Assembly (NCBI GenBank): GCA_977017645.1
Contig: OZ360227.1
Span: forward strand, 40,114,001-40,178,000
From: Torpedo marmorata
Lineage: Eukaryota
Reading direction: 5' to 3'
DNA length: 64,000 nt
The notes under the pieces were generated by a model. The model was not told the origin of the DNA and made no database searches. It saw nothing but the letters and a program-made list of their open reading frames with translations. Made by a program: the position numbers and the translations under genes. Numbering within the stretch: position 1 is the first letter of the stretch; every line of letters starts with the position of its first letter. This document shows positions 1-64,000 of the stretch, one piece after another.

Positions 1-250
1 ACGAATGCTCTTTGACCAGAAACATCAACTCTATTACTTTTCCCACAGGTGCAGCCTGACCTGTTCAGTATTTCCAGCATTTTGTTTTCCTTTCAAAATG
101 GAATAGGATACACACTTTGCAGGGCTATGGGGAACATGTGGGTGAATGAAGCTGACATGATTCTTCTCTGAGGAGCTGATTGAGATTTTAAGGGATGAAT
201 GGCCGCCTTCTGTGCCAAAGCAATCATATTTAGGTTCCTATGTGTGTATG

Positions 251-1712
251 CAGGAATAGCCATGGGTACCCGCATGGGTCCCAGCTACGCCTGCCTGTTT
301 GTGGGCTTTGTGGAGCAATCCATGATGCAAGCCTACACAGGCAAGACCCCTCATCTCTTCCTCCGTTATATCGACGACTACATCGGGGCTGCCTCATGCA
401 CCCGCGATGAGCTTGTCAACTTCATTCACTTCGCATCCAACTTCCACCACGATCTCAAACTCACCTGGTCCATCTCCGATAACTCTCCCCTTCCTGGATC
501 TCTCTGTCTCCATCTCAGGAGACAAGCTTTCCACCGACATTTACTACAAACCCTCCAACTCCCACAACTATCTGGACTACACTTCCTCACACCCTGTCCC
601 CTGCAAGGATTCCATCCCCTTCTCTCAATTTCTCCGCCTCTGCCGCATCTGTTCCCAAGATGAGGTCTTCCAGTCCAGATCTTCTGAAATGTCTGCCTTT
701 TTCCACAAACGTGGCTTCCCCTCCACCACCATCAACTCAGCCCTCACCCGCATCTCCTCCATTTCCCGCTCATCTGCCCTGGCCCCCTCTGCCCCCAGAC
801 GCAACAAACATAGAATCCCCCTCATCCTCACCTACCACCCCACCAGCCTCCGCATCCAACACATTATCCGCCGGAATTTCCGGCACTTACTACAGGATCC
901 CACCACCTAGACACATTTTTCCTTCTCCTCCCCTCGGCCTTCCGTAGGGACCGCTCCCTCCGCGATTCCCTCGTGCACTCATCCCTCCCCACCCATCGCA
1001 CCCCCGTCCCCTTCCCCTGTGCCCGCAGGAGGTGCAACACCTGCGCCCACACCTCCCCCCTCACCACGGTCCGGGGCCCCAAACAGGCCTTCCAAGTGAA
1101 ACTACACTTCACTTGTACATCCAGAGAACTTATTTACTGCATCTGGTGCTCCCTTTGTGGCTTTCTCTACATCGGAGAGACCGGTCGTAGATTGGGAGAT
1201 TGCTTTGCTGAGCACCTCCTCTCCGTCCGCAACAACAGTGACCTCCCAGTAGCCAACCATTTCAATTCCGGGTCACACTCCCACACTCACATGTCTGTCC
1301 ATGGCCTTATGTACTATCCCACCCAGACTACCCGCAAATTGGAGGAACAACATCTCATTTTCCATCTCGGCACTCTCCAGCCAGATGGCATTAACATTGA
1401 CTTTTCTGCTTTCCACTAAACCTGCTTGTCGTTCCCTTCCCCTCCCCCCCTCACCTGTCCTTCCTGTTTTTCTCCACCCACCCAGCCATCCCTCCTCCCC
1501 CTCTTTGCTGCTGTCCCCTCCCTCCTTTCTCCACCTATCATCTCCTGCCTTTGCCACCCCCCCTCACTCTTTTGTTCGGAAGCCTGCCGGCATTTTCTCA
1601 TACTTTGATGAAGGGCTCCAGCCCGAAACGTCGGTTATGTATTTCTACCTTTGCTGCATAAAAGACACTGTTTGACCTGCTGAGCTTCTCCAGCATTTGT
1701 GTTTTGTTTTTT
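251..1712 (+). mobile_element. Penelope-like retroelement (RT C-terminal half + GIY-YIG endonuclease), 5'-truncated, frameshifted
   Basis: ORFs 199-663/407-910/973-1419 give GIAMGTRMGPSYACLF..FLRYIDD, LPFLDL..TDIYYKP..YLDYTSSHP, then C-x4-C-x2-C and IYCIWCSLCGFLYIGETGRRL..FAEH (GIY-YIG). A pyrimidine-rich 3' region and a terminal repeat unit follow. Confidence 0.92.
1600..1640 (+). ncRNA. Minimal hammerhead ribozyme-like motif at Penelope 3' end
   Basis: TTGATGA-A-GGGC(TCCA)GCCC-GAAACGTC-GGTTAT: core UUGAUGA...GAAA, 4-bp helix II, palindromic ACGU in place of helix III. Related copies at ~6458-6495, 14597-14635(-), 37304-37341(-), 46192-46232. Confidence 0.65.
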
Positions 1713-2777
1713 TTACAAACACCTATGTTATCGTGTGTAACAGGAGGGAGTACAGTTCACCTTTTTATCTATTCCCACCAGACCACTGAGGGTTAATTTT
1801 TGGAATCGCGGAGCCCGTCCTACAGAGGGGGCTGCTCGGCCAGAACTGTAAATCAGACACAACCCCCCTGGCTCCGTGTCTCAACCCGGTGAGCCAGGCG
1901 GGCGTTTCCCGGCGTCTTTTCTGTGCTGTCTGGTTCCGGATCTCGCTCCACGTTCATGGTCAGCGCCTCCCCACCATCTTCTCTCTCCGAGATACCGCAG
2001 GGGCGGAGAGATTTTTTTTAAAAAAAATTGATTTTGGACTCCAGTCGGCGGCGCAGACGTCTGCAGTAAAAGGCCGAACCCGTCGGTGCCGGGAGTTTGG
2101 AGAACGGCGGCGGGGCACTGAGAGGAGGAGGAGGAGGAGGGAAGGCTGGGTCGAGCGGCCCCGGCCACCCCGCACCCCCAGCAGCAGAGCAGCGGGCTGG
2201 GGGGGAAGAGCAGACCCGCGGCCGCCCGGGGGACCCCGAATGGGCAACTGAAGTGGAGGGAGGAAGGAAGAAAGCAAGCCGCCCCCGACACGGCGGCGAC
2301 ACCGCCCGAGGCAGCGACTTGAATGGAAGGGGAACGCGCCGGCTCCAGCCCGGCCCTGGGAATGAGAGGGGAATAAATCACAGCCAACATTCACACAACT
2401 CCCCGCCGCTCCGAAGTGAGGAACAAGGAGTAAAAAAGAAATTAATTCATCGAAGGGAAAATCTTCAGGACCCTTTTCCCTTGTGTATTTTTTTCCCCTC
2501 TACCGTCAATCCCGCTTCGTCGAGAGGAAAAAAGGGACAAAGTGGGAATTTAAACAGGGGATTTTTCTCCCTCCCATCTTTTTAAAATTTCGGGTCGGAG
2601 CCGAATTCAACTTTGAGGAAGGTTCTGAAGGCAAACGGAGAGCTGCATTGTCCTGACCTTGCTCGAGTTTCCAGGACCATCTCCCCACCCCTCCTGCTCT
2701 TGGAAGTCGACGGCTCCCCCGCCCCCCGAAGACGAAAGAGGACAACGATCGACGGCGCAACCCGGGCCGGTCCTCAC

Positions 2778-2920
2778 CGCCTGGCCCCGGGCTCGAGGAG
2801 CCGCTCCCTCCCGCCCGCCTGGGCCGTTGGGCGCGCGGCGCCTGGCGCTGCCGCTCCGTCGGTGGGAAGGATGAGCGCGAGGTCCCAGGCGGCCGGCGCG
2901 GTGCTGCCCAGCTGTCAGTA
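2778..2920 (-). other. Putative first (likely non-coding) exon of a divergent minus-strand transcript
   Basis: Donor GCG|GTGAGG on the minus strand at 2778/2777, just beyond the GC boxes. The 5' boundary is estimated. Confidence 0.35.
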
Positions 2921-3015
2921 ACGAAGTGGGGGGCGGGGGTCGGCGGCGGGCGGGGGGCCGCACTGATTGCACGACGCTCGCCTTGATTATTCGTGCACGT
3001 TCATCCTCGCTGGAC

Positions 3016-3079
3016 ATGGCTGCTTCCTTCTGCTTTCTCTTCGTTGGGATGCAGGCCGCCTTGTTGAGCGCCGGGGGCG
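3016..3079 (+). CDS. Putative first coding exon encoding a signal-peptide-like N-terminus (MAASFCFLFVGMQAALLSAGG, phase-1 intron)
   Basis: ATG at 3016 in strong Kozak context (GGACATGG), 21 codons with a hydrophobic core and small-residue end, and a consensus donor CG|GTAAGT at 3079/3080 at the island edge. It could alternatively be a non-coding exon with a uORF. Confidence 0.5.
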
Positions 3080-5104
3080 GTAAGTGACTGATTCCCTCCT
3101 GCTCGCTTCGGGGATGGCGGGATCAACGTGGTGGGTTGCAGACAGATTTAAAGAGACTGCAACAGCCTCCCTCCCGTGTGGAGGGCAGCAGCCAAGGCGG
3201 AGAGAGGGGGTGGGGTAAGAGAGGCAGTGGGGAAGGTATGAAATAAGCAAGAATATGGGGTGGAGAGAGCGAGAAGGGGAGTATGACCGTGGTTGGCACT
3301 GAATCATAAACACTGGACTTGTATAGAACAGAAAACAATACAGCCCAGGAACAGATGATGTCTGGGCCGAAAATTAAACTGAAACGCTGCTTGCATATGG
3401 AATATATCCCTCCACTCCCTTCCTATTCGTACATTCTTCTAGTAGCATTTTAAACTCTGGTATCTACCCCTGGCAGCCAAGTCCAAACATCGACCGATGT
3501 TGGGGGGAGCTTGCCTGGCACATCTCCTTTAACCTCCCTCCAGCTTAAACAGAGACGCCTTGTAATATTTGACAAAAGATTCTGTCTACCCTATCCACGC
3601 CTCTCGTACTTTTATTTTATCCCAAAGTGTAATACTTCACACTTGGCGGGATTAAACTCCATCTGCCACTTGGGCTCAATATTTTAAAATTATTTACTTG
3701 AGATTGGTTCTTTGTGGAGAAATTCAAATGTATATTTTCTAAAACTGTCATCAAACTGGTAAAGCATTTATTCTAGAACACTGCTGGGTTGGAATAAGAT
3801 TTGATTTGGTTTTGGTTCCCATGAATGCCTGAGTATTCAACTCGCACTGCGTCTGTTGTGCAACTGCCCACTATAAACCTGAATCAAGAGAAGAAATGTG
3901 TTTACTGAGTGTGCCCCAAGGCTGCATTTGTATTTCAATGCAGCTAAACTCCAGCTTGTTTTCTTCTAGTACAGTATTTGTGAATAATGGTTGCAGTCTT
4001 GATTTTGGCTTGGTGTGGGGGGGGGGGGGAGTGGCAAGAATAAGGTGGGTGGAAGAAAGAAATTTGATAGGATTGTAGTTTTATGATGACACTGAAGCAA
4101 GTTCTCACCTTTGTAATTATCATTGGATATTGGAATACTGTGAATGCAGATGTATGGCGAGGCTTCCCTTGTAAGCCTGATTGTTTGGAAACAAAACACC
4201 CAGACTTTACATGTGAAGGAACTTCTGCAATTGAGCAGAATTGGAAACTTGTGGGTTCTGATCACTATTGACATTCTCGAATTGCATATTGTATGATTTA
4301 ATTTGGAATTAAAAATAAAACTTGCATGGATGGCAAAGCTGTGTGGCATTGGAACATTCACTGAGCATACTTTAGTTTTGACGGTAATACACTCTTGAGC
4401 AACAGTTGTACCCTGCAAGTGGTGATCATTCCAAAATAAAGCAACTTCCAATCTGTTGTCTCGACATTTGGTAATAAACTTTTTCTGATTTTTTTTTTGA
4501 AAATACCTTTAGAAATGTTGTGGACAATGGACTTGCATCCGATTTTCATTTAGTTTGAGTGTATTGAGCGTATCTTCAGCTGTGTACATTGACAGAAACA
4601 ACAGTGAATGAGAGGAAAAGAATGAAAGGTGGTGGATAGATGACACAATTGCAAATTGAGGAAATCTGAAGTAAAGATAGCAGAAGTATACGGTACAATG
4701 GATTAGTTCAATGTTTGTGAAGAGGCAGATTTAGTTGAGATTTATGTTTTAGTTTGTCCATTGATGTGTATTTAAGGAAACCAGTGGATGTAGCATTTCT
4801 GAATGTCAAAAAGACAAGTGACTACAAAAAAGGTAGTTAAATAAAGAAGGATCTTGCTGGTTTGGGGCTAATTTAGTATATTACCTTGGAGAGAAGAGCA
4901 ATTGTTTTCAAGTTGGAACAGGAGTTGTGAAACACACTGGAGAAGGCTGAGCTATGTTAAAAGGAGGGTGGAACTGAGTGAAATTAACAATTACTGTTTA
5001 TAATTCAGATAGAGAATGGGACTAGGAAGGAGTTGAGGCGAACTGGGAACTGAAGTGAGGTTCAGCAGAAAACAGCTTGAATATTATATGTACACACACA
5101 CAAG

Positions 5105-8100
5105 AAACTTACAAAAAAAATAGAAGCAGGAGTAGGCCACCTGGCTTCCTACCAGATCATTGCTACTCTACCTCAGGCCTCAAAGTACTGTTTTTTCCCA
5201 GATCCCTATACCATTCAATCCCTAGATCTTTCAAAATGTATGTACTTCCACTTTAAATATTTCTAATGAGCTATCTTCCATAATTCTCGGGCAAACAATT
5301 CTAGACATTCACCATCCTCTGAGAAAAAGAATTCTGTATACCTTGGTTTTAAACGACTGATCCCTTGTCTTTAAACTCATTCGATATTATCCTTGTAGTG
5401 AAAACATCTCAACATCTACCTTGTCCTTGCTCCTCAGGATCTTGTTTCAATAAGGTTTTCTGTTATTCCTCTGAACACCAAATATATACCCAACCTGTTT
5501 AATCTCTCTTGATAGGATAATCCCGTCATCCAGGAATTAGTTTGAATTTCTTTTGTACTGCTTCCAATCCTTTAGGTGCAGCGTCAGCAGTTACGTTTAT
5601 AATTGTAACAAAATTTACGTGTTTCTAAACCAACACTTTTGCAATAAAGGCCATTAGGCCACTTGTTTACTGTACTCGCTGCATTTGTCCGATCCCATAT
5701 TGCGATTCATTCACTAGAATATCTAGATCCCTTTAGGCTTGCAGTTTCATTGATTGGTATTGACCCCTCATTGCTGGACAGTCTATAATGATGTACAAGC
5801 AGGCTATGATACACAGTTGCGTGGAAATATGAACTGAGGTTGCAAAGGAATATAGTTTAAGTGAGTGGGTGAGAAGTAAAAATTGGGCGAGTTGTATAGG
5901 GAAATGGGAAGCTGATTGGAAGAACTGAAAAGAACAATAATGCAAAAGGAGGGAAACTAGTAAATGTTGCTGTACAGAGGAATCTAGTTTTTCTGGCCCA
6001 TTAAAGTGCAGAATAATAATGTTGGAAGATACATTGTACATTGACTTTTATTGCAATGGCATTGGTGTACAAGAATAATGACATCTTATGCAACTGCATA
6101 GGGGTTTGGTGAGACCACAGCTGGATTGTAGTTTCTGGTTTTGGTCTCTATACTTTGGTGGAATCACAGTATAGATTTGCTGGATCCTGGGATAAAAGAA
6201 TTGTCCTTGAGAAATTCAGTCTGATTGTCTTGTACTTTAAGATTAGAACAATGAAAGGTGATCTCACTGAAACGTAAAATAGAGAAGAATAAGACGAGAA
6301 GCTGAGAGGCAGGTTTTTCCATCTGGAGAGTTCAGAGGTTGGAGGCAAAGTTTCAGGATAAATGATTACCCTATGGCTGCAGAACTGAGATGAAGAGAAG
6401 TTACTTGAGGATTATCAATCTCTGAGGAAGTGTATATGTGCCTGCATTTTGCTCATGCCTTGATGAAAGGCTCCAGCCTGAAATATTGGTTATGTATCTT
6501 TATTTTTGCTACATAAAGAACGCTGCGTGACTTGCTGAGTTTCTCGAGCGTTTTTGTGTAAAATAAAATTATCCTTCGGGTTCCTATTAAATCTCTCACA
6601 CCTCATCTTAAACCTATGGCTTCTGGTTACCGATTTCCTCTACTCTGGCCAAAAGTCTCTGTGCGTTCACCTGATTTATTCCTCTCATTTTGTATACCTC
6701 TATGAGATCATCCCTCATTGTCCTGTGCATTGTCCAGAATGAAGCCCTAGTCTGCTCAACCACTCCCTGTAGCTCAGGCCCCAGAATCCTGGCCACATCT
6801 CGTAAGTCTTCTCTGTACCCTCTCCATCTTGACCTCCATCTTGACGGCATCTTTCCTGTAGCACAGTGACCACAACTGAGCCCAATACTCCAAATGGTGC
6901 CTCACCAATGTCTTGTACAACTGCAACCGGAAAATTCACTTATCTGGCATCTACCAATCCCCATAGGTGCTGGATACCAGGGGTTTTACTGTACTATGTA
7001 CATGTATTCTTACATCCCTCTGCTCTACAATACTCCCCAGGTCCCTCCCATTCACTCTGTCGATCCTACCCATGGTAGACTTTCCAAAATGCAACACCTC
7101 ACATATCTCTGTTTTAAATTCCATCAACCATTCCTCTGCCCACCTGCCAAACCGATCAAAATCCTGCTACAATTTTTAGCAATCATCTTTGCTATCTACA
7201 ATACCAGACACTTTTGTGTCATCTGCAAACTTGCTAATCATGCCATGTATGTTTTCATCTGAATCATTGAAAAAGATATCAAACAGCAATGGGCACGACG
7301 ACACTGAATCCTGAGGCACACCACTAGTCACAGGCCTCCAGTCTGAAAAAAATAATCTTCCACCATCACCCTCTGCTTTCTTCCATGAAGCCAATTTTCT
7401 ATCCATTCCGCTATCTCACATTGGATCCCATGTGATCTAATCTTCCAGCCAGCCTACCATGTGGAACCTTATCGAATGCCTTGCTAAATCCATGTATACA
7501 AATCATGTGCAATTCATGCACTGAATCAACTTGCCTTTTTTCATTCTCTTTCAAATCCTTGGTTCCTCGTTTCCTCTCCTCTTTCTTCATCCTTGCGTTC
7601 TTTCTTTTTCATGACTTCCATTTTCTGATCATTTTGTTTTCCAGTTAAGTTGCATGTGGAATGATGTGGCCTATGTTCCTTTCTTGAATGCTCAACCCCA
7701 AATACATCATTACTCACAAATAATGTTAACACAATATAATTTGTAATAATTAATGTAGCAATCTATTAATATATTAACACACAGTATGGGGGAAAGAAAA
7801 ACAATTGGGCATGGTATTGGGCTGTTGCCTGGCCACTAGTTTAAGTTTGCTTGCCTGCTTGTATTTTAGTTGGTAAATGTTCCAGAAGAGGAAGGAAATA
7901 CATGGTAATGACCTTTCCGCACATGTAGAACTAATTTTGAGAAGCTAAGTTTGTTTGAAAAAATCTCTAATTAACCTGGAAAATATAATGGATTACAAAA
8001 TGATACTTGTGCATATTAAAGAAATTGTTCAACTTTTTCACTTCGAGGGAATCCATGTCTTGAATGAGGAATCTACAGAAGTGGGTATGATTTTGACGTT

Positions 8101-8360
8101 CAAAAGACATTTGGACAGGTGCCTGTGTAAGAACTGTTTAGATGAGGAGAGAGTTGATAGAGGTATATAAAATTGAGAGGTATAGAGGAAATGCGAGCAG
8201 GCTTTGTCCACTGAGGTTAGGTGAGACAAGGACTGGAGGACATGGTTTTATGGTTCTCTAGGGAGATGGGCCAAATGCAGGCAAATAGATTAGTGTAGTT
8301 GGGCATCTTAATCACTATGGGCTGTTGGGCCAAATGGCCTACTTCTGTACTGTATAAATC
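5105..8360. mobile_element. Cluster of decayed CR1 LINE 3' fragments in both orientations
   Basis: CR1 RT remnants, e.g. minus ORF 7176-7406 [20 protein letters not shown], and DLIEVYKM-type C-terminal segments. Boundaries are approximate. Confidence 0.75.
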
Positions 8361-9975
8361 TACAAATTTGCTCGTGGTAATGCTGGTTCAGTTCTAAGGC
8401 AATATTTCAATTGCTTTAATAATGGTACTACTGTTTGTAGTCCATGTAAAGCTTATTACAACATTCTGTCTGTGTAAATTTAGTTGGAAGCATTCCAATC
8501 CAAGCTGCAAGTGCCAAAAATAATAATTGTCACTGACGTGGCTGCACTAGCTGTTTTGAAAGTACAAATTGTTGGGGTGGACTGCCCTGCGGAAAGGTCA
8601 TGGTTTTGGACAAGAGTTGTGATGATGGAATGTCAAAAGTGACAATCTGATAATCAATGATTCACAAATGCACAAAAAATATTCTGCAAATAAATAAAAC
8701 AGACTTTTAATTGCCTTTAATTTTCTCTTTGTTCACTTAAAACATTGCTTCTTTAGTTGGATGCAATGAGTCTTGAGGGACTGGGATTCTACATGCTGAA
8801 TATAACATCCGAATTGGAGATGCAAGCTGAGCCTGGATGAACTGCATCAGAAGACTGCTAATCAAAGCTGAATGGGGTTGTTGCTTTGCCTCACACGAGC
8901 TTTTCAGCAGGAATTGCTGGCATTGATGATGTTGGAAACCCTGGCTAATGTTTATCTTTCTAGTCCAGAAACTCTGCTAAATATGAACCTGGCTGACCTG
9001 ACTGTTAATTTCGTACTGATTAGGATTCACATGTGGAATTTTAAAATTTTATTTTGGTCTGTCTTTAACAGTAAATCATTAGTGAGGTAGCTGTAAAGGA
9101 GTGTCCAAAATTTTTGTTTCTATTCCTTTTGCTCGTTTTAAAATTAAAATGATATTTTGAAAGTGACAGAGTGTGGGATGACCTTATGGAAGCAGCTGCT
9201 TTGCTGGAATTGCATTTGTACTCTGAGAGTAAACTAAACCATTAAAAGCAATGAGTGAAGAGCTCAGCTTGTAAGGGCTCTCTGCCAGTTCTGCTCAGTC
9301 AGTTCCTGCAATAGGATGAGGCTTGACAGTCTTATCAGTCAGTGGCCTTGTGGCCTTTTCATAATTTTCAAATGCTACTTGCAGTGGTGTTTGTGTGGTC
9401 CAGGAAGCAGGTGGATTGCCCTCTAGACTGGGAAAGAAGTATTTAAAAAAAAAAAATAAAAATGTTTCACTGGTGACCTGCAGTCAGACAGATGTTGGTT
9501 CAAGTCTCTGTCTAGAGATTGAGTCATAGATGTACAGCACAGAAATGGGTTCTATGGCCCACCACATCAATGCTAACCATTAAGTACTTGTTCATTCCAA
9601 ATTAATTTACCAGCACTTGGTCTGTAGCCTTCTATGTCTTGGTGATTCAAGTGGTTGTCCAGATACTTAAATGTGTGAGAGAGTACTTGCTGTCATTACC
9701 CCCTTGGGTAATACATTCCAGATTCTAACACTCTCTGGGAGGGAGAAAAAACACCTTAGATCTGCGCTAAACCCCTTGCCCATACACTTCAGTGCAGAGA
9801 TGAGGGAATGCTACATTTTTAAAGGCTATAATTTTTTGCACCTTCTCTCAGATCCAGAAAACTTTGAAGAGGGGTGTTATTGGTAGAGTTCAGAACAATG
9901 TATTTATCCTTTACCTGACATTCATAAAGCAGTCACTCGCATTATGTAGAAGCTTATTGTGTTTGTTGGCTGCTA

Positions 9976-10907
9976 CAGTGCCCTCCATAATGTTTAGCAC
10001 AAAGACACTTTTTTCCTTGCTGCTGTGCTCTGCAGTTTTAAATTTGTAATCAAACAATTCACGTGATTAAAATGCACATTCCAGCTTTTATTCAAGGTTA
10101 TTTGTATACATTTTGGTTTGACCATGTAAAAATTACAGCACTTTTTATACATAGTCCCCTCATTTCAGGGCACCATAATGTTTGGGACATTTGGCTTCAC
10201 AGGTGTTTGTGAGTGCTCAGGTATGTTTAATTGCTTCATTGGTGCAGGTATAGGATAGCTAGGCTTGATTCTAAGCCTTTGATCACATTTAGAGTCTGTA
10301 GTTGCCATTTTTCTCCGACCAGAGTTTTGCTAATGAAAGTCAAAGAAACCATTGTGGCTGAAAAACAAGAATAAAACAGAAAGAGACATCGCCCAAAACT
10401 TAGGATTACTAAAATCAACAGTTTGGAGCATCATTAAGAAGAAAGAGCGTACTGGTGAGCTCAGTTATTGCAAAGGGACTGGTATTCCAAGGAGGACCTC
10501 CACTGCTGATGACAGAAGAATTCTCATCATAATGAAGAAAAATCCCCAAACAGCTGTCCCACAGATCAGAAACATTCTTCAGGAGGCAGGTGTGGATGTG
10601 GCAATGACTACTGTCTGCAGAAGACTTCATGAACAGAAATACAGAGGCTTCTCTGCAAGATACAAACCATGGCAAAGGTGGTATGCTTTGGATCTTGGGC
10701 AGTTCCTTTACGCCTCCACACTTTGCTCTTGCCATCACTCTGATACAGGTTAATCTTGGTCTCATTTGTCCACAATACCTTTTTTTCAGAATTCTGCAGG
10801 CTCTTTTAAATACTTCTTGGCAAACTGTAATCTGGCCATCCTTTCTGTGGCTAACTGGTGGTTTGCATCTTGCAGTGTAGCCTCTGTATTTCTGTTCATG
10901 AAGTCTT
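9976..10907 (+). mobile_element. Tc1-family DNA transposon, left end and N-terminal transposase, rearranged
   Basis: TA|CAGTGCCCTCCATAATGTTT terminus with an internal repeat at ~10171. ORF 10352: RDIAQNLGLLKSTVWSIIKK..G.PRRTS..DDRRI (paired-like HTH, GRPR-like motif). 10670-10907 is downstream transposase sequence in inverted orientation. Confidence 0.85.
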
Positions 10908-12209
10908 ATGTACTTCATATGTACAGTTTGTGTGTGTTGAGTCTGGCTGTGTATTTGCATGTTTTTGCACTGAGGACTGGAGAACGCTGTTTCGTCGTGT
11001 TGCATTTGTACAATCGGATGACAATAAACTTGAACTTGAAGAGGACTGGAAGGTTCAATACCAGAGAAGGAAGAACCAAAAAAGAGAGTTATTTGTGACT
11101 GTATTTAGCATTCTATGTTCTCAGATCTTACAATGAAAATCTGCTGACATTGTGAGTTGGCAGAAACAGCAGAAGAAGATTCTGGTCTATGAAAATGGGG
11201 AAAACAAATTTATGAATAATCACAAGTGCATTTTTGCTCAATCCGTCCTTCTGTTATCCCACCTTGCTTATCCAGGTGCTTTGACTCTTTGGGAGAAACT
11301 GCTGCAAAGGAGGAAATGATGTCTGCTCCCTTGACTTTAGTTCTGGCTAACCATTGCTATGCTTAATGTATTGCTTCTGTCTGAAGACTTTCATTTATGA
11401 AGACATTTTTTTGTTAGCATACATTAAACCATCAAGCCTCAATTTTTCCACCATACTTTGTAGCCAAGAGTGAACTAATTATCTCATTGCAACTTCAGGA
11501 CATGTTTGAATGATGAAACATGGGTTTAATTATTATAAAACATTTATGGATAACTGATGGTTTTGGGTTAATATTGTCATAAGATTTAATAACAATCAAA
11601 ATATTTTATTGCTGGCTAATGCTCCTGTTATTTAGCACTTACATTTTCTCAAAAATTAGTCTGTAACTTCTGTACCCATGTGATAAAGAGACAGATCTCT
11701 AATCACCAGTACACATTATGGCAGAAGGAAAACGGACCACGGTGTCTACAGATTTTCATGTTTTCCTTTTTTTCACATTATGGCAGACCTAGACCCACCA
11801 GTGTTGTATCCAAGTGTGATACCATGACAGATCAATACGATAACCTGGTGTTATACAGTGACAGATCTATGCTCATGACCTGTACCATAGAATTAAAATG
11901 ACAAACATGTACCTCCCAGTATTTCACTCTAATGCAATACTGCAGTTGATCTATTTGATACTTTATTGTTTTTTCAGAGGGCGTCAGCTTCAAGTAACTT
12001 TATCAGGCTTGTGTCTCAGTCCACATGGAGGAAGGAATTTGTGTGGTATCTTTTACGTTTCAGAATGCTTGAGCATTTTAGTGTTAATTATTTAGTTACC
12101 GTATATTTCGGCGTATAAGTCGACCGGCGGATAAGTCGACCCCCCTTTTTCAGCCTCATTTTAATGGTTTTATGGTATATCCGGCGTATAAGTCGACCCC
12201 AAAAATCTC

Positions 12210-12394
12210 GATGCCTGAGATGTTGCGCATTGACCGGCGTATAAGTCGACCCTCAAAAAACGCGATGATTGAGCTGCTGGGCGTTGACCGGCGTATAGGT
12301 CGACCCATAACGATCGCGATCATTGAGCTGCTGGGCGTTGACCGGCGTATAGGTCGACCCATAACGATCGCGATCATTGAGCTGCTGGGCGTTG
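12210..12394 (+). repeat. 54-bp tandem repeat (~3.4 copies) in pogo left subterminal region
   Basis: Unit GATCATTGAGCTGCTGGGCGTTGACCGGCGTATAGGTCGACCCATAACGATCGC, which contains the TIR core motif. Confidence 0.9.
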
Positions 12395-12413
12395 GCTGGA
12401 GGTGATTGTTATC

Positions 12414-13750
12414 ATGGAGGCTCCATTGAAGGCTCAATTGAAACGACGAAAGTATGAGGCGAGTTTTAAATTGAAAGTAATAGAAATGGCCAAGAAAACC
12501 AACAACTGTGCTGCTGCAAGAAAATTTGGTATATATGAGAAGTTGGTAAGAGATTGGAGGAAGAAAGAAGAGACTTTAAGAAAAATACCAAAAAGGCAAT
12601 GTTCCATGAGAAGAGGAATCACTCGTTGGCCAGAGTTGGAAAATCATGTAGCAGCATGGGTACGTGAACAGAGGCAAGATTGCTACATAGTCACCGAAAT
12701 AAAATAAGAACATTTGCACTGAACTGGGCAAAGTCGCACCCAGAACTCAGTAATGATTTTGAAGCTTCAGTAGGCTGGTGCAACCGTTTTATGAACAGGA
12801 AAAATCTGGTATTACGACAAAAAACTAAAATTGCTCAGAAACTACCAAAAGATCTTGATCATAAAGTTGTAAGTTTTCACCAGTTTATTTTACGTAACCG
12901 GAAGAAACACAAGTTTGCATTGGCAAATATTGGAAACATGGACGAAACCCCCATGAATTTTGACATGATAGGCAATAGAACAGTGGAATGGAAAGGTGTG
13001 AAAACTGTACAAACCAGGAGTACAGGACATGAAAGGACCAGGTTTACTGCGGTGTTATCGTGCATGGCCGACGGGACAAAGTTAAGACCCATGGTAATCT
13101 TCAAGCGCAAACTTAAACCTAAGATGAATTTCCCAGCAGGTATTTTTGTACATTTTCATGAAAAAGGATGGATGGATGAAAATGGTGTAAAACTATGGAT
13201 AGACAATGTGTGGAACAAGCGGCCAGGCGGTTTACGCAAGGAACGGAGTTTGCTGGTCTGGGATATGTTTCGTAGCCACTTAACTGAGAAGACTAAAAGT
13301 ACATTAGCACAACATAATACTCACATGGCGGTTATCCCGGGTGGTTTGACGTCTATATTGCAACCTCTCGATGTCTGCTTGAACAAGCCATTCAAAGACC
13401 ACGTGCGTGAAGAGTGGAATACATGGATGTCGAGTGCAGAAAAATCATTTACAAAAGGCGGGGCAATGCGTGCTGCATCGCTTGATGTGCTGTGTGACTT
13501 CGTGCTCAAGGCATGGGACAAAGTGAAAGTAGAGACTGTAATAAAATCGTTTAAAAAGTGCGGTATCTCTTGTGCAATTGATGGTACGGAAGATGATTTA
13601 TTGTGGGACACTGACGACGAAGCTGAAGCCGCCTCATCAGATACAGACTGGGACCCGTACGATGACTGTTTAAACAGTGAGACCCCGGATGTGCTTGCCG
13701 AGATCTTTGCCTCAGACGATGATAGCGAAAGTGATTTTGAAGGGTTCTAA
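12414..13750 (+). pseudogene. pogo transposase (Brinker-type DBD + CENP-B HTH + DDE_1) with a single frameshift near 12695
   Basis: RRKYEASFKLKVI..AAARKFGI.EKLVRDWRK, F.AS.GWCNRFMNR, NMDETP, LLVWDMF, LQPLDV. 35 residues counted between the 2nd and 3rd Asp. Acidic C-terminal tail. Confidence 0.92.
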
Positions 13751-14493
13751 ATGTCTTGTTGTTTTCAATTAAAATGTCAATGAAAATTTGTTGCAGTCGG
13801 GTTTTTTTTTGGTTTTTCAGGGGTCGACTTATACGCCGAATCGTGTTTTCAGGGGTCGACTTATACGCCGGATCGGCGTGAACTCGATTTTGAGCTGAAT
13901 TTAAGGTCTCAAAAGTATATCCGGCGTATAAGTCGACCCCCGTTTTTTGAGACATTTTTGAGGGTTTCAAGGGTCGACTTATACGCCGAAATATACGGTA
14001 GTTGGTGTGGGAAAATGTCCCCAAATTATGATTGTTAGTACAGTAAAACCCCTGGCCGGATTGCAGATGCCAGACATGCAAATTTTCCGGTCGCCTGAGA
14101 CTTGCTCTTACCATACCTAACTACAGTACATTCTGGCGTATAGGACGATCCTCGAAACTTAAAAATTTCACCTTAAAATCAGAGTCGTCCTATATGGGTC
14201 TAAAATCCGAACCTTGACTGCGAAGTCTCAACACCGCTGCCATCTTCCCACTGGCTCTGATGCAATCTTGCATATGCCCTGTTAGTTATCAGCCAAGTCT
14301 CGGCGCTCCCCCGTGGGGTCCATCCGCCCAGTCCCACTGTTATCGGCTATGTACAGGCTTTAAACGGCCTGTTACAGGAGCCGACGGTGGTTTATTTTAA
14401 AACATGCAAATAAAATAAAAACCTTTACATGGTAATTTGTTATTAAAATATTGTGATTTGCTTTTAACTGCATCACTGGTCAGCTGTAAGTAG

Positions 14494-14740
14494 GAAAACA
14501 TGAAAGTCTGCAGACACCGTGGTTGAAGTAAAAACACAATGCTGGAAAAACTCAGCAGGTCAAACAGTATACTTTATATAGCAAAGATAAAGACACATAA
14601 CCAACGTTTCGGGCTCGAGCCCTTCATCAAGGTATTGAAAAATGTTGGCAGGTGTCTGAACAAAAAGGTAAGGGGGATGGGGGGAGGAACATGGCCCCAA
14701 AGGCAGGAGGTAATAGGTGAAGTGAGGGAGGGCACAGAAC
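14494..14740 (-). mobile_element. Penelope-derived terminal fragment with hammerhead motif
   Basis: Reverse complement matches 1560-1712 and 46150-46337. Similar fragments at ~6440-6560, 37105-37341 (tandem) and 38725-38840. Confidence 0.8.
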
Positions 14741-15314
14741 CACTGTTGCTATTACTTTGTCAGTCTGGCTCCTATAGTATTCACCCTACCTTTTAGACTT
14801 CCAACATCTTCATTTAAAAAAAAAAAAAAAAAAAAAAAAATTCACCCTACAGTTTATTCATACATAACTGTCATGTACAACTTGTATCTAACTGTTGATG
14901 GATGTTTGTTAGCTCAAGTTGAAATTGTCATCATTTCTACAATCAAAAAATTGTTACAATTACAGTAACAACACTGCTGGAATATTGGTAATATTGACCA
15001 ATTTATGAATATAATTTTGTTTGGAAAAGGTGGTCTCACACATTTTTCTCTTGTGTTTTGGCAATATAATGGATGAAAGAAAGAATACTTGGATTTGTTC
15101 TGTTGTTGGAAAGTTTCAAGATGTGAAGGCATGTCTGAGCAAATATAATTTGTGTTGTTTATTACAAGAGGAGATTGCTGCATCCCACAAATATGTTGGT
15201 GTACTCATAACTGCTGTGGAATAATGGCTGGGAGTCAAAGGAGTGTTCAGTCGCTTTCTTTAACTGGGGATGGATGGAACTGTTTAATCCAGCATAGTTT
15301 GAACATGTAAGAAA

Positions 15315-15600
15315 GGGTGGCACGGTTGGCGTAGCGGTTAGCGCAACGCTTTTACAGCGCCAGCGATCGGGACTGGACCTGGGTTCGGATCCAGCGCTGT
15401 CTGGAAGGAGTTTGTACGTTCTCCCAGTGTCTGCGTGGGTTTTCTCCAGGGGCTCCTGTTTCCTCCCACCCTTCAAAAACGTACCGGGGTGTAGGTTAAT
15501 GGGGTGTAAAATGTGCAGCTCGGACTCGTAGGGCCGAATTGGCCTGTTACAGTGCTGTATGTCTAATTTAACTTTTTAAAATTTAATTTAATTTAAAAAA
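15315..15600 (+). mobile_element. tRNA-derived V-SINE-type element
   Basis: Head with A/B boxes (TGGCGTAGCGG, GGTTCGGATCC), V-domain-like core GAGTTTGTACGTTCTCCC..GTCTGCGTGGGTTTTCTCC, CR1-like tail GGCCTGTTAC.GTGCTGTATGTCT + (TAAATT)n. Further copies at 52624-52858, 63361-63630, 63686-63770 and 38895-38963(-). Confidence 0.85.
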
Positions 15601-16040
15601 AAGTATGTCACAGGGGGGAAAAAAAACTTTTATTCACAATCTGTAACCTGGATTATTATTGTTGAAATTCTGAATTAAAGTACATCTCTTTGAAGATAAT
15701 GACAATTGGTGATGGATAACTTCTCTAAATTGGAAAGTGGCATGTGAATGAATTTATTATGTGTGAAGGATAGAAGCTATTCTACAGTGGTATTGAGCTT
15801 GGTTACACAGCAGCTAGAGTACTGCATTTAGTTCTGTGTAGTGTACTTCAAAAGCATATACTGTATTGATCTTGGACAGGTTGAAAGGCAGTGATACTGA
15901 AGATAAAAGGTTAAAATTTCGCAAGCTAGTTTTTATTCCCTTGATTGTAGTAAGTAATGGGATGATTTTAAGTGAGGTATTCAAGATAATTAAAGGATTT
16001 GATAGGGTGGTTGCAAAGAAACTATTTTATCTTGTTGAGG

Positions 16041-16144
16041 GACAAAATGAAATTGCTGCATCATTGATCCAGCTACAATCTCTTTCTTGGGCAAAGAAGA
16101 AAGAGACGGTAGCTGGATTAATGATGCAGCAATTTCATTTTGTC
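16041..16144. repeat. 48-bp inverted repeat with 8-nt loop (3 mismatches)
   Basis: 16041-16088 versus the reverse complement of 16097-16144, compared base by base. Confidence 0.95.
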
Positions 16145-16255
16145 TTCCCATGGGTGATAGTACGTTGTTCTGTTCACCGCCTCTTGTAACAGGTAATGTA
16201 TCTGGAAACCTCACTGGTGTAGGTTATCTCGTATTTCTGATGCTTGACTCGAATG

Positions 16256-17055
16256 ATGATAGAGATGATGGCGGCGCTGCCGGAGCCACTGCAACGGTAG
16301 CGCTGCCGCTGGTGCGGACCCGCGAGGAGCGGAGATACAGCGCTCCCGCGGGGTCCAACCACTCAGTCGACTGCCGTCAGCTCCGCACGGGCTTTGAACG
16401 GCCCGTTAAAGGAGCCGACGGTAGTTTTTATTTAAAATTCTGCACCCAAGATGGCAGCGCCTCTGATCGGCAGCAGCCACGAGGGGTTGCAGACTCCAGG
16501 GGAGCGAAGGACTGGCGCAGGGCACCAGAAAACGGGGAGACCATCCCCCGTCTGAGAAGGAGAAGCAGAGGAGACGACCCACAGGACAGTGACCACGGCG
16601 GCGGAACGGTGAGGGGCTCTGCGGCTGAAAGACCAATGCATGCGGCGGGCTGCTGGCGACTCGAGGCGAGGAACCCGCGGAGGCTGTGGGCTGCTGTCGG
16701 GAGACTTGCACCGGGCTGCGGACTGCTGGAGACTGGCTCGAACTGGCTGAAGGGTAACCAGGTATCGGAACCGGGATGCGAGGGGGTTCCGAAGGCGCTG
16801 AAGGGTTCCTGATTCGTGTCGGAGGTTCGGATCTGGAGCTCGGGTTGCCAATGGTTTGGACTGGACTCTGTGTGGCTGCGGGAGCGCTGGAGGCGAATCT
16901 ACGGACACTGGGTGACTCTTTTGCTTCTCTTTCTCTGACTGTAAGAGGCGCTTCAGGCAATTTCTGCCGATGGCGAATCTGTCTGCCTTACAGCAGGCAA
17001 AAGGAATTTTGTGTAATATGACACTGTTTTATTGCATGACAATAAATTGAATCTT
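16256..17055 (+). mobile_element. GC-rich non-autonomous retroelement with Rex1-like 3' tail, inserted in BEL copy B gag
   Basis: Ends GAATTTTGTG...ATGACAATAAA-TTGAATCTTGAAT like the Rex1 tails in this window. Flanked by GAATG (16251-55, 17056-60). BEL gag is collinear on both sides. Confidence 0.7.
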
Positions 17056-17430
17056 GAATGCCAAGGGAGCTGCAGCGTTTGACTGAACCCAAGCCGCAGC
17101 TTTGTCTGTGGATGTTACCACTGGTACATGTGTGACTTGATAACACCATGCTCTGGGAGGATTTGTCCTTGTATATGCATGTCTTGTACCCATGGTTCTA
17201 AAATATCTACCTTTTCGGCTGGTTTCCTTTCCTGTGGCTCTTTTTTAAAAATATGACTTCTTATCATCATATACTTTAGATAATTTACTCTGAACACCAG
17301 ATACCATTGAGCCTTCTAGTACCTCCATTCTGGCCATGGTAATAGCAATGGTTGCTTCCAGCTCCTGCTGCTCCTTTCTCTGCCTTAGCTGCTCCTTCTG
17401 TTCTTCTAAAACATGTTAATCCTTAAGCGA

Positions 17431-18698
17431 TTTTTTTTTTTTTTTTTATTTTTATTTTTTTTTTAATTAAATATTTTATTTAAATTTTTAAATCACACAT
17501 TACATAAAATAACTTGCATATAATTCTTAAGAAATACATGTGATTACATTTTCTCCCCCCCTCATCCCACCCTCCCCTCCCTAACCCCTATACCCCCCTA
17601 ATCTAATTAAAATATAAAATAATAATAATAGTAAAGGAAAAAGAGAAAAAAGAAGATAGAAAAATAGAGCGAGGAGTCAATAAACTTAAAAGAAAGAAAA
17701 AACTAATATATCTTAGAGGTTGTTTCGCCGGTAGGTCTAATATCCAGAGAATTCACAATGTTAAACCCATAATCCTCGTATATGGGCCCCAAATTTTCAA
17801 AAAAGAATGATATTTATTTCGTAAATTATAAGTAATTTTTTCCAATGGTATACATGACCGTAACTCTGCATGCCATCGTTCTAAATTTAAATCAACATCC
17901 GATTTCCAAGTAATAGCTATACATTTTTTTGAAATTGCTAATATTATACGTAAAAATTCTACTTGATACATATTCAATTTATGTCTAATACTAAATTTTT
18001 TAATATCTCCAAATAAAAACAACATAGGATCCATTGCAATTTCAACATTAAAAATTCTTTCTAAAAAATTCTTAACTTTCAACCAAAAATCTTGAATCTT
18101 TGAACATAACCATGTACAATGTACAAAGGATCCTATTTCAGTTTTACATCTAAAACATGTATCTGATAACGCTGGGTTAAATTTCTTCAATTTTCTAGGT
18201 GTCAAATACAATTGATGAAAAAAATTATATTGTACTAATCTATATCTCACATTAATAACTTTTGTCATACTTAGTTTACATAAATCTTTCCAATGTTTCT
18301 CATCTATATTAACATTCAAATCTAATTCCCATTTCAGTCTAGACTTATGTTCTCCTACCTTAGACATCTTTCTTTGAAACAACTTATACATTTGTGATAT
18401 AAATTTATTAACATTAACTTTGGTAATTAATAACTCCAATTCACTTTGTCTTGATACTATTAATTCATTCCCTAATCTTCCAATCAAAAAAGCTCTAACT
18501 TGAAAATAAACTAACATTGTATTATCTAATATATTAAATTTTTCCTTTAACCTCTGAAAGGTAACAAATTTACCTGCTTCAAAACAATCTTTTAATGTCT
18601 TAACTCCCTTTAAAAACCATAACTTAAGTAATTGATTATCCATAGAAAATGGTAAAAGTGGATTCTGATATATTGGTGTATTTAAAGAAATTAATCGA
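17431..18698 (-). mobile_element. 5'-truncated L1-clade LINE (ORF2 C-terminus, 3'UTR, polyA) with target-site duplication
   Basis: ORF 17753-18643: LVQYNFFHQLYLTP..CFRCKTEIGSFVHCTWLC (CCHC knuckle)..LEKITY..FLKIW. PolyT at 17431-47. TTAAGCGA+T-run is duplicated at 17423 and 18699. Confidence 0.92.
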
Positions 18699-18704
18699 TT
18701 AAGC

Positions 18705-18759
<55 letters not shown>

Positions 18760-19820
18760 TCGTGCAAGAAGAGCGGCCATTTCAGCTTTAATCATTGAAC
18801 GTGTTGATGCAGAACTTGAAGTATGAAAAACTCTGGAGCTTAAACCAGAAGACCTTGTTTGCTTCTCTTGCTTTCAACATTTGACACACTGTCACTTGAT
18901 TGTATTTCGTCCTGCAGGTCAGATGTTGTCTTCTTACTTACCTCTTTCTCCAATTGGAATTGTACATCCTTTGCATCTTCATCCTCTTCATTTTCTTCAT
19001 CACCATTTGGTGACACATCTTCAGCCATTTCCACGTAGCTGTCTTCATGTTCAGTTGTTGTCTTCTGCAATGGTTTTGCAATGTTTTCATTCCCATCAAC
19101 CGAAGCCGTGGCTTCTTCCACTGTCAGCTTCAGTCTTGCAATGAGAACCTTTTTAACACCACTTGTATCTAGTTTCCGTCACCTCAATTCTTCTTTGAGA
19201 TGCACAACCTTCATGTCTTCAATACGTTGCTCCTTAACAGCAAAGTCAGCGGCAGCTGCGGCCATTTTACTCGTCTTGTTCCACCGTCCGTCGAGCATGC
19301 ACAACATAAGCCACCGAATTTCATGACTTGTTCATGACAGTAAATTCTGATTCTGAAATCAACAGTCCCCAATGGACTAGCGGCAGCAAAATCCAAACTG
19401 TGTTCAAACTTGTCACAAATACACAGGAGTCCACAGACGTAAGCCTACCGCTTCTGATGGCTGTAATGTGCTGTTATTAACAAACGAGTTTCCACGGCAG
19501 CATCGGTAAATAATATTGCTGATTTTCAAGAAATGGCTCAACCAACATGTTTATAGGACACTTTACTATAAGATTAGAAGCTATGAATCCCTCTCTGGCC
19601 TACTCATGGCAGATGGATGTGGATTACAAACTGCCCCTAACTCGAGGCATTTCCAAGATGGCCATCATATTAATTTCAATATCAATCCAAAGCACAGAGA
19701 GATTATTTTCTATCTTCTATCCTTCAATTTTCTGTTCCAAACAATAATTTTTCGTTGACTAATAAATAGTCACTTGGAGGCTAGGTGAGACACTTGTTCG
19801 TGACGCGTTTCAATTAATTT

Positions 19821-20226
19821 ACTCCGTGGATTGACACCTTGTCGTGGTGGAGAAGCTTGTGTGGTCCTGTGATCCCGAGAGTGATGCCGTCTGGAGCTAT
19901 GCTCCTGGTAGGGCCACCCATGGCGGTAAGGTCGAGGGTGAGGTCCCTGACAAAGAACAATCCAACCAAGTCCTCAATGATGGAACAGGTGGACGAAGTT
20001 ACTCTAAACTCAACGGCTGTGAAGGCGGATGAAGGCTGCAACAAATCCATCAGCTCCAATCGTCGTGGTTTTCATGCCATTGGAATTAGTTGGTTGATTT
20101 GTGAAGTATCGTGTGCTTCTTGGAGTGCAACATCAAGTACACATTAAACAAATACACGCACAGGCGTCTTCGCTCTGTGGATCAATGGAACGAAGGCCAT
20201 CATCCTCGACTACGAGGGATAGCCAA
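19821..20226 (+). mobile_element. RTE-clade-derived non-autonomous element (RTE 5'UTR + short 3' end) inside BEL LTR
   Basis: ACCTTGTCGTGGTGGAGAAGCTTG...GCTCCTGGTAGGGCCACCCATGGCGGTAAGGTC resembles the conserved Rex3/Expander/Bov-A 5' domain. The end CCATCATCCTCGACTACGAGGGATAGCC resembles an RTE 3' stem-loop. Confidence 0.65.
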
Positions 20227-20367
20227 GTCCAATAGGTTCAAAAGGTTTATTAACACATGATGACTTGTAGCAATCTACAATAACATAACGATCTTCTTTA
20301 AGTTCCATAAATAGCTTAACGTAACATAACGTCCGTAAAAACGATCCTCAATAATGAAATAGGAACG

Positions 20368-20437
20368 TGGCTCCCTGATGGGGGAATTGAACCCTGGTCT
20401 CCCACGTGATAGGCGGGGATACTAACCACTATACTAA
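20368..20437 (-). pseudogene. tRNA-Asp-derived sequence with encoded 3' CCA (anticodon mutated GTC>ATC), interrupted at its 5' end by a SINE
   Basis: rc reads TTAGTATAGTGGTTAGTATCCCCGCCTATCACGTGGGAGACCAGGGTTCAATTCCCCCATCAGGGAG-CCA, collinear with vertebrate tRNA-Asp(GUC). Confidence 0.88.
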
Positions 20438-20656
20438 TAGCCTGAACACAACTGGGATTGTCTGATTTCGGAAGCTAAGCAGGCACAGGACTGGTCAGTA
20501 CTTGGAGGGGAGACTGCCTAGGAACACCAGGTGCTGTACGTTTCTGTGAGGGGTGCTGGACAAAGTAGTGACTCTGCCTTACGATAGACAAAAATTAAAG
20601 AATTTCATGTGTGTTACATTCTAAATGTAGTATTACGTGACAATAATGGAACCTTT
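20438..20656 (+). mobile_element. 5S rRNA-derived SINE (SINE3-type), 13-bp TSD
   Basis: GTCTGATTTCGGAAGCTAAGCAGG..CTGGTCAGTACTTGGAGGGGAGACTGCCTAGGAACACCAGGTGCTGTA is 5S-like (A, IE, C boxes). Flanks are ACCACTATACTAA (20425-37) and ACCATTATACTAA (20657-69). Confidence 0.9.
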
Positions 20657-21494
20657 ACCATTATACTAACGCTCGCTATATACAATATACGAATGCACTG
20701 CGCATGCTCCAACTGGCACTCGCACATGCACACTACAACAAAGATGGCCTTCTAAACTCCGGGACGCCGACTAAACAAGGTAAGTAAACAAATTACACAT
20801 TTTGGCTCCTACACAGTGTCTGCAGACTTTTGTGTTTAACTCAGTTGGTATTCTAAAACAAGTGATGGTAACTACCACTAATAAGAGGTAATTGCAGAGA
20901 TGCTATCAGAACAACGATGAATCATTAAAAGGTAGGGTGGGAGTGGAATATGCAGATTTAATGATTGAAACTCAGAGGAAAGCTGTAGTTAATTGTTGAG
21001 TACTTCTTCTACCCCATTATGCAAATAAATGTTTCTTAACACTTCCTTCCCATCATCTAGACCCCCTTGTGTCCACTTGTCTATCCTCCCTGATCTTTCT
21101 CGTCCTCCCAAAATGGCTTTGCTTTAGTCTTGATTGGAGGAAAATGCAGACTCATCTTCCTTGTACTCTCGGAGAACTGAGCATCATGACTAATTTTTGC
21201 CTGCCTCTTGCCTCATTCTTTCAACCTCCCTTTTCTCCCCCACCCACCCCACCACTGCCTTGCAGCCATGTAATCTGCAAGGTGGTCTGGGGTGAACACC
21301 AAACTTTAGAACATAAGCAGGAATGGGAAATGTGTCTTAAACATGCTAAAACTGGAAACTATATTGATATAACTCTTGGTTAAAGTAGTTAAATACAAGT
21401 TTAACTATTATTGTGAAAACTACCTGAGCCAGAACTTGCCAAATAAAAAAAAAAATTAAAAAAAAGTTCTATTAATGTTCCAGTGAATGGCATT

Positions 21495-24400
21495 TTGAGC
21501 GAGAGAGTGCAAGAGCGGGCTGCTTTAATTAGGTGAGTGGTATAAGCGGAGTGGCCATCTGTGAGTGGACCAGAGTTAGAGTGGGGCGTTGAGGCTTTGG
21601 CTCAAGAGGCTTTGGTGAGAAGAGGGGAAGACTAAGGTAAAACTCTGGTGAGAGGTTATTATTAATTATTCTTTGACCTTCTGAGTGCCAAGGTAGAGTA
21701 GTTAGAATGGCAGCGGGGAGAGTGGAGTGTTCGTCGTGTGAGATGTGGGAATTCTAGGAGACTTGCCATCTCTCTGATAGCTACATCTGCACAAAGTGCA
21801 TCGAGATGCAGCTCCTTACAGACCGTGTTAGGGATCTGGAGCTGCAGCTCGATGACTTCAGCTCATACGGGAAAACGAGGAGTTTATATAGAGAGGAGCG
21901 ACAGAGAGGTAGTCACACCAAAGCTGCAGGAAGCTGTGTGACTGTCAGGAGAGGGATAGGAAAGGCAGTTAGTGCAGGGTACCCCTCAATAATAAGTATA
22001 CTGCTTTGGATACTGTTGGGGGGTGTGACCTACCAATGCAAAGCTGCAGTGACTGGGTCTCTTGCACTGAGCCTGGCCCTGTGGCTCAGAAGGGAATGAG
22101 GGAGAAAAAGAGAGCAGTCGTGATAGGGGATTCAATAGTTATAGGGACAGACAGGAGATTCTATGGACACGAAAGAGACACCCTGATGGTTTGTTGCCTC
22201 CTAGGTGCCAGGGTCAGGGACGTCTCTGATCGGGTCCATAGAATCCTGAAAAAGGAGGGTGAGCACCCAGAAGTCATGGTACATATTGGTCTCAATGACA
22301 TAGGTAGGAAAAGAGATGTCCTGAAGAGAGAATACGGGGAGCTAGGTGGGAAGCTGAAAGTCAGGACCTCAAGGGTAGTAATCACAGGATTGCTGCCTGT
22401 GACATGCGCCAGTGAGGATAAGAATAGGATTAGATGGCAGATGAAAGTGTGGCTGAAGAATTGATTCACGGGGCGGGAGTTCAGATTTCTGGATTATTGG
22501 GATCTCTTCTGGGGAAGGTATGATCCATACAAAAAGGATAGGTTACACCTGAACTGGAAGGGGACCAATATCCAGGCGGAGAGGTTTGCTCGAGCTGTTG
22601 GGGAGGATTTAAACTAGTTTGGCAGGGGAATGGGAAACTGAATGATAGGGCAGAGAATAGAGCAGATGGTAGAAAGGTTGATGCAATGTGTAGTGATATG
22701 GTGAGAAAGGACTGGCAGTGGAAGGAGCTTACACAAGGATAGGATTGGCTGATGTAGGTACCTGAGTTTAGATGTTTCAAAAGGGATAGGAAGGGGGGTA
22801 AAAGAGGGAGGGGGGAGGGGAGTAGCATGACTAATCAGGGATAGTATCACAGCTGCAGAAAGGGAGGACATTGTGGAGGGATTGTCTACTAAGTCAGTGT
22901 GGGTGGAAGTCAGAAGCAGGAAGGCTATTGGGAGTAGTCTATAGGCCCCCAAATAGCCCTCAGAGCATTGAGGAGCAGATAAGTAGGCAGATTGTGGAAT
23001 GGTGGAAAAATAACAGGCTTGTTGTTATGGGAGTCTTCAACTTCCCTGATATTGACTGGGACCTCCTTACTGCAAGAGGGATAGATGGGGCAGAATTTGT
23101 CAGGGGTGTCCAAGAAGGCTTCCTGACACACTATGTGGACCAGCCGACTGGAGGAGAGGCCAGACTGGATCTAGCACTGGGCAATTAACCTGGTCAGGTG
23201 ACAGACCTCTCGGTGGGGAAGTATTTTGGTGACAGTGACCACAACTCCCTGACCTTTAGCATAGCTATGGATAAGGATGGGAGTAGACAAAATGGTAAAG
23301 TGTTTAATTGGGGAAGGGATTACGATGGGATTAGGCGGGAACTGGGGAGAGTAAATTGGGAACCGATGTTCTCGGGGGGGGGGGGGGAAGCTCATGTTTA
23401 GGGACCACTTGCATGGGGTTCTGGATAGGTTTGTCCCATTGAGACAAGGAAAAGATGATTGGATAAGGGAACCGTGGTTGACAAAAGAGGTGAGGCAGCT
23501 AGTTAAGAGAAAGAAGGAAGCATACATAAGGTTTAGGAAGCAAAAGACAGGAAGGGCTCATGAAAATTATATGGTAGCCATGAAGGAACTGAAGAAAGGA
23601 CTTGGGAGAGCGAGAAGGGGACATGAGAAGGCCTTGGCAACTAGGATTAAGGAAAACTCAAAGGCATTCTATGCATAAGTAAAGAAAAGAAGGATGACTA
23701 GAGTGAAAGTAGGGCTGCTTAAGGATAAAGGAAGCAACGTGCTTGGAGGCAGAGGAGGTCCTAAATGAATACTTTGCTTCCGTGTTCACCAGAGAGAGGG
23801 ACCTTGGACAATGTGAGGTCAGTATAGAACAAGCTTATGTGCTGGAGCAAGTTGAGGTTAGGAAAGAGATCGTGCAGGATTTTCTTAAAATCATTAGGCT
23901 TGATAAGTCCCCGGGACCAGTTGAGATATACCCCTGGTTACGACAGGAAGCGAGGGATTAGATTACTGGGGCGTTGCCAATGATCTTTGCATCCTCCCTG
24001 GCCAGAGGGGAGGTAACAGAGGATTGGAGAATGGCAAATGTAGTCCCCTTGTTTAAAAAATGTAATAGGGAGAATCCTGGGAATTACAGACCTGTGAGTC
24101 TTGCATCAGTGGTGTGCAAACTATTGAAGAGGATTCTTAAGGACAGGATTTGCGAGCATTTAGAGAAGCATTGTCTGCTCAGGAATAGTCAGCATAGCTT
24201 TGTGAAGGGCAGGCAAGTTGTGCCTCATGAGCCTAATTGAGTTTTTTGAGGTAGTAACAAAATAAATTGATGACGGTAGGGCGGTAGATGTGGTGTGTAT
24301 GGATTTTAGTAAGGTATTTGACAAGGTCCCCCATGATAGACATTCAGAAACTCGAGGCATGGGATCCATGGAATCTTAACTTTGTGGATTCAGAAATGGG

Positions 24401-24557
24401 TTTGCCTGCAGAAAGCAGAGGGTAGTAGTAGATGGAATATATTCTGTCTGGAGGTCAGTGAAAAGTGGAGTTCCGCAGAGATCTGTTTTGGGACCCCTGC
24501 ACTTTGTGATCTCTCAAGGTGGCTGCGCAGGTTGATAGGGTAGTTAAGAAGGCTTAT
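21495..24557 (+). mobile_element. Near full-length decayed CR1 LINE, 5' part (ORF1 zinc finger + SGNH esterase; ORF2 endonuclease and RT)
   Basis: 21707 MAAGRVECSSCEMWE..YICTKC; VIGDSIV..CCL.GARVRDV..VHIG.NDIG; GVVYRPPN..MG.FNFPDIDW; GDSDHN; WRMANVVPLFKK..PGNYRPVSL. Resumes at 32262. Confidence 0.92.
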
Positions 24558-24817
24558 TGTAGGAGCCAAACGTGTGTTGTTTATAGCCGTTGGTTTGGCT
24601 GCAGGCGTCCCGGGGTCTGGAGACTGCGCGCTTTGTTTCTTATGGTGCGCACGCGGTATTCACTTGGGTGGTTGGCGCATGCGCGGTGGTTGAGTCGTTA
24701 GCCTGCGTGAACTGGTATGGCGGGATCTGGACTTCGCTATGAATTTGTTCTAATGCGTCACAGTTAAGAGCCTACTTAGCCTCCGAGCGGCCTTTTTTAT
24801 GGATAGTAGTCGCTACA
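24558..24817 (+). repeat. 5' LTR of BEL copy A (internally deleted relative to 3' LTR)
   Basis: TGTAGGAGCC...GTCGCTACA. Lacks ~130 bp present at ~32032-32165, including AATAAA. Confidence 0.9.
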
Positions 24818-25334
24818 TTTTAGTCAACAGAAATAGCCGCATCTACGACAGAACTGCATGGACGCCTTGAATCTGAGTTTTGGATTGAATGGACATTGTT
24901 GGAACATTTAGACTGTTTCCCCTCTTCGGTTTGGAGCGATACTGAAAGCAATATGGCGGCCATGTTGGAAATGCCGAGCACAGGCTGCTGACAGCAATCC
25001 GCCTCCATCGGTCTGAGCATCGGCCACAGAGGGGTCCAGGGCTTCTAACCCTAGAGCAGAATGTCCTATATATCATGCTGGTAGAGTCATTTGCCGAGAA
25101 TCACAGCGATATTATTGACTGCTGCTGCGGTGGAAACTCGCTCGTTGACAGCAGTGCATCACAGCCATCAGAAGCGGTAGGCTTACGTTTGTGGATTCCT
25201 TCTGTGTATTTGTTGCAAGTTTGAACACAGTTTGGATGTGCTGCCGCTTGTCCATTGGGGACTGTTGATTTTGGGCTTGTGTTGTGTGTGCTTGGTGCTC
25301 GAGCTCGGCGGACGGTTGGAGGGAAACGCGTAAA

Positions 25335-25898
25335 ATGGCTGGCGTCACCGCTGAGGTGCAATGTATCACAGACTTGCGGGTCGAAGATCTCAAATCAGAA
25401 CTGAAGCGGCGGAACCTAGATATAAGTGGTGTCAAAAGCATTCTCATTGCGAGGCTGAAACAGGCAATAGAAGAAGAGGTGGCTTTGGTTGATGGGAATG
25501 AAGACCCTGTAAAACCACTGCAGAAGACATCGACTGAATTTAAAGTCAGCAACTTGGAAATGGCTGAAGGTGTGTCACAAAATGGTGAAGAGGATGAAAA
25601 TGCAAAGGATGTGCAATTCAAACTGGAGGAAGAGTCAAATATTAAGGTAAAATCTGACATGCAGGATGAAATACAACCAGGTGACAGTGTGTCAAATGTT
25701 GGAATCAGGAGAAGCAAACAAAGTTCTTTTGGATCAAGCTCCAGAGTTTCCAGTACTACATCTGCACGTATAAAGGCTGAGGCTGAAATGGCTGCTCTTG
25801 TTGTACGACAAAAATTGCTTAAGGATAAATGTGCCTTGGAAGAACAGGAGGAGCAGCTAAGGAGGGAAAAGGAGCAGCTGCTACTATGGCCAAAGTGA
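25335..25898 (+). pseudogene. SAP-domain-Gag fusion N-terminus (SLTM/SAFB-like SAP + BEL Gag)
   Basis: [48 protein letters not shown] (SAP), an acidic linker, then the BEL gag signature [50 protein letters not shown]. Confidence 0.85.
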
Positions 25899-26280
25899 AG
25901 GTACTAGGAGCCTCAAAGGGATCAGGTGTTCGAAGTAATTTATCTGAAGTGTCTGATGGTATGAAGTCATATTTTGAGAAAGGACAACAGGAAAAGAAAA
26001 CACTTAATGTTCCTTTTGTACACAGTACAAGACATGCATACTCATGGACAAATCCTCCCAAAGCACGGTGTTACCAATCCAAAAACACCAATAATAACAA
26101 CCGCAGACAGAGCTGCAGCTCAAATCCAATCTCTCACCACAGCTCCCTTGACACTCCAGTCAAGCGTCAGAAATCCAGGTTAACATGCCATGGAAGATAT
26201 CAACTACATGCATGAGCTTGACATGCTTGCTAATATGCTAGTCATCATAAGGAAGTTGCCCTACTGGCTGAGGGATATAT

Positions 26281-28149
26281 GGTCAGGTCAAGTCACCTTT
26301 ATTTGTCGTTCATTACCATATACACAGTAAGACGAGATAGCGTTTCTCCAGGACCATGGGCAGATGTACATAAATATAATACAATAGAAAAACTATAACA
26401 TGCTAATACACATATATATCTAGGAATTGAGGAGCCTGATGGCTTGGGGGAAAAAACTGTTGCACAGTGTGGACGTACGAGCCCGAGTGCTTCGGTACCT
26501 CCTTCCAGATGGCAAAGGGGAAAACAGTTTACCAAAGGGGTGTGAGAAGTCCTTCACAATGTTTTTAGCCTTCCTCATGCATCGTGTGTTGTAGTTGTCA
26601 TGGTGGGGAGAGAGACTCCAATAATTTTCTACGCTGACCTCACTATCCTCTGCAGGGTCTTTCGGTCCGAGATGGTACAGTTACTAAACCAAGCGGTGAT
26701 GCAATTGCTCAGAATACTCTCAATACATCCCCTGTAGAATGTAGTAAGGATAGGGGGTGGGAGGTGAACTTTCCTCAGCCTTTGCAGGAAAGACGCTGCT
26801 GGGCTTTCTTGACTATGGAACTGGTGTTGAGGGACCAGCTGAGACTCTCCGCCAAGTGCACTCCAAGAAACTTGGTACTCTTTACGGCCTCAACGGTAGA
26901 GCCGTCAATGGAGAATGATCCCCCCGGGCCCTTCTGAAGTCGACAACCAACTCTTTTGTTTTGCTTACATTCGGATGCAGGTTGTTGGTTCCGCACCATT
27001 CCATTAGCGACTGCACCTCATCTCTGTATGCTGACTCATCGTTCTTACTGGTATGGCCCACCACGGTAGTATCATCAGCGAACTTTATGATGTGATTCGA
27101 GCTGTGTTTTGCTGCACAGTCATGAGTCAGCAGGGTGAACAGAAATGGACTAAGCACACAGCCCTGGGGAGCCCCCGTGCTCAATGTAATGACCTTGGAA
27201 GTGCTGTTTCCAATCCGGACTGCCTGAGGTCTTCCCGTCAGGAAGTCTAGGATCCAATTACAGAGGGTGTAGTTTAGGCCCAGCCCCCTCAACTTCCCTA
27301 TCAGGTACTGAGGTATGATCGTGTTGAATGCCGAGCTGAAGTCAATAAACAGCATTCGAACATACGCGTCCTTATTTTCCAGGTGGGTGAGGGCTAGGTG
27401 GAGGGTGGTAATGGCATCATCTGTGGAGCGGTTTGATCGATATGCGAACTGCAGGGGGTCCAGTGAGGGGGGCAGCAGAAGCTTGATGTGCCTCATGACG
27501 AGCCTCTCGAAGCACTTCATGACGGTAGATGTGAGTGCAACAGGGCGGTAGTCATTGAGGCAGGACACTGTCGACTTCTTCGGCACGGGGATGATGGTAG
27601 CGGCTTTGAAGCACGTTGGAACCACGGCACTGCTCAGGGAGATGATAAAGACGTCAGTGAGAACATCAGCCAGCTGGGCCGCACATCCCCTGAGCACTCT
27701 GCCGGGAATGGTATCTGGCCCAGCAGCTTTCCGTGGGTTAATCTTGCTTAACACTCTCCTCACGTTGGCCACTGTGAAACACAGCATCTGATCATTTGGA
27801 GGAGGGGTTGTCTTCTTTGCCACTACATCATTTTTCGCCTCAAAACGCGCATAGAAGTTGTTCAGTGGATCTGGGAGGGAGGCATCACCAGCACAGTCAG
27901 ATGGTGTTGTCTTGTGGTTAGTGATATCTTGAATGCCCTTCCACATGCATCGCGTGTCCTTGCTGTCCTGAAAGTGACTCTGAATTCGCTGGGCATGTGC
28001 ACGCTTTGCCTCCCTGATGGCCTTAGACAGCTTGGCTCTTGCGATAGCTAGGGTTACCTTGTCGCCCGCACTGAAGGCAGAGTTTCGGCTCCTCATCAGT
28101 ACACGCAACTCCGCAGTCATCCATGGCTTCTGATTAGAGCGAGTAATTA
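26281..28149 (-). mobile_element. Rex1/Babar LINE, 5'-truncated, inserted in BEL gag
   Basis: [83 protein letters not shown]. Gag is collinear across it (KLPYWLRDIW | TVACDF). Confidence 0.93.
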
Positions 28150-28150
28150 G

Positions 28151-28258
28151 ACTGTGGCCTGTGATTTCCGGGAAAAACACAATCAAAGAGCTACCTTTAA
28201 GGATATGGTGGATTTCCTTGAAAGGCAAGTGAAGATTGCAACAGATCCAGTATTTGGA
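28151..28258 (+). pseudogene. BEL gag remnant between Rex1 and L1 inserts
   Basis: Translates [36 protein letters not shown], a typical BEL gag segment. Confidence 0.85.
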
Positions 28259-30654
28259 TTTATAAATAACTTCTTCCTTCAAATCCTCTCCTATATTATT
28301 TAATTCTATTCGGATCCACGCCGAATCTTTTGTTAAATCGAACAATTCATTAATAAACCATAATTGGGCTGCTTTATAATAATTTTGGAAATTAGGCAGT
28401 TGTAATCCACCCAATTCATAATTCCAAGTTAATTTTTCCATAGCTACTCTAGCCAATTTACCTTTCCACAAAAACTTCCTAATAATAAAATTTAAATCTT
28501 TAAAAAATTTTTGAGGAATTTCATATGGAATTGATTGAAAAAGATATTGAATCCTTGGAAAGATATTCATTTTAATACAATTTACCCTTCCTAATAAAGT
28601 TATAGGTAAATCCTTCCAACTTTCCAAATCTTTCTTAATTTTCGCAAATAATGGTAAATAATTTAATTTATACAAATTGGCTAGTTTAGTATCTATCTTT
28701 ATACCTAAATATTTAATTCCTTCGTTTGACCATTTAAATTGTGTAATTTCTTTACATTTACTATAATCGCCTTGTGTTAATGCCATAATTTCACTTTTAT
28801 CAGAATTGATTTTATAACCAGAAATCTCCCCATATTCCCTCAATATAACATCCAAATGTATTAAAGAAGTAATAGGTTTTGTCATATATATCAATACATC
28901 ATCTGCAAATAAATTAATCTTATGTTCTTCATTTCCAACTTTAATACCCGCAATCTTAATATCTTGTCTAATTAGTTCCGCCAAAGGTTCAATTGCTAAA
29001 ACAAATAATGCGGGTGATAACGGACATCCTTGTCGTGTCGACCTAGTCAACAAAAACTTTGAAGAAATTTGTCCATTTGTAACCACCCTAGCAGAGGGTT
29101 CCTTATATATAGTTTTAATCCAATTAATAAATGTAATTCCAAAACCAAATTTTTCCAATACTTTAAATAAATAATTCCACTCTAATCTGTCAAAAGCCTT
29201 TTCAGCATCTAGTGTTAATACTAATGATAATTCCTCTTTCTTTTGTGCCACATTAATTAAACTGATTAACTATATTATCCTTTGAATATCTATTCTTAAT
29301 AAAACCTGCTTGATCTTCATGAATTAAATCTGGCAAATATTTAGCAAGTCTATTTGCTAATATTTTCGCCATTATCTTATAATCCACATTTAACAATGAA
29401 ATTGGTCTATATGATTCTGTTTTCAACGGATCTCTATCTTTTTTTGGTATAACTGTTATTATTGCATTAGAAAATGTTTTCGGTAAAGAATGAGTTTCCG
29501 TTATTTGTTTTAATACCTCCATATATGGGGGTATCAATAGATCTTTAAATTCCTTATAAAATTCTGGTGGGAAACCATCCTCACCTGGAGATTTCCCATT
29601 TGCTAAAGAACTAAGAACCTCATTAACTTCTCTCATCGTAAATGTTGAATCTAAAAATTCCTTACTTCGAGTATTCAATCTAGGCAATTTAATCTTAGAT
29701 AAAAAAGCATTCACTTTAAAATCATCTTTATCAGTTTGAGATTTATATAAATTTAAATAAAATTCCCTAAAAGAATCATTTATTTCCCAAGGTTTAAACG
29801 TTATTTTCTTTGAATTCTTTTTTACAGCATTTATAGTTCTAGAAGCTTGTTCTTTTTTTAATTGCCATGCCAATACTTTATGTGCTCTTTCACCCAATTC
29901 ATAATATCTTTGTTTAGTTCTTTCAATTACTTTTTCCATTTTATATGATTGCAATGTATTATAATACAATTTCTTTCCAATTAAATTCCTCTTTTTTTCC
30001 TCTGATTTTCTCTTTTGTAAATCTTTCTCCAAAAATTCAATCTCCTTCTCCAATTTATCTAATTCTTGAGTATATTCCTTTTTAACCTTTGCTGAATAAC
30101 TTATTATTTGACCTCTTAAATAAGCTTTTAAAGTATCCCAGATAATAAATTTATTATCCATTGAATTAGAATTAATCTGTAAAAATTCATGAATTTCTCT
30201 TCTTATATAGTTACAAAAATCTGGTCTTTTCAATAAAGAAGAATTAAATCTCCATCTATATGTCATTTTCTCTTTTTCCGGAATTATACATGACATTATT
30301 AAAGGCGAATGGTCAGAAATTATTCTTGCTTTATATTGTATTTCAGTAACTCTATCTTGTAAATGAGATGACAATAAAAACATATCTATTCTAGAATAAG
30401 AATCGTGTCTAAAAGAATAAAAGGAATAGTCTTTTTCTCTTGGATTCAACTTTCTCCAAATATCAACTAAATTCAAGTCCTTCATCAAAGAAAGAATTTT
30501 CTTTGCAGTTTTGGTTCTAACTATTGATTTGGATGTTTTATCTGGTATTGGATCTAAACAACAATTAAAGTCCCCCCCAATTAAAATATTCTCATTTGCT
30601 TCTGATAAATGCAGAAAAGAATCTTGAATAAATTGTTCATCTTGCGTATTTGGG
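28259..30654 (-). mobile_element. Internal L1-clade ORF2 fragment (endonuclease C-half to RT thumb), no 3' end/polyA
   Basis: [71 protein letters not shown]. One frameshift at ~29260. Confidence 0.93.
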
Positions 30655-30736
30655 ACACTGACGACGAAGCTGAAGCCGCCTCATCAGATACAGACTGGGA
30701 CCCGTACGATGACTGTTTAAACAGTGAGACCCCGGA
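30651..30736 (+). repeat. Exact 86-bp copy of pogo transposase sequence 13604-13689
   Basis: TGGGACACTGACGACGAAGC...GAGACCCCGGA is identical at both sites. Confidence 0.97.
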
Positions 30737-31591
30737 GTGAAGCATGGAAGGAGTGTTGTGAAGCGCTATAGTGTTATTTTCGCATGTTTAGCTGTGAGCA
30801 ATTCACATCGAAGTGGCATCATCACTTGACACAGACTCTTTCATCAATGCCCTTTGACGTTTTACAGCCAGACGTGGTCAAGTGAAGGAACTACGATCTG
30901 ACAATGGCACTGATTTTGTGGGAGCTCAGCGCGAGTTGAGGGAGGCAATTGAAAGCTGGAATCAGGGTCAAATCCATAATACACTGCTCCAGAAAGGAAT
31001 CAATTGGATCTTCCATCCCCCTGCTGGCTCACACCATGGAGGTTTATGGGAAAGATTAATTAGATCAGTGCGAAAGGTTCTCAATTCCACCCTAAATGTG
31101 CAGTCTTGACGAGGAGGGTCTCCACACAGTTTTATGTGAAGCTGAGGCTATCCTCAACAGTCGTCCAATCACCAAGGCTTCTACAGATCCAAATGACCTT
31201 GAAGCACTTACCCCCGAACCACCTTCTGCTCTTTAAGACTATGCCATCAATGCCACCAGGGCAGTTTCAGAAGGAAGACATGTATGCTCGTCGCAGGTGG
31301 AGGCAAGTTCAGTATATGTCGGACTTGTTCTGGAAAAGATGGATTAAAGAATATTTTCCCCAACTGCAGGAACGACAGAAATGGTCCAACATCAGATGCA
31401 ACTTCACACCAGGGGACATCGTGATCATCATGGATGATTCAGCGCCTCGAAACTCCTGGCCACCTGGAAAAATTGTTGAGACCATTCTGGACAAAAAGGG
31501 ACTTGTACATGTCCAGATCAAGACCAAAACCGGCTTTCTGGACAGACCCATCAACAAAGTCTGCCTTCTACAGGAGTCAGAGGAACTTTGA
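30737..31591 (+). pseudogene. BEL/Pao integrase and C-terminal DUF5641-like region
   Basis: [82 protein letters not shown]. Confidence 0.92.
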
Positions 31592-31839
31592 CAAGCCCAA
31601 AACGGACTTTATTTTGTTGTTTTTTGGACCTTGCCCCTTGCCCACTACACAGACTACAGACTTTACTGGTCCAGAGTGGTGGTAAAGATCACTCTTTTTC
31701 AAGACTATGTGCTAGTAACCTCTGGCCTTATGAAGAATGAAGAAAGAAGATCTACACATAATATTGGAATATACTGTGTGTGATTGTTATTTATAATTGT
31801 GTAATTATTATTTGAGACATAATACTTAGGGGCCAGTAT

Positions 31840-32256
31840 TGTTGGAGCCAAACGTGTGTTGTTTATAGCCATTGGTTTGGCTGCGGGCGTCGGCAGCGTC
31901 TCGGGGTCTGGAGGCTGCGCGCGTTCTGTTTCTTCTGGTGCGCACGCGCTATTCACTTGGATGGTTGGTGCATGCGCGGGGGTTTTGCGGGGGTTTGAGA
32001 GTCGTTAGCCCGCGTGAACTTGTATGGCGGGATAGAGACGAGGAGGGTGAGTAGGGCTCCGATATTTTCTGTTGACTGTTACTACAGTCGTTATGACATA
32101 CGATAGACGTTACCATGAACGTTACAAGTCCTTTTGTGTTCATTAATAAACAGTTTAAAAACGCATCTGGGCTTCGCTATGAATTTGTTCTAACGCGTCA
32201 CAGTTAAGAGCCTACTTAGCCTCCGAGCGGATTTTTTATGGATAGTAGTCGCTACA
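31840..32256 (+). repeat. 3' LTR of BEL copy A
   Basis: TGTTGGAGCC...GTCGCTACA, preceded by purine-rich AGGGGCCAG; contains AATAAA. Confidence 0.92.
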
Positions 32257-32261
32257 TTTCT

Positions 32262-32830
32262 GGTATGCTGGCCTTCATTTGTAGGGGGATTGAGTTCAAG
32301 AGTTGAGAGGTAATGTTGCAACTCAATAAAACTTTGGTTAGATCACATTTGAATATTGTGTTCAGTTCTGGTCGCTTCATTGCAGGAAGGATGTGGAAGC
32401 TTTAGAGAGGGGGCAGAGAAGATTTACCAGGAATTTGCCTGGATTGGAGAACATGTCTTATGAGGCAAGGTTAACAGAGCTCGGGCTTTTCTTTTTGGAG
32501 CGAAGAAGGATGAGAGGAAACTTAAGACGTCTATAAGACTGAGAGGCATAGATATGACAGCCAGCACCCTTTTCCCAGAGTGACAGTAGCAAATACCAGA
32601 GGACATCTGTATAACGTGAGGGGAGGAAAGTTTAAGGGAGACATCAGGGGCAAGTTTTTTTTTTACACAAAGTAGTGGGTGCCTAGAATGCATTGCCTTG
32701 GTGGGGAGGGGGGGGTGGTGTGTGGAGAGGCTGGTACAATAGGGACATTTAAAATACTCTTGGACAGGCACATGGATGCAGGAAAAATAGAGGGTTATAT
32801 GGGTGTGAGGTAGGGAAGGGTTAGACTTTT
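32262..32830 (+). mobile_element. 3' remainder of the CR1 interrupted by BEL copy A
   Basis: GGTATGCTGGCCTTCATT..TGTGTTCAGTTCTGGTC..AGGAAGGATGTGGAAGCTTTAGAGAGG, i.e. CR1 ORF2 C-terminus. Confidence 0.88.
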
Positions 32831-34121
32831 TTTTTTAGATTTCTTTAACTTTTCAGATCTCATTTCTAAAAAGTGTTCCTCTTGTCAGACAGTTCTTCAC
32901 CTGCAAACTGCCTCTCCCAGTAAATTTTTGAAACTTCATGTGTGATGTCATCAAATTTACCCTTCCTCCAATTTAGAACAAGAGGACCAGTCCTATCTTT
33001 TTCCATACTATTTTAAAACTAATTGTTTTTACAGATACCTGCAATCTACCGATATATTTATTCGTCTTCTTGATGACTTTTGGGTGGGGTGGGTGGGGCT
33101 ATAATAGAATCCTATCAAAATGATCATCTTATTTCCAAGTTCCATCCATAAAAATATAATTGGACAATCCCCTCAGAATATTCCCTCTCAGTAGGGCTGT
33201 GATGTTCTCCTGATCAAAAACTTAACACCACTTCCTCATTTCCTGTAGCATCTGTACTCTGGATCACTGAGCTCCCAGTCCAGCATGACATGGTTCCATT
33301 TAAGTTGGAGTGAAAAAAAATGTGATCATTATGAAGGGCACCATTGTGAGGAGGTATCAATATCAAGCACAAGTTGAGAAGTCTGTGTTGTCTGCCTGGT
33401 GCCAGAGCTAACAACATCCCCTTTGACTGAAGTGAAGCTTCTTGTGGGAAAGATATGATCAGTTGACCAGCTTGGGTAGAGTTAATAAAGAGATACCGCT
33501 GAAGGAATGTGAGCAGCTGGGTTTTAAGTTACAAGCAGAACCACAAAAGGTAGTAATCTGGAATACTACCAGTCATGTGGAAGTTGACCTCTAGTTTGAA
33601 TGCATGGTGAAATTTGTGTGGGACAAATGGATTTCAATTCATGGATTGAATGAGCCTTTTTAGGTGTGGCACCAGGAATATTTCTGCAAATGGTGGGTAT
33701 AGAGGATGGGCCTTTGTTCCTGCTGTGGTTTCTACTTGCCCTGTTGCAGTTTACACACATTGCCACTATTCAATCCTTTTGCTCCTTCTGTTGCACCTGT
33801 TGCGGTTTTTGTCATGTGCCTTAGTTTGCATCTTCTTGCTGCAAACTTGCAGGTATCTTGAAACCTGCCAATCAAAGTTTGCAGAGTTTAATTCAAGCAG
33901 GGAAGGAACACTGTCAGCTGTATGAAGTAGAGATGTTAGCCAGGAGAATGTGAAAAACTTTTTGGGAGTTTGGAGTTCAGATGGAGCTGCTGAATTGGGG
34001 CATGCTGGATAATTGCTTTAGGGAACAAAGAGAAGCTAGAGGGACTCTGGATCAAGCAGCATCCATGGAGAGGTGGTCAGTCAACATTTTGGATTGAGAC
34101 CCTTTATAAAGGGTCCCAATT

Positions 34122-35146
34122 GGACCCTCTGCAACTGGATCCTTGACTTTCTCATCGGAAGACCACAGTCAGTACGAATTGGAAACAACGTCTCCTCCTC
34201 ACTGATTATCAACACAGGCGCACTCCAAGGATGCATGCTTTGCCCACTGCTCTACTCGTTATACACCCATGACTGTGTGGCCAGGCACAATTCCAATGCC
34301 ATCTACAAGTTTGCCGATGACACCACAGTTGTCGGCAGAATCACAAACGCCAATAAGGAAGCGTACAGGAAGGAGGGAGATAGATCAGCTCGTTGAATAG
34401 TGTAACGACAACAACCTTGCGCTCAACATCAGCAAAACCAAGGAAATTACTGTGGACTTCAGGAGGAAGTCAGGGGAAACACAACCCAGTCCTCATCAAG
34501 GGCTCAGTAGTGGAGAGGGTCAAGAACTTCAAATTCCTTGGTGTCAACATCTCCGAGGATCTGTCCTGGAGCCTCCATGTTGATGCAATCACAAAGAAGG
34601 CTCGCCAGCGGCTATACTTTGTGAGGTGTCTGAGGAGTTTCGCTATGTCACCGAAGACTATCGTAAATGTCTACAGGTGTACCGTGGAGAGCATTCTGGC
34701 TGGTTGCATCACTGCCTGGTATGGAGGTGCCAACTCTCAGGACAAGAATAAACTCCAGAGGGTTGTTAACTCGGCCTGTGACATCACAGGCACCAGACTT
34801 CACTCCATCTAGGACATCTACATGAGGCGGTCTTAAAAAAGTAGCCTCTATCATCAAAGTCCCTCACCACCCAGGCCATGCCCTCTTCACTCTGCTTCCA
34901 TCGGGGAAAAGGTACAGGAGCCTAAAGACGAGCACTCAACGGCACAAGGACAGCTTCTTCCCTGCTGCCATCAGATTCCTGAATAATCAATGAACCAAAG
35001 ACACTGCCTTACTTTTCGTGCACTATTGTTTATATATTTTTTTTATAGTAATGTTGTAAGATGGTTATAATATGAATATTTGCACTATGATGTTGCTGCA
35101 AAACACCGAATTTCATGACTTGTTCATGACAATAAATTCTGATTCA
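34122..35146 (+). mobile_element. Rex1/Babar LINE 3' part
   Basis: [35 protein letters not shown]; KARQRLYF; tail GAATTTCATGACTTGTTCATGACAATAAATTCTGATTC. Confidence 0.9.
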
Positions 35147-37477
35147 TTTCTCTCCATGGATGCTGTCTGACCTGCTGAGTCCATCCAGCAACTCCTTGTT
35201 CACTCAAGATTCCAGCATCTGCAGTCCTTGTTTCTCAACTGCTTTAGGGGTGTCTGCTGGGATATGGGCAACTGTTAGATAAATGCTGTCTTGTAGTCAT
35301 TCAGTTCAGGATCTCTGCTTATTGGATGGGTGGTCACTGGATTGGCCTGGTTAAAATCATTTCTGTTTGCACATACCCAATTATGAGGGGAATAGATAGG
35401 ATGGAATGAAAAGCTTTTCCTCACAACAGAGCTATCTAAAGCTAGAGTGCATACATTTAAGTTATTCGGCAGGCTGTTTAAAGGGGATTGGTGGAAGATT
35501 TTTTTTATGTAGAGGGAGATTGGAATTGCCTGAGGGAATCCTGGAGGAAGGGACTCTCACAGCACGAATTACGAAAGCACAGATGCCTATGGAACAAATG
35601 CTGGTAAATGGGGTTGGTATAAATGGCTACTTGATAGTTGGCATGGACGTGGGCTACTTAGCATGTTTCTGTGCTGTACAACTGACTTTGATTTTGATGT
35701 CTATGGCAGCAACTGTGCTCACTGACGCCATTCACCTGCTCTGAGAAAATACCACAGGTAATAGTCTACTTTGCTGTATTTGGAAACCTGTCTTCTGACA
35801 CAGTAAATATACTATTTTGTAACTGAAGTTTGAGATGCAGATTTCATATACAGTAGAAATCTGTTCCATTTAGCTGGAGCTGCAAATACATTGCAGGTCA
35901 TTTGGAAATACAAAACTGCAGATGGTGGAATCTGTAGCAAAAAACAAACCGCTGGAGAAACTCAGCAAGTCTTGTCAGCACCTGTGGGGTGAAAGGAATT
36001 ATTGAGGTTTCAGGTTGGGACCCTGCATCAGTCCTGCATCACTCAGGTTTGGAGTTCAATTTCAAAATTGGATAATCCGTTAGCATATGCAAATTTATTT
36101 AAGAGGCTATTTTACGTGGCTTTTACACTCATTCAATTTTGATTTGGTTTACTGGAATCTGCATAGTAGTCCCATTTCTACAGCAGGATTCTAGACTGTA
36201 TGGAATGAAAAGTTTTAACCTACAGTGGAACATGAAGAGCTGATCTCCTGAAATCCAAACTTGACATGTGGTGGTATAGAAATTAATATAAAATATAATA
36301 TGGAGCTGTAAGGGTTTAGTATCCATGATATTGCACACAGGCAGCTCAGATGTGATACAGGGTAGTTGGATGTCAGGGAACGTGCAGCGCAGTGTTTGCT
36401 GACTTTTTATGCTCAGCTGCACTAATGTGTGTAATGTTATTGCCATTCACTAACCACATTTGTTTTGCACACAGTTCCTAGACATCAGTAGAAAAGATGA
36501 GGCTGAGCAGAATTCAGCACTCTCTGCCAGTATTTATGTATTTTTCACTCGTATGTGAAGACAATTATTTTCTGATTCTTCTCCCATCCAGATTGTTTGC
36601 TGGACATTCTTTTTTCCCTATTTGGTTTAAATTAATTTATTTATGGCAATTTACAAGCTTGCAAGTCCTGTAAAATAGTACTTAATCAGTTACAGAGTCG
36701 TAGAGTCATATTGCGTGGAAACGGGCCCTTTGGCCCACTTGCCCACGCTGACTAAAATGTCTCACCCACACTAGTACCACCTGCCTGCGTTTGGCCCATA
36801 TCCCTCTAAGCTCATCCATATATCTGTCCAATTTTTTTTATTTTTTTAAAATTTTTTTAAAAGATTGCAATTGTACTTGCATCAACCACCTCCTCTGGGA
36901 ACCCATTCCATGAACCCACCATCCTCTGTAAAAATCAAGTTGCACCTTGGGTTCCTGTTAAATCTTGTCTAACTCACCTTAAACTTATCCTTTGGTTACA
37001 AATTCCTCTTTTCTGGGCAAAAGACTCTCTGCGTTTACTTGATATATTTCTCTCATGATTTTTGTACACCTCTAGATCCTCCTGCGCTCCAAGGAATAAA
37101 GTTAAACAGGAAAGTCTGCAGATGCTGGGACAAAAGTGCTGGAGAAACTCAGCAGGTCACGCAGCATCAATAGGAAGTAAAGGGTAACCAACATTTCAGA
37201 AGTAAATCACGAAAATCTGTAGACACTGTGGTTGAAGTAAAAACACAAAATGCTGGAGATGCTCAGCAGGTCAGTGTCCTTTATGTAGCAAAGGTAAAGA
37301 TACATAACCAACGTTTCAGGCCTGAGCCCTTCATCAAGGAATAGACTGTCCCTAGTCTGCTCCACTTCTCTCTTTAGCTCAGGCCTCTAAGACTTGGCAA
37401 CCTCCTCATAAATCTCTGCACCCCAGACACACTCTCTCTCCTCCCATCAGGGAGAAGGCTTAAGAGTGTGAAAGAGC

Positions 37478-38566
37478 GGGGGGACGTCACGTGATGCCGT
37501 AGGGTTAGGATGCAGGAACCTGACCCTCCTAGGAATTTCAAAAAAAGTACTAAATAAATAAAGTTTTAGAAAACTTAAACCTTTTTAAAATACATTTGAA
37601 CACTAGAATAACATTTCAAATGTCTCTGAAAAAAGAAAAAACAGCCGCAGCCTTACCTCGAGCCCGATGCAGGGAGAAGACTGGAGTGGACCGCTGGCAG
37701 GGACCTCTGCTGGCGATGCACACCCGCGACATCGGAGAGATGGCGCCGAAGAAGAACCCGGAAGTACAATGCGCATGCGCGAAACACCGGGGCTCTCAGC
37801 TGAGTCTGTAACGTCAGGAGAAACAGAGTCGGGCTCCCTCAGCTCTGACAGCGAGGAAGATGAGGAGGAATTGGAAGAACAGCAACAAGAGGAGGTGGTA
37901 ATGGAAGGAATTTTAAAAGTAAAAAGCAAAAAAATTAGCAACCTAGAAATATTAAAAGAGCTGCGAGAAATGAAGTTTGAAATGAAAGGGGAGATTAACA
38001 GAGTTGTGAATGTGATGAAAAAAAAATGAAGAAAAAGCTGGATAAAATGGATGGACAAATGAAGAAGGTACAGGAAGAGATGGAACATGTTGATGATAGA
38101 ATGACAAAAGTGGAAGACACTACTACAATCTTAATAATGGAAATTCAGAAGCTTCAACAGAAAGTAGATGTATTAGAAAACTTCAGTAGAATGAATCATA
38201 AAAATTGTGGGTCTTAAAGAAGGAGTAGAAGAGCAAGACCCAATTGTTTTTTTTGGAAAGTGGATACTTGAAGTCTTGGGACAAGAGAATTTTGAATGTT
38301 CAATTGAGATTGAAAGAGCTCATAGGGCTCTAAGAGGGAAACCACTTCAAAATCAGAATCCACGCTCTGTTTTAATCAAATTTCTCTGCTATCAGGATAG
38401 AGAGAAGATTCTGAAACTGGCGATGAAAAGAGCAAGAATAAAAAAAGGCCCACTTGAGTATGAAGGTGGCAGAATTTTATTCTATCCTGATATAAGTGCT
38501 GATTTATTGAAGAGAAGAAGAGAATTTAAACCAGTCAAGAAGATCCTCTGGGAGAAAGGTTATAGA
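37478..38566 (+). mobile_element. L1-clade 5' end with ORF1 (coiled coil + RRM/CTD), 3'-truncated
   Basis: GGGGGGACGTCACGTGATG start; LENFSR.N..GLKEG.E..IEIERAHR..PRSVLIKFL..DREKIL..FYPDIS.DLLKRRREF. Confidence 0.85.
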
Positions 38567-39119
38567 TGTCGGATATGCGAATTTTCCAGTTGATTGAGAC
38601 TCACTCTTACAATGCCTAACTAATATACTTGCTATAAGAATACACCGTTTAAAAGACAAAAGACAGTGCAAAATGTAAAGTAATTTGAAAAAAATCAGTA
38701 TTGTAGTCCTTAATTATGTAAACCGATGTCGATTATGTATTTTTACCTTTGCTATATAAAGGACACTGCTTGACCTGCTGAGTTTTCCCAGCTTTGTGTT
38801 TTTACTTCAACACGGTGTCTGCAGATTTTCGTGTTTTACCTTTAATTATGTAAAGTTCACTTTAATCAAGTAATTCCCGTAACTTGCAAAATTTAAATTT
38901 GAACCCCGGTCGCTGGCACTGTAACAGCGTTGTGCTAGCTAGCCGCTACGCTAACTGTGCCTCCGTCATAGTTAACTCCCTCCTTCAAGTTTACAGATAA
39001 AGCCTTACAAATATACTTGCTACTAATAAAAATAAAGACTCTTACTAGGTAGGGATAGGAAGACACTTGGGAAGCGTCACCCCAGTGGCGAACGGCATTG
39101 ACCAGCTCTTCATCCTGGT

Positions 39120-39430
39120 GTCCCGGTCAGGCCCTCGGTGCAACCCGACTCACCTCCACGCAAGTGTCCCAGTTAAGCCCTCAGTGTAACCTGACTCGCC
39201 TCCACGCAAGTATTCCGGTCAGGCCCTCGGCGCAATCCGACTCACCCCCTTTGCAAGTGTCCTGGTCAGGCCCTCGGAGCACCTTCTTCACACTGACAAC
39301 CCGACTCACCTCCATGCAAGTGTCCCGGTCAGGCCCTCGGCGCAATCAGACTCACCTCCACGCAAGAGTCCTGGTCAGGCCCTCGGCGCACCTTATTCAC
39401 ACTGACAACCCGACTCACCTCCACGCAAGT
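39120..39430 (+). repeat. Minisatellite: ~46-bp unit x6, two units with a 17-bp insert
   Basis: Unit GTCCCGGTCAGGCCCTCGGCGCAACCCGACTCACCTCCACGCAAGT. Units 4 and 6 carry CCTT(C/A)TTCACACTGACA. Confidence 0.9.
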
Positions 39431-40918
39431 GATGACAGCGAAAAGAACGCACACACATTGAGGGGCATTGCCCATTCAGCAGGGCAAACCTGCGCATGTC
39501 CAACGAAGTATCAGCGCTCCACCGCGGGGTCCATTTTTTAAAGAGATGCAATATGAACAAGTTTGCAATCTAATCATGGCAATAAAATATGTTTTTGGCT
39601 ATGGAGACAGCATTTGACTGGGAAATGGCCATGAGCATATACAGTATGTCCCACTGCATGGTCACATTAGATCCCTTCCAAATGTTTAAATGCTTTGTAT
39701 GGCTGGACCAGTAACAGGAATATGTTCTTTTCTCTGAACATCACATACAAGTGCACAAGTACACAAAATTATTTGTGTGCATGTCTACAAGCACAAAGGG
39801 GAAGGGAATCAAACATATTATAAATATACTAAGTGATAGCATGTCTGTTTATTGTGCCACATAAAAGTGCCCCATTTGGTAGTGTCATGGTGTGCGATGA
39901 CATACTTTTCACATGACAAATTAACAGAATGCTCTATACAGCAACCCATCATAAACCTATAAACAGTACCCTATTAAACTCACCAATTGCACCTAATTAG
40001 TTGTCATACTGTAGACATAGATGGTGCCAGTATCTGCAATGTAACTACAGTTTCTATGACAGTATTAATAGCATTGATAATTTCCTGTCACCTGTGTTGC
40101 ACTTATAACCACAGAAAGTGTTGTATTATCTATGATACCAGTGCAATGCAGACTATGTTCTAGTATCTGTGATTCTATTAACTCTTAAATGGAGCCAGAA
40201 TGCCCATAAAGCTGACACAGCCCTAATTTCCAAGACAAAATTAAACTCACACAGGGTACCAACATCAGTGATGCCATTTTGTCCAGACAGTACCTGGCAA
40301 TCGCAATGCTAATAAATGCATAACATGGTACTCAGTTAATTATAACCAAAGCTCAGTTGATTATAACTAAAGCCAAAGTCTTTAAGCTATTATGGATCAC
40401 GTAATAAATTTCATCTTCAACTTATTAAATTCAGGGACTTGGCCCTGATGCCAAAAATATTGTTGAATTACTATAATCACATCTATCTGATATTGTTAAA
40501 CTCGCATACTTTGCTAAGTAACTGATATTGAACACATTGATGATGCTCTCAATAAATACGATACTGTTAAACCTATAGATGGTTCTCGTAACTATTTACT
40601 ACTAAAATTACAGATGGTCCTTTGGTAATAACAATATCACTAAATCTTCAAATGATGCCCAAGTAGATGAACATTTTGACCCAGCATTTATGACACTTTT
40701 ATAATCATTTATGTTATTAAATTAACAGATGTCTGTGATACTATAACCTCAATGCTGCCCAAGTATCTGTAATACTATTATAACTGCAGATGTTTTCCTT
40801 GCCTCATTATACCCATACAGTGTTCTGGTAATTATGGTACATCAGACTTAATATTATGTGCTGCTATTACAAATGACAATGTAACTAGGTAATTAACAAA
40901 GATACAGAAGATGCCAAT

Positions 40919-43490
40919 ATATAACCATATAACATTTACAGCACAGAAACAGGCCAGTTCGGCCCTTCTAGTCTATGACGAACACATTCTCCCACCTAGT
41001 CCCACTGACCCGCACCCGGCTCATAACCCTCCATACCTCTCTCGTCCATATACCTATCCAACTTTTCCTTAAACATTAAAATTGAACCTGCATCTACCAC
41101 TTCGGCCGGAAGCTCGTTCCACCCTCCTACCACCCTCTGAGTGAAGAAATTCCCCCTCATGTTTCCTCTAAACTTTTCCCCCTTCAATCTCAATCCATGC
41201 CCTCTTGTTTGAATCTTCCCCACTCTCAATGGAAAAAGCCTGTCCACATTGACTCTATCTGTCCCCTTCATAATTTTCAATACCTCTATCAAATTACTCC
41301 TCAACCTTCTACGCTCCAGGGAATAAAGTCCCAGCCTGTTCAACCTTTCCCTTTAACTCAAACCCTCAAACCCAGAAACCCAGGCAACATTCTTGTAAAT
41401 CACCTCTGCACTCTCTCTATTCTGTTTATATCCTTCCTATAATTCGGCGACCAAAACTGCGCACAATATTCCAAATTTGGCCTCACCAATGCCTTATACA
41501 ACTTCAACATGACATCCCAACTCCTATATTCAATACTCTGATTTATGAAGGCCAACATACCAAATGCTTTCTTCACCACCCTATCTACGTGTGACTCAAC
41601 TTTCAGGTAATTATGTACCAGAATTCCTAAATCCCTCTGTTCTACTGCACTTCTCAATTGTCTTCCATTTAACATGTATGACCTTTGCTGATTAATCCTA
41701 CCAAAATGTAGCACCTCACATTTATCAATATTAAACTCCATCTGCCATGTTTCCGCCCACTCTTCTAACTGTCCGATATCCCCCTGCAACCTTTGATATC
41801 CCTCTTCACTGTCCACAACACCACCAATCTTCGTATCATCTGCATACTTATTAATCCAATTTACCACCCTATCATCTCGACCATTAATATATATGACAAA
41901 CAACAATGGACCCAGTACCGATCCCTGAGGCACTCCACTAGTCACCGGCCTCCAATTTGACAAACAATTTTCCACCACTACTCTCTGGCATCTTCTATCC
42001 AACCATTGTTGAATCCATTTCCTACTTTGTCGTTAATACCTAATGCTTGAACCTTCCTAACGAGCCTCTTATGCGGAACCTTGTCAAATGCCTTACTAAA
42101 GTCCATATAGACAACATCCACAGCCTTCCCCTCGTCAACCTTCTTAGTAACCTCATCGAAAAACTCTATGAGATTTGTTAAACATGATCTACCACAAACA
42201 AATCCGTGTTGACTACTCCTAATCAATGCTTGTCTTTCCAAATAACTGTATACACCATCTCTAAGAACACTCTCCATTAATTTACCTACCACCGATGTCA
42301 GACTCACAGGCCTATAATTTCCAGGTTTACTTTTGGAGCCCTTTTTAAACAGCGGGACAACATGAGCTACCCTCCAATCCTCCGGCACCTCCCCCGTGGC
42401 CAGTGACATTTTAAATATTTCTGTCAGAGCCCCCACTATTTGTACACTAACCTCCCTCAGGGTCCTCGGGAATATCCTGTCAGGACCTGGAGATTTATCC
42501 ACCTTTATACTCTTTTAAAATAGCCAATACTACCTCCTCATTAATCTTTATATTATCCATGACCTCACTGCCAGATTTCCTTACTTCACCTGGCTCAATA
42601 TTCCTTTCCTTTGTAAATACTGAAGAAATAAATTCATTTAAAATTTCCTCCATCTCCTCTGACTTCTCTCATAGCCTACCCGTCTGATCCTCAATGGGCC
42701 CAATTTTATCCCTCACTATTCTTTTGCTTTTAATGTACCTGTGGAAACCCTTTGGATTTATTTTTACCTTGCCTGCCAAAGCAGCCTCATATCTCCTTTT
42801 AGCCTTTCTAATTTCTTAAGATTTTTTTTACACTCCTTATATTCCTCGAGGACCTCATCTATTCCCTGCTGTCTATACCTGTTGTACACATCCCTCTTCC
42901 TCCGAACCAAATTCCCAATATCCTTTGAAAACCAAGGCTCCCTATTTATTTCTAACTCTTCCTTTAATCCTCACAGGGACGAACCGACTCTGTACTCTCA
43001 AAATTTCCCCTTTGAATATCCTCCATTTATCTGTGACATCCTTCCCTAAAAATAAATTATCCCATTCCATACCCTCTAAATCCTTCCTCATCTCCTCGAA
43101 ATTTGCCTTATTCCAATCAAGAATCTCAACCTTAGGCCCAGCCCTATCCTTCTCCATTATCAACCTAAAACTAATAGTATTATGATCACTAGACCCAAAG
43201 TGTTCCCCAACATAAACCTCTGTCACCTGACCTATCTCGTTCCCAAATAGGAGATCCAATACTGCCTCCTCTCTAGTCGGTTCTTCTATGTATTGATTTA
43301 GAAAACTTTCCTGAACACATTTGACAAACTCCAACCCATCCTGCCCTATTACAGTATGGGTGTCCCAGTCAATGTGTGGAAAGTTAAAATCACCACCTTA
43401 TGTTTATTACACATATATTCTATCTCCGTACAAATTTCCTACTCTAATTCCCTCTGCCCATTCGGTGGTCTAATCTGCCCATTCGGTGGT
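40919..43490 (-). mobile_element. CR1 LINE ORF2 (endonuclease C-half + RT + 3' tail), relatively young
   Basis: ORFs 42942-43334, 41978-42502, 41400-42002, 40996-41343: GSSDHN, KSPGPD, NYRPVSLTS, DFSKAFDKV, GVPQGSVLGP, YADDTK. Short tandem tail at ~40920. Confidence 0.95.
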
Positions 43491-45045
43491 AGCATAAGAT
43501 GTCACCAGTTGATCAGGTTCATTATGTTAACTGTCTCAGCCTATTGAACATCTGTAACTTTGCTGGTTGCTACACTTTAAATGGAGTGTCTGGAATATAG
43601 CATGTCCAATCCTGTTTTGAACATTTACTTAAGCAATGGAAGATCTGTCAATAGAGAATCTGGTTTCTGGGAACATCAAATTTAATTGGCATGGTGAGAT
43701 GAGAGAGAAAAAAAGTATAGCACACAATAGTTCAATTTTAGTTAACATCTGAATGTATTATATGGCTGACAACTTAGTGAAGGCATTTGCATTGTTGTTA
43801 ACTTTGTTCAGGGACTTCCGGCCAGCTGCGATATGGTGTAGACGCAACTATCAGGAGCTCCTGTCCACTCTCTATCTTTTTCACTTTTTACCTTTCTATT
43901 TTACAACCAAAGTGTTATATATTTGGCAGCTTTCCCTTCTTTTACTCTAGTTTGATTCAAAATGACTACAAGAATGGGAAATCTGGTGAAAAAGAAGAAG
44001 CAACTGCTAACCTAACAATACAGGCTATTTCTACCTTACTGGAGCGACAGACTGCTGACTTCAAAGCTTCTCTTTGCCTGTTAGAAGTCAAAATCGATCA
44101 AATCTGGTCGTTTGTGGAGGAGCACGGCCAGCGTTTGTCATCTCTGGAGTACGCTTCTGAACACCTAAGCCAACGTGTTACTGAATTCGAAGATGTCTGC
44201 TCCAGTTTATGTGAAAGTAATTCGAAGTTAATGACTAAAGTTGTTGATCTGGAGAGCCGGAGTAGACGGCAGAACCTGCGTATCTTGGGCTTGGCAGAAT
44301 CTACTGAAAGAGGGCAACCTATAAAATTCTTCTCTGACTTGCTATGTGAGGTTTTCGGGAAGGAGACGCTTCCATCCCTGCCGGAGATCGATAGAGCTCA
44401 CCTAAACCGGCTCCGGGACAGAGACCGCACTCGATCATCATTTGCTTACATCGCTATCAGATAAAGGACACTCTGATCCGAGAGGGCCGGCAGAGAGGGA
44501 AACTGGAATATCATGGTCAACAGATCCGAGTGGTGGAAGATTATACTCCAGAAGTTATGAATCAGCGAGCTGAGTACAGAGAAGTAATGTCGGAATTATA
44601 CAACCGAGGATTTAAGCCCTCCTTGCTGTATCCTGCACGACCCCGTATCACACTCTCCAGTGGACACAAGAAGTGGTTTCGTTCAGTCGTTGAGGCCCGG
44701 AATTATATAGACGGTCTCCCTTCCACTTCGCGCCCTTCGTAAATATTTGCTTGGTGACTGAGGCTATTTGACTATTACTATTTTGAAGCTTTACAGCTTT
44801 TGTCATACAGTATTTAGTGGCGAGGACTGTCTGGTCCTCTCTGTTCTGGTAACACTTTATGGGGTAATATACCCATTTGGGCTGTTGTTTTGTGAGTATT
44901 TTCTTTTGCTTTAAATTCTGGGATTTATTCAGTCTTAGTGGGAAGAACATCGGGGAAAGTTTATACTTAGTTTTTCTAGTAGTAGTTTATATTTCTACTT
45001 CGTAATATACTTTTTAGAATTGTATAAGAAATTCTAAAAGTAGTT

Positions 45046-46337
45046 CTCATCCAACTTCCACCACAATCTCAAACTCACCTGGTCCATCTCCGATAACACT
45101 CTCCCCTTCCTGGATCTCTCTGTCTCCATCTCAGGAGACAAGCTTTCCACCGACATTTACTACAAACCCTCCAACTCCCACAACTATCTGGACTACACTT
45201 CCTCACACCCTGTCCCCTGCAAGGATTCCATCCCCTTCTCTCAATTTCTCCGTCTCCGCCGCATCTGTTCCCAAAATGAGGTCTTCCAGTCCAGATCTTC
45301 TGAAATGTCTGCCTTCTTCCACAAACGTGGCTTACCCTCCACCACCATCAACTCAGCCCTCACCCGCATCTCCTCCATTTCCCGCTCATCTGCCCTGGCC
45401 CCCTCTGCCCCCAGACGCAACAAACATAGAATCCCCCTCATCCTCACCTACCACCCCACCAGCCTCCGCATCTAACACATTATCCGCCGGAATTTCCGAC
45501 ACTTACTACAGGATCCCACTACTAGACACATTTTTCCTTCTCCCCTCTCGGCCTTCCGCGGGGACTGCTCCCTCCGCGATTCCCTCGTGCACTCATCCCT
45601 CCCCACCCATCGCACCCCCGGCACCTTCCCCTGTGCCCGCAGGAGGTGCAACACCTGCGCCCACACCTCCCCCCTCACCACGGTCCGGGACCCAAAACAG
45701 GCCTTTCAAGTGAAACTACACTTCACTTGTACATCCAGATAACTTTTTTACTGCATCCGGTGCTCCCTTTGTGGCTTTCTCTACATCGGAGAGACCGGTC
45801 GTAGATTGGGAGATTGCTTTGCTGAGCACCTCCTCTCCGTCCGCAACAACAGCGACCGCCCAGTAGTCAGCCATTTCAATTCCGGGTCAGACTCCCACAC
45901 TCACATGTTTGTCCATGGCCTTATGTACTATCCCACCCAGACTACCCGCAAATTGGAGGAACAACATCTCATTTTCCATCTGGGCACTCTCCAGCCAGAT
46001 TGCATTAACACTAAACCTGCTTGTCTTTTCCTTCACCTGTCCTTCCTGTTTTTTTTCCACCCATCCAGCCATCCCTCCTCCCCCTCTTTGCTGCTGTTCC
46101 CTCCCTCCTTTCTCCACCTATCATCTCCTGCCTTTGCCATCCCCCCTTCCCCCCCCTCACTCTTTTGTTCGGACACCTGCCGGCATTTTCTCATACTTTG
46201 ATGAAGGGCTCAAGCCTGAAACGTCGGTTATGTATTTCTACCTTTGCTACATAAAAGACACTGTTTGACCTGCTGAGTTTCTCCAGCATTTGTGTTTTTT
46301 ACTTCAACCACGGTGTCTACAGATTTTCGTGTTTTAC
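45046..46337 (+). mobile_element. Penelope-like element (same family as 251-1712) inserted in the L1 inter-ORF spacer, 14-bp TSD
   Basis: Near-identical to 435-1712. TTCTAAAAGTAGTT at 45032-45 and 46338-51. Confidence 0.94.
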
Positions 46338-47811
46338 TTCTAAAAGTAGTTGTTTTTTTATAAATGGTTGTATTCCGATTCAAGTTATATGTTATTTTCG
46401 GAGTGCAGAGTTTTGTTTTAATAACATTATTGGAGCCAAGATGTTATTATGTGGGTGAGAAATGTTGGGTTCAATAAGCTTGCTGCTGGGGTCTTGGGCA
46501 GCTGTCTGGTTTCCGGGTGGGAGGGGGGGAGATGGGTGGGTGGGAGTGGGTCTTTTCAAGGTTGTTATTGTGTTAGGAGAATACATGAGCTTTGTCCTTG
46601 TGTGTTGTTTTTATTCAAATATTTGCTGTATGCTCTGTTCTTGCTTCAAGACCGACACCTGGAGTTTTGTTAACATGTCTGTTTTTCAACTCACTTCTCT
46701 AATCATTGACAATGGATAATTTTAAAAATTTTGTTAGTTGGAATGTTAAAGGATTAAATCATCCTGTTAAGAGAAAGAAAATTTTTTCTCATCTTAAACA
46801 ACTTAAAACAGTAATTGCTTTTTTACAAGAAACTCATATTCGTAGCTCTGATAGTTTGCGTATCATGGCACGGAGGAAGGGGGCAGCATTTTCACTCCAC
46901 TTTTCTGGCAAAAGCCAGGGGGGGTCTCGATTCTTATTGATCAAAATATTCCCTTTGTTCATCACAATATAATATCAGATACTAACAGTCGTTACATTAT
47001 TGTCTCCGGGAAACTCTATAATAAATTGGTGGTTCTTGCTAACGTTTATGCCCCTAATGTGGATGATGTGGGGTTTTTTTTCTTCTTTACCTGCTCTGGA
47101 CACATATTCTCTTGTGCTTGGTGGAGATTTCAACTGTTGGTTTGATCCTGTGATGGATCGATCTTCTCCCAACCCTGCAATAGTGAGTAAGTCTGCCTCA
47201 TTTATTCAATCCTTCCTATCAGATTATGGTATTTCTGACGTTTGGCGTTTTCTTTATCCAAATAGGAGAGAGTATTCTTTCTTTTCACATGTTCATCATA
47301 CTTTTTCTAGCATTGACTATTTTGTTATTGATAATCAATTAATCCCATTGACTCGCTCTTGTGACTACAATAGTATACTGATATCTGATCATGCCCCTAT
47401 TGTACTATCTACGACCCTTCCTGACCTTCCTAAAATAAATAGACCCTGGCATTTCAATTCGACTTTACTGTCTGATAGTGATTTTGTGAAATTTATGGAG
47501 GAACAGATAACCTTTTCCTTTAGTACAAATACTTTTTCAGAAACCTCCAGTCTGATTGTCTGGGATGCACTGAAAGCCTACCTTAGGGGGCAAATTATCT
47601 CCTATACTGTGAATATGAAAAGAAGGGCTAATAAAGAACGTTTGGAATTAGTTAATCAAATTAAAGAAATAAATCATCAATACGCTCAAGTTAGAAATCC
47701 AGAATTATATAAAAAGCGATTGGAACTTCAAACTAAATTTGATCTCCTCTCAACACATACAATTGAACGTCAACATTTGAAGAATAAGAGTCTGCTCTAT
47801 ATTCACGGTAT

Positions 47812-48042
47812 TAAACTGAAAACGACTGGGATTGTCTGATCTCGGAAGCTAAGCAGGCTCAGGACTGGTCAGTACTTGGAGGGGAGACTGCCTAGGAACA
47901 CCAGGTGCTGTAGGTTTCTGTGAGAGGTGCTGGACAAAGTAGTGACTCTCTGTCTGCCTTACGGTAGACAAAAATTAAAGAATTTCATGTATGTTACATT
48001 CTAAATGTAGTATTTCGTGACAATAATGGAACCTTTACCTTT
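47812..48042 (+). mobile_element. Second copy of the 5S rRNA-derived SINE
   Basis: Collinear with 20438-20656; tail GTGACAATAATGGA(ACCTTT)2. Confidence 0.9.
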
Positions 48043-48550
48043 AATTCTATTCTAATCCAAGCAGAAGACTTACCTAAATCAAACATTTCATTAACAAATT
48101 TTAATTGAGCTGCTTTATAGTAATTTTGAAAATTAGTAAGTTGTAAACCAGCCATTTCATAATTCCAAGTTAATTTCTCCATACTTACTCTAGCCAACTT
48201 TCCTTTCCACAAAAATTTCCTAATAATTAAATTTAAATCCTTAAAGAATTTCAAAGGAATTTCGTAAGGAATTGATTGGAAAAGATATTGAACTCTTGGA
48301 AAGACATTCATTTTAATACAGTTTACCCTTCCTATTAAAGTTATAGGTAAATCCTTCCAACTTTCTAAATCTTTTTTAATTTTCGTAAATAATGGTAGAT
48401 AATTTAATTTATATAAATTAGCTAATTTTGTATCAATCTTTATTCCCAGATATTTAATTCCTTCCTTTGATCATTTGAATTGTGTAATTTCTTTACATTT
48501 ACTATAGTAAATCCCCTTGTGTCAATGCCATAATTTCACTTTTATCTAGG
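48043..48550 (-). mobile_element. Internal antisense fragment of the AT-rich L1 family seen at 28259-30654
   Basis: [45 protein letters not shown], homologous to ~28300-28800. Confidence 0.9.
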
Positions 48551-49912
48551 ACTGCCCCTCTTGATAAAATTAAATCTGCACGGGAACAGGATTTAAGCCT
48601 TTCATTGTCTGATGAGGTTTGGGATTTAATCCTTAAATTGGTTAACTCCACATCCCTCTGTGCCCGTCATTGTATGTTTTGGACATGCCCTAGCTTTGAA
48701 AAATATTGGAGGGATGTTTTCCAAACCCTATCCTTAATCCTTAATTTAAACCTCGAGCCTAACCCCCTGGTTGCCTTGCCCTCTTTGGTATCACTGGAGA
48801 GGATGACGGACGATGACGTCCGTTTGACTCCAGTTAAATCTTGGGTTCTGTCTTTTGCCTCTCTTTTGGCCAGACGTGCGATATTACTAAGATGGAGGGA
48901 TGTTGCCCTGCCAACTCATGCTCAGTGGTTGAGGGATATTATGTCCTGTTTAAATCTAGAAAAGATTCGTTATTCTGTTAGTGACTCAGACAGAAGGTTT
49001 CAAAACTTATGGGGATCTTTCCTGAGCTACTTTCAGAACCTCTAGTTTTATTATAAAACCTGTCTTCCAACATTTTATTATATTACTCCAGGTACAAGGC
49101 ATACTTTAATTATTAAACTTCGACTTGGTAATGGGCTCAAGAGATGGGGAGAAAATAAAAATGTAACATTCAGGATAAAATTGTAAGATGTTTTGTTACT
49201 TTATAGATGTACTTTATAAATTAGATAACTATTGATTTCTTTATATTTGACATCTCAGTTGTGTATTTTACAAATTTTCTGTATATATCTGTTTACTTAT
49301 GTAAAATTCAAAATTCAATAAAATATTTAGAAAGAAAAAAAACTTTGTTCAGTATGAATCAGACACAAAATATTAATACAGATGAACTTGGTGAAAAACT
49401 AGCAAAGACTAAACACCAGTCTTTTTTAATATTATTTTTTAAAGATCATTGATTACTTCTTTCCATATATGCTGCCTGACCTGCTGAGTTTTCCTAGCAT
49501 TTTCAGTTTGTCTACCAGTGATCTTGGAGCAGCATTGGAGAACTACAATAACAGATACAATAACAGGTCTTAGATGATCCCCGTGATCGAGAATGATGCA
49601 TCCATTTCGGCAAGATCATGACTGAGGTGACTGGAGTTAAAATGGCAAAACAGACTCCACCACAGGTTGGCACCAAGTGCAAGGCCGGGTGGGCAGAGGG
49701 TAGTTTGGGCAGGAGATGAATTCCTCCACTGTTTACCTGACTTCCTAGAGCCCCCAACAAATGGACTTGGTTCTCATTACCAACCCAAACACATTCATTT
49801 TGAGTAATCTTGGACCCTGGATTCCAGGAGTCAGTGCAAATGTTGAAATATTATTGAATTTCTTCTGTGCACTGACTGATATCTTGACATTACAGAACTT
49901 GAAGGAGAGTCA

Positions 49913-51085
49913 TGGCATACAACAGGATGCTCTTTATCGACTACAGTTCGGCATTCAACACCATCATCCCCTCAAAACTGATCAGCAAACTTCAAGACCT
50001 GGGACTCAACTCGCCACTGTGTAATTGGATCCTTGATTTCCTCACCTACAGTCCACAATCAGTGAGGATTGGTAAGAACATCTCCTCCACAATCTCCATC
50101 AGTACCGGAGCACCTCAGGACTGCGTTCTTAGCCCCCTACTCTACTCGCAATACACCTATGACTGTGTGGCTCGGTACGACAACAACACCATCTACAAAT
50201 TCGCTGATGATATCACGGTAGTGGGTTGCATAAAAAGAGGTGATGAGTCAGCATACAGGAGGGAGATTGAAAACTTGGCCGAATGGTGCACCAACAATAA
50301 CCTCGCACTCAATGTCACCAAAACCAAGGAGCTGATTGTTGACTTCAGGAAGTGAAAACCAGATGTGTACGACCCAGTGATCATTGGGGGATCAGAGGTG
50401 GAGAGGGAGAGCAAATGTAAGTTCTTGGGAGTCACTATCTCAGAGAATCTTTCCTGGAGCCAGCACACCAATGGCTTCGTGAAGAAAGCACGTCAGTGCT
50501 TCTACTTCCTCAGGAGTTTGCGGATGTTTGGTATGACATCGGAAACCCTGGCAAATTTCTACAGATGTGTGGTGGAAAGTGTGCCGACTGGCTACATCAC
50601 GGTCTGGTATGGGGACACCAATACTCCCGAGCATAGAGCCCTGCAAAAGGTAATGGACACAGCCCAGGACATCACAGGCAAACCCCTTCCCACCATTGAG
50701 AACATCTACGGGGAACGCTGCTGTCGGAGAGCAGCAGCAATCATCAAGGATCCACACCACCCAGCACATGCTCTGTTCTCGCTGCTACCATCAGGAAAGA
50801 GGTATAGGTGCCACAAGACTCCCACCACCAGGCTCAGGAACAGCTGCTACTTCTCCACCATCAGACTCCTCAACAACAAACTCAATCAGGGACTCATTAC
50901 TCAAAAGTAAGTGCTCTTACTTTTGCACTTTTTTTTCACCTCTCTGTATTGAACAGTCAGTTGTTTACATTTGTTTGTTTACATGTGCACATTGTGTACC
51001 ATTTTTTTTTGCACTATCAATAAGTGGTAATTCTGCCTGGCCCGCAGAAGAAAGAATCTCAGGGTTATATGTGATGTGATCTGAA
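49913..51085 (+). mobile_element. Rex1/Babar LINE 3' part
   Basis: [30 protein letters not shown]; HPAHALFSLLPSGKRY. Confidence 0.92.
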
Positions 51086-51360
51086 ATGTATCACAGTCTT
51101 ATGGCAGGAACATAATTAAAGCCTCACCTGGAAGGGACCCAGAAGTACTTTCACTTATCTTTCCATGTACTTGGAGGATTTGGAAGAGACATGGTGGCAT
51201 TTTTCCAGGTGCTGCATTTCCCAAATCTCATAAGTTCAAGTTTGTTATCATCTCACTGTACATATATAACCAGACAAAACTGCGTTTCTCTGGACAGCGG
51301 TGCATACACAGCACAGAATAATCACATATATACAGAAAGATGTAATTTAAAAATAAATAT

Positions 51361-52219
51361 TGTTATGGACCATAACTGACCATTTGGACTGTGGACGGTC
51401 AGCAGGAAGGATGAAGTCTTTTGGAGTATACACTGGGACCAGGTACTGAAAGAGTTAACTTGCCCAGGACTTGGTGTACCCAGAGAGAGAGAGAGCAGAG
51501 AGAGACAGGCTGTGGAAAAGATACTTTGTTGCACTTTTGCAAAAGCAGGTGCAGACCTCTGCAAAAAGCAGACAGTTGGGAGTTGCAAAGGCGAGAGAAC
51601 ACAGCCAAATCCAGGCTTGTGCATCCCAGAGAAAAGGCTGGAAGAATAGCACATGGCCTCCTGTCTCAGAGAAATCCTGAGTTAAAAGCAACTTCTGTGG
51701 AGAACAGGCGTGAGATCAGCGAGACCAGCTGTGAGATCCAAGCACACGCCTCAATCAGTGGTATACTGATCTGAATTCGCAATCCTTATGAAAACACAAG
51801 AAGGGAATGTCATCAGAGAAGAAAAACAAGTATTTGTAAGCATAAACAGTCATTGTCTCTCTCCAACGTTCATTCAGAAGTACTTCTACCAGCACACAGA
51901 GCTGAATTTGAAACCTGAACTTAGAGAGTGAATTTTTGTGGACTGTATTAATCTTTTTTTGACTGACTTGTTATTACGACTGACCTGGGGTTTTTTGGGG
52001 AAAGTTTTTCCATTTTTACATAAGGGTTGGGCACAGACTGTAATGGTCTGGGCTTTACACACACACACACACCTTTGAGATAAGAATAGTGTTTATAGAC
52101 GTTTATAGTGGGGTTAATTGTTGTGAAATTATATGTTTAATTGTCTTTAATAAATATAAATTTCAATTTTACCCCTTTTGCATTGCGTCTTCTGTCGTTG
52201 CTGGTTTGATTTCGTAACA
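51361..52219 (+). mobile_element. Solo LTR (Gypsy-like, 4-bp TSD) inserted in a minus-strand Rex1 3' tail
   Basis: TGTTA...TAACA termini. ATAT on both flanks (51357-60, 52220-23). AATAAA near 52149. The Rex1 tail is continuous across 51233-51360 and 52224-52370. Confidence 0.75.
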
Positions 52220-53959
52220 ATATATATATATAAATATTTTGGGATGATTTACTCGGTAACATGATACAGTTCATCAATCTTACAGCTTGCGGGAAGAAGC
52301 TATTTCCCAGCCTGGCAGTCCTGATTTTGATGCTCCTGTACTTCCTTCTTGATGGTGGTGGGTCAAAGATACAAGGGCAAGAATCACTGCTGCCCAGAAA
52401 ATCATGAGCTCTGTGCTGGATTATAAATCTTGATCTTCAAATACTTTCCCTCAATTATCAGAGGGTGTGCTGACACAATGAAGATGATGGAGAATGATGT
52501 CATCAATGTCTGACTTCATTAAGAGGTAGCTCCTGAGACACTGGAAATGGTCCACATTTTCCAGGAGCAAACAGCAAATTGCTGTTGAGTGCTGCACGTC
52601 ACACAGCATGCAAGAATGCATTAGGGCGGCACGTAGCGGTTAGCGCAATGCCTTTGCAGCGCCAGCGATCGGGATAGGGTTCGAATCCCGCACTGTCTGT
52701 AAGGAGTTTGTACGTTCTCCCAGTGTCTGCGTGGGTTTTCCCTGGGGACTCACGTTTCGCACGGTGGGAGGAAACCTTCCGGGGGTGTAGGTTAATTGGG
52801 TGTAACTTGGGCGGCACGGACTCGTGGGCCGAAATGGCCTGTATGTCTAAATTTAAATGCTCAGCCAACATTTTGGATCGGGATCCTTTTTCAAGACTAA
52901 AATAAAAAAAGGTGAAAAGAAGCTGAGGGAGAGGCCCAGAGATGATAGGGTGTAGGATAAGTGTGGGAGGTAGAAAGAGGGCCACTGGGGTGGGGAAGGG
53001 GGTGGAATAAAAGACAAGAGAGGGAAAAACTACAGGAGTAGGTAAAGAAGGAAAATGGAACCAGATGTTTACCTAAAATTGAAAAGAACATGGACGTTCA
53101 TGCTGTTAGGTTCAAGGCTGTGCAGAGGAATGTGTTGTTCCTCAAGTTGTTTGCTCAAGATTCCAGTATCTGCAGTAATTGTGTTTTTCCACCTATTCCA
53201 TCCAGGATTTTGTCGTGGACTTTTATTGTCAGAGGGCAGTATCATTAGTCAGGGGCAGGTAGATCAATTGCAAAGTCCATCTCTCATGAATGAGTAACTT
53301 GCATTGACTTGTGGCTCTGGCTTATGAAAGCACACAGACACAAATGTTGCCTGTATACTGCACTTTAACTGCTGCAGTGTGGGTGACTTTGGCTCCGGAG
53401 TGGAGGCAACTTAGATTAACATTTTCTTGTTAGTCCGGTGGTTTACCTCCACTCCATGGAGAAACTCAATGATGGCAAGGTGTAAAACTGTAGCAAGACA
53501 GACAGATAAAAGTTGGGGACAAGACAAGTGCTTCCTTGACACTGGTATGCAGAGATTGAATCTGTTATGGGTCTGATCGTGGCTTGCTTGCCATCATCAT
53601 GAAGCAAATGTAAGCTGGCAGGGAAACAAGTTTGAGAACTGTGCTCCACACTGCCTCTCAGTTGACAGAGTAAAGGCTTTAAAGAGCTTGAAAAAGTGGT
53701 TGGTGGTGCTCTGTATTTCTCTTAGAGTAATTTATTTTCTTCTCCTTGCAAAAAGTGAACTTGTCACTAAGATAGCGGATTAATTCTTATGTAAATCATA
53801 AACTGCAGATGCTGGATATATGAAATAAAAACACAAATATAAATTAAACAAAATCATAAACAGAACTGCTGAAGAGTCTTCGACCCCAAACTCGCTCTAA
53901 TTCCACTGATGCTGCTTAACCATATGTTTCCAGCACCTTGTGCTTTAATTATGAGTCGA

Positions 53960-55980
53960 CATTAAGTACAGGTGAGGTGCCAGAAGACTGGAGGGTGGCA
54001 AATATTGTGCCTCTATTCAAGAAAGGCTGCAGTAAAAGCCTGGGAACTGCAGGCCAGTGAGGCTAACATCTGTGGTTGGTGAATTACGAGAGAATATTCT
54101 GAGGGAGAAGATACACATGCACTTGGATGGACGAGGGCTATAGGGATGGACAAGGGATAGGGATAATCAGCATGGTTTTGTAACTGGGAGGTCATGTCTC
54201 ACAAATCTGATCGAGTTTTTTGAAGGTTGATGAGGGCAGAGCTGTAGATGTTGTATACATGGATTTCAGCAAGGCATTTGATATTATTTTGCACGGTAGG
54301 CTGTTCTGGAAGGTTAGATCACGTGATCCAAGGTGTGGTAGCAGAATTGATAGAAAATTGGATTCATGGTAGAAAACAGGGTGATGGTGGAAGTTGCTTT
54401 TCAGAGTGGAAGCCTGTGACTAGTGGTGTGCCACAGGGTTCAATGCTGGGCCCATTGCTGTTTGTCATCCATATTAAAACGTACATGGCATGATTAGCAG
54501 TTTGCTGATGACACTCAACTGCCTGATATTGTAGATAATGAACACAGTTGCAAAAGATATCTTGATATGTTGGGCAGGTGAGCTTTAACAATTTAATACA
54601 AAAAAAATGTGAGATGTTTCATTTTGGGAGATCTAACATGGAAAGGATCTACACAGTGATTGTGAATCTGGGAAGTGTTTTAGAGCAGAGGGCTTTAGGA
54701 GTACAGGTACTTAGTACCTTGAAAGTATTGTTACAGGTAGATAGGGTTGTCAAAAAAGCTTTTGGCACATTGGCCATCAGAGTATTGAGTATAGAAGTTC
54801 ATGTTGAAGGTCATGTTGCAGTTGTACAAGACATTGGTGAAGCCCCATTTGGAGTATTGTTCAGTTTTGGTCACTGCTATCGGAAAGACGTTGTCAAGCT
54901 GGAAAGGGTGCAGAGAAAATAGAGGACAAACCAGTGTTTTATTGCACTCGTGTCGTTCAGTGTCGGAATCCGAACTTGCTGCACTAAAGCATGGAAATCT
55001 GCTTTTGAAGCTGCGCTCTGCTAATTTGACCTGGGAACAGTGAGGCTATGTGTTTGAGTGTGGGAGAACAACTGTGAGAGGCATGGGTAGGTATTAGGAA
55101 ATATACTTTGTATTTTAGTTACCGTAATTGGATTTACCGAAAGTTTTAAAATATTTACCAGTCATTTTTGTTTTAACATTTAAATTTAGAAATATTTTGA
55201 ATAGGCTTATTTATAATCAATAACTTATTTTCTTTTAAACATCTCAATGTTGGGTGCATTATGTAGCATTTCATGAGTGGTTCGACAGCTGTCTAAGATG
55301 GGAGGTGTTTCTCAGTGAGGTGTCAGGTTTTTTCCATAGTTATTTTATGGACGAGACTGATTCTCGTGCAAGGCCCTACGGTGGCAAGTGGTGAAGAAGG
55401 CATGCCATATGGCATGCTGCCTATTGGGTCAGTTAATAGAATATGAGTTGAGACATTTTGTTACAACTTGAAAAAAACACTTGTGAGGCTGCACTTGGGA
55501 GTATTCTGGTTGCCAATTATAGGAAGGATGTGATTACACTTGAGAAAGTGCAGAGTAGATTCACCAGGATGTTGCCTGATTTGGAGGAATTTAGTTATGA
55601 GGAGAGATTGGATTGGGGGGGCAGTGATGAAAGGTGATGATAGAAGTATCTAAGATTGAGAAATTTAGATAGGGGAGATCAAAATATTTTCCCATGGTAA
55701 GGATATCAAAATTGAGGGCATAGGTTTAAAGTGAGAGGAAGGAGATCTGAGGGGCAAGTACGGTATTTGTTTTTCACAGACTGTTTGATGTCTGTAATAC
55801 TGTCAGACGAGATTGTAGAATTAGATACAATAACTATGTTTATGAATAATTTAGACAGGCACTGAAGTAAGCAAGATATAGAAGGACATAGTCCTAACTT
55901 AGGCAATTGATATTATTGTAAATGGGCAAAAAGATAGGCATGGATGGGTCAAAGGGCCTGTTTCTGTGCTGCACAGTTCT
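53960..55980 (+). mobile_element. Decayed CR1 ORF2 fragments
   Basis: [42 protein letters not shown] remnants. A non-CR1 stretch lies at ~54925-55380. Confidence 0.8.
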
Positions 55981-56256
55981 GGGTCTCTCAGAGTCTACTG
56001 CTGCATTGCCTTATGTCATTTACTGCTGGGATGACGCTAACCAGTAAGTTCACAACATTAGATCTCTGCAAGATGGTATGATAGGACAGGGAAGAATGAA
56101 AGCAGTTTCCATCTGACAGCAAGTTCTGGACGATTGTTTTTGAATTCAGTTTGTTTCTAGCTTTATAAGAAATGGGAACCTTGTCCACTGGTTCCTCAAG
56201 TAGTAGCTACTTTTTATTCCTTTTTCAGTTTATTTTTTATCCAGTTGAAGTTTTCA

Positions 56257-57485
56257 GATTTATTATCAGAGTACATACATGATATGACATGAAACCCTGA
56301 GATTCTTTTTCCTGGGGGTGAGGCAGAATTACCACTTATTGGTAGTGCAAAAAAACTGAACAATGTACACATGTAAACAAATAAAGAAATTTAAACATCA
56401 GTGCAATACAGAGAGAAAAAATCAATAAAGTGCAAAACTAAGAGTCCTTAAATGATTCGCTGATTGAATTTGTTGTTGAGGAGTCTGATGGTGGAGGGTA
56501 CCAGCTGTTCCTGAACCTGGTGGTGCGAGTCTTGTGGCAGCTATACCTCTTTCTTGAGAGTAGCAGCGAGAACAGAACGTGTGCTGAGTGATGTGGATCC
56601 TTGATGATTGCTGCTGCTCTCCGACGGCAGCGTTCCCTGTAGATGTTCTCGATGGTGGGGAGGGTTTTGCCTGTGATGTCTTTGGCTGTGTCCACTACCT
56701 TTTGCAGGGATTTATGCTCAGGGGTATTGGTATCCCCATACTAGACCTTGATGCAGCCGGTCAGCACACTTTCCACCACACATCTGTAGAAATTTGCCAG
56801 GGTTTCCGATATCATACCAGACCTCCGCAAACTCCTGAGGAAGTAGAGGCACTGACGTGCTTTCTTCATGATGCCATTAGTGTGTTGGCTCCAGGAAAGA
56901 TCCTCCAAGGTCGTGATTCACAAGAACTTAAATTTGCTCACCCTCTCCACCTCTGAACCCCCAATAATCACGGGATCATACGTCTCTGGTTTTCCCTTCA
57001 TGATTGACATTGAGTGTGAGGTTGTTGTTGGTGAACCATTCAGCCAAGCTTTCAATCTCCCTCCTGTATGCTAACTCATCGCCCCTTTTATCCAACCCAC
57101 TACCGTGGTATCATCAGCGAATTTGTAGATGGTGTTGTTGTCGTACCGAGCCACACAGTCATAGGTGTATTGCGAGTAGAGTAGGGGGCTAAGAACTCAG
57201 TCCTGAGGTGCTCCGGTACTGATGGAGATTGTGGAGGAGATGTTCTTACCAATCTTCACTGATTGTGGACTGTAGATGAAGAAATCAAGGATCCAATATT
57301 ACTCAGAGGGGTGTTGAATCCCAGGACTTGGAGTTTGCTGATCAGTTTTGAGGTGATGATGGTGTTGAATGCTGAACTGTAGTCGATAAAGAGCATCCTG
57401 ATGTATGCATCTTTGCTGTCCAGGTGTTCCAGGGCTTTGTATAGAGCCAGTGAGATGGCACCCACCGTAGACTTGTTGCTACGAA
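56257..57485 (-). mobile_element. Rex1/Babar LINE 3' part (same family as 49913-51085)
   Basis: [32 protein letters not shown]; AAAIIKDPHH.AH.LFSLL; tail matches. Confidence 0.9.
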
Positions 57486-57585
57486 AGTTTGACCATGCCC
57501 TGAGTTTAGTCAAAATCTATTCATCTCATCACTCCTTTCACCTCCACCTAAGTGCACAGTTAGACCTGCTAGGATAAACAGAGCT

Positions 57586-57780
57586 TTATGTACACATCAT
57601 CCAACTTAATCTACTGCTTTCAGTGTATTCGGTGTGGCCTCCTATACATGGGTGAGATCAAATGTAGATTTAGTGATTGCTTTGTGAAACACCCAAGTGA
57701 TGTTTGTGGATCTAAGCTTGAGCTTCCTGTACCCAACCATTTCAACTCTCCCAATCATTCCTACAATGATTCATCCATTT
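57586..57780 (+). mobile_element. Old Penelope GIY-YIG fragment
   Basis: TSSNLIYCFQCIRCGLLYMGE..RFSDCF.KH..LPV.NHFNS. Confidence 0.75.
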
Positions 57781-57944
57781 GTCTGCAATTAAGTGCGTAG
57801 TTTTGTGTACTACACGTTCATCCCCTGGCCTTAATTTGGTATCAAGATTAAATCCTGAGATGAAGTAGCCACAAGATACCTGTTGTGCAAAGTACAAAGG
57901 TGTCACACTGTACACTTGGGTGTGGTCTAGAAGTTTGGGCTGTG

Positions 57945-58660
57945 TATGATTAGGACAACATCTCCCTCAATGTCAGCCAGACCAAGGAGCTCATCATAGA
58001 CTTCCAGAAGAGGGATGGAACTCACTCCTCTGTCCACATCAACAGCAGTGAAGTGAAAATAATAGTGAACTTTAACTTTTTACAATTATAAATCTCTAAC
58101 AACCTGTTCATGTTGATGTGATGGTCAGAAACCTGAGGAAATTTTACATGTAACCTGTGTCCCTCAAGAACTTCTACTGATGAACCACTGAAAGTTTCCT
58201 GCCAGGGTGCATCAAATCATGGTGTGGGAACTGTTCTTCCTAAAACTGCAGGAAATTGCAGAGAGTTGTGAATGCAGCTTAGACCATCACACAACAACCC
58301 TGCCCCCTCCCCTCCATTGACTCCATCTACACCTCCTGCTGCCTTGGAAATGCAGCCAACATGAGACTTATCCCACCCCGGCCACACTCTCTTCACCCTC
58401 CTCCTGTTGGCAAGAAGATTTGCGAGTATTACATCACGCACCACCAGATTCAATAACAGTTTCTTTCCCACTGTTACCAGATTCTTGAACAAACTTCACA
58501 CTGGCCAAATAATGTTGGCTTTTCTCTGTTCTAACTGATCTCTCTCTGGAATGCTGCACTCTGTACAGTGTTTATACTGCTGCACTCTGCACTAGCTGGA
58601 CTGCTTGCAAAACAAATTTCCTCACTGTACCTCAGTACATGTGACAATAAACTTGAAAGT
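57945..58660 (+). mobile_element. Decayed Rex1 3' fragment
   Basis: LNVSQTKELIIDF-like segment; tail ..ATGTGACAATAAACTTGAA. Confidence 0.75.
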
Positions 58661-61069
58661 TACATTACATTATGCTGGTAGTTTCATGCTGTTTTAATCC
58701 TTTCCTGTTCTGGACTGGTTAATGGGGTAGTCTGAGGGAGTTGACTCAATCTTGTGCTCTCCTTGCTGGTGTAGTGTACAGGGAACTTCATTGTGTAGTT
58801 TATGTGCATCCTTCTAGGAATTAAGATTATATTTTTTGTCATTGATAGATCAAGCTTGATATTATTGCTGTTTATGAAGCACAGTGATGTTAAAGGAGTA
58901 GCTCTTTGCACAAAAGATTATTTTATTTCCTCCGTCAATTCCTTTTGCTGAAGTGGACACAGATTTAATATTCACTAATAATTAGCTTTTGATGTCACTG
59001 TACAGCCAGTGCAAACTCAAGTTAGGAACAAGTAGTTCTCGTTCTTTTTAGGCAAACAAAGCAATTGTCAATTTGAAATTAATAGAGAAAACACTGTGCA
59101 AATAAAGGATTCCCTATTGCTGTCAACACTGAGAAAGCGGAAAAAACAAATTTCTCCAGAAAACTGCTCTTACTGAAATCACAGATTGCATCTTGTGTGA
59201 CTGACTTAAGGTAAACAAATTCTCTGCTCTTTTCAACCTCTAGGCAGCTTTTAACACAATTGTCTATTCATGTCTTCAGTGGCTCCTCTTTTCCCCTTTC
59301 TGATTATCAGCTCGTGTTCCATGGTCCTTTCTTTTTTGCTACCTACATACAGTATTTCACCTCAGCATCAACATTCAAAAAGTAATCAGTTTCTCATGAA
59401 CGTTAATATCATGCAGCTCAGTCTTGCTAAATATTTCTAAGGACAAAGCTCTGCCTTAGGTTCAATTCATTCCTCTGGCAATTGTTGATACTGAATCAGG
59501 CTGTTTGCATCCTTGGTATTATCTTTGACTCCTGGATACGCTTTTCTGTTCTACTACTGTAAATCACCTAAATCTTTGCCTCAACTTATTTGCTGCTAAA
59601 ATTGCTTACTACCGTGAACTTTTTCAACTTATGGAAACACGAACCTCTCACAAATTTGTTTATATTGAAACTTTGACCAGGTCCTCTTCATTTTTACCAC
59701 TGGATGCACTGACAACATTGGTTCCAGTGGTTATACTGTAGTCCCTTGGCTTTTAAAAAATTTCATTTTCTTTTCAAATCCCTCTGTGAATTTGGACCTG
59801 TCTCACTCTGCAACCTCTGCCAACCCTCGGACTTTTCCGATGTATCAAGCATGATTTTCTATGAATCTAATGTACTTCAGCCCTTGGAAATTCTTATTTG
59901 GATACATTTTAACTAGTGATTCTTCATCTGACTTTTTGGTAATTTTCCTTAAAATCAACTCTAGTTGTTCAATGTCATAATGTACTTAGTGTCTTTGTGA
60001 TGAATCGTTTGACAGGCTTTGCAAAAATAAAACATTATATGTGATGTATGTGGGTATTATAGAATGCAAAAAACATTAAGAGTTTTCCGTAACTGGAATG
60101 TTTCGATAGTCGGAAATTAACAAAAATATTGTGGGAAAAGATCGCAGAAATTCTGTGAAGGGAGAGCGAACAACTGCAGGAAGAGCTGCTGGCCTCACTG
60201 ACTTGGCGAGCTCTGCTCAGCTCAACTCAACCCCTGATTGTTGTGGTTTGGGTGGGGAAGGGAAGACACGGAAAAGCCAAGTTCCTGTCGGGCGGAAGAT
60301 ATCTGGAGCCCCGCAGCAGACTACAAATCCATCCAGCCAGTCTCCCAAACCCTGCAGCAACGGGCAAACCTATACCTTGTAGACCTCTGAACAACTAGCA
60401 CAGCGGATCAAACCGCTAGTTCCCGCTGAAAATATCGCCTTCCCCTCGAGAGCATACAGCAACACGATCAGGCTCCGACCGCACTGGCCAACCCAAAGCA
60501 CTTGATTAGCACCACAGACTCACATGTGAAGCTCTGCTATAAAGTTCAAAAATGTTTAAAAATTCATCGTAAAATTTCGTGAAGTTGAAAATTCATGCCA
60601 GTGATATTGTAACTGGGCAACTTGTATTGCAAACAAAGGGTTATACTGTGACTTGCATTTCACCCCTCCCTCTGCATCATTCTCCCTTTTTTAACATCCC
60701 TTAGGATTGAGAGTGACTTACTTTCACCCTAGCACATCATACAGTTAAATGGTGAGTGAACTTTATTCTGCCAACTAAATAGCAGCCCAATACAGTTCAA
60801 CAAAAGATATCAATGATCCTGTTGAATATGCAGGAAATTCAACAGTTAATAATCTATAACCTTCTGAATAACAGGAGTCTAAAGGCTGTACTGAGTAATC
60901 TTGTTGAATAATGAACAGTTTCACAGCAGGGTATTACAAATTTAGAACCCCAAAGGAAATTGATAAATAGAATTAATGCCAATAAGCAGTTGCAAGGGAC
61001 ATGTTGTTGAGCTAGTTTTTAAGGAGATGTAACCCATGAATTAAAACCTCAGGTTTTAGTTCAATATCA

Positions 61070-61605
61070 TGTCACGAAGAAGGCTCACCAGTGGCTATAC
61101 TTTGTGAGGTGTTTGAGGAGATTCGATATGTCAACGAAGACTCTCAAAAACTTATACAATGGAGAGCATTCTGGCTGGTTGCATCACTGTCTGGTTCGGA
61201 GGTGCCAACACTCAGGACAAGAAAAAACTCCAGAGGGTTGTTAACTCGGCCTGCGACATCATGGGCACTAGACTTCACTCCATCGAGGACATCTACAAGA
61301 GGCGGTGTCTTAAGAAAGCAGCCTCTATCCTCAAGGACCCCCACCACCCAGGCCATGCCCTCTTCATTCTGCTGCCATCGAGAAAAAGGTATAGGAGCCT
61401 GAAGACGAGCACTCAACAGCACAAGGACAGCTTCTTCCCCGCTGCCATCAGATTCCTGAATGAACAATGAACCAAAGACACTGCCTTACTTTGACTTTTC
61501 GTGCACTATTTTTATTTATTGTTGTAAGGTGATTTATATGAATGTTTGCACTGTGATGCTGCCGCAAAACAACGAATTTCGTGACTTGTTCATGACAATA
61601 GATTC
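61070..61605 (+). mobile_element. Rex1 3' fragment (family of 34122-35146)
   Basis: ESILAGCITVWFG..KKLQRVVNSA..ILKDPHHPGHALF.LLPS; same 3' tail. Confidence 0.9.
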
Positions 61606-62259
61606 AGTTAAAAATATCTCATGGATAAGGTGATAAATTATAAAACTGAAAACTGCCTCAGTGCCGTTAGTTCCAGTTTTTTATATTAATAATTAAGTTA
61701 TACTTTAGTGTGATGTTTGTTTTATATTTAAATAGTTTCTAAGGGGAGAAAGGTTGATATTTTTATCTCATTGTTGAGTCTCAAATAGGTGATGTCCTCC
61801 ATTTAAGTTCTTGGATATGTACTTAACATTAAATTAAATACTTAAGTGTGGTTACTGTTGAATTTTAGGAGTGGTACTGTGTGGGGAACATTTCAATGTT
61901 TTTTTCCAGTTTGTCTCTATTTATTGCCCAACCACTTCCTGAAGCTATTGTTTTCCTTGGGTGTAGTAGTTTCTTGTCTTGTGCAGTAAGGATTGCAATT
62001 TAGGCACAATGATGCATGGAATGTTAGCAACAATGTTATCTCTGCAAAATCTAAATCCACTGGAAGGATGGTGAACCAACATGAGGATCAACTCCCAGGT
62101 CAAAGTCTGCAAAATTTGCTTACGGTAATTATTGTAGCCCCACTTTTTTTAAAAGAAAAGGTAGAGAGAAAATAGTGAATTCCTGAGTGGTGAGCCTAAC
62201 ATTGGACGTGGGTAAAATGTGAGTTCATTATAACAGATGTAATAACGGCACATGGAAAA

Positions 62260-63262
62260 TGATGACAAAGGTAGGTGGAGGAGCAGGTAGTGTTGATGAA
62301 ACAGGGAGGCTGCAAAAGGACTTGGACAGGTTAGAAAAATGGGCAGAGAAGTGGCAAATGAAATACAATGTTGGAATGTGTATGGGCATGCACTTTGGTA
62401 GAAAAAATAAAAGGGCAGACTATTTTCTAAATGGAGAGAAAAGTGAAAATAGCCAGATGCAAAGGGTCCTGGGAGTCCTCATGCAGGATAGCCTGAAGGT
62501 AAACTTGCAGGTTGAGTCGGTGGTGAAGAATGTAAATGTAATGATGGCATTCATTTCAAGATGAATAGAATATAAGAGAATGGATGTGATATTGAGGCTT
62601 TATAAGGCACTGGTGAGACCTCGCAGAGTATTATGAGCAGTTTTGGGCTTGTCATGTTTATAATATGAATGTTAATTGCACTGTGATGCTGCCGCAAAAC
62701 ACCGAATTTCATGACTTGTTCATGACAAATTCTGATTCTGATTTAAGAAAGGATGTGCTGACGTTGGAGAGGGTTCAGAGGAGGTTCACAAGGATGATTC
62801 TGGGAATGAAAGGGTTATCATATGAGGAGCGTTTGACAGCTCTTGGCCTGTACTCGTTGGAATTTAGGAGAATGAGGAGGGATCTCATTGAAACATTTCG
62901 AATGTTGAAAGTTATGGACGGAATAGATGTAGAAAGGTTGTTTCCCATGGTGGGAGAGTCTAGGACAAGAGGGCACAACTTCAGGATTGAAGAGTGTCCT
63001 CTTAGAACAGAGATGTGGAGGCATTTCTATAGCCAGAGGGTTGTAAATCTGTGGAATTTGTTGTCATAGGCAGTTGTGGAGGCCAAGTCGTTGGGTATAT
63101 TTAAGGCGGAGATTAATAGGTTCTTGATTAGCATGGGCATCAAAGGTTATGGGGAGAAGGCCGGGCAGTGGGGTTGTGGGAAAATGGATCAGCTCATGAT
63201 TTAAATGGTGGGGCAGACTTGATAGGCAGAATGGCCTTTTTCTGCTCCTATGTCTTATGGTC
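62260..63262 (+). mobile_element. CR1 3' part with a small Rex1-tail insertion (~62655-62742)
   Basis: LQKDLDRL.KWAEKWQM.YNV; LERVQRRFTRMI.GMKGLSYEERL; typical CR1 3' stem-loop and (TCTTATG) tail. Confidence 0.9.
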
Positions 63263-63785
63263 TTAACATGGGGGAAAAAATCCACAGAAGGGAATCTTGG
63301 CTTGTCAAATCTACTGGGATTTTTGTTTGAAGGTGTAAATATCAGACGAGGAAAAAATCTGGGGCGGCACGGTTGTCGTAGCAGTTAGCTCAACTCCATT
63401 ACAGTGCTAGCGATCGGGACTGGGGTTCGAATCCCGCACTGTCTGTAAGGAGTTGGTACGTTCTCCCTGTGTCTGCGTGGGTTTTCCCTGGGGGCTCCGG
63501 TTTCCTCCCACAGTTCGAAACATACCGGGAGATTAGGTTAATTGGGTATAAATTGGGCGGCACGGACTAGTGGGCCGAAATGGCCTGTTACCGTGCTGTA
63601 TGTCTAAATTAAAAAAATTTAATTTAAAACTTTACATCACTTCCACGGCAAGCATGTCCTTTCCAAATTCAAATTACTGCCGATGCTCCCACTGTTCGAA
63701 ACGTACCGGGGGTGTAGGTTAATTGGGTGTAATTGGGCGGCACGGACTGTTACCGTGCTGTATGTCTTAAAAAAAAAAAAAAAAA

Positions 63786-64000
63786 GTGCGTCAGTACCTG
63801 TAGCAGCCATACATGCCCAGGCCATAACACCCCCCCCACCATGTTTCACTGATGAGGTGGTATGCTTTGGATCTTGGGCAGTTCCTTTACACCTCCACAC
63901 TTTCCTCTTGCCACCACTCTGATACAGGTTAATCATGGTCTCATCTGTCCACAATCCCTTTTTCCAGAATTTTGCAGGCTCTTTTAAATACTTTTTGGCA
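63786..64000 (-). mobile_element. Tc1 transposase fragment (same family as 9976-10907), runs off window
   Basis: WTDET.INLYQS.GKRKVWR..DPKHTTSSVKHGGGGVMAWACMAA.GT. Confidence 0.9.

Follow-up and report, generated by a model that had tools for sequence, protein, structure and literature searches.

In Torpedo marmorata, a 64,000-nt stretch of contig OZ360227.1 (assembly GCA_977017645.1, positions 40,114,001 to 40,178,000, forward strand; here called the window) contains a BEL/Pao retrotransposon whose first ORF opens with a SAP domain resembling that of the host protein SLTM. This locus raises the question of where the domain came from, whether the element has kept it, and what it might do at the head of Gag.

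The window element and the donor of its SAP domain

The ORF at 25335-25898 (+) encodes 187 aa, and its translated N-terminus is the one given in the first-pass annotation. Pfam SAP (PF02037) was found at residues 11-46 (E 1.4e-10, 41 bits versus a cut-off of 23.9). The ORF starts approximately 520 nt inside the 5' LTR of an element spanning 24558-32256, and the LTR pair (24558-24817 and 31840-32256), which starts with TG, is identical at 243 of 259 aligned nucleotides. Translation, Pfam match and LTR pair together confirm the description of a first ORF with a SAP-bearing N-terminus inside LTRs. The parts of the element and a second copy in the window are listed here.

16005..20813 (-): second copy, diverged type C, fragmented, with a broken LTR, its ATG at 19265 and its SAP, with a stop, at 19223-19110
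24558..24817 (+): 5' LTR, sitting in a CR1-like LINE remnant and showing an internal deletion when compared with its 3' partner
24818..25296 (+): element leader, non-host as far as tested
25297..25334 (+): captured SLTM 5'UTR, 38 nt, by match to host SLTM
25335..25463 (+): captured coding part of SLTM exon 1; the host ATG is the Gag start, and the SAP runs from 25365
25464..25479 (+): start of SLTM exon 2 (16 nt), joined to exon 1 with no intron between
25480..26282 (+): remaining 5' part of gag (acidic linker, serine-rich motif, BEL Gag coiled coil), by matches to P0156 (tblastn) and to copy L044 (blastn)
26283..28150 (-): inserted LINE fragment with reverse transcriptase (RVT_1), a gap in the L044 match
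28151..28270 (+): short gag remnant between both LINE insertions, by match to L044
28271..30733 (-): inserted L1-like LINE with endonuclease and RT (Exo_endo_phos_2, RVT_1)
30734..31588 (+): C-terminal part of the integrase with DUF5641, 82-92% at the amino acid level to P0156
31840..32256 (+): 3' LTR, by LTR pairing

The window copy is dead: it carries two LINE insertions, and most of pol is gone. Its target-site duplication is degraded (three of five positions alike), and two lesions, a frameshift near 25880 and an internal deletion at about 26200, disrupt the 5' part of gag at 25480-26282. A frameshift terminates the 187-aa ORF, and Gag itself extends beyond it. The captured piece is followed by the acidic linker, the serine-rich motif and the coiled coil of BEL Gag, but the 187-aa ORF contains no Pfam Gag family, DUF1759 being present only in less broken copies. 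A second copy of the same architecture had been proposed on the minus strand from 19265. It exists and bears a SAP (24/38 residues and 85/114 nt shared with host SLTM), but it belongs to a diverged type with a stop inside that domain, and an L1 3' end is inserted at about 17440-18753. A tRNA-like sequence was spotted by eye at 20370-20435 (-), within the broken LTR of this copy. Elsewhere in the window, a Pogo/Tigger-like DNA transposase remnant (DDE_1, HTH_Tnp_Tc5) lies at 12381-13750, behind a 54-nt tandem repeat at 12205-12399.

The host SLTM is a complete gene on contig G000:C68, with its exons in order. Among the protein matches to residues 1-110 of the window ORF, the best named ones were SLTMs of rays, Narcine first, and the best 120 of 513 were all SLTM-type. 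The first-pass annotation had given an SLTM segment differing at 5 of 38 positions, which agrees with chimpanzee SLTM (P0011); from the genome's own SLTM, the window SAP differs at 3/38 residues and 6/114 nt. The match of 25297-25479 to this gene comprises the exon-1 piece, including 38 nt of 5'UTR and the ATG (153/167 nt). After exon 1, the window copy follows exon 2 (16/16 nt) rather than the intron (6/16), and then the match ends. The first 15 nt of exon 2 are matched in full by 28/38 host-like copies, and upstream of 25297 identity to host SLTM is at chance level from 2 nt on (73 copies). The spliced exon 1-exon 2 join, the 5'UTR and the ATG show that the 5' end of a spliced SLTM mRNA was captured, and that its ATG now starts Gag. 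The proposal that the 5' part of host SLTM mRNA was captured was thus upheld.

The 33 SAP codons of the window agree with SLTM at 93/99 nt and with the genome's SAFB at 61/99. At the 16 codons that separate SLTM from SAFB synonymously, the copies (types are given below) have the SLTM codon at 13.0 (type A) and 4.2 (type D) and the SAFB codon at 0.9 to 0. A second donation from SAFB, as the source of SAFB-like residues in types B-D, was ruled out by the absence of SAFB codons. The Gag of this element is headed by the spliced 5' end of the mRNA of SLTM, not of SAFB. None of 11 other SLTM exon stretches matched copies L044 and L109, and profile scans of family copies found no RRM. The SAP is common to the element and the SAFB family (SAFB1, SAFB2, SLTM), but the layout of that family (SAP, RRM and ER-rich C terminus) was not seen in the element, which has neither RRM nor ER-rich region.

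Capture of spliced mRNAs by LTR elements via template switching is known, BEL/Pao included (PMC5131818). By analogy, one template switch onto a co-packaged SLTM mRNA likely put 5'UTR, ATG and SAP into gag. The LTR-mediated retrocopies presented there (fly, mosquito BEL18, zebrafish; maize Bs1) likewise have a spliced partial mRNA that replaces an internal ORF part between LTRs and is re-amplified. Indeed, an intron-less host piece in place of an internal ORF part between LTRs, re-amplified, is what we found. Unlike in those retrocopies, however, the piece here forms an in-frame N-terminus, the family is very large, pol was kept at first, and the piece stayed constrained. A literature search, with Repbase, Dfam and most subscription papers outside it, yielded no paper on a SAP in BEL Gag or on SLTM capture.

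The family and its BEL/Pao relatives

A SAP query returned at least 150 matches in the genome, from which 50 loci were taken; a Gag-core query also returned at least 150, from which 90 were taken (the top 30 plus 60 hand-picked favouring long frames). By their N-terminus, 114 distinct copies could be typed, and five more were not typeable. The types are host-like A (39 copies), SAP-deleted (31), and the diverged types B (18), C (14), D (6), E (4) and F (2). The SAP is a family trait rather than a one-off, as had been supposed. Over the 114-nt SAP piece, identity to the host has medians of 93, 85, 75, 69, 68 and 62% from A to F (75 of 85 copies, indel-free).

In a Gag-protease tree (43 of 85 rows), the family forms one clade versus six SAP-less outgroups (100/99). 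Types A and B, together with the copies that lack the SAP, make up its unresolved base, from which C-F are derived (97/97). The DNA tree built from the 114 typed copies agrees with it. Gag identity to the outgroup drops from A to D (68, 64, 57, 55%), and the median LTR mismatch, based on few pairs each, is 8.0% for SAP-less copies, 6.3% for A, 5.9% for B, 4.85% for C and 2.2% for D. A single capture at the base of the family, followed by divergence, fits these sequence relationships best. Contigs of four other organisms cover a type D stretch (30, 25, 30 and 30 of 30 bins), one of them, 218 nt long, spanning the SAP with three differences, which indicates that the family is common to relatives.

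In RT-RNaseH, the family has 83-85% aa identity to P0156 (the highest value among the best 120 relatives is 84%), and the named relatives are from teleosts. DUF1759, protease, RT, Peptidase_A17 (RNase H), integrase and DUF5641 are present across copies L032, L033 and L044, in the order read along P0156. Clean 5-bp target-site duplications were seen in L032, L102 and L120, among nine copies inspected. All of these features are shared with fish BEL/Pao elements (Belpaoviridae; P0156, P0163 Pimephales promelas), but the fish elements have an N-terminal helical domain of their own, where the family has the host start codon and the SAP, and later branches of the family lose pol. The relatives have a single gag-pol frame of about 2000 aa; none such was found among the ORFs of the first 20 long family stretches.

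The 14 N-termini of relatives that we inspected have in common this helical domain of about 110 aa, which the family lacks, and PF02037 is listed in none of the best 120 RT-RNaseH relatives. The comparison shows that the SAP piece replaces the ancestral N-terminal helical domain of the SAP-less relatives. Two N-terminal protein queries found no pre-capture parent in the genome, which does not establish its absence. The idea that the acidic linker descends from the ancestral helical domain was rejected, as the trace is weak (17 residues; 12/500 shuffles score as high). Horizontal transfer into rays is a possibility, given that P0156, at 83-85% identity, stands among BELs that are otherwise of teleost type and that the genome yielded no pre-capture form. 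Gypsy-type elements (gag-asp_proteas, rve, RT_RNaseH) are nested in family copies L042 and L050.

A structural model of residues 1-690 of a type D Gag predicts a confident SAP (pLDDT 92-96; helices at 40-49 and from 58), a disordered linker, a long helix and a putatively capsid-like domain. The best Foldseek rows for this Gag were PNMA2, MLV, Arc and Copia capsids, all weak (best E 5.6e-3).

An N-terminal SAP-like match was also found in 10 of 270 Gag-Pol relatives scanned (P0419, P0399, P0395, P0349, P0382, P0428, P0343, P0409, P0400 and P0356), seven of them above the Pfam cut-off. These distant BEL SAPs share 12-19 of 38 residues with SLTM, and the elements group apart from the family, with the AU test rejecting one clade (p = 7.5e-8; 41 rows). 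A SAP-headed Gag is therefore not unique to this family; it is convergent, distant BEL Gags having gained the domain independently. In several of these, the SAP is continued by an acidic-Gly-Asp-Pro motif resembling the one that follows the SAP of SAFB/SLTM, so that an older capture may be their origin.

The occurrence of N-terminal SAPs in distant BEL Gags could suggest that the family's SAP is an old transposon-borne domain merely like SLTM, or a late overwrite by recombination with host mRNA. We consider this hardly credible. The distant SAPs belong to another clade, the nearest relatives have no SAP, and the diverged types retain SLTM codons, UTR remnants and the exon-2 piece. The host-like types, moreover, are basal within the family. 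These observations largely refute an old transposon-borne SAP. The domain is also known from Zisupton DNA transposons and the Physarum Chlamys Penelope-like element (PMC8557442). There and in distant BEL Gags such as P0349, P0356 and P0409 it is an accessory domain, as here, and in the distant BELs it occupies the same N-terminal place in Gag. In those systems, however, the donor gene is not traceable, whereas in this family the donor, the junctions and the later divergence are all legible.

Constraint on the SAP and its possible role

The SAP had been described as retained by the element. Indeed, dN/dS between host and copy is 0.19-0.49 (14 pairs), while private changes are near a ratio of 1 (53 synonymous changes on 28.7 sites and 154 nonsynonymous ones on 85.3; for D, Fisher p = 0.03). 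All eight scanned copies of types B-F are still above the Pfam cut-off for SAP. When core columns are defined by their conservation in ten unrelated BEL SAPs, types D, E and F keep them in 31/39 cells versus 22/60 elsewhere (p = 3e-5), the lineages being not fully independent and the test for D alone not significant (p = 0.28). Spacing aligns one lysine with SAFB2 K53; it is kept in 73/75 copies, but the single type F copy scored has lost it. The UTR piece decays faster than the domain, as the exon-1 match of several C and D copies starts only inside the SAP. The SAP is carried by 20/20 young long-frame copies, which were picked for long frames.

Other measures point to weaker constraint. In pairs of A versus D, dN is as high in the SAP (0.27-0.34) as in the free-running linker (0.30-0.35), and the low dN/dS of these pairs is due to a saturated dS (1.8-2.6). 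For A versus C the ratio is 0.61, and for A versus E/F 0.43-0.67. Furthermore, 31 of 81 copies chosen by Gag core have lost the SAP through an in-frame 147-nt deletion, with an identical junction in 30/31. This subfamily retains UTR, ATG and alanine run; its copies have spread, some with RT and integrase, indicating that the SAP is not needed in cis. LTRs less than 5% apart were found in 0/9 SAP-less and 11/29 SAP copies (p = 0.04); copy L140 was left out of this comparison, as its value of 22% stems from another repeat. The SAP is thus constrained yet dispensable. Retention stands as far as host-copy dN/dS, core columns and Pfam matches are concerned, but it is qualified by the spread of the deletion branch and by a low ratio that is partly due to high dS.

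What the domain may do can be judged from its homologue in SAFB2, which binds dsDNA only and does so weakly, with a slight preference for AT and a need for K53/S54; RNA is not bound (PMC9958909). By this homology, the SAP of the element would bind dsDNA. Complexes containing the capsid are tethered to chromatin by p12 in MLV and by Gag in foamy virus (PMC6021111), and in like manner the SAP would keep Gag particles attached to chromatin or to their own cDNA. A single SAP binds weakly; a Gag shell would show many. We slightly favour this role of the SAP, an accessory dsDNA or chromatin grip on Gag that would be helpful but dispensable. The likeness to the viral modules is one of working only, both being Gag-borne and potentially able to tether a capsid-containing complex. 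MLV p12 and the foamy virus sequence are short nucleosome-binding peptides, p12 being essential (PMC6021111), whereas the module here is a folded host-derived domain, predicted to bind dsDNA and dispensable.

The more specific idea of a tether to S/MAR chromatin fared less well. AT content in 300-nt flanks, the only size analysed (82 of 114 copies), was 60.0% for SAP copies (n = 55), 58.6% for SAP-less copies (n = 27; p = 0.66) and 59.5% for the background (p = 0.87), although help in trans could mask a preference. An AT-rich insertion preference was thus not seen. With the flanks not AT-rich and the SAP-less subfamily spread, S/MAR targeting recedes, but a dsDNA or chromatin tether is still the best reading.

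The same results bear on an explanation that we regard as unlikely, though it is the main rival: the useful catch was the host 5'UTR with its start codon for Gag translation, and the SAP is a harmless passenger, constrained to stay folded. The wide spread of the subfamily that keeps UTR, ATG and alanine run after losing the SAP would fit, as would a SAP dN not below that of the linker and the lack of AT-rich targeting. However, a passenger would not readily account for the near-complete conservation of a surface lysine predicted to contact DNA (from SAFB2 K53 spacing), for the youngest copies keeping the SAP while SAP-less ones look older, for the independent gain of SAPs by other BEL Gags, or for a UTR piece that decays faster than the domain.

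It is also conceivable, if improbable, that the SAP brings new Gag to chromatin or the nuclear scaffold to collect its own nascent RNA, and so serves packaging rather than integration; this would also expose Gag to host nuclear RNAs. The most recent branches, which lack RT and integrase, keep open SAP-Gag-protease frames of 1223-1336 aa, which fits a Gag acting on its own RNA, and a second host RNA was captured later than the SAP (see below). Nuclear Gag stages are reportedly known for other retroelements. Yet both captured RNAs are spliced, so that an encounter in the cytoplasm is possible, and the SAP of SAFB2 does not bind RNA (PMC9958909).

Finally, the SAP had been suggested to be a decoy that competes with SAFB/SLTM and lifts transposon repression. 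SAFB1, SAFB2 and SLTM do repress L1, and their knock-down raises LTR/ERV RNA in mouse cells (PMC10901741). This repression acts on RNA, however, and the ER-rich C terminus, not the SAP, was the sole deletion wholly failing rescue in that study, which weakens the idea. Moreover, no match to other SLTM exon stretches was found in the two copies tested, and the SAP has drifted from the host towards a generic SAP (93% to 62% over the 114 nt), which is unexpected of a decoy. We therefore regard it as very improbable, and return to an accessory grip on DNA as the preferred role.

A MIPOL1-like tail in later branches

In long stretches, a tail follows the protease in types B (12/17), C (7/14), D (6/6) and F (1/2) and in SAP-less copies (1/21), but not in A (0/15) or E (0/4); it is absent from both window copies. 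In most copies having one, it stands in place of RT and integrase. Atlas calls the tail MIPOL1-like (0.92-0.93), which we took as a lead. A splice-donor pattern had one match in the genome, 125 kb from a FOXA gene, and a second such pattern had none. FOXA1 adjoins MIPOL1, and we take this FOXA gene to be FOXA1. Six host exons with canonical splice sites were found at G000:C40:64385712-64591881 (-); type B tails contain counterparts of the five longer ones at 90-98% and of the sixth over its first 18 nt. Examples of tails are L102 4250-5380, L157 4800-5400 and that of L046. In the L046 tail, the first 180 aa and the last 70 aa lie outside the mapped exons and could be additional pieces of host origin; the first part is likewise MIPOL1-like according to Atlas.

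The host order of the exons is U1-U2-U3 ... M1-M2-M3, and that of the element M1(part)-M2-M3-U1-U2-U3(18 nt). The M3 donor is joined to the U1 acceptor, 206 kb upstream, in all 14 copies that keep the left side (25 examined). This join has the form of a back-splice junction, from which we infer a circular RNA as the probable origin. Trans-splicing or an unseen duplication remain as alternative sources of the permutation; no genomic duplicate of the upstream MIPOL1-like exon was found within 200 kb past the last captured exon (best 28/40, inside a family copy). A junction of this back-splice type also sets the second capture apart from the LTR-mediated retrocopies of PMC5131818.

The D branch with the tail has at least 150 matches at 96-100% identity, many in frames of more than 1200 aa, and its LTR pieces are 99.6-100% alike in the six of 20 copies where they were measurable. 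This very young and abundant branch (L167-L186) is non-autonomous, with a SAP-Gag-protease-coiled coil frame of 1223-1336 aa and neither RT nor integrase. Several of its copies lie within 400 kb around the MIPOL1-like gene itself, and a tandem array with six matches at a spacing of 5233 nt is found at G000:C30:34887839-34914453.

Taken as a whole, the element may have been rebuilt twice from host RNAs, a reading that we put forward tentatively. The SAP and start codon of SLTM would first have tethered Gag to DNA, convergently with other BELs; pol would then have been swapped for a coiled coil from a MIPOL1 circular RNA, across its back-splice junction, giving rise to the youngest and perhaps largest branch, with both host pieces working for the element.

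Many mobile elements bear accessory chromatin-binding domains, yet it is hardly ever possible to trace the donor. In this case a single genome offers the donor gene, the two junctions, the replaced ancestral domain, a natural deletion control and a graded set of descendants, which makes the benefit of a captured host domain directly testable. That SAPs were gained independently in the Gags of other BELs suggests that the need recurs. If the second capture stems from a circular RNA, its exon order would be the fossil trace of a circRNA having been reverse-transcribed by an LTR element, which went on to multiply greatly.
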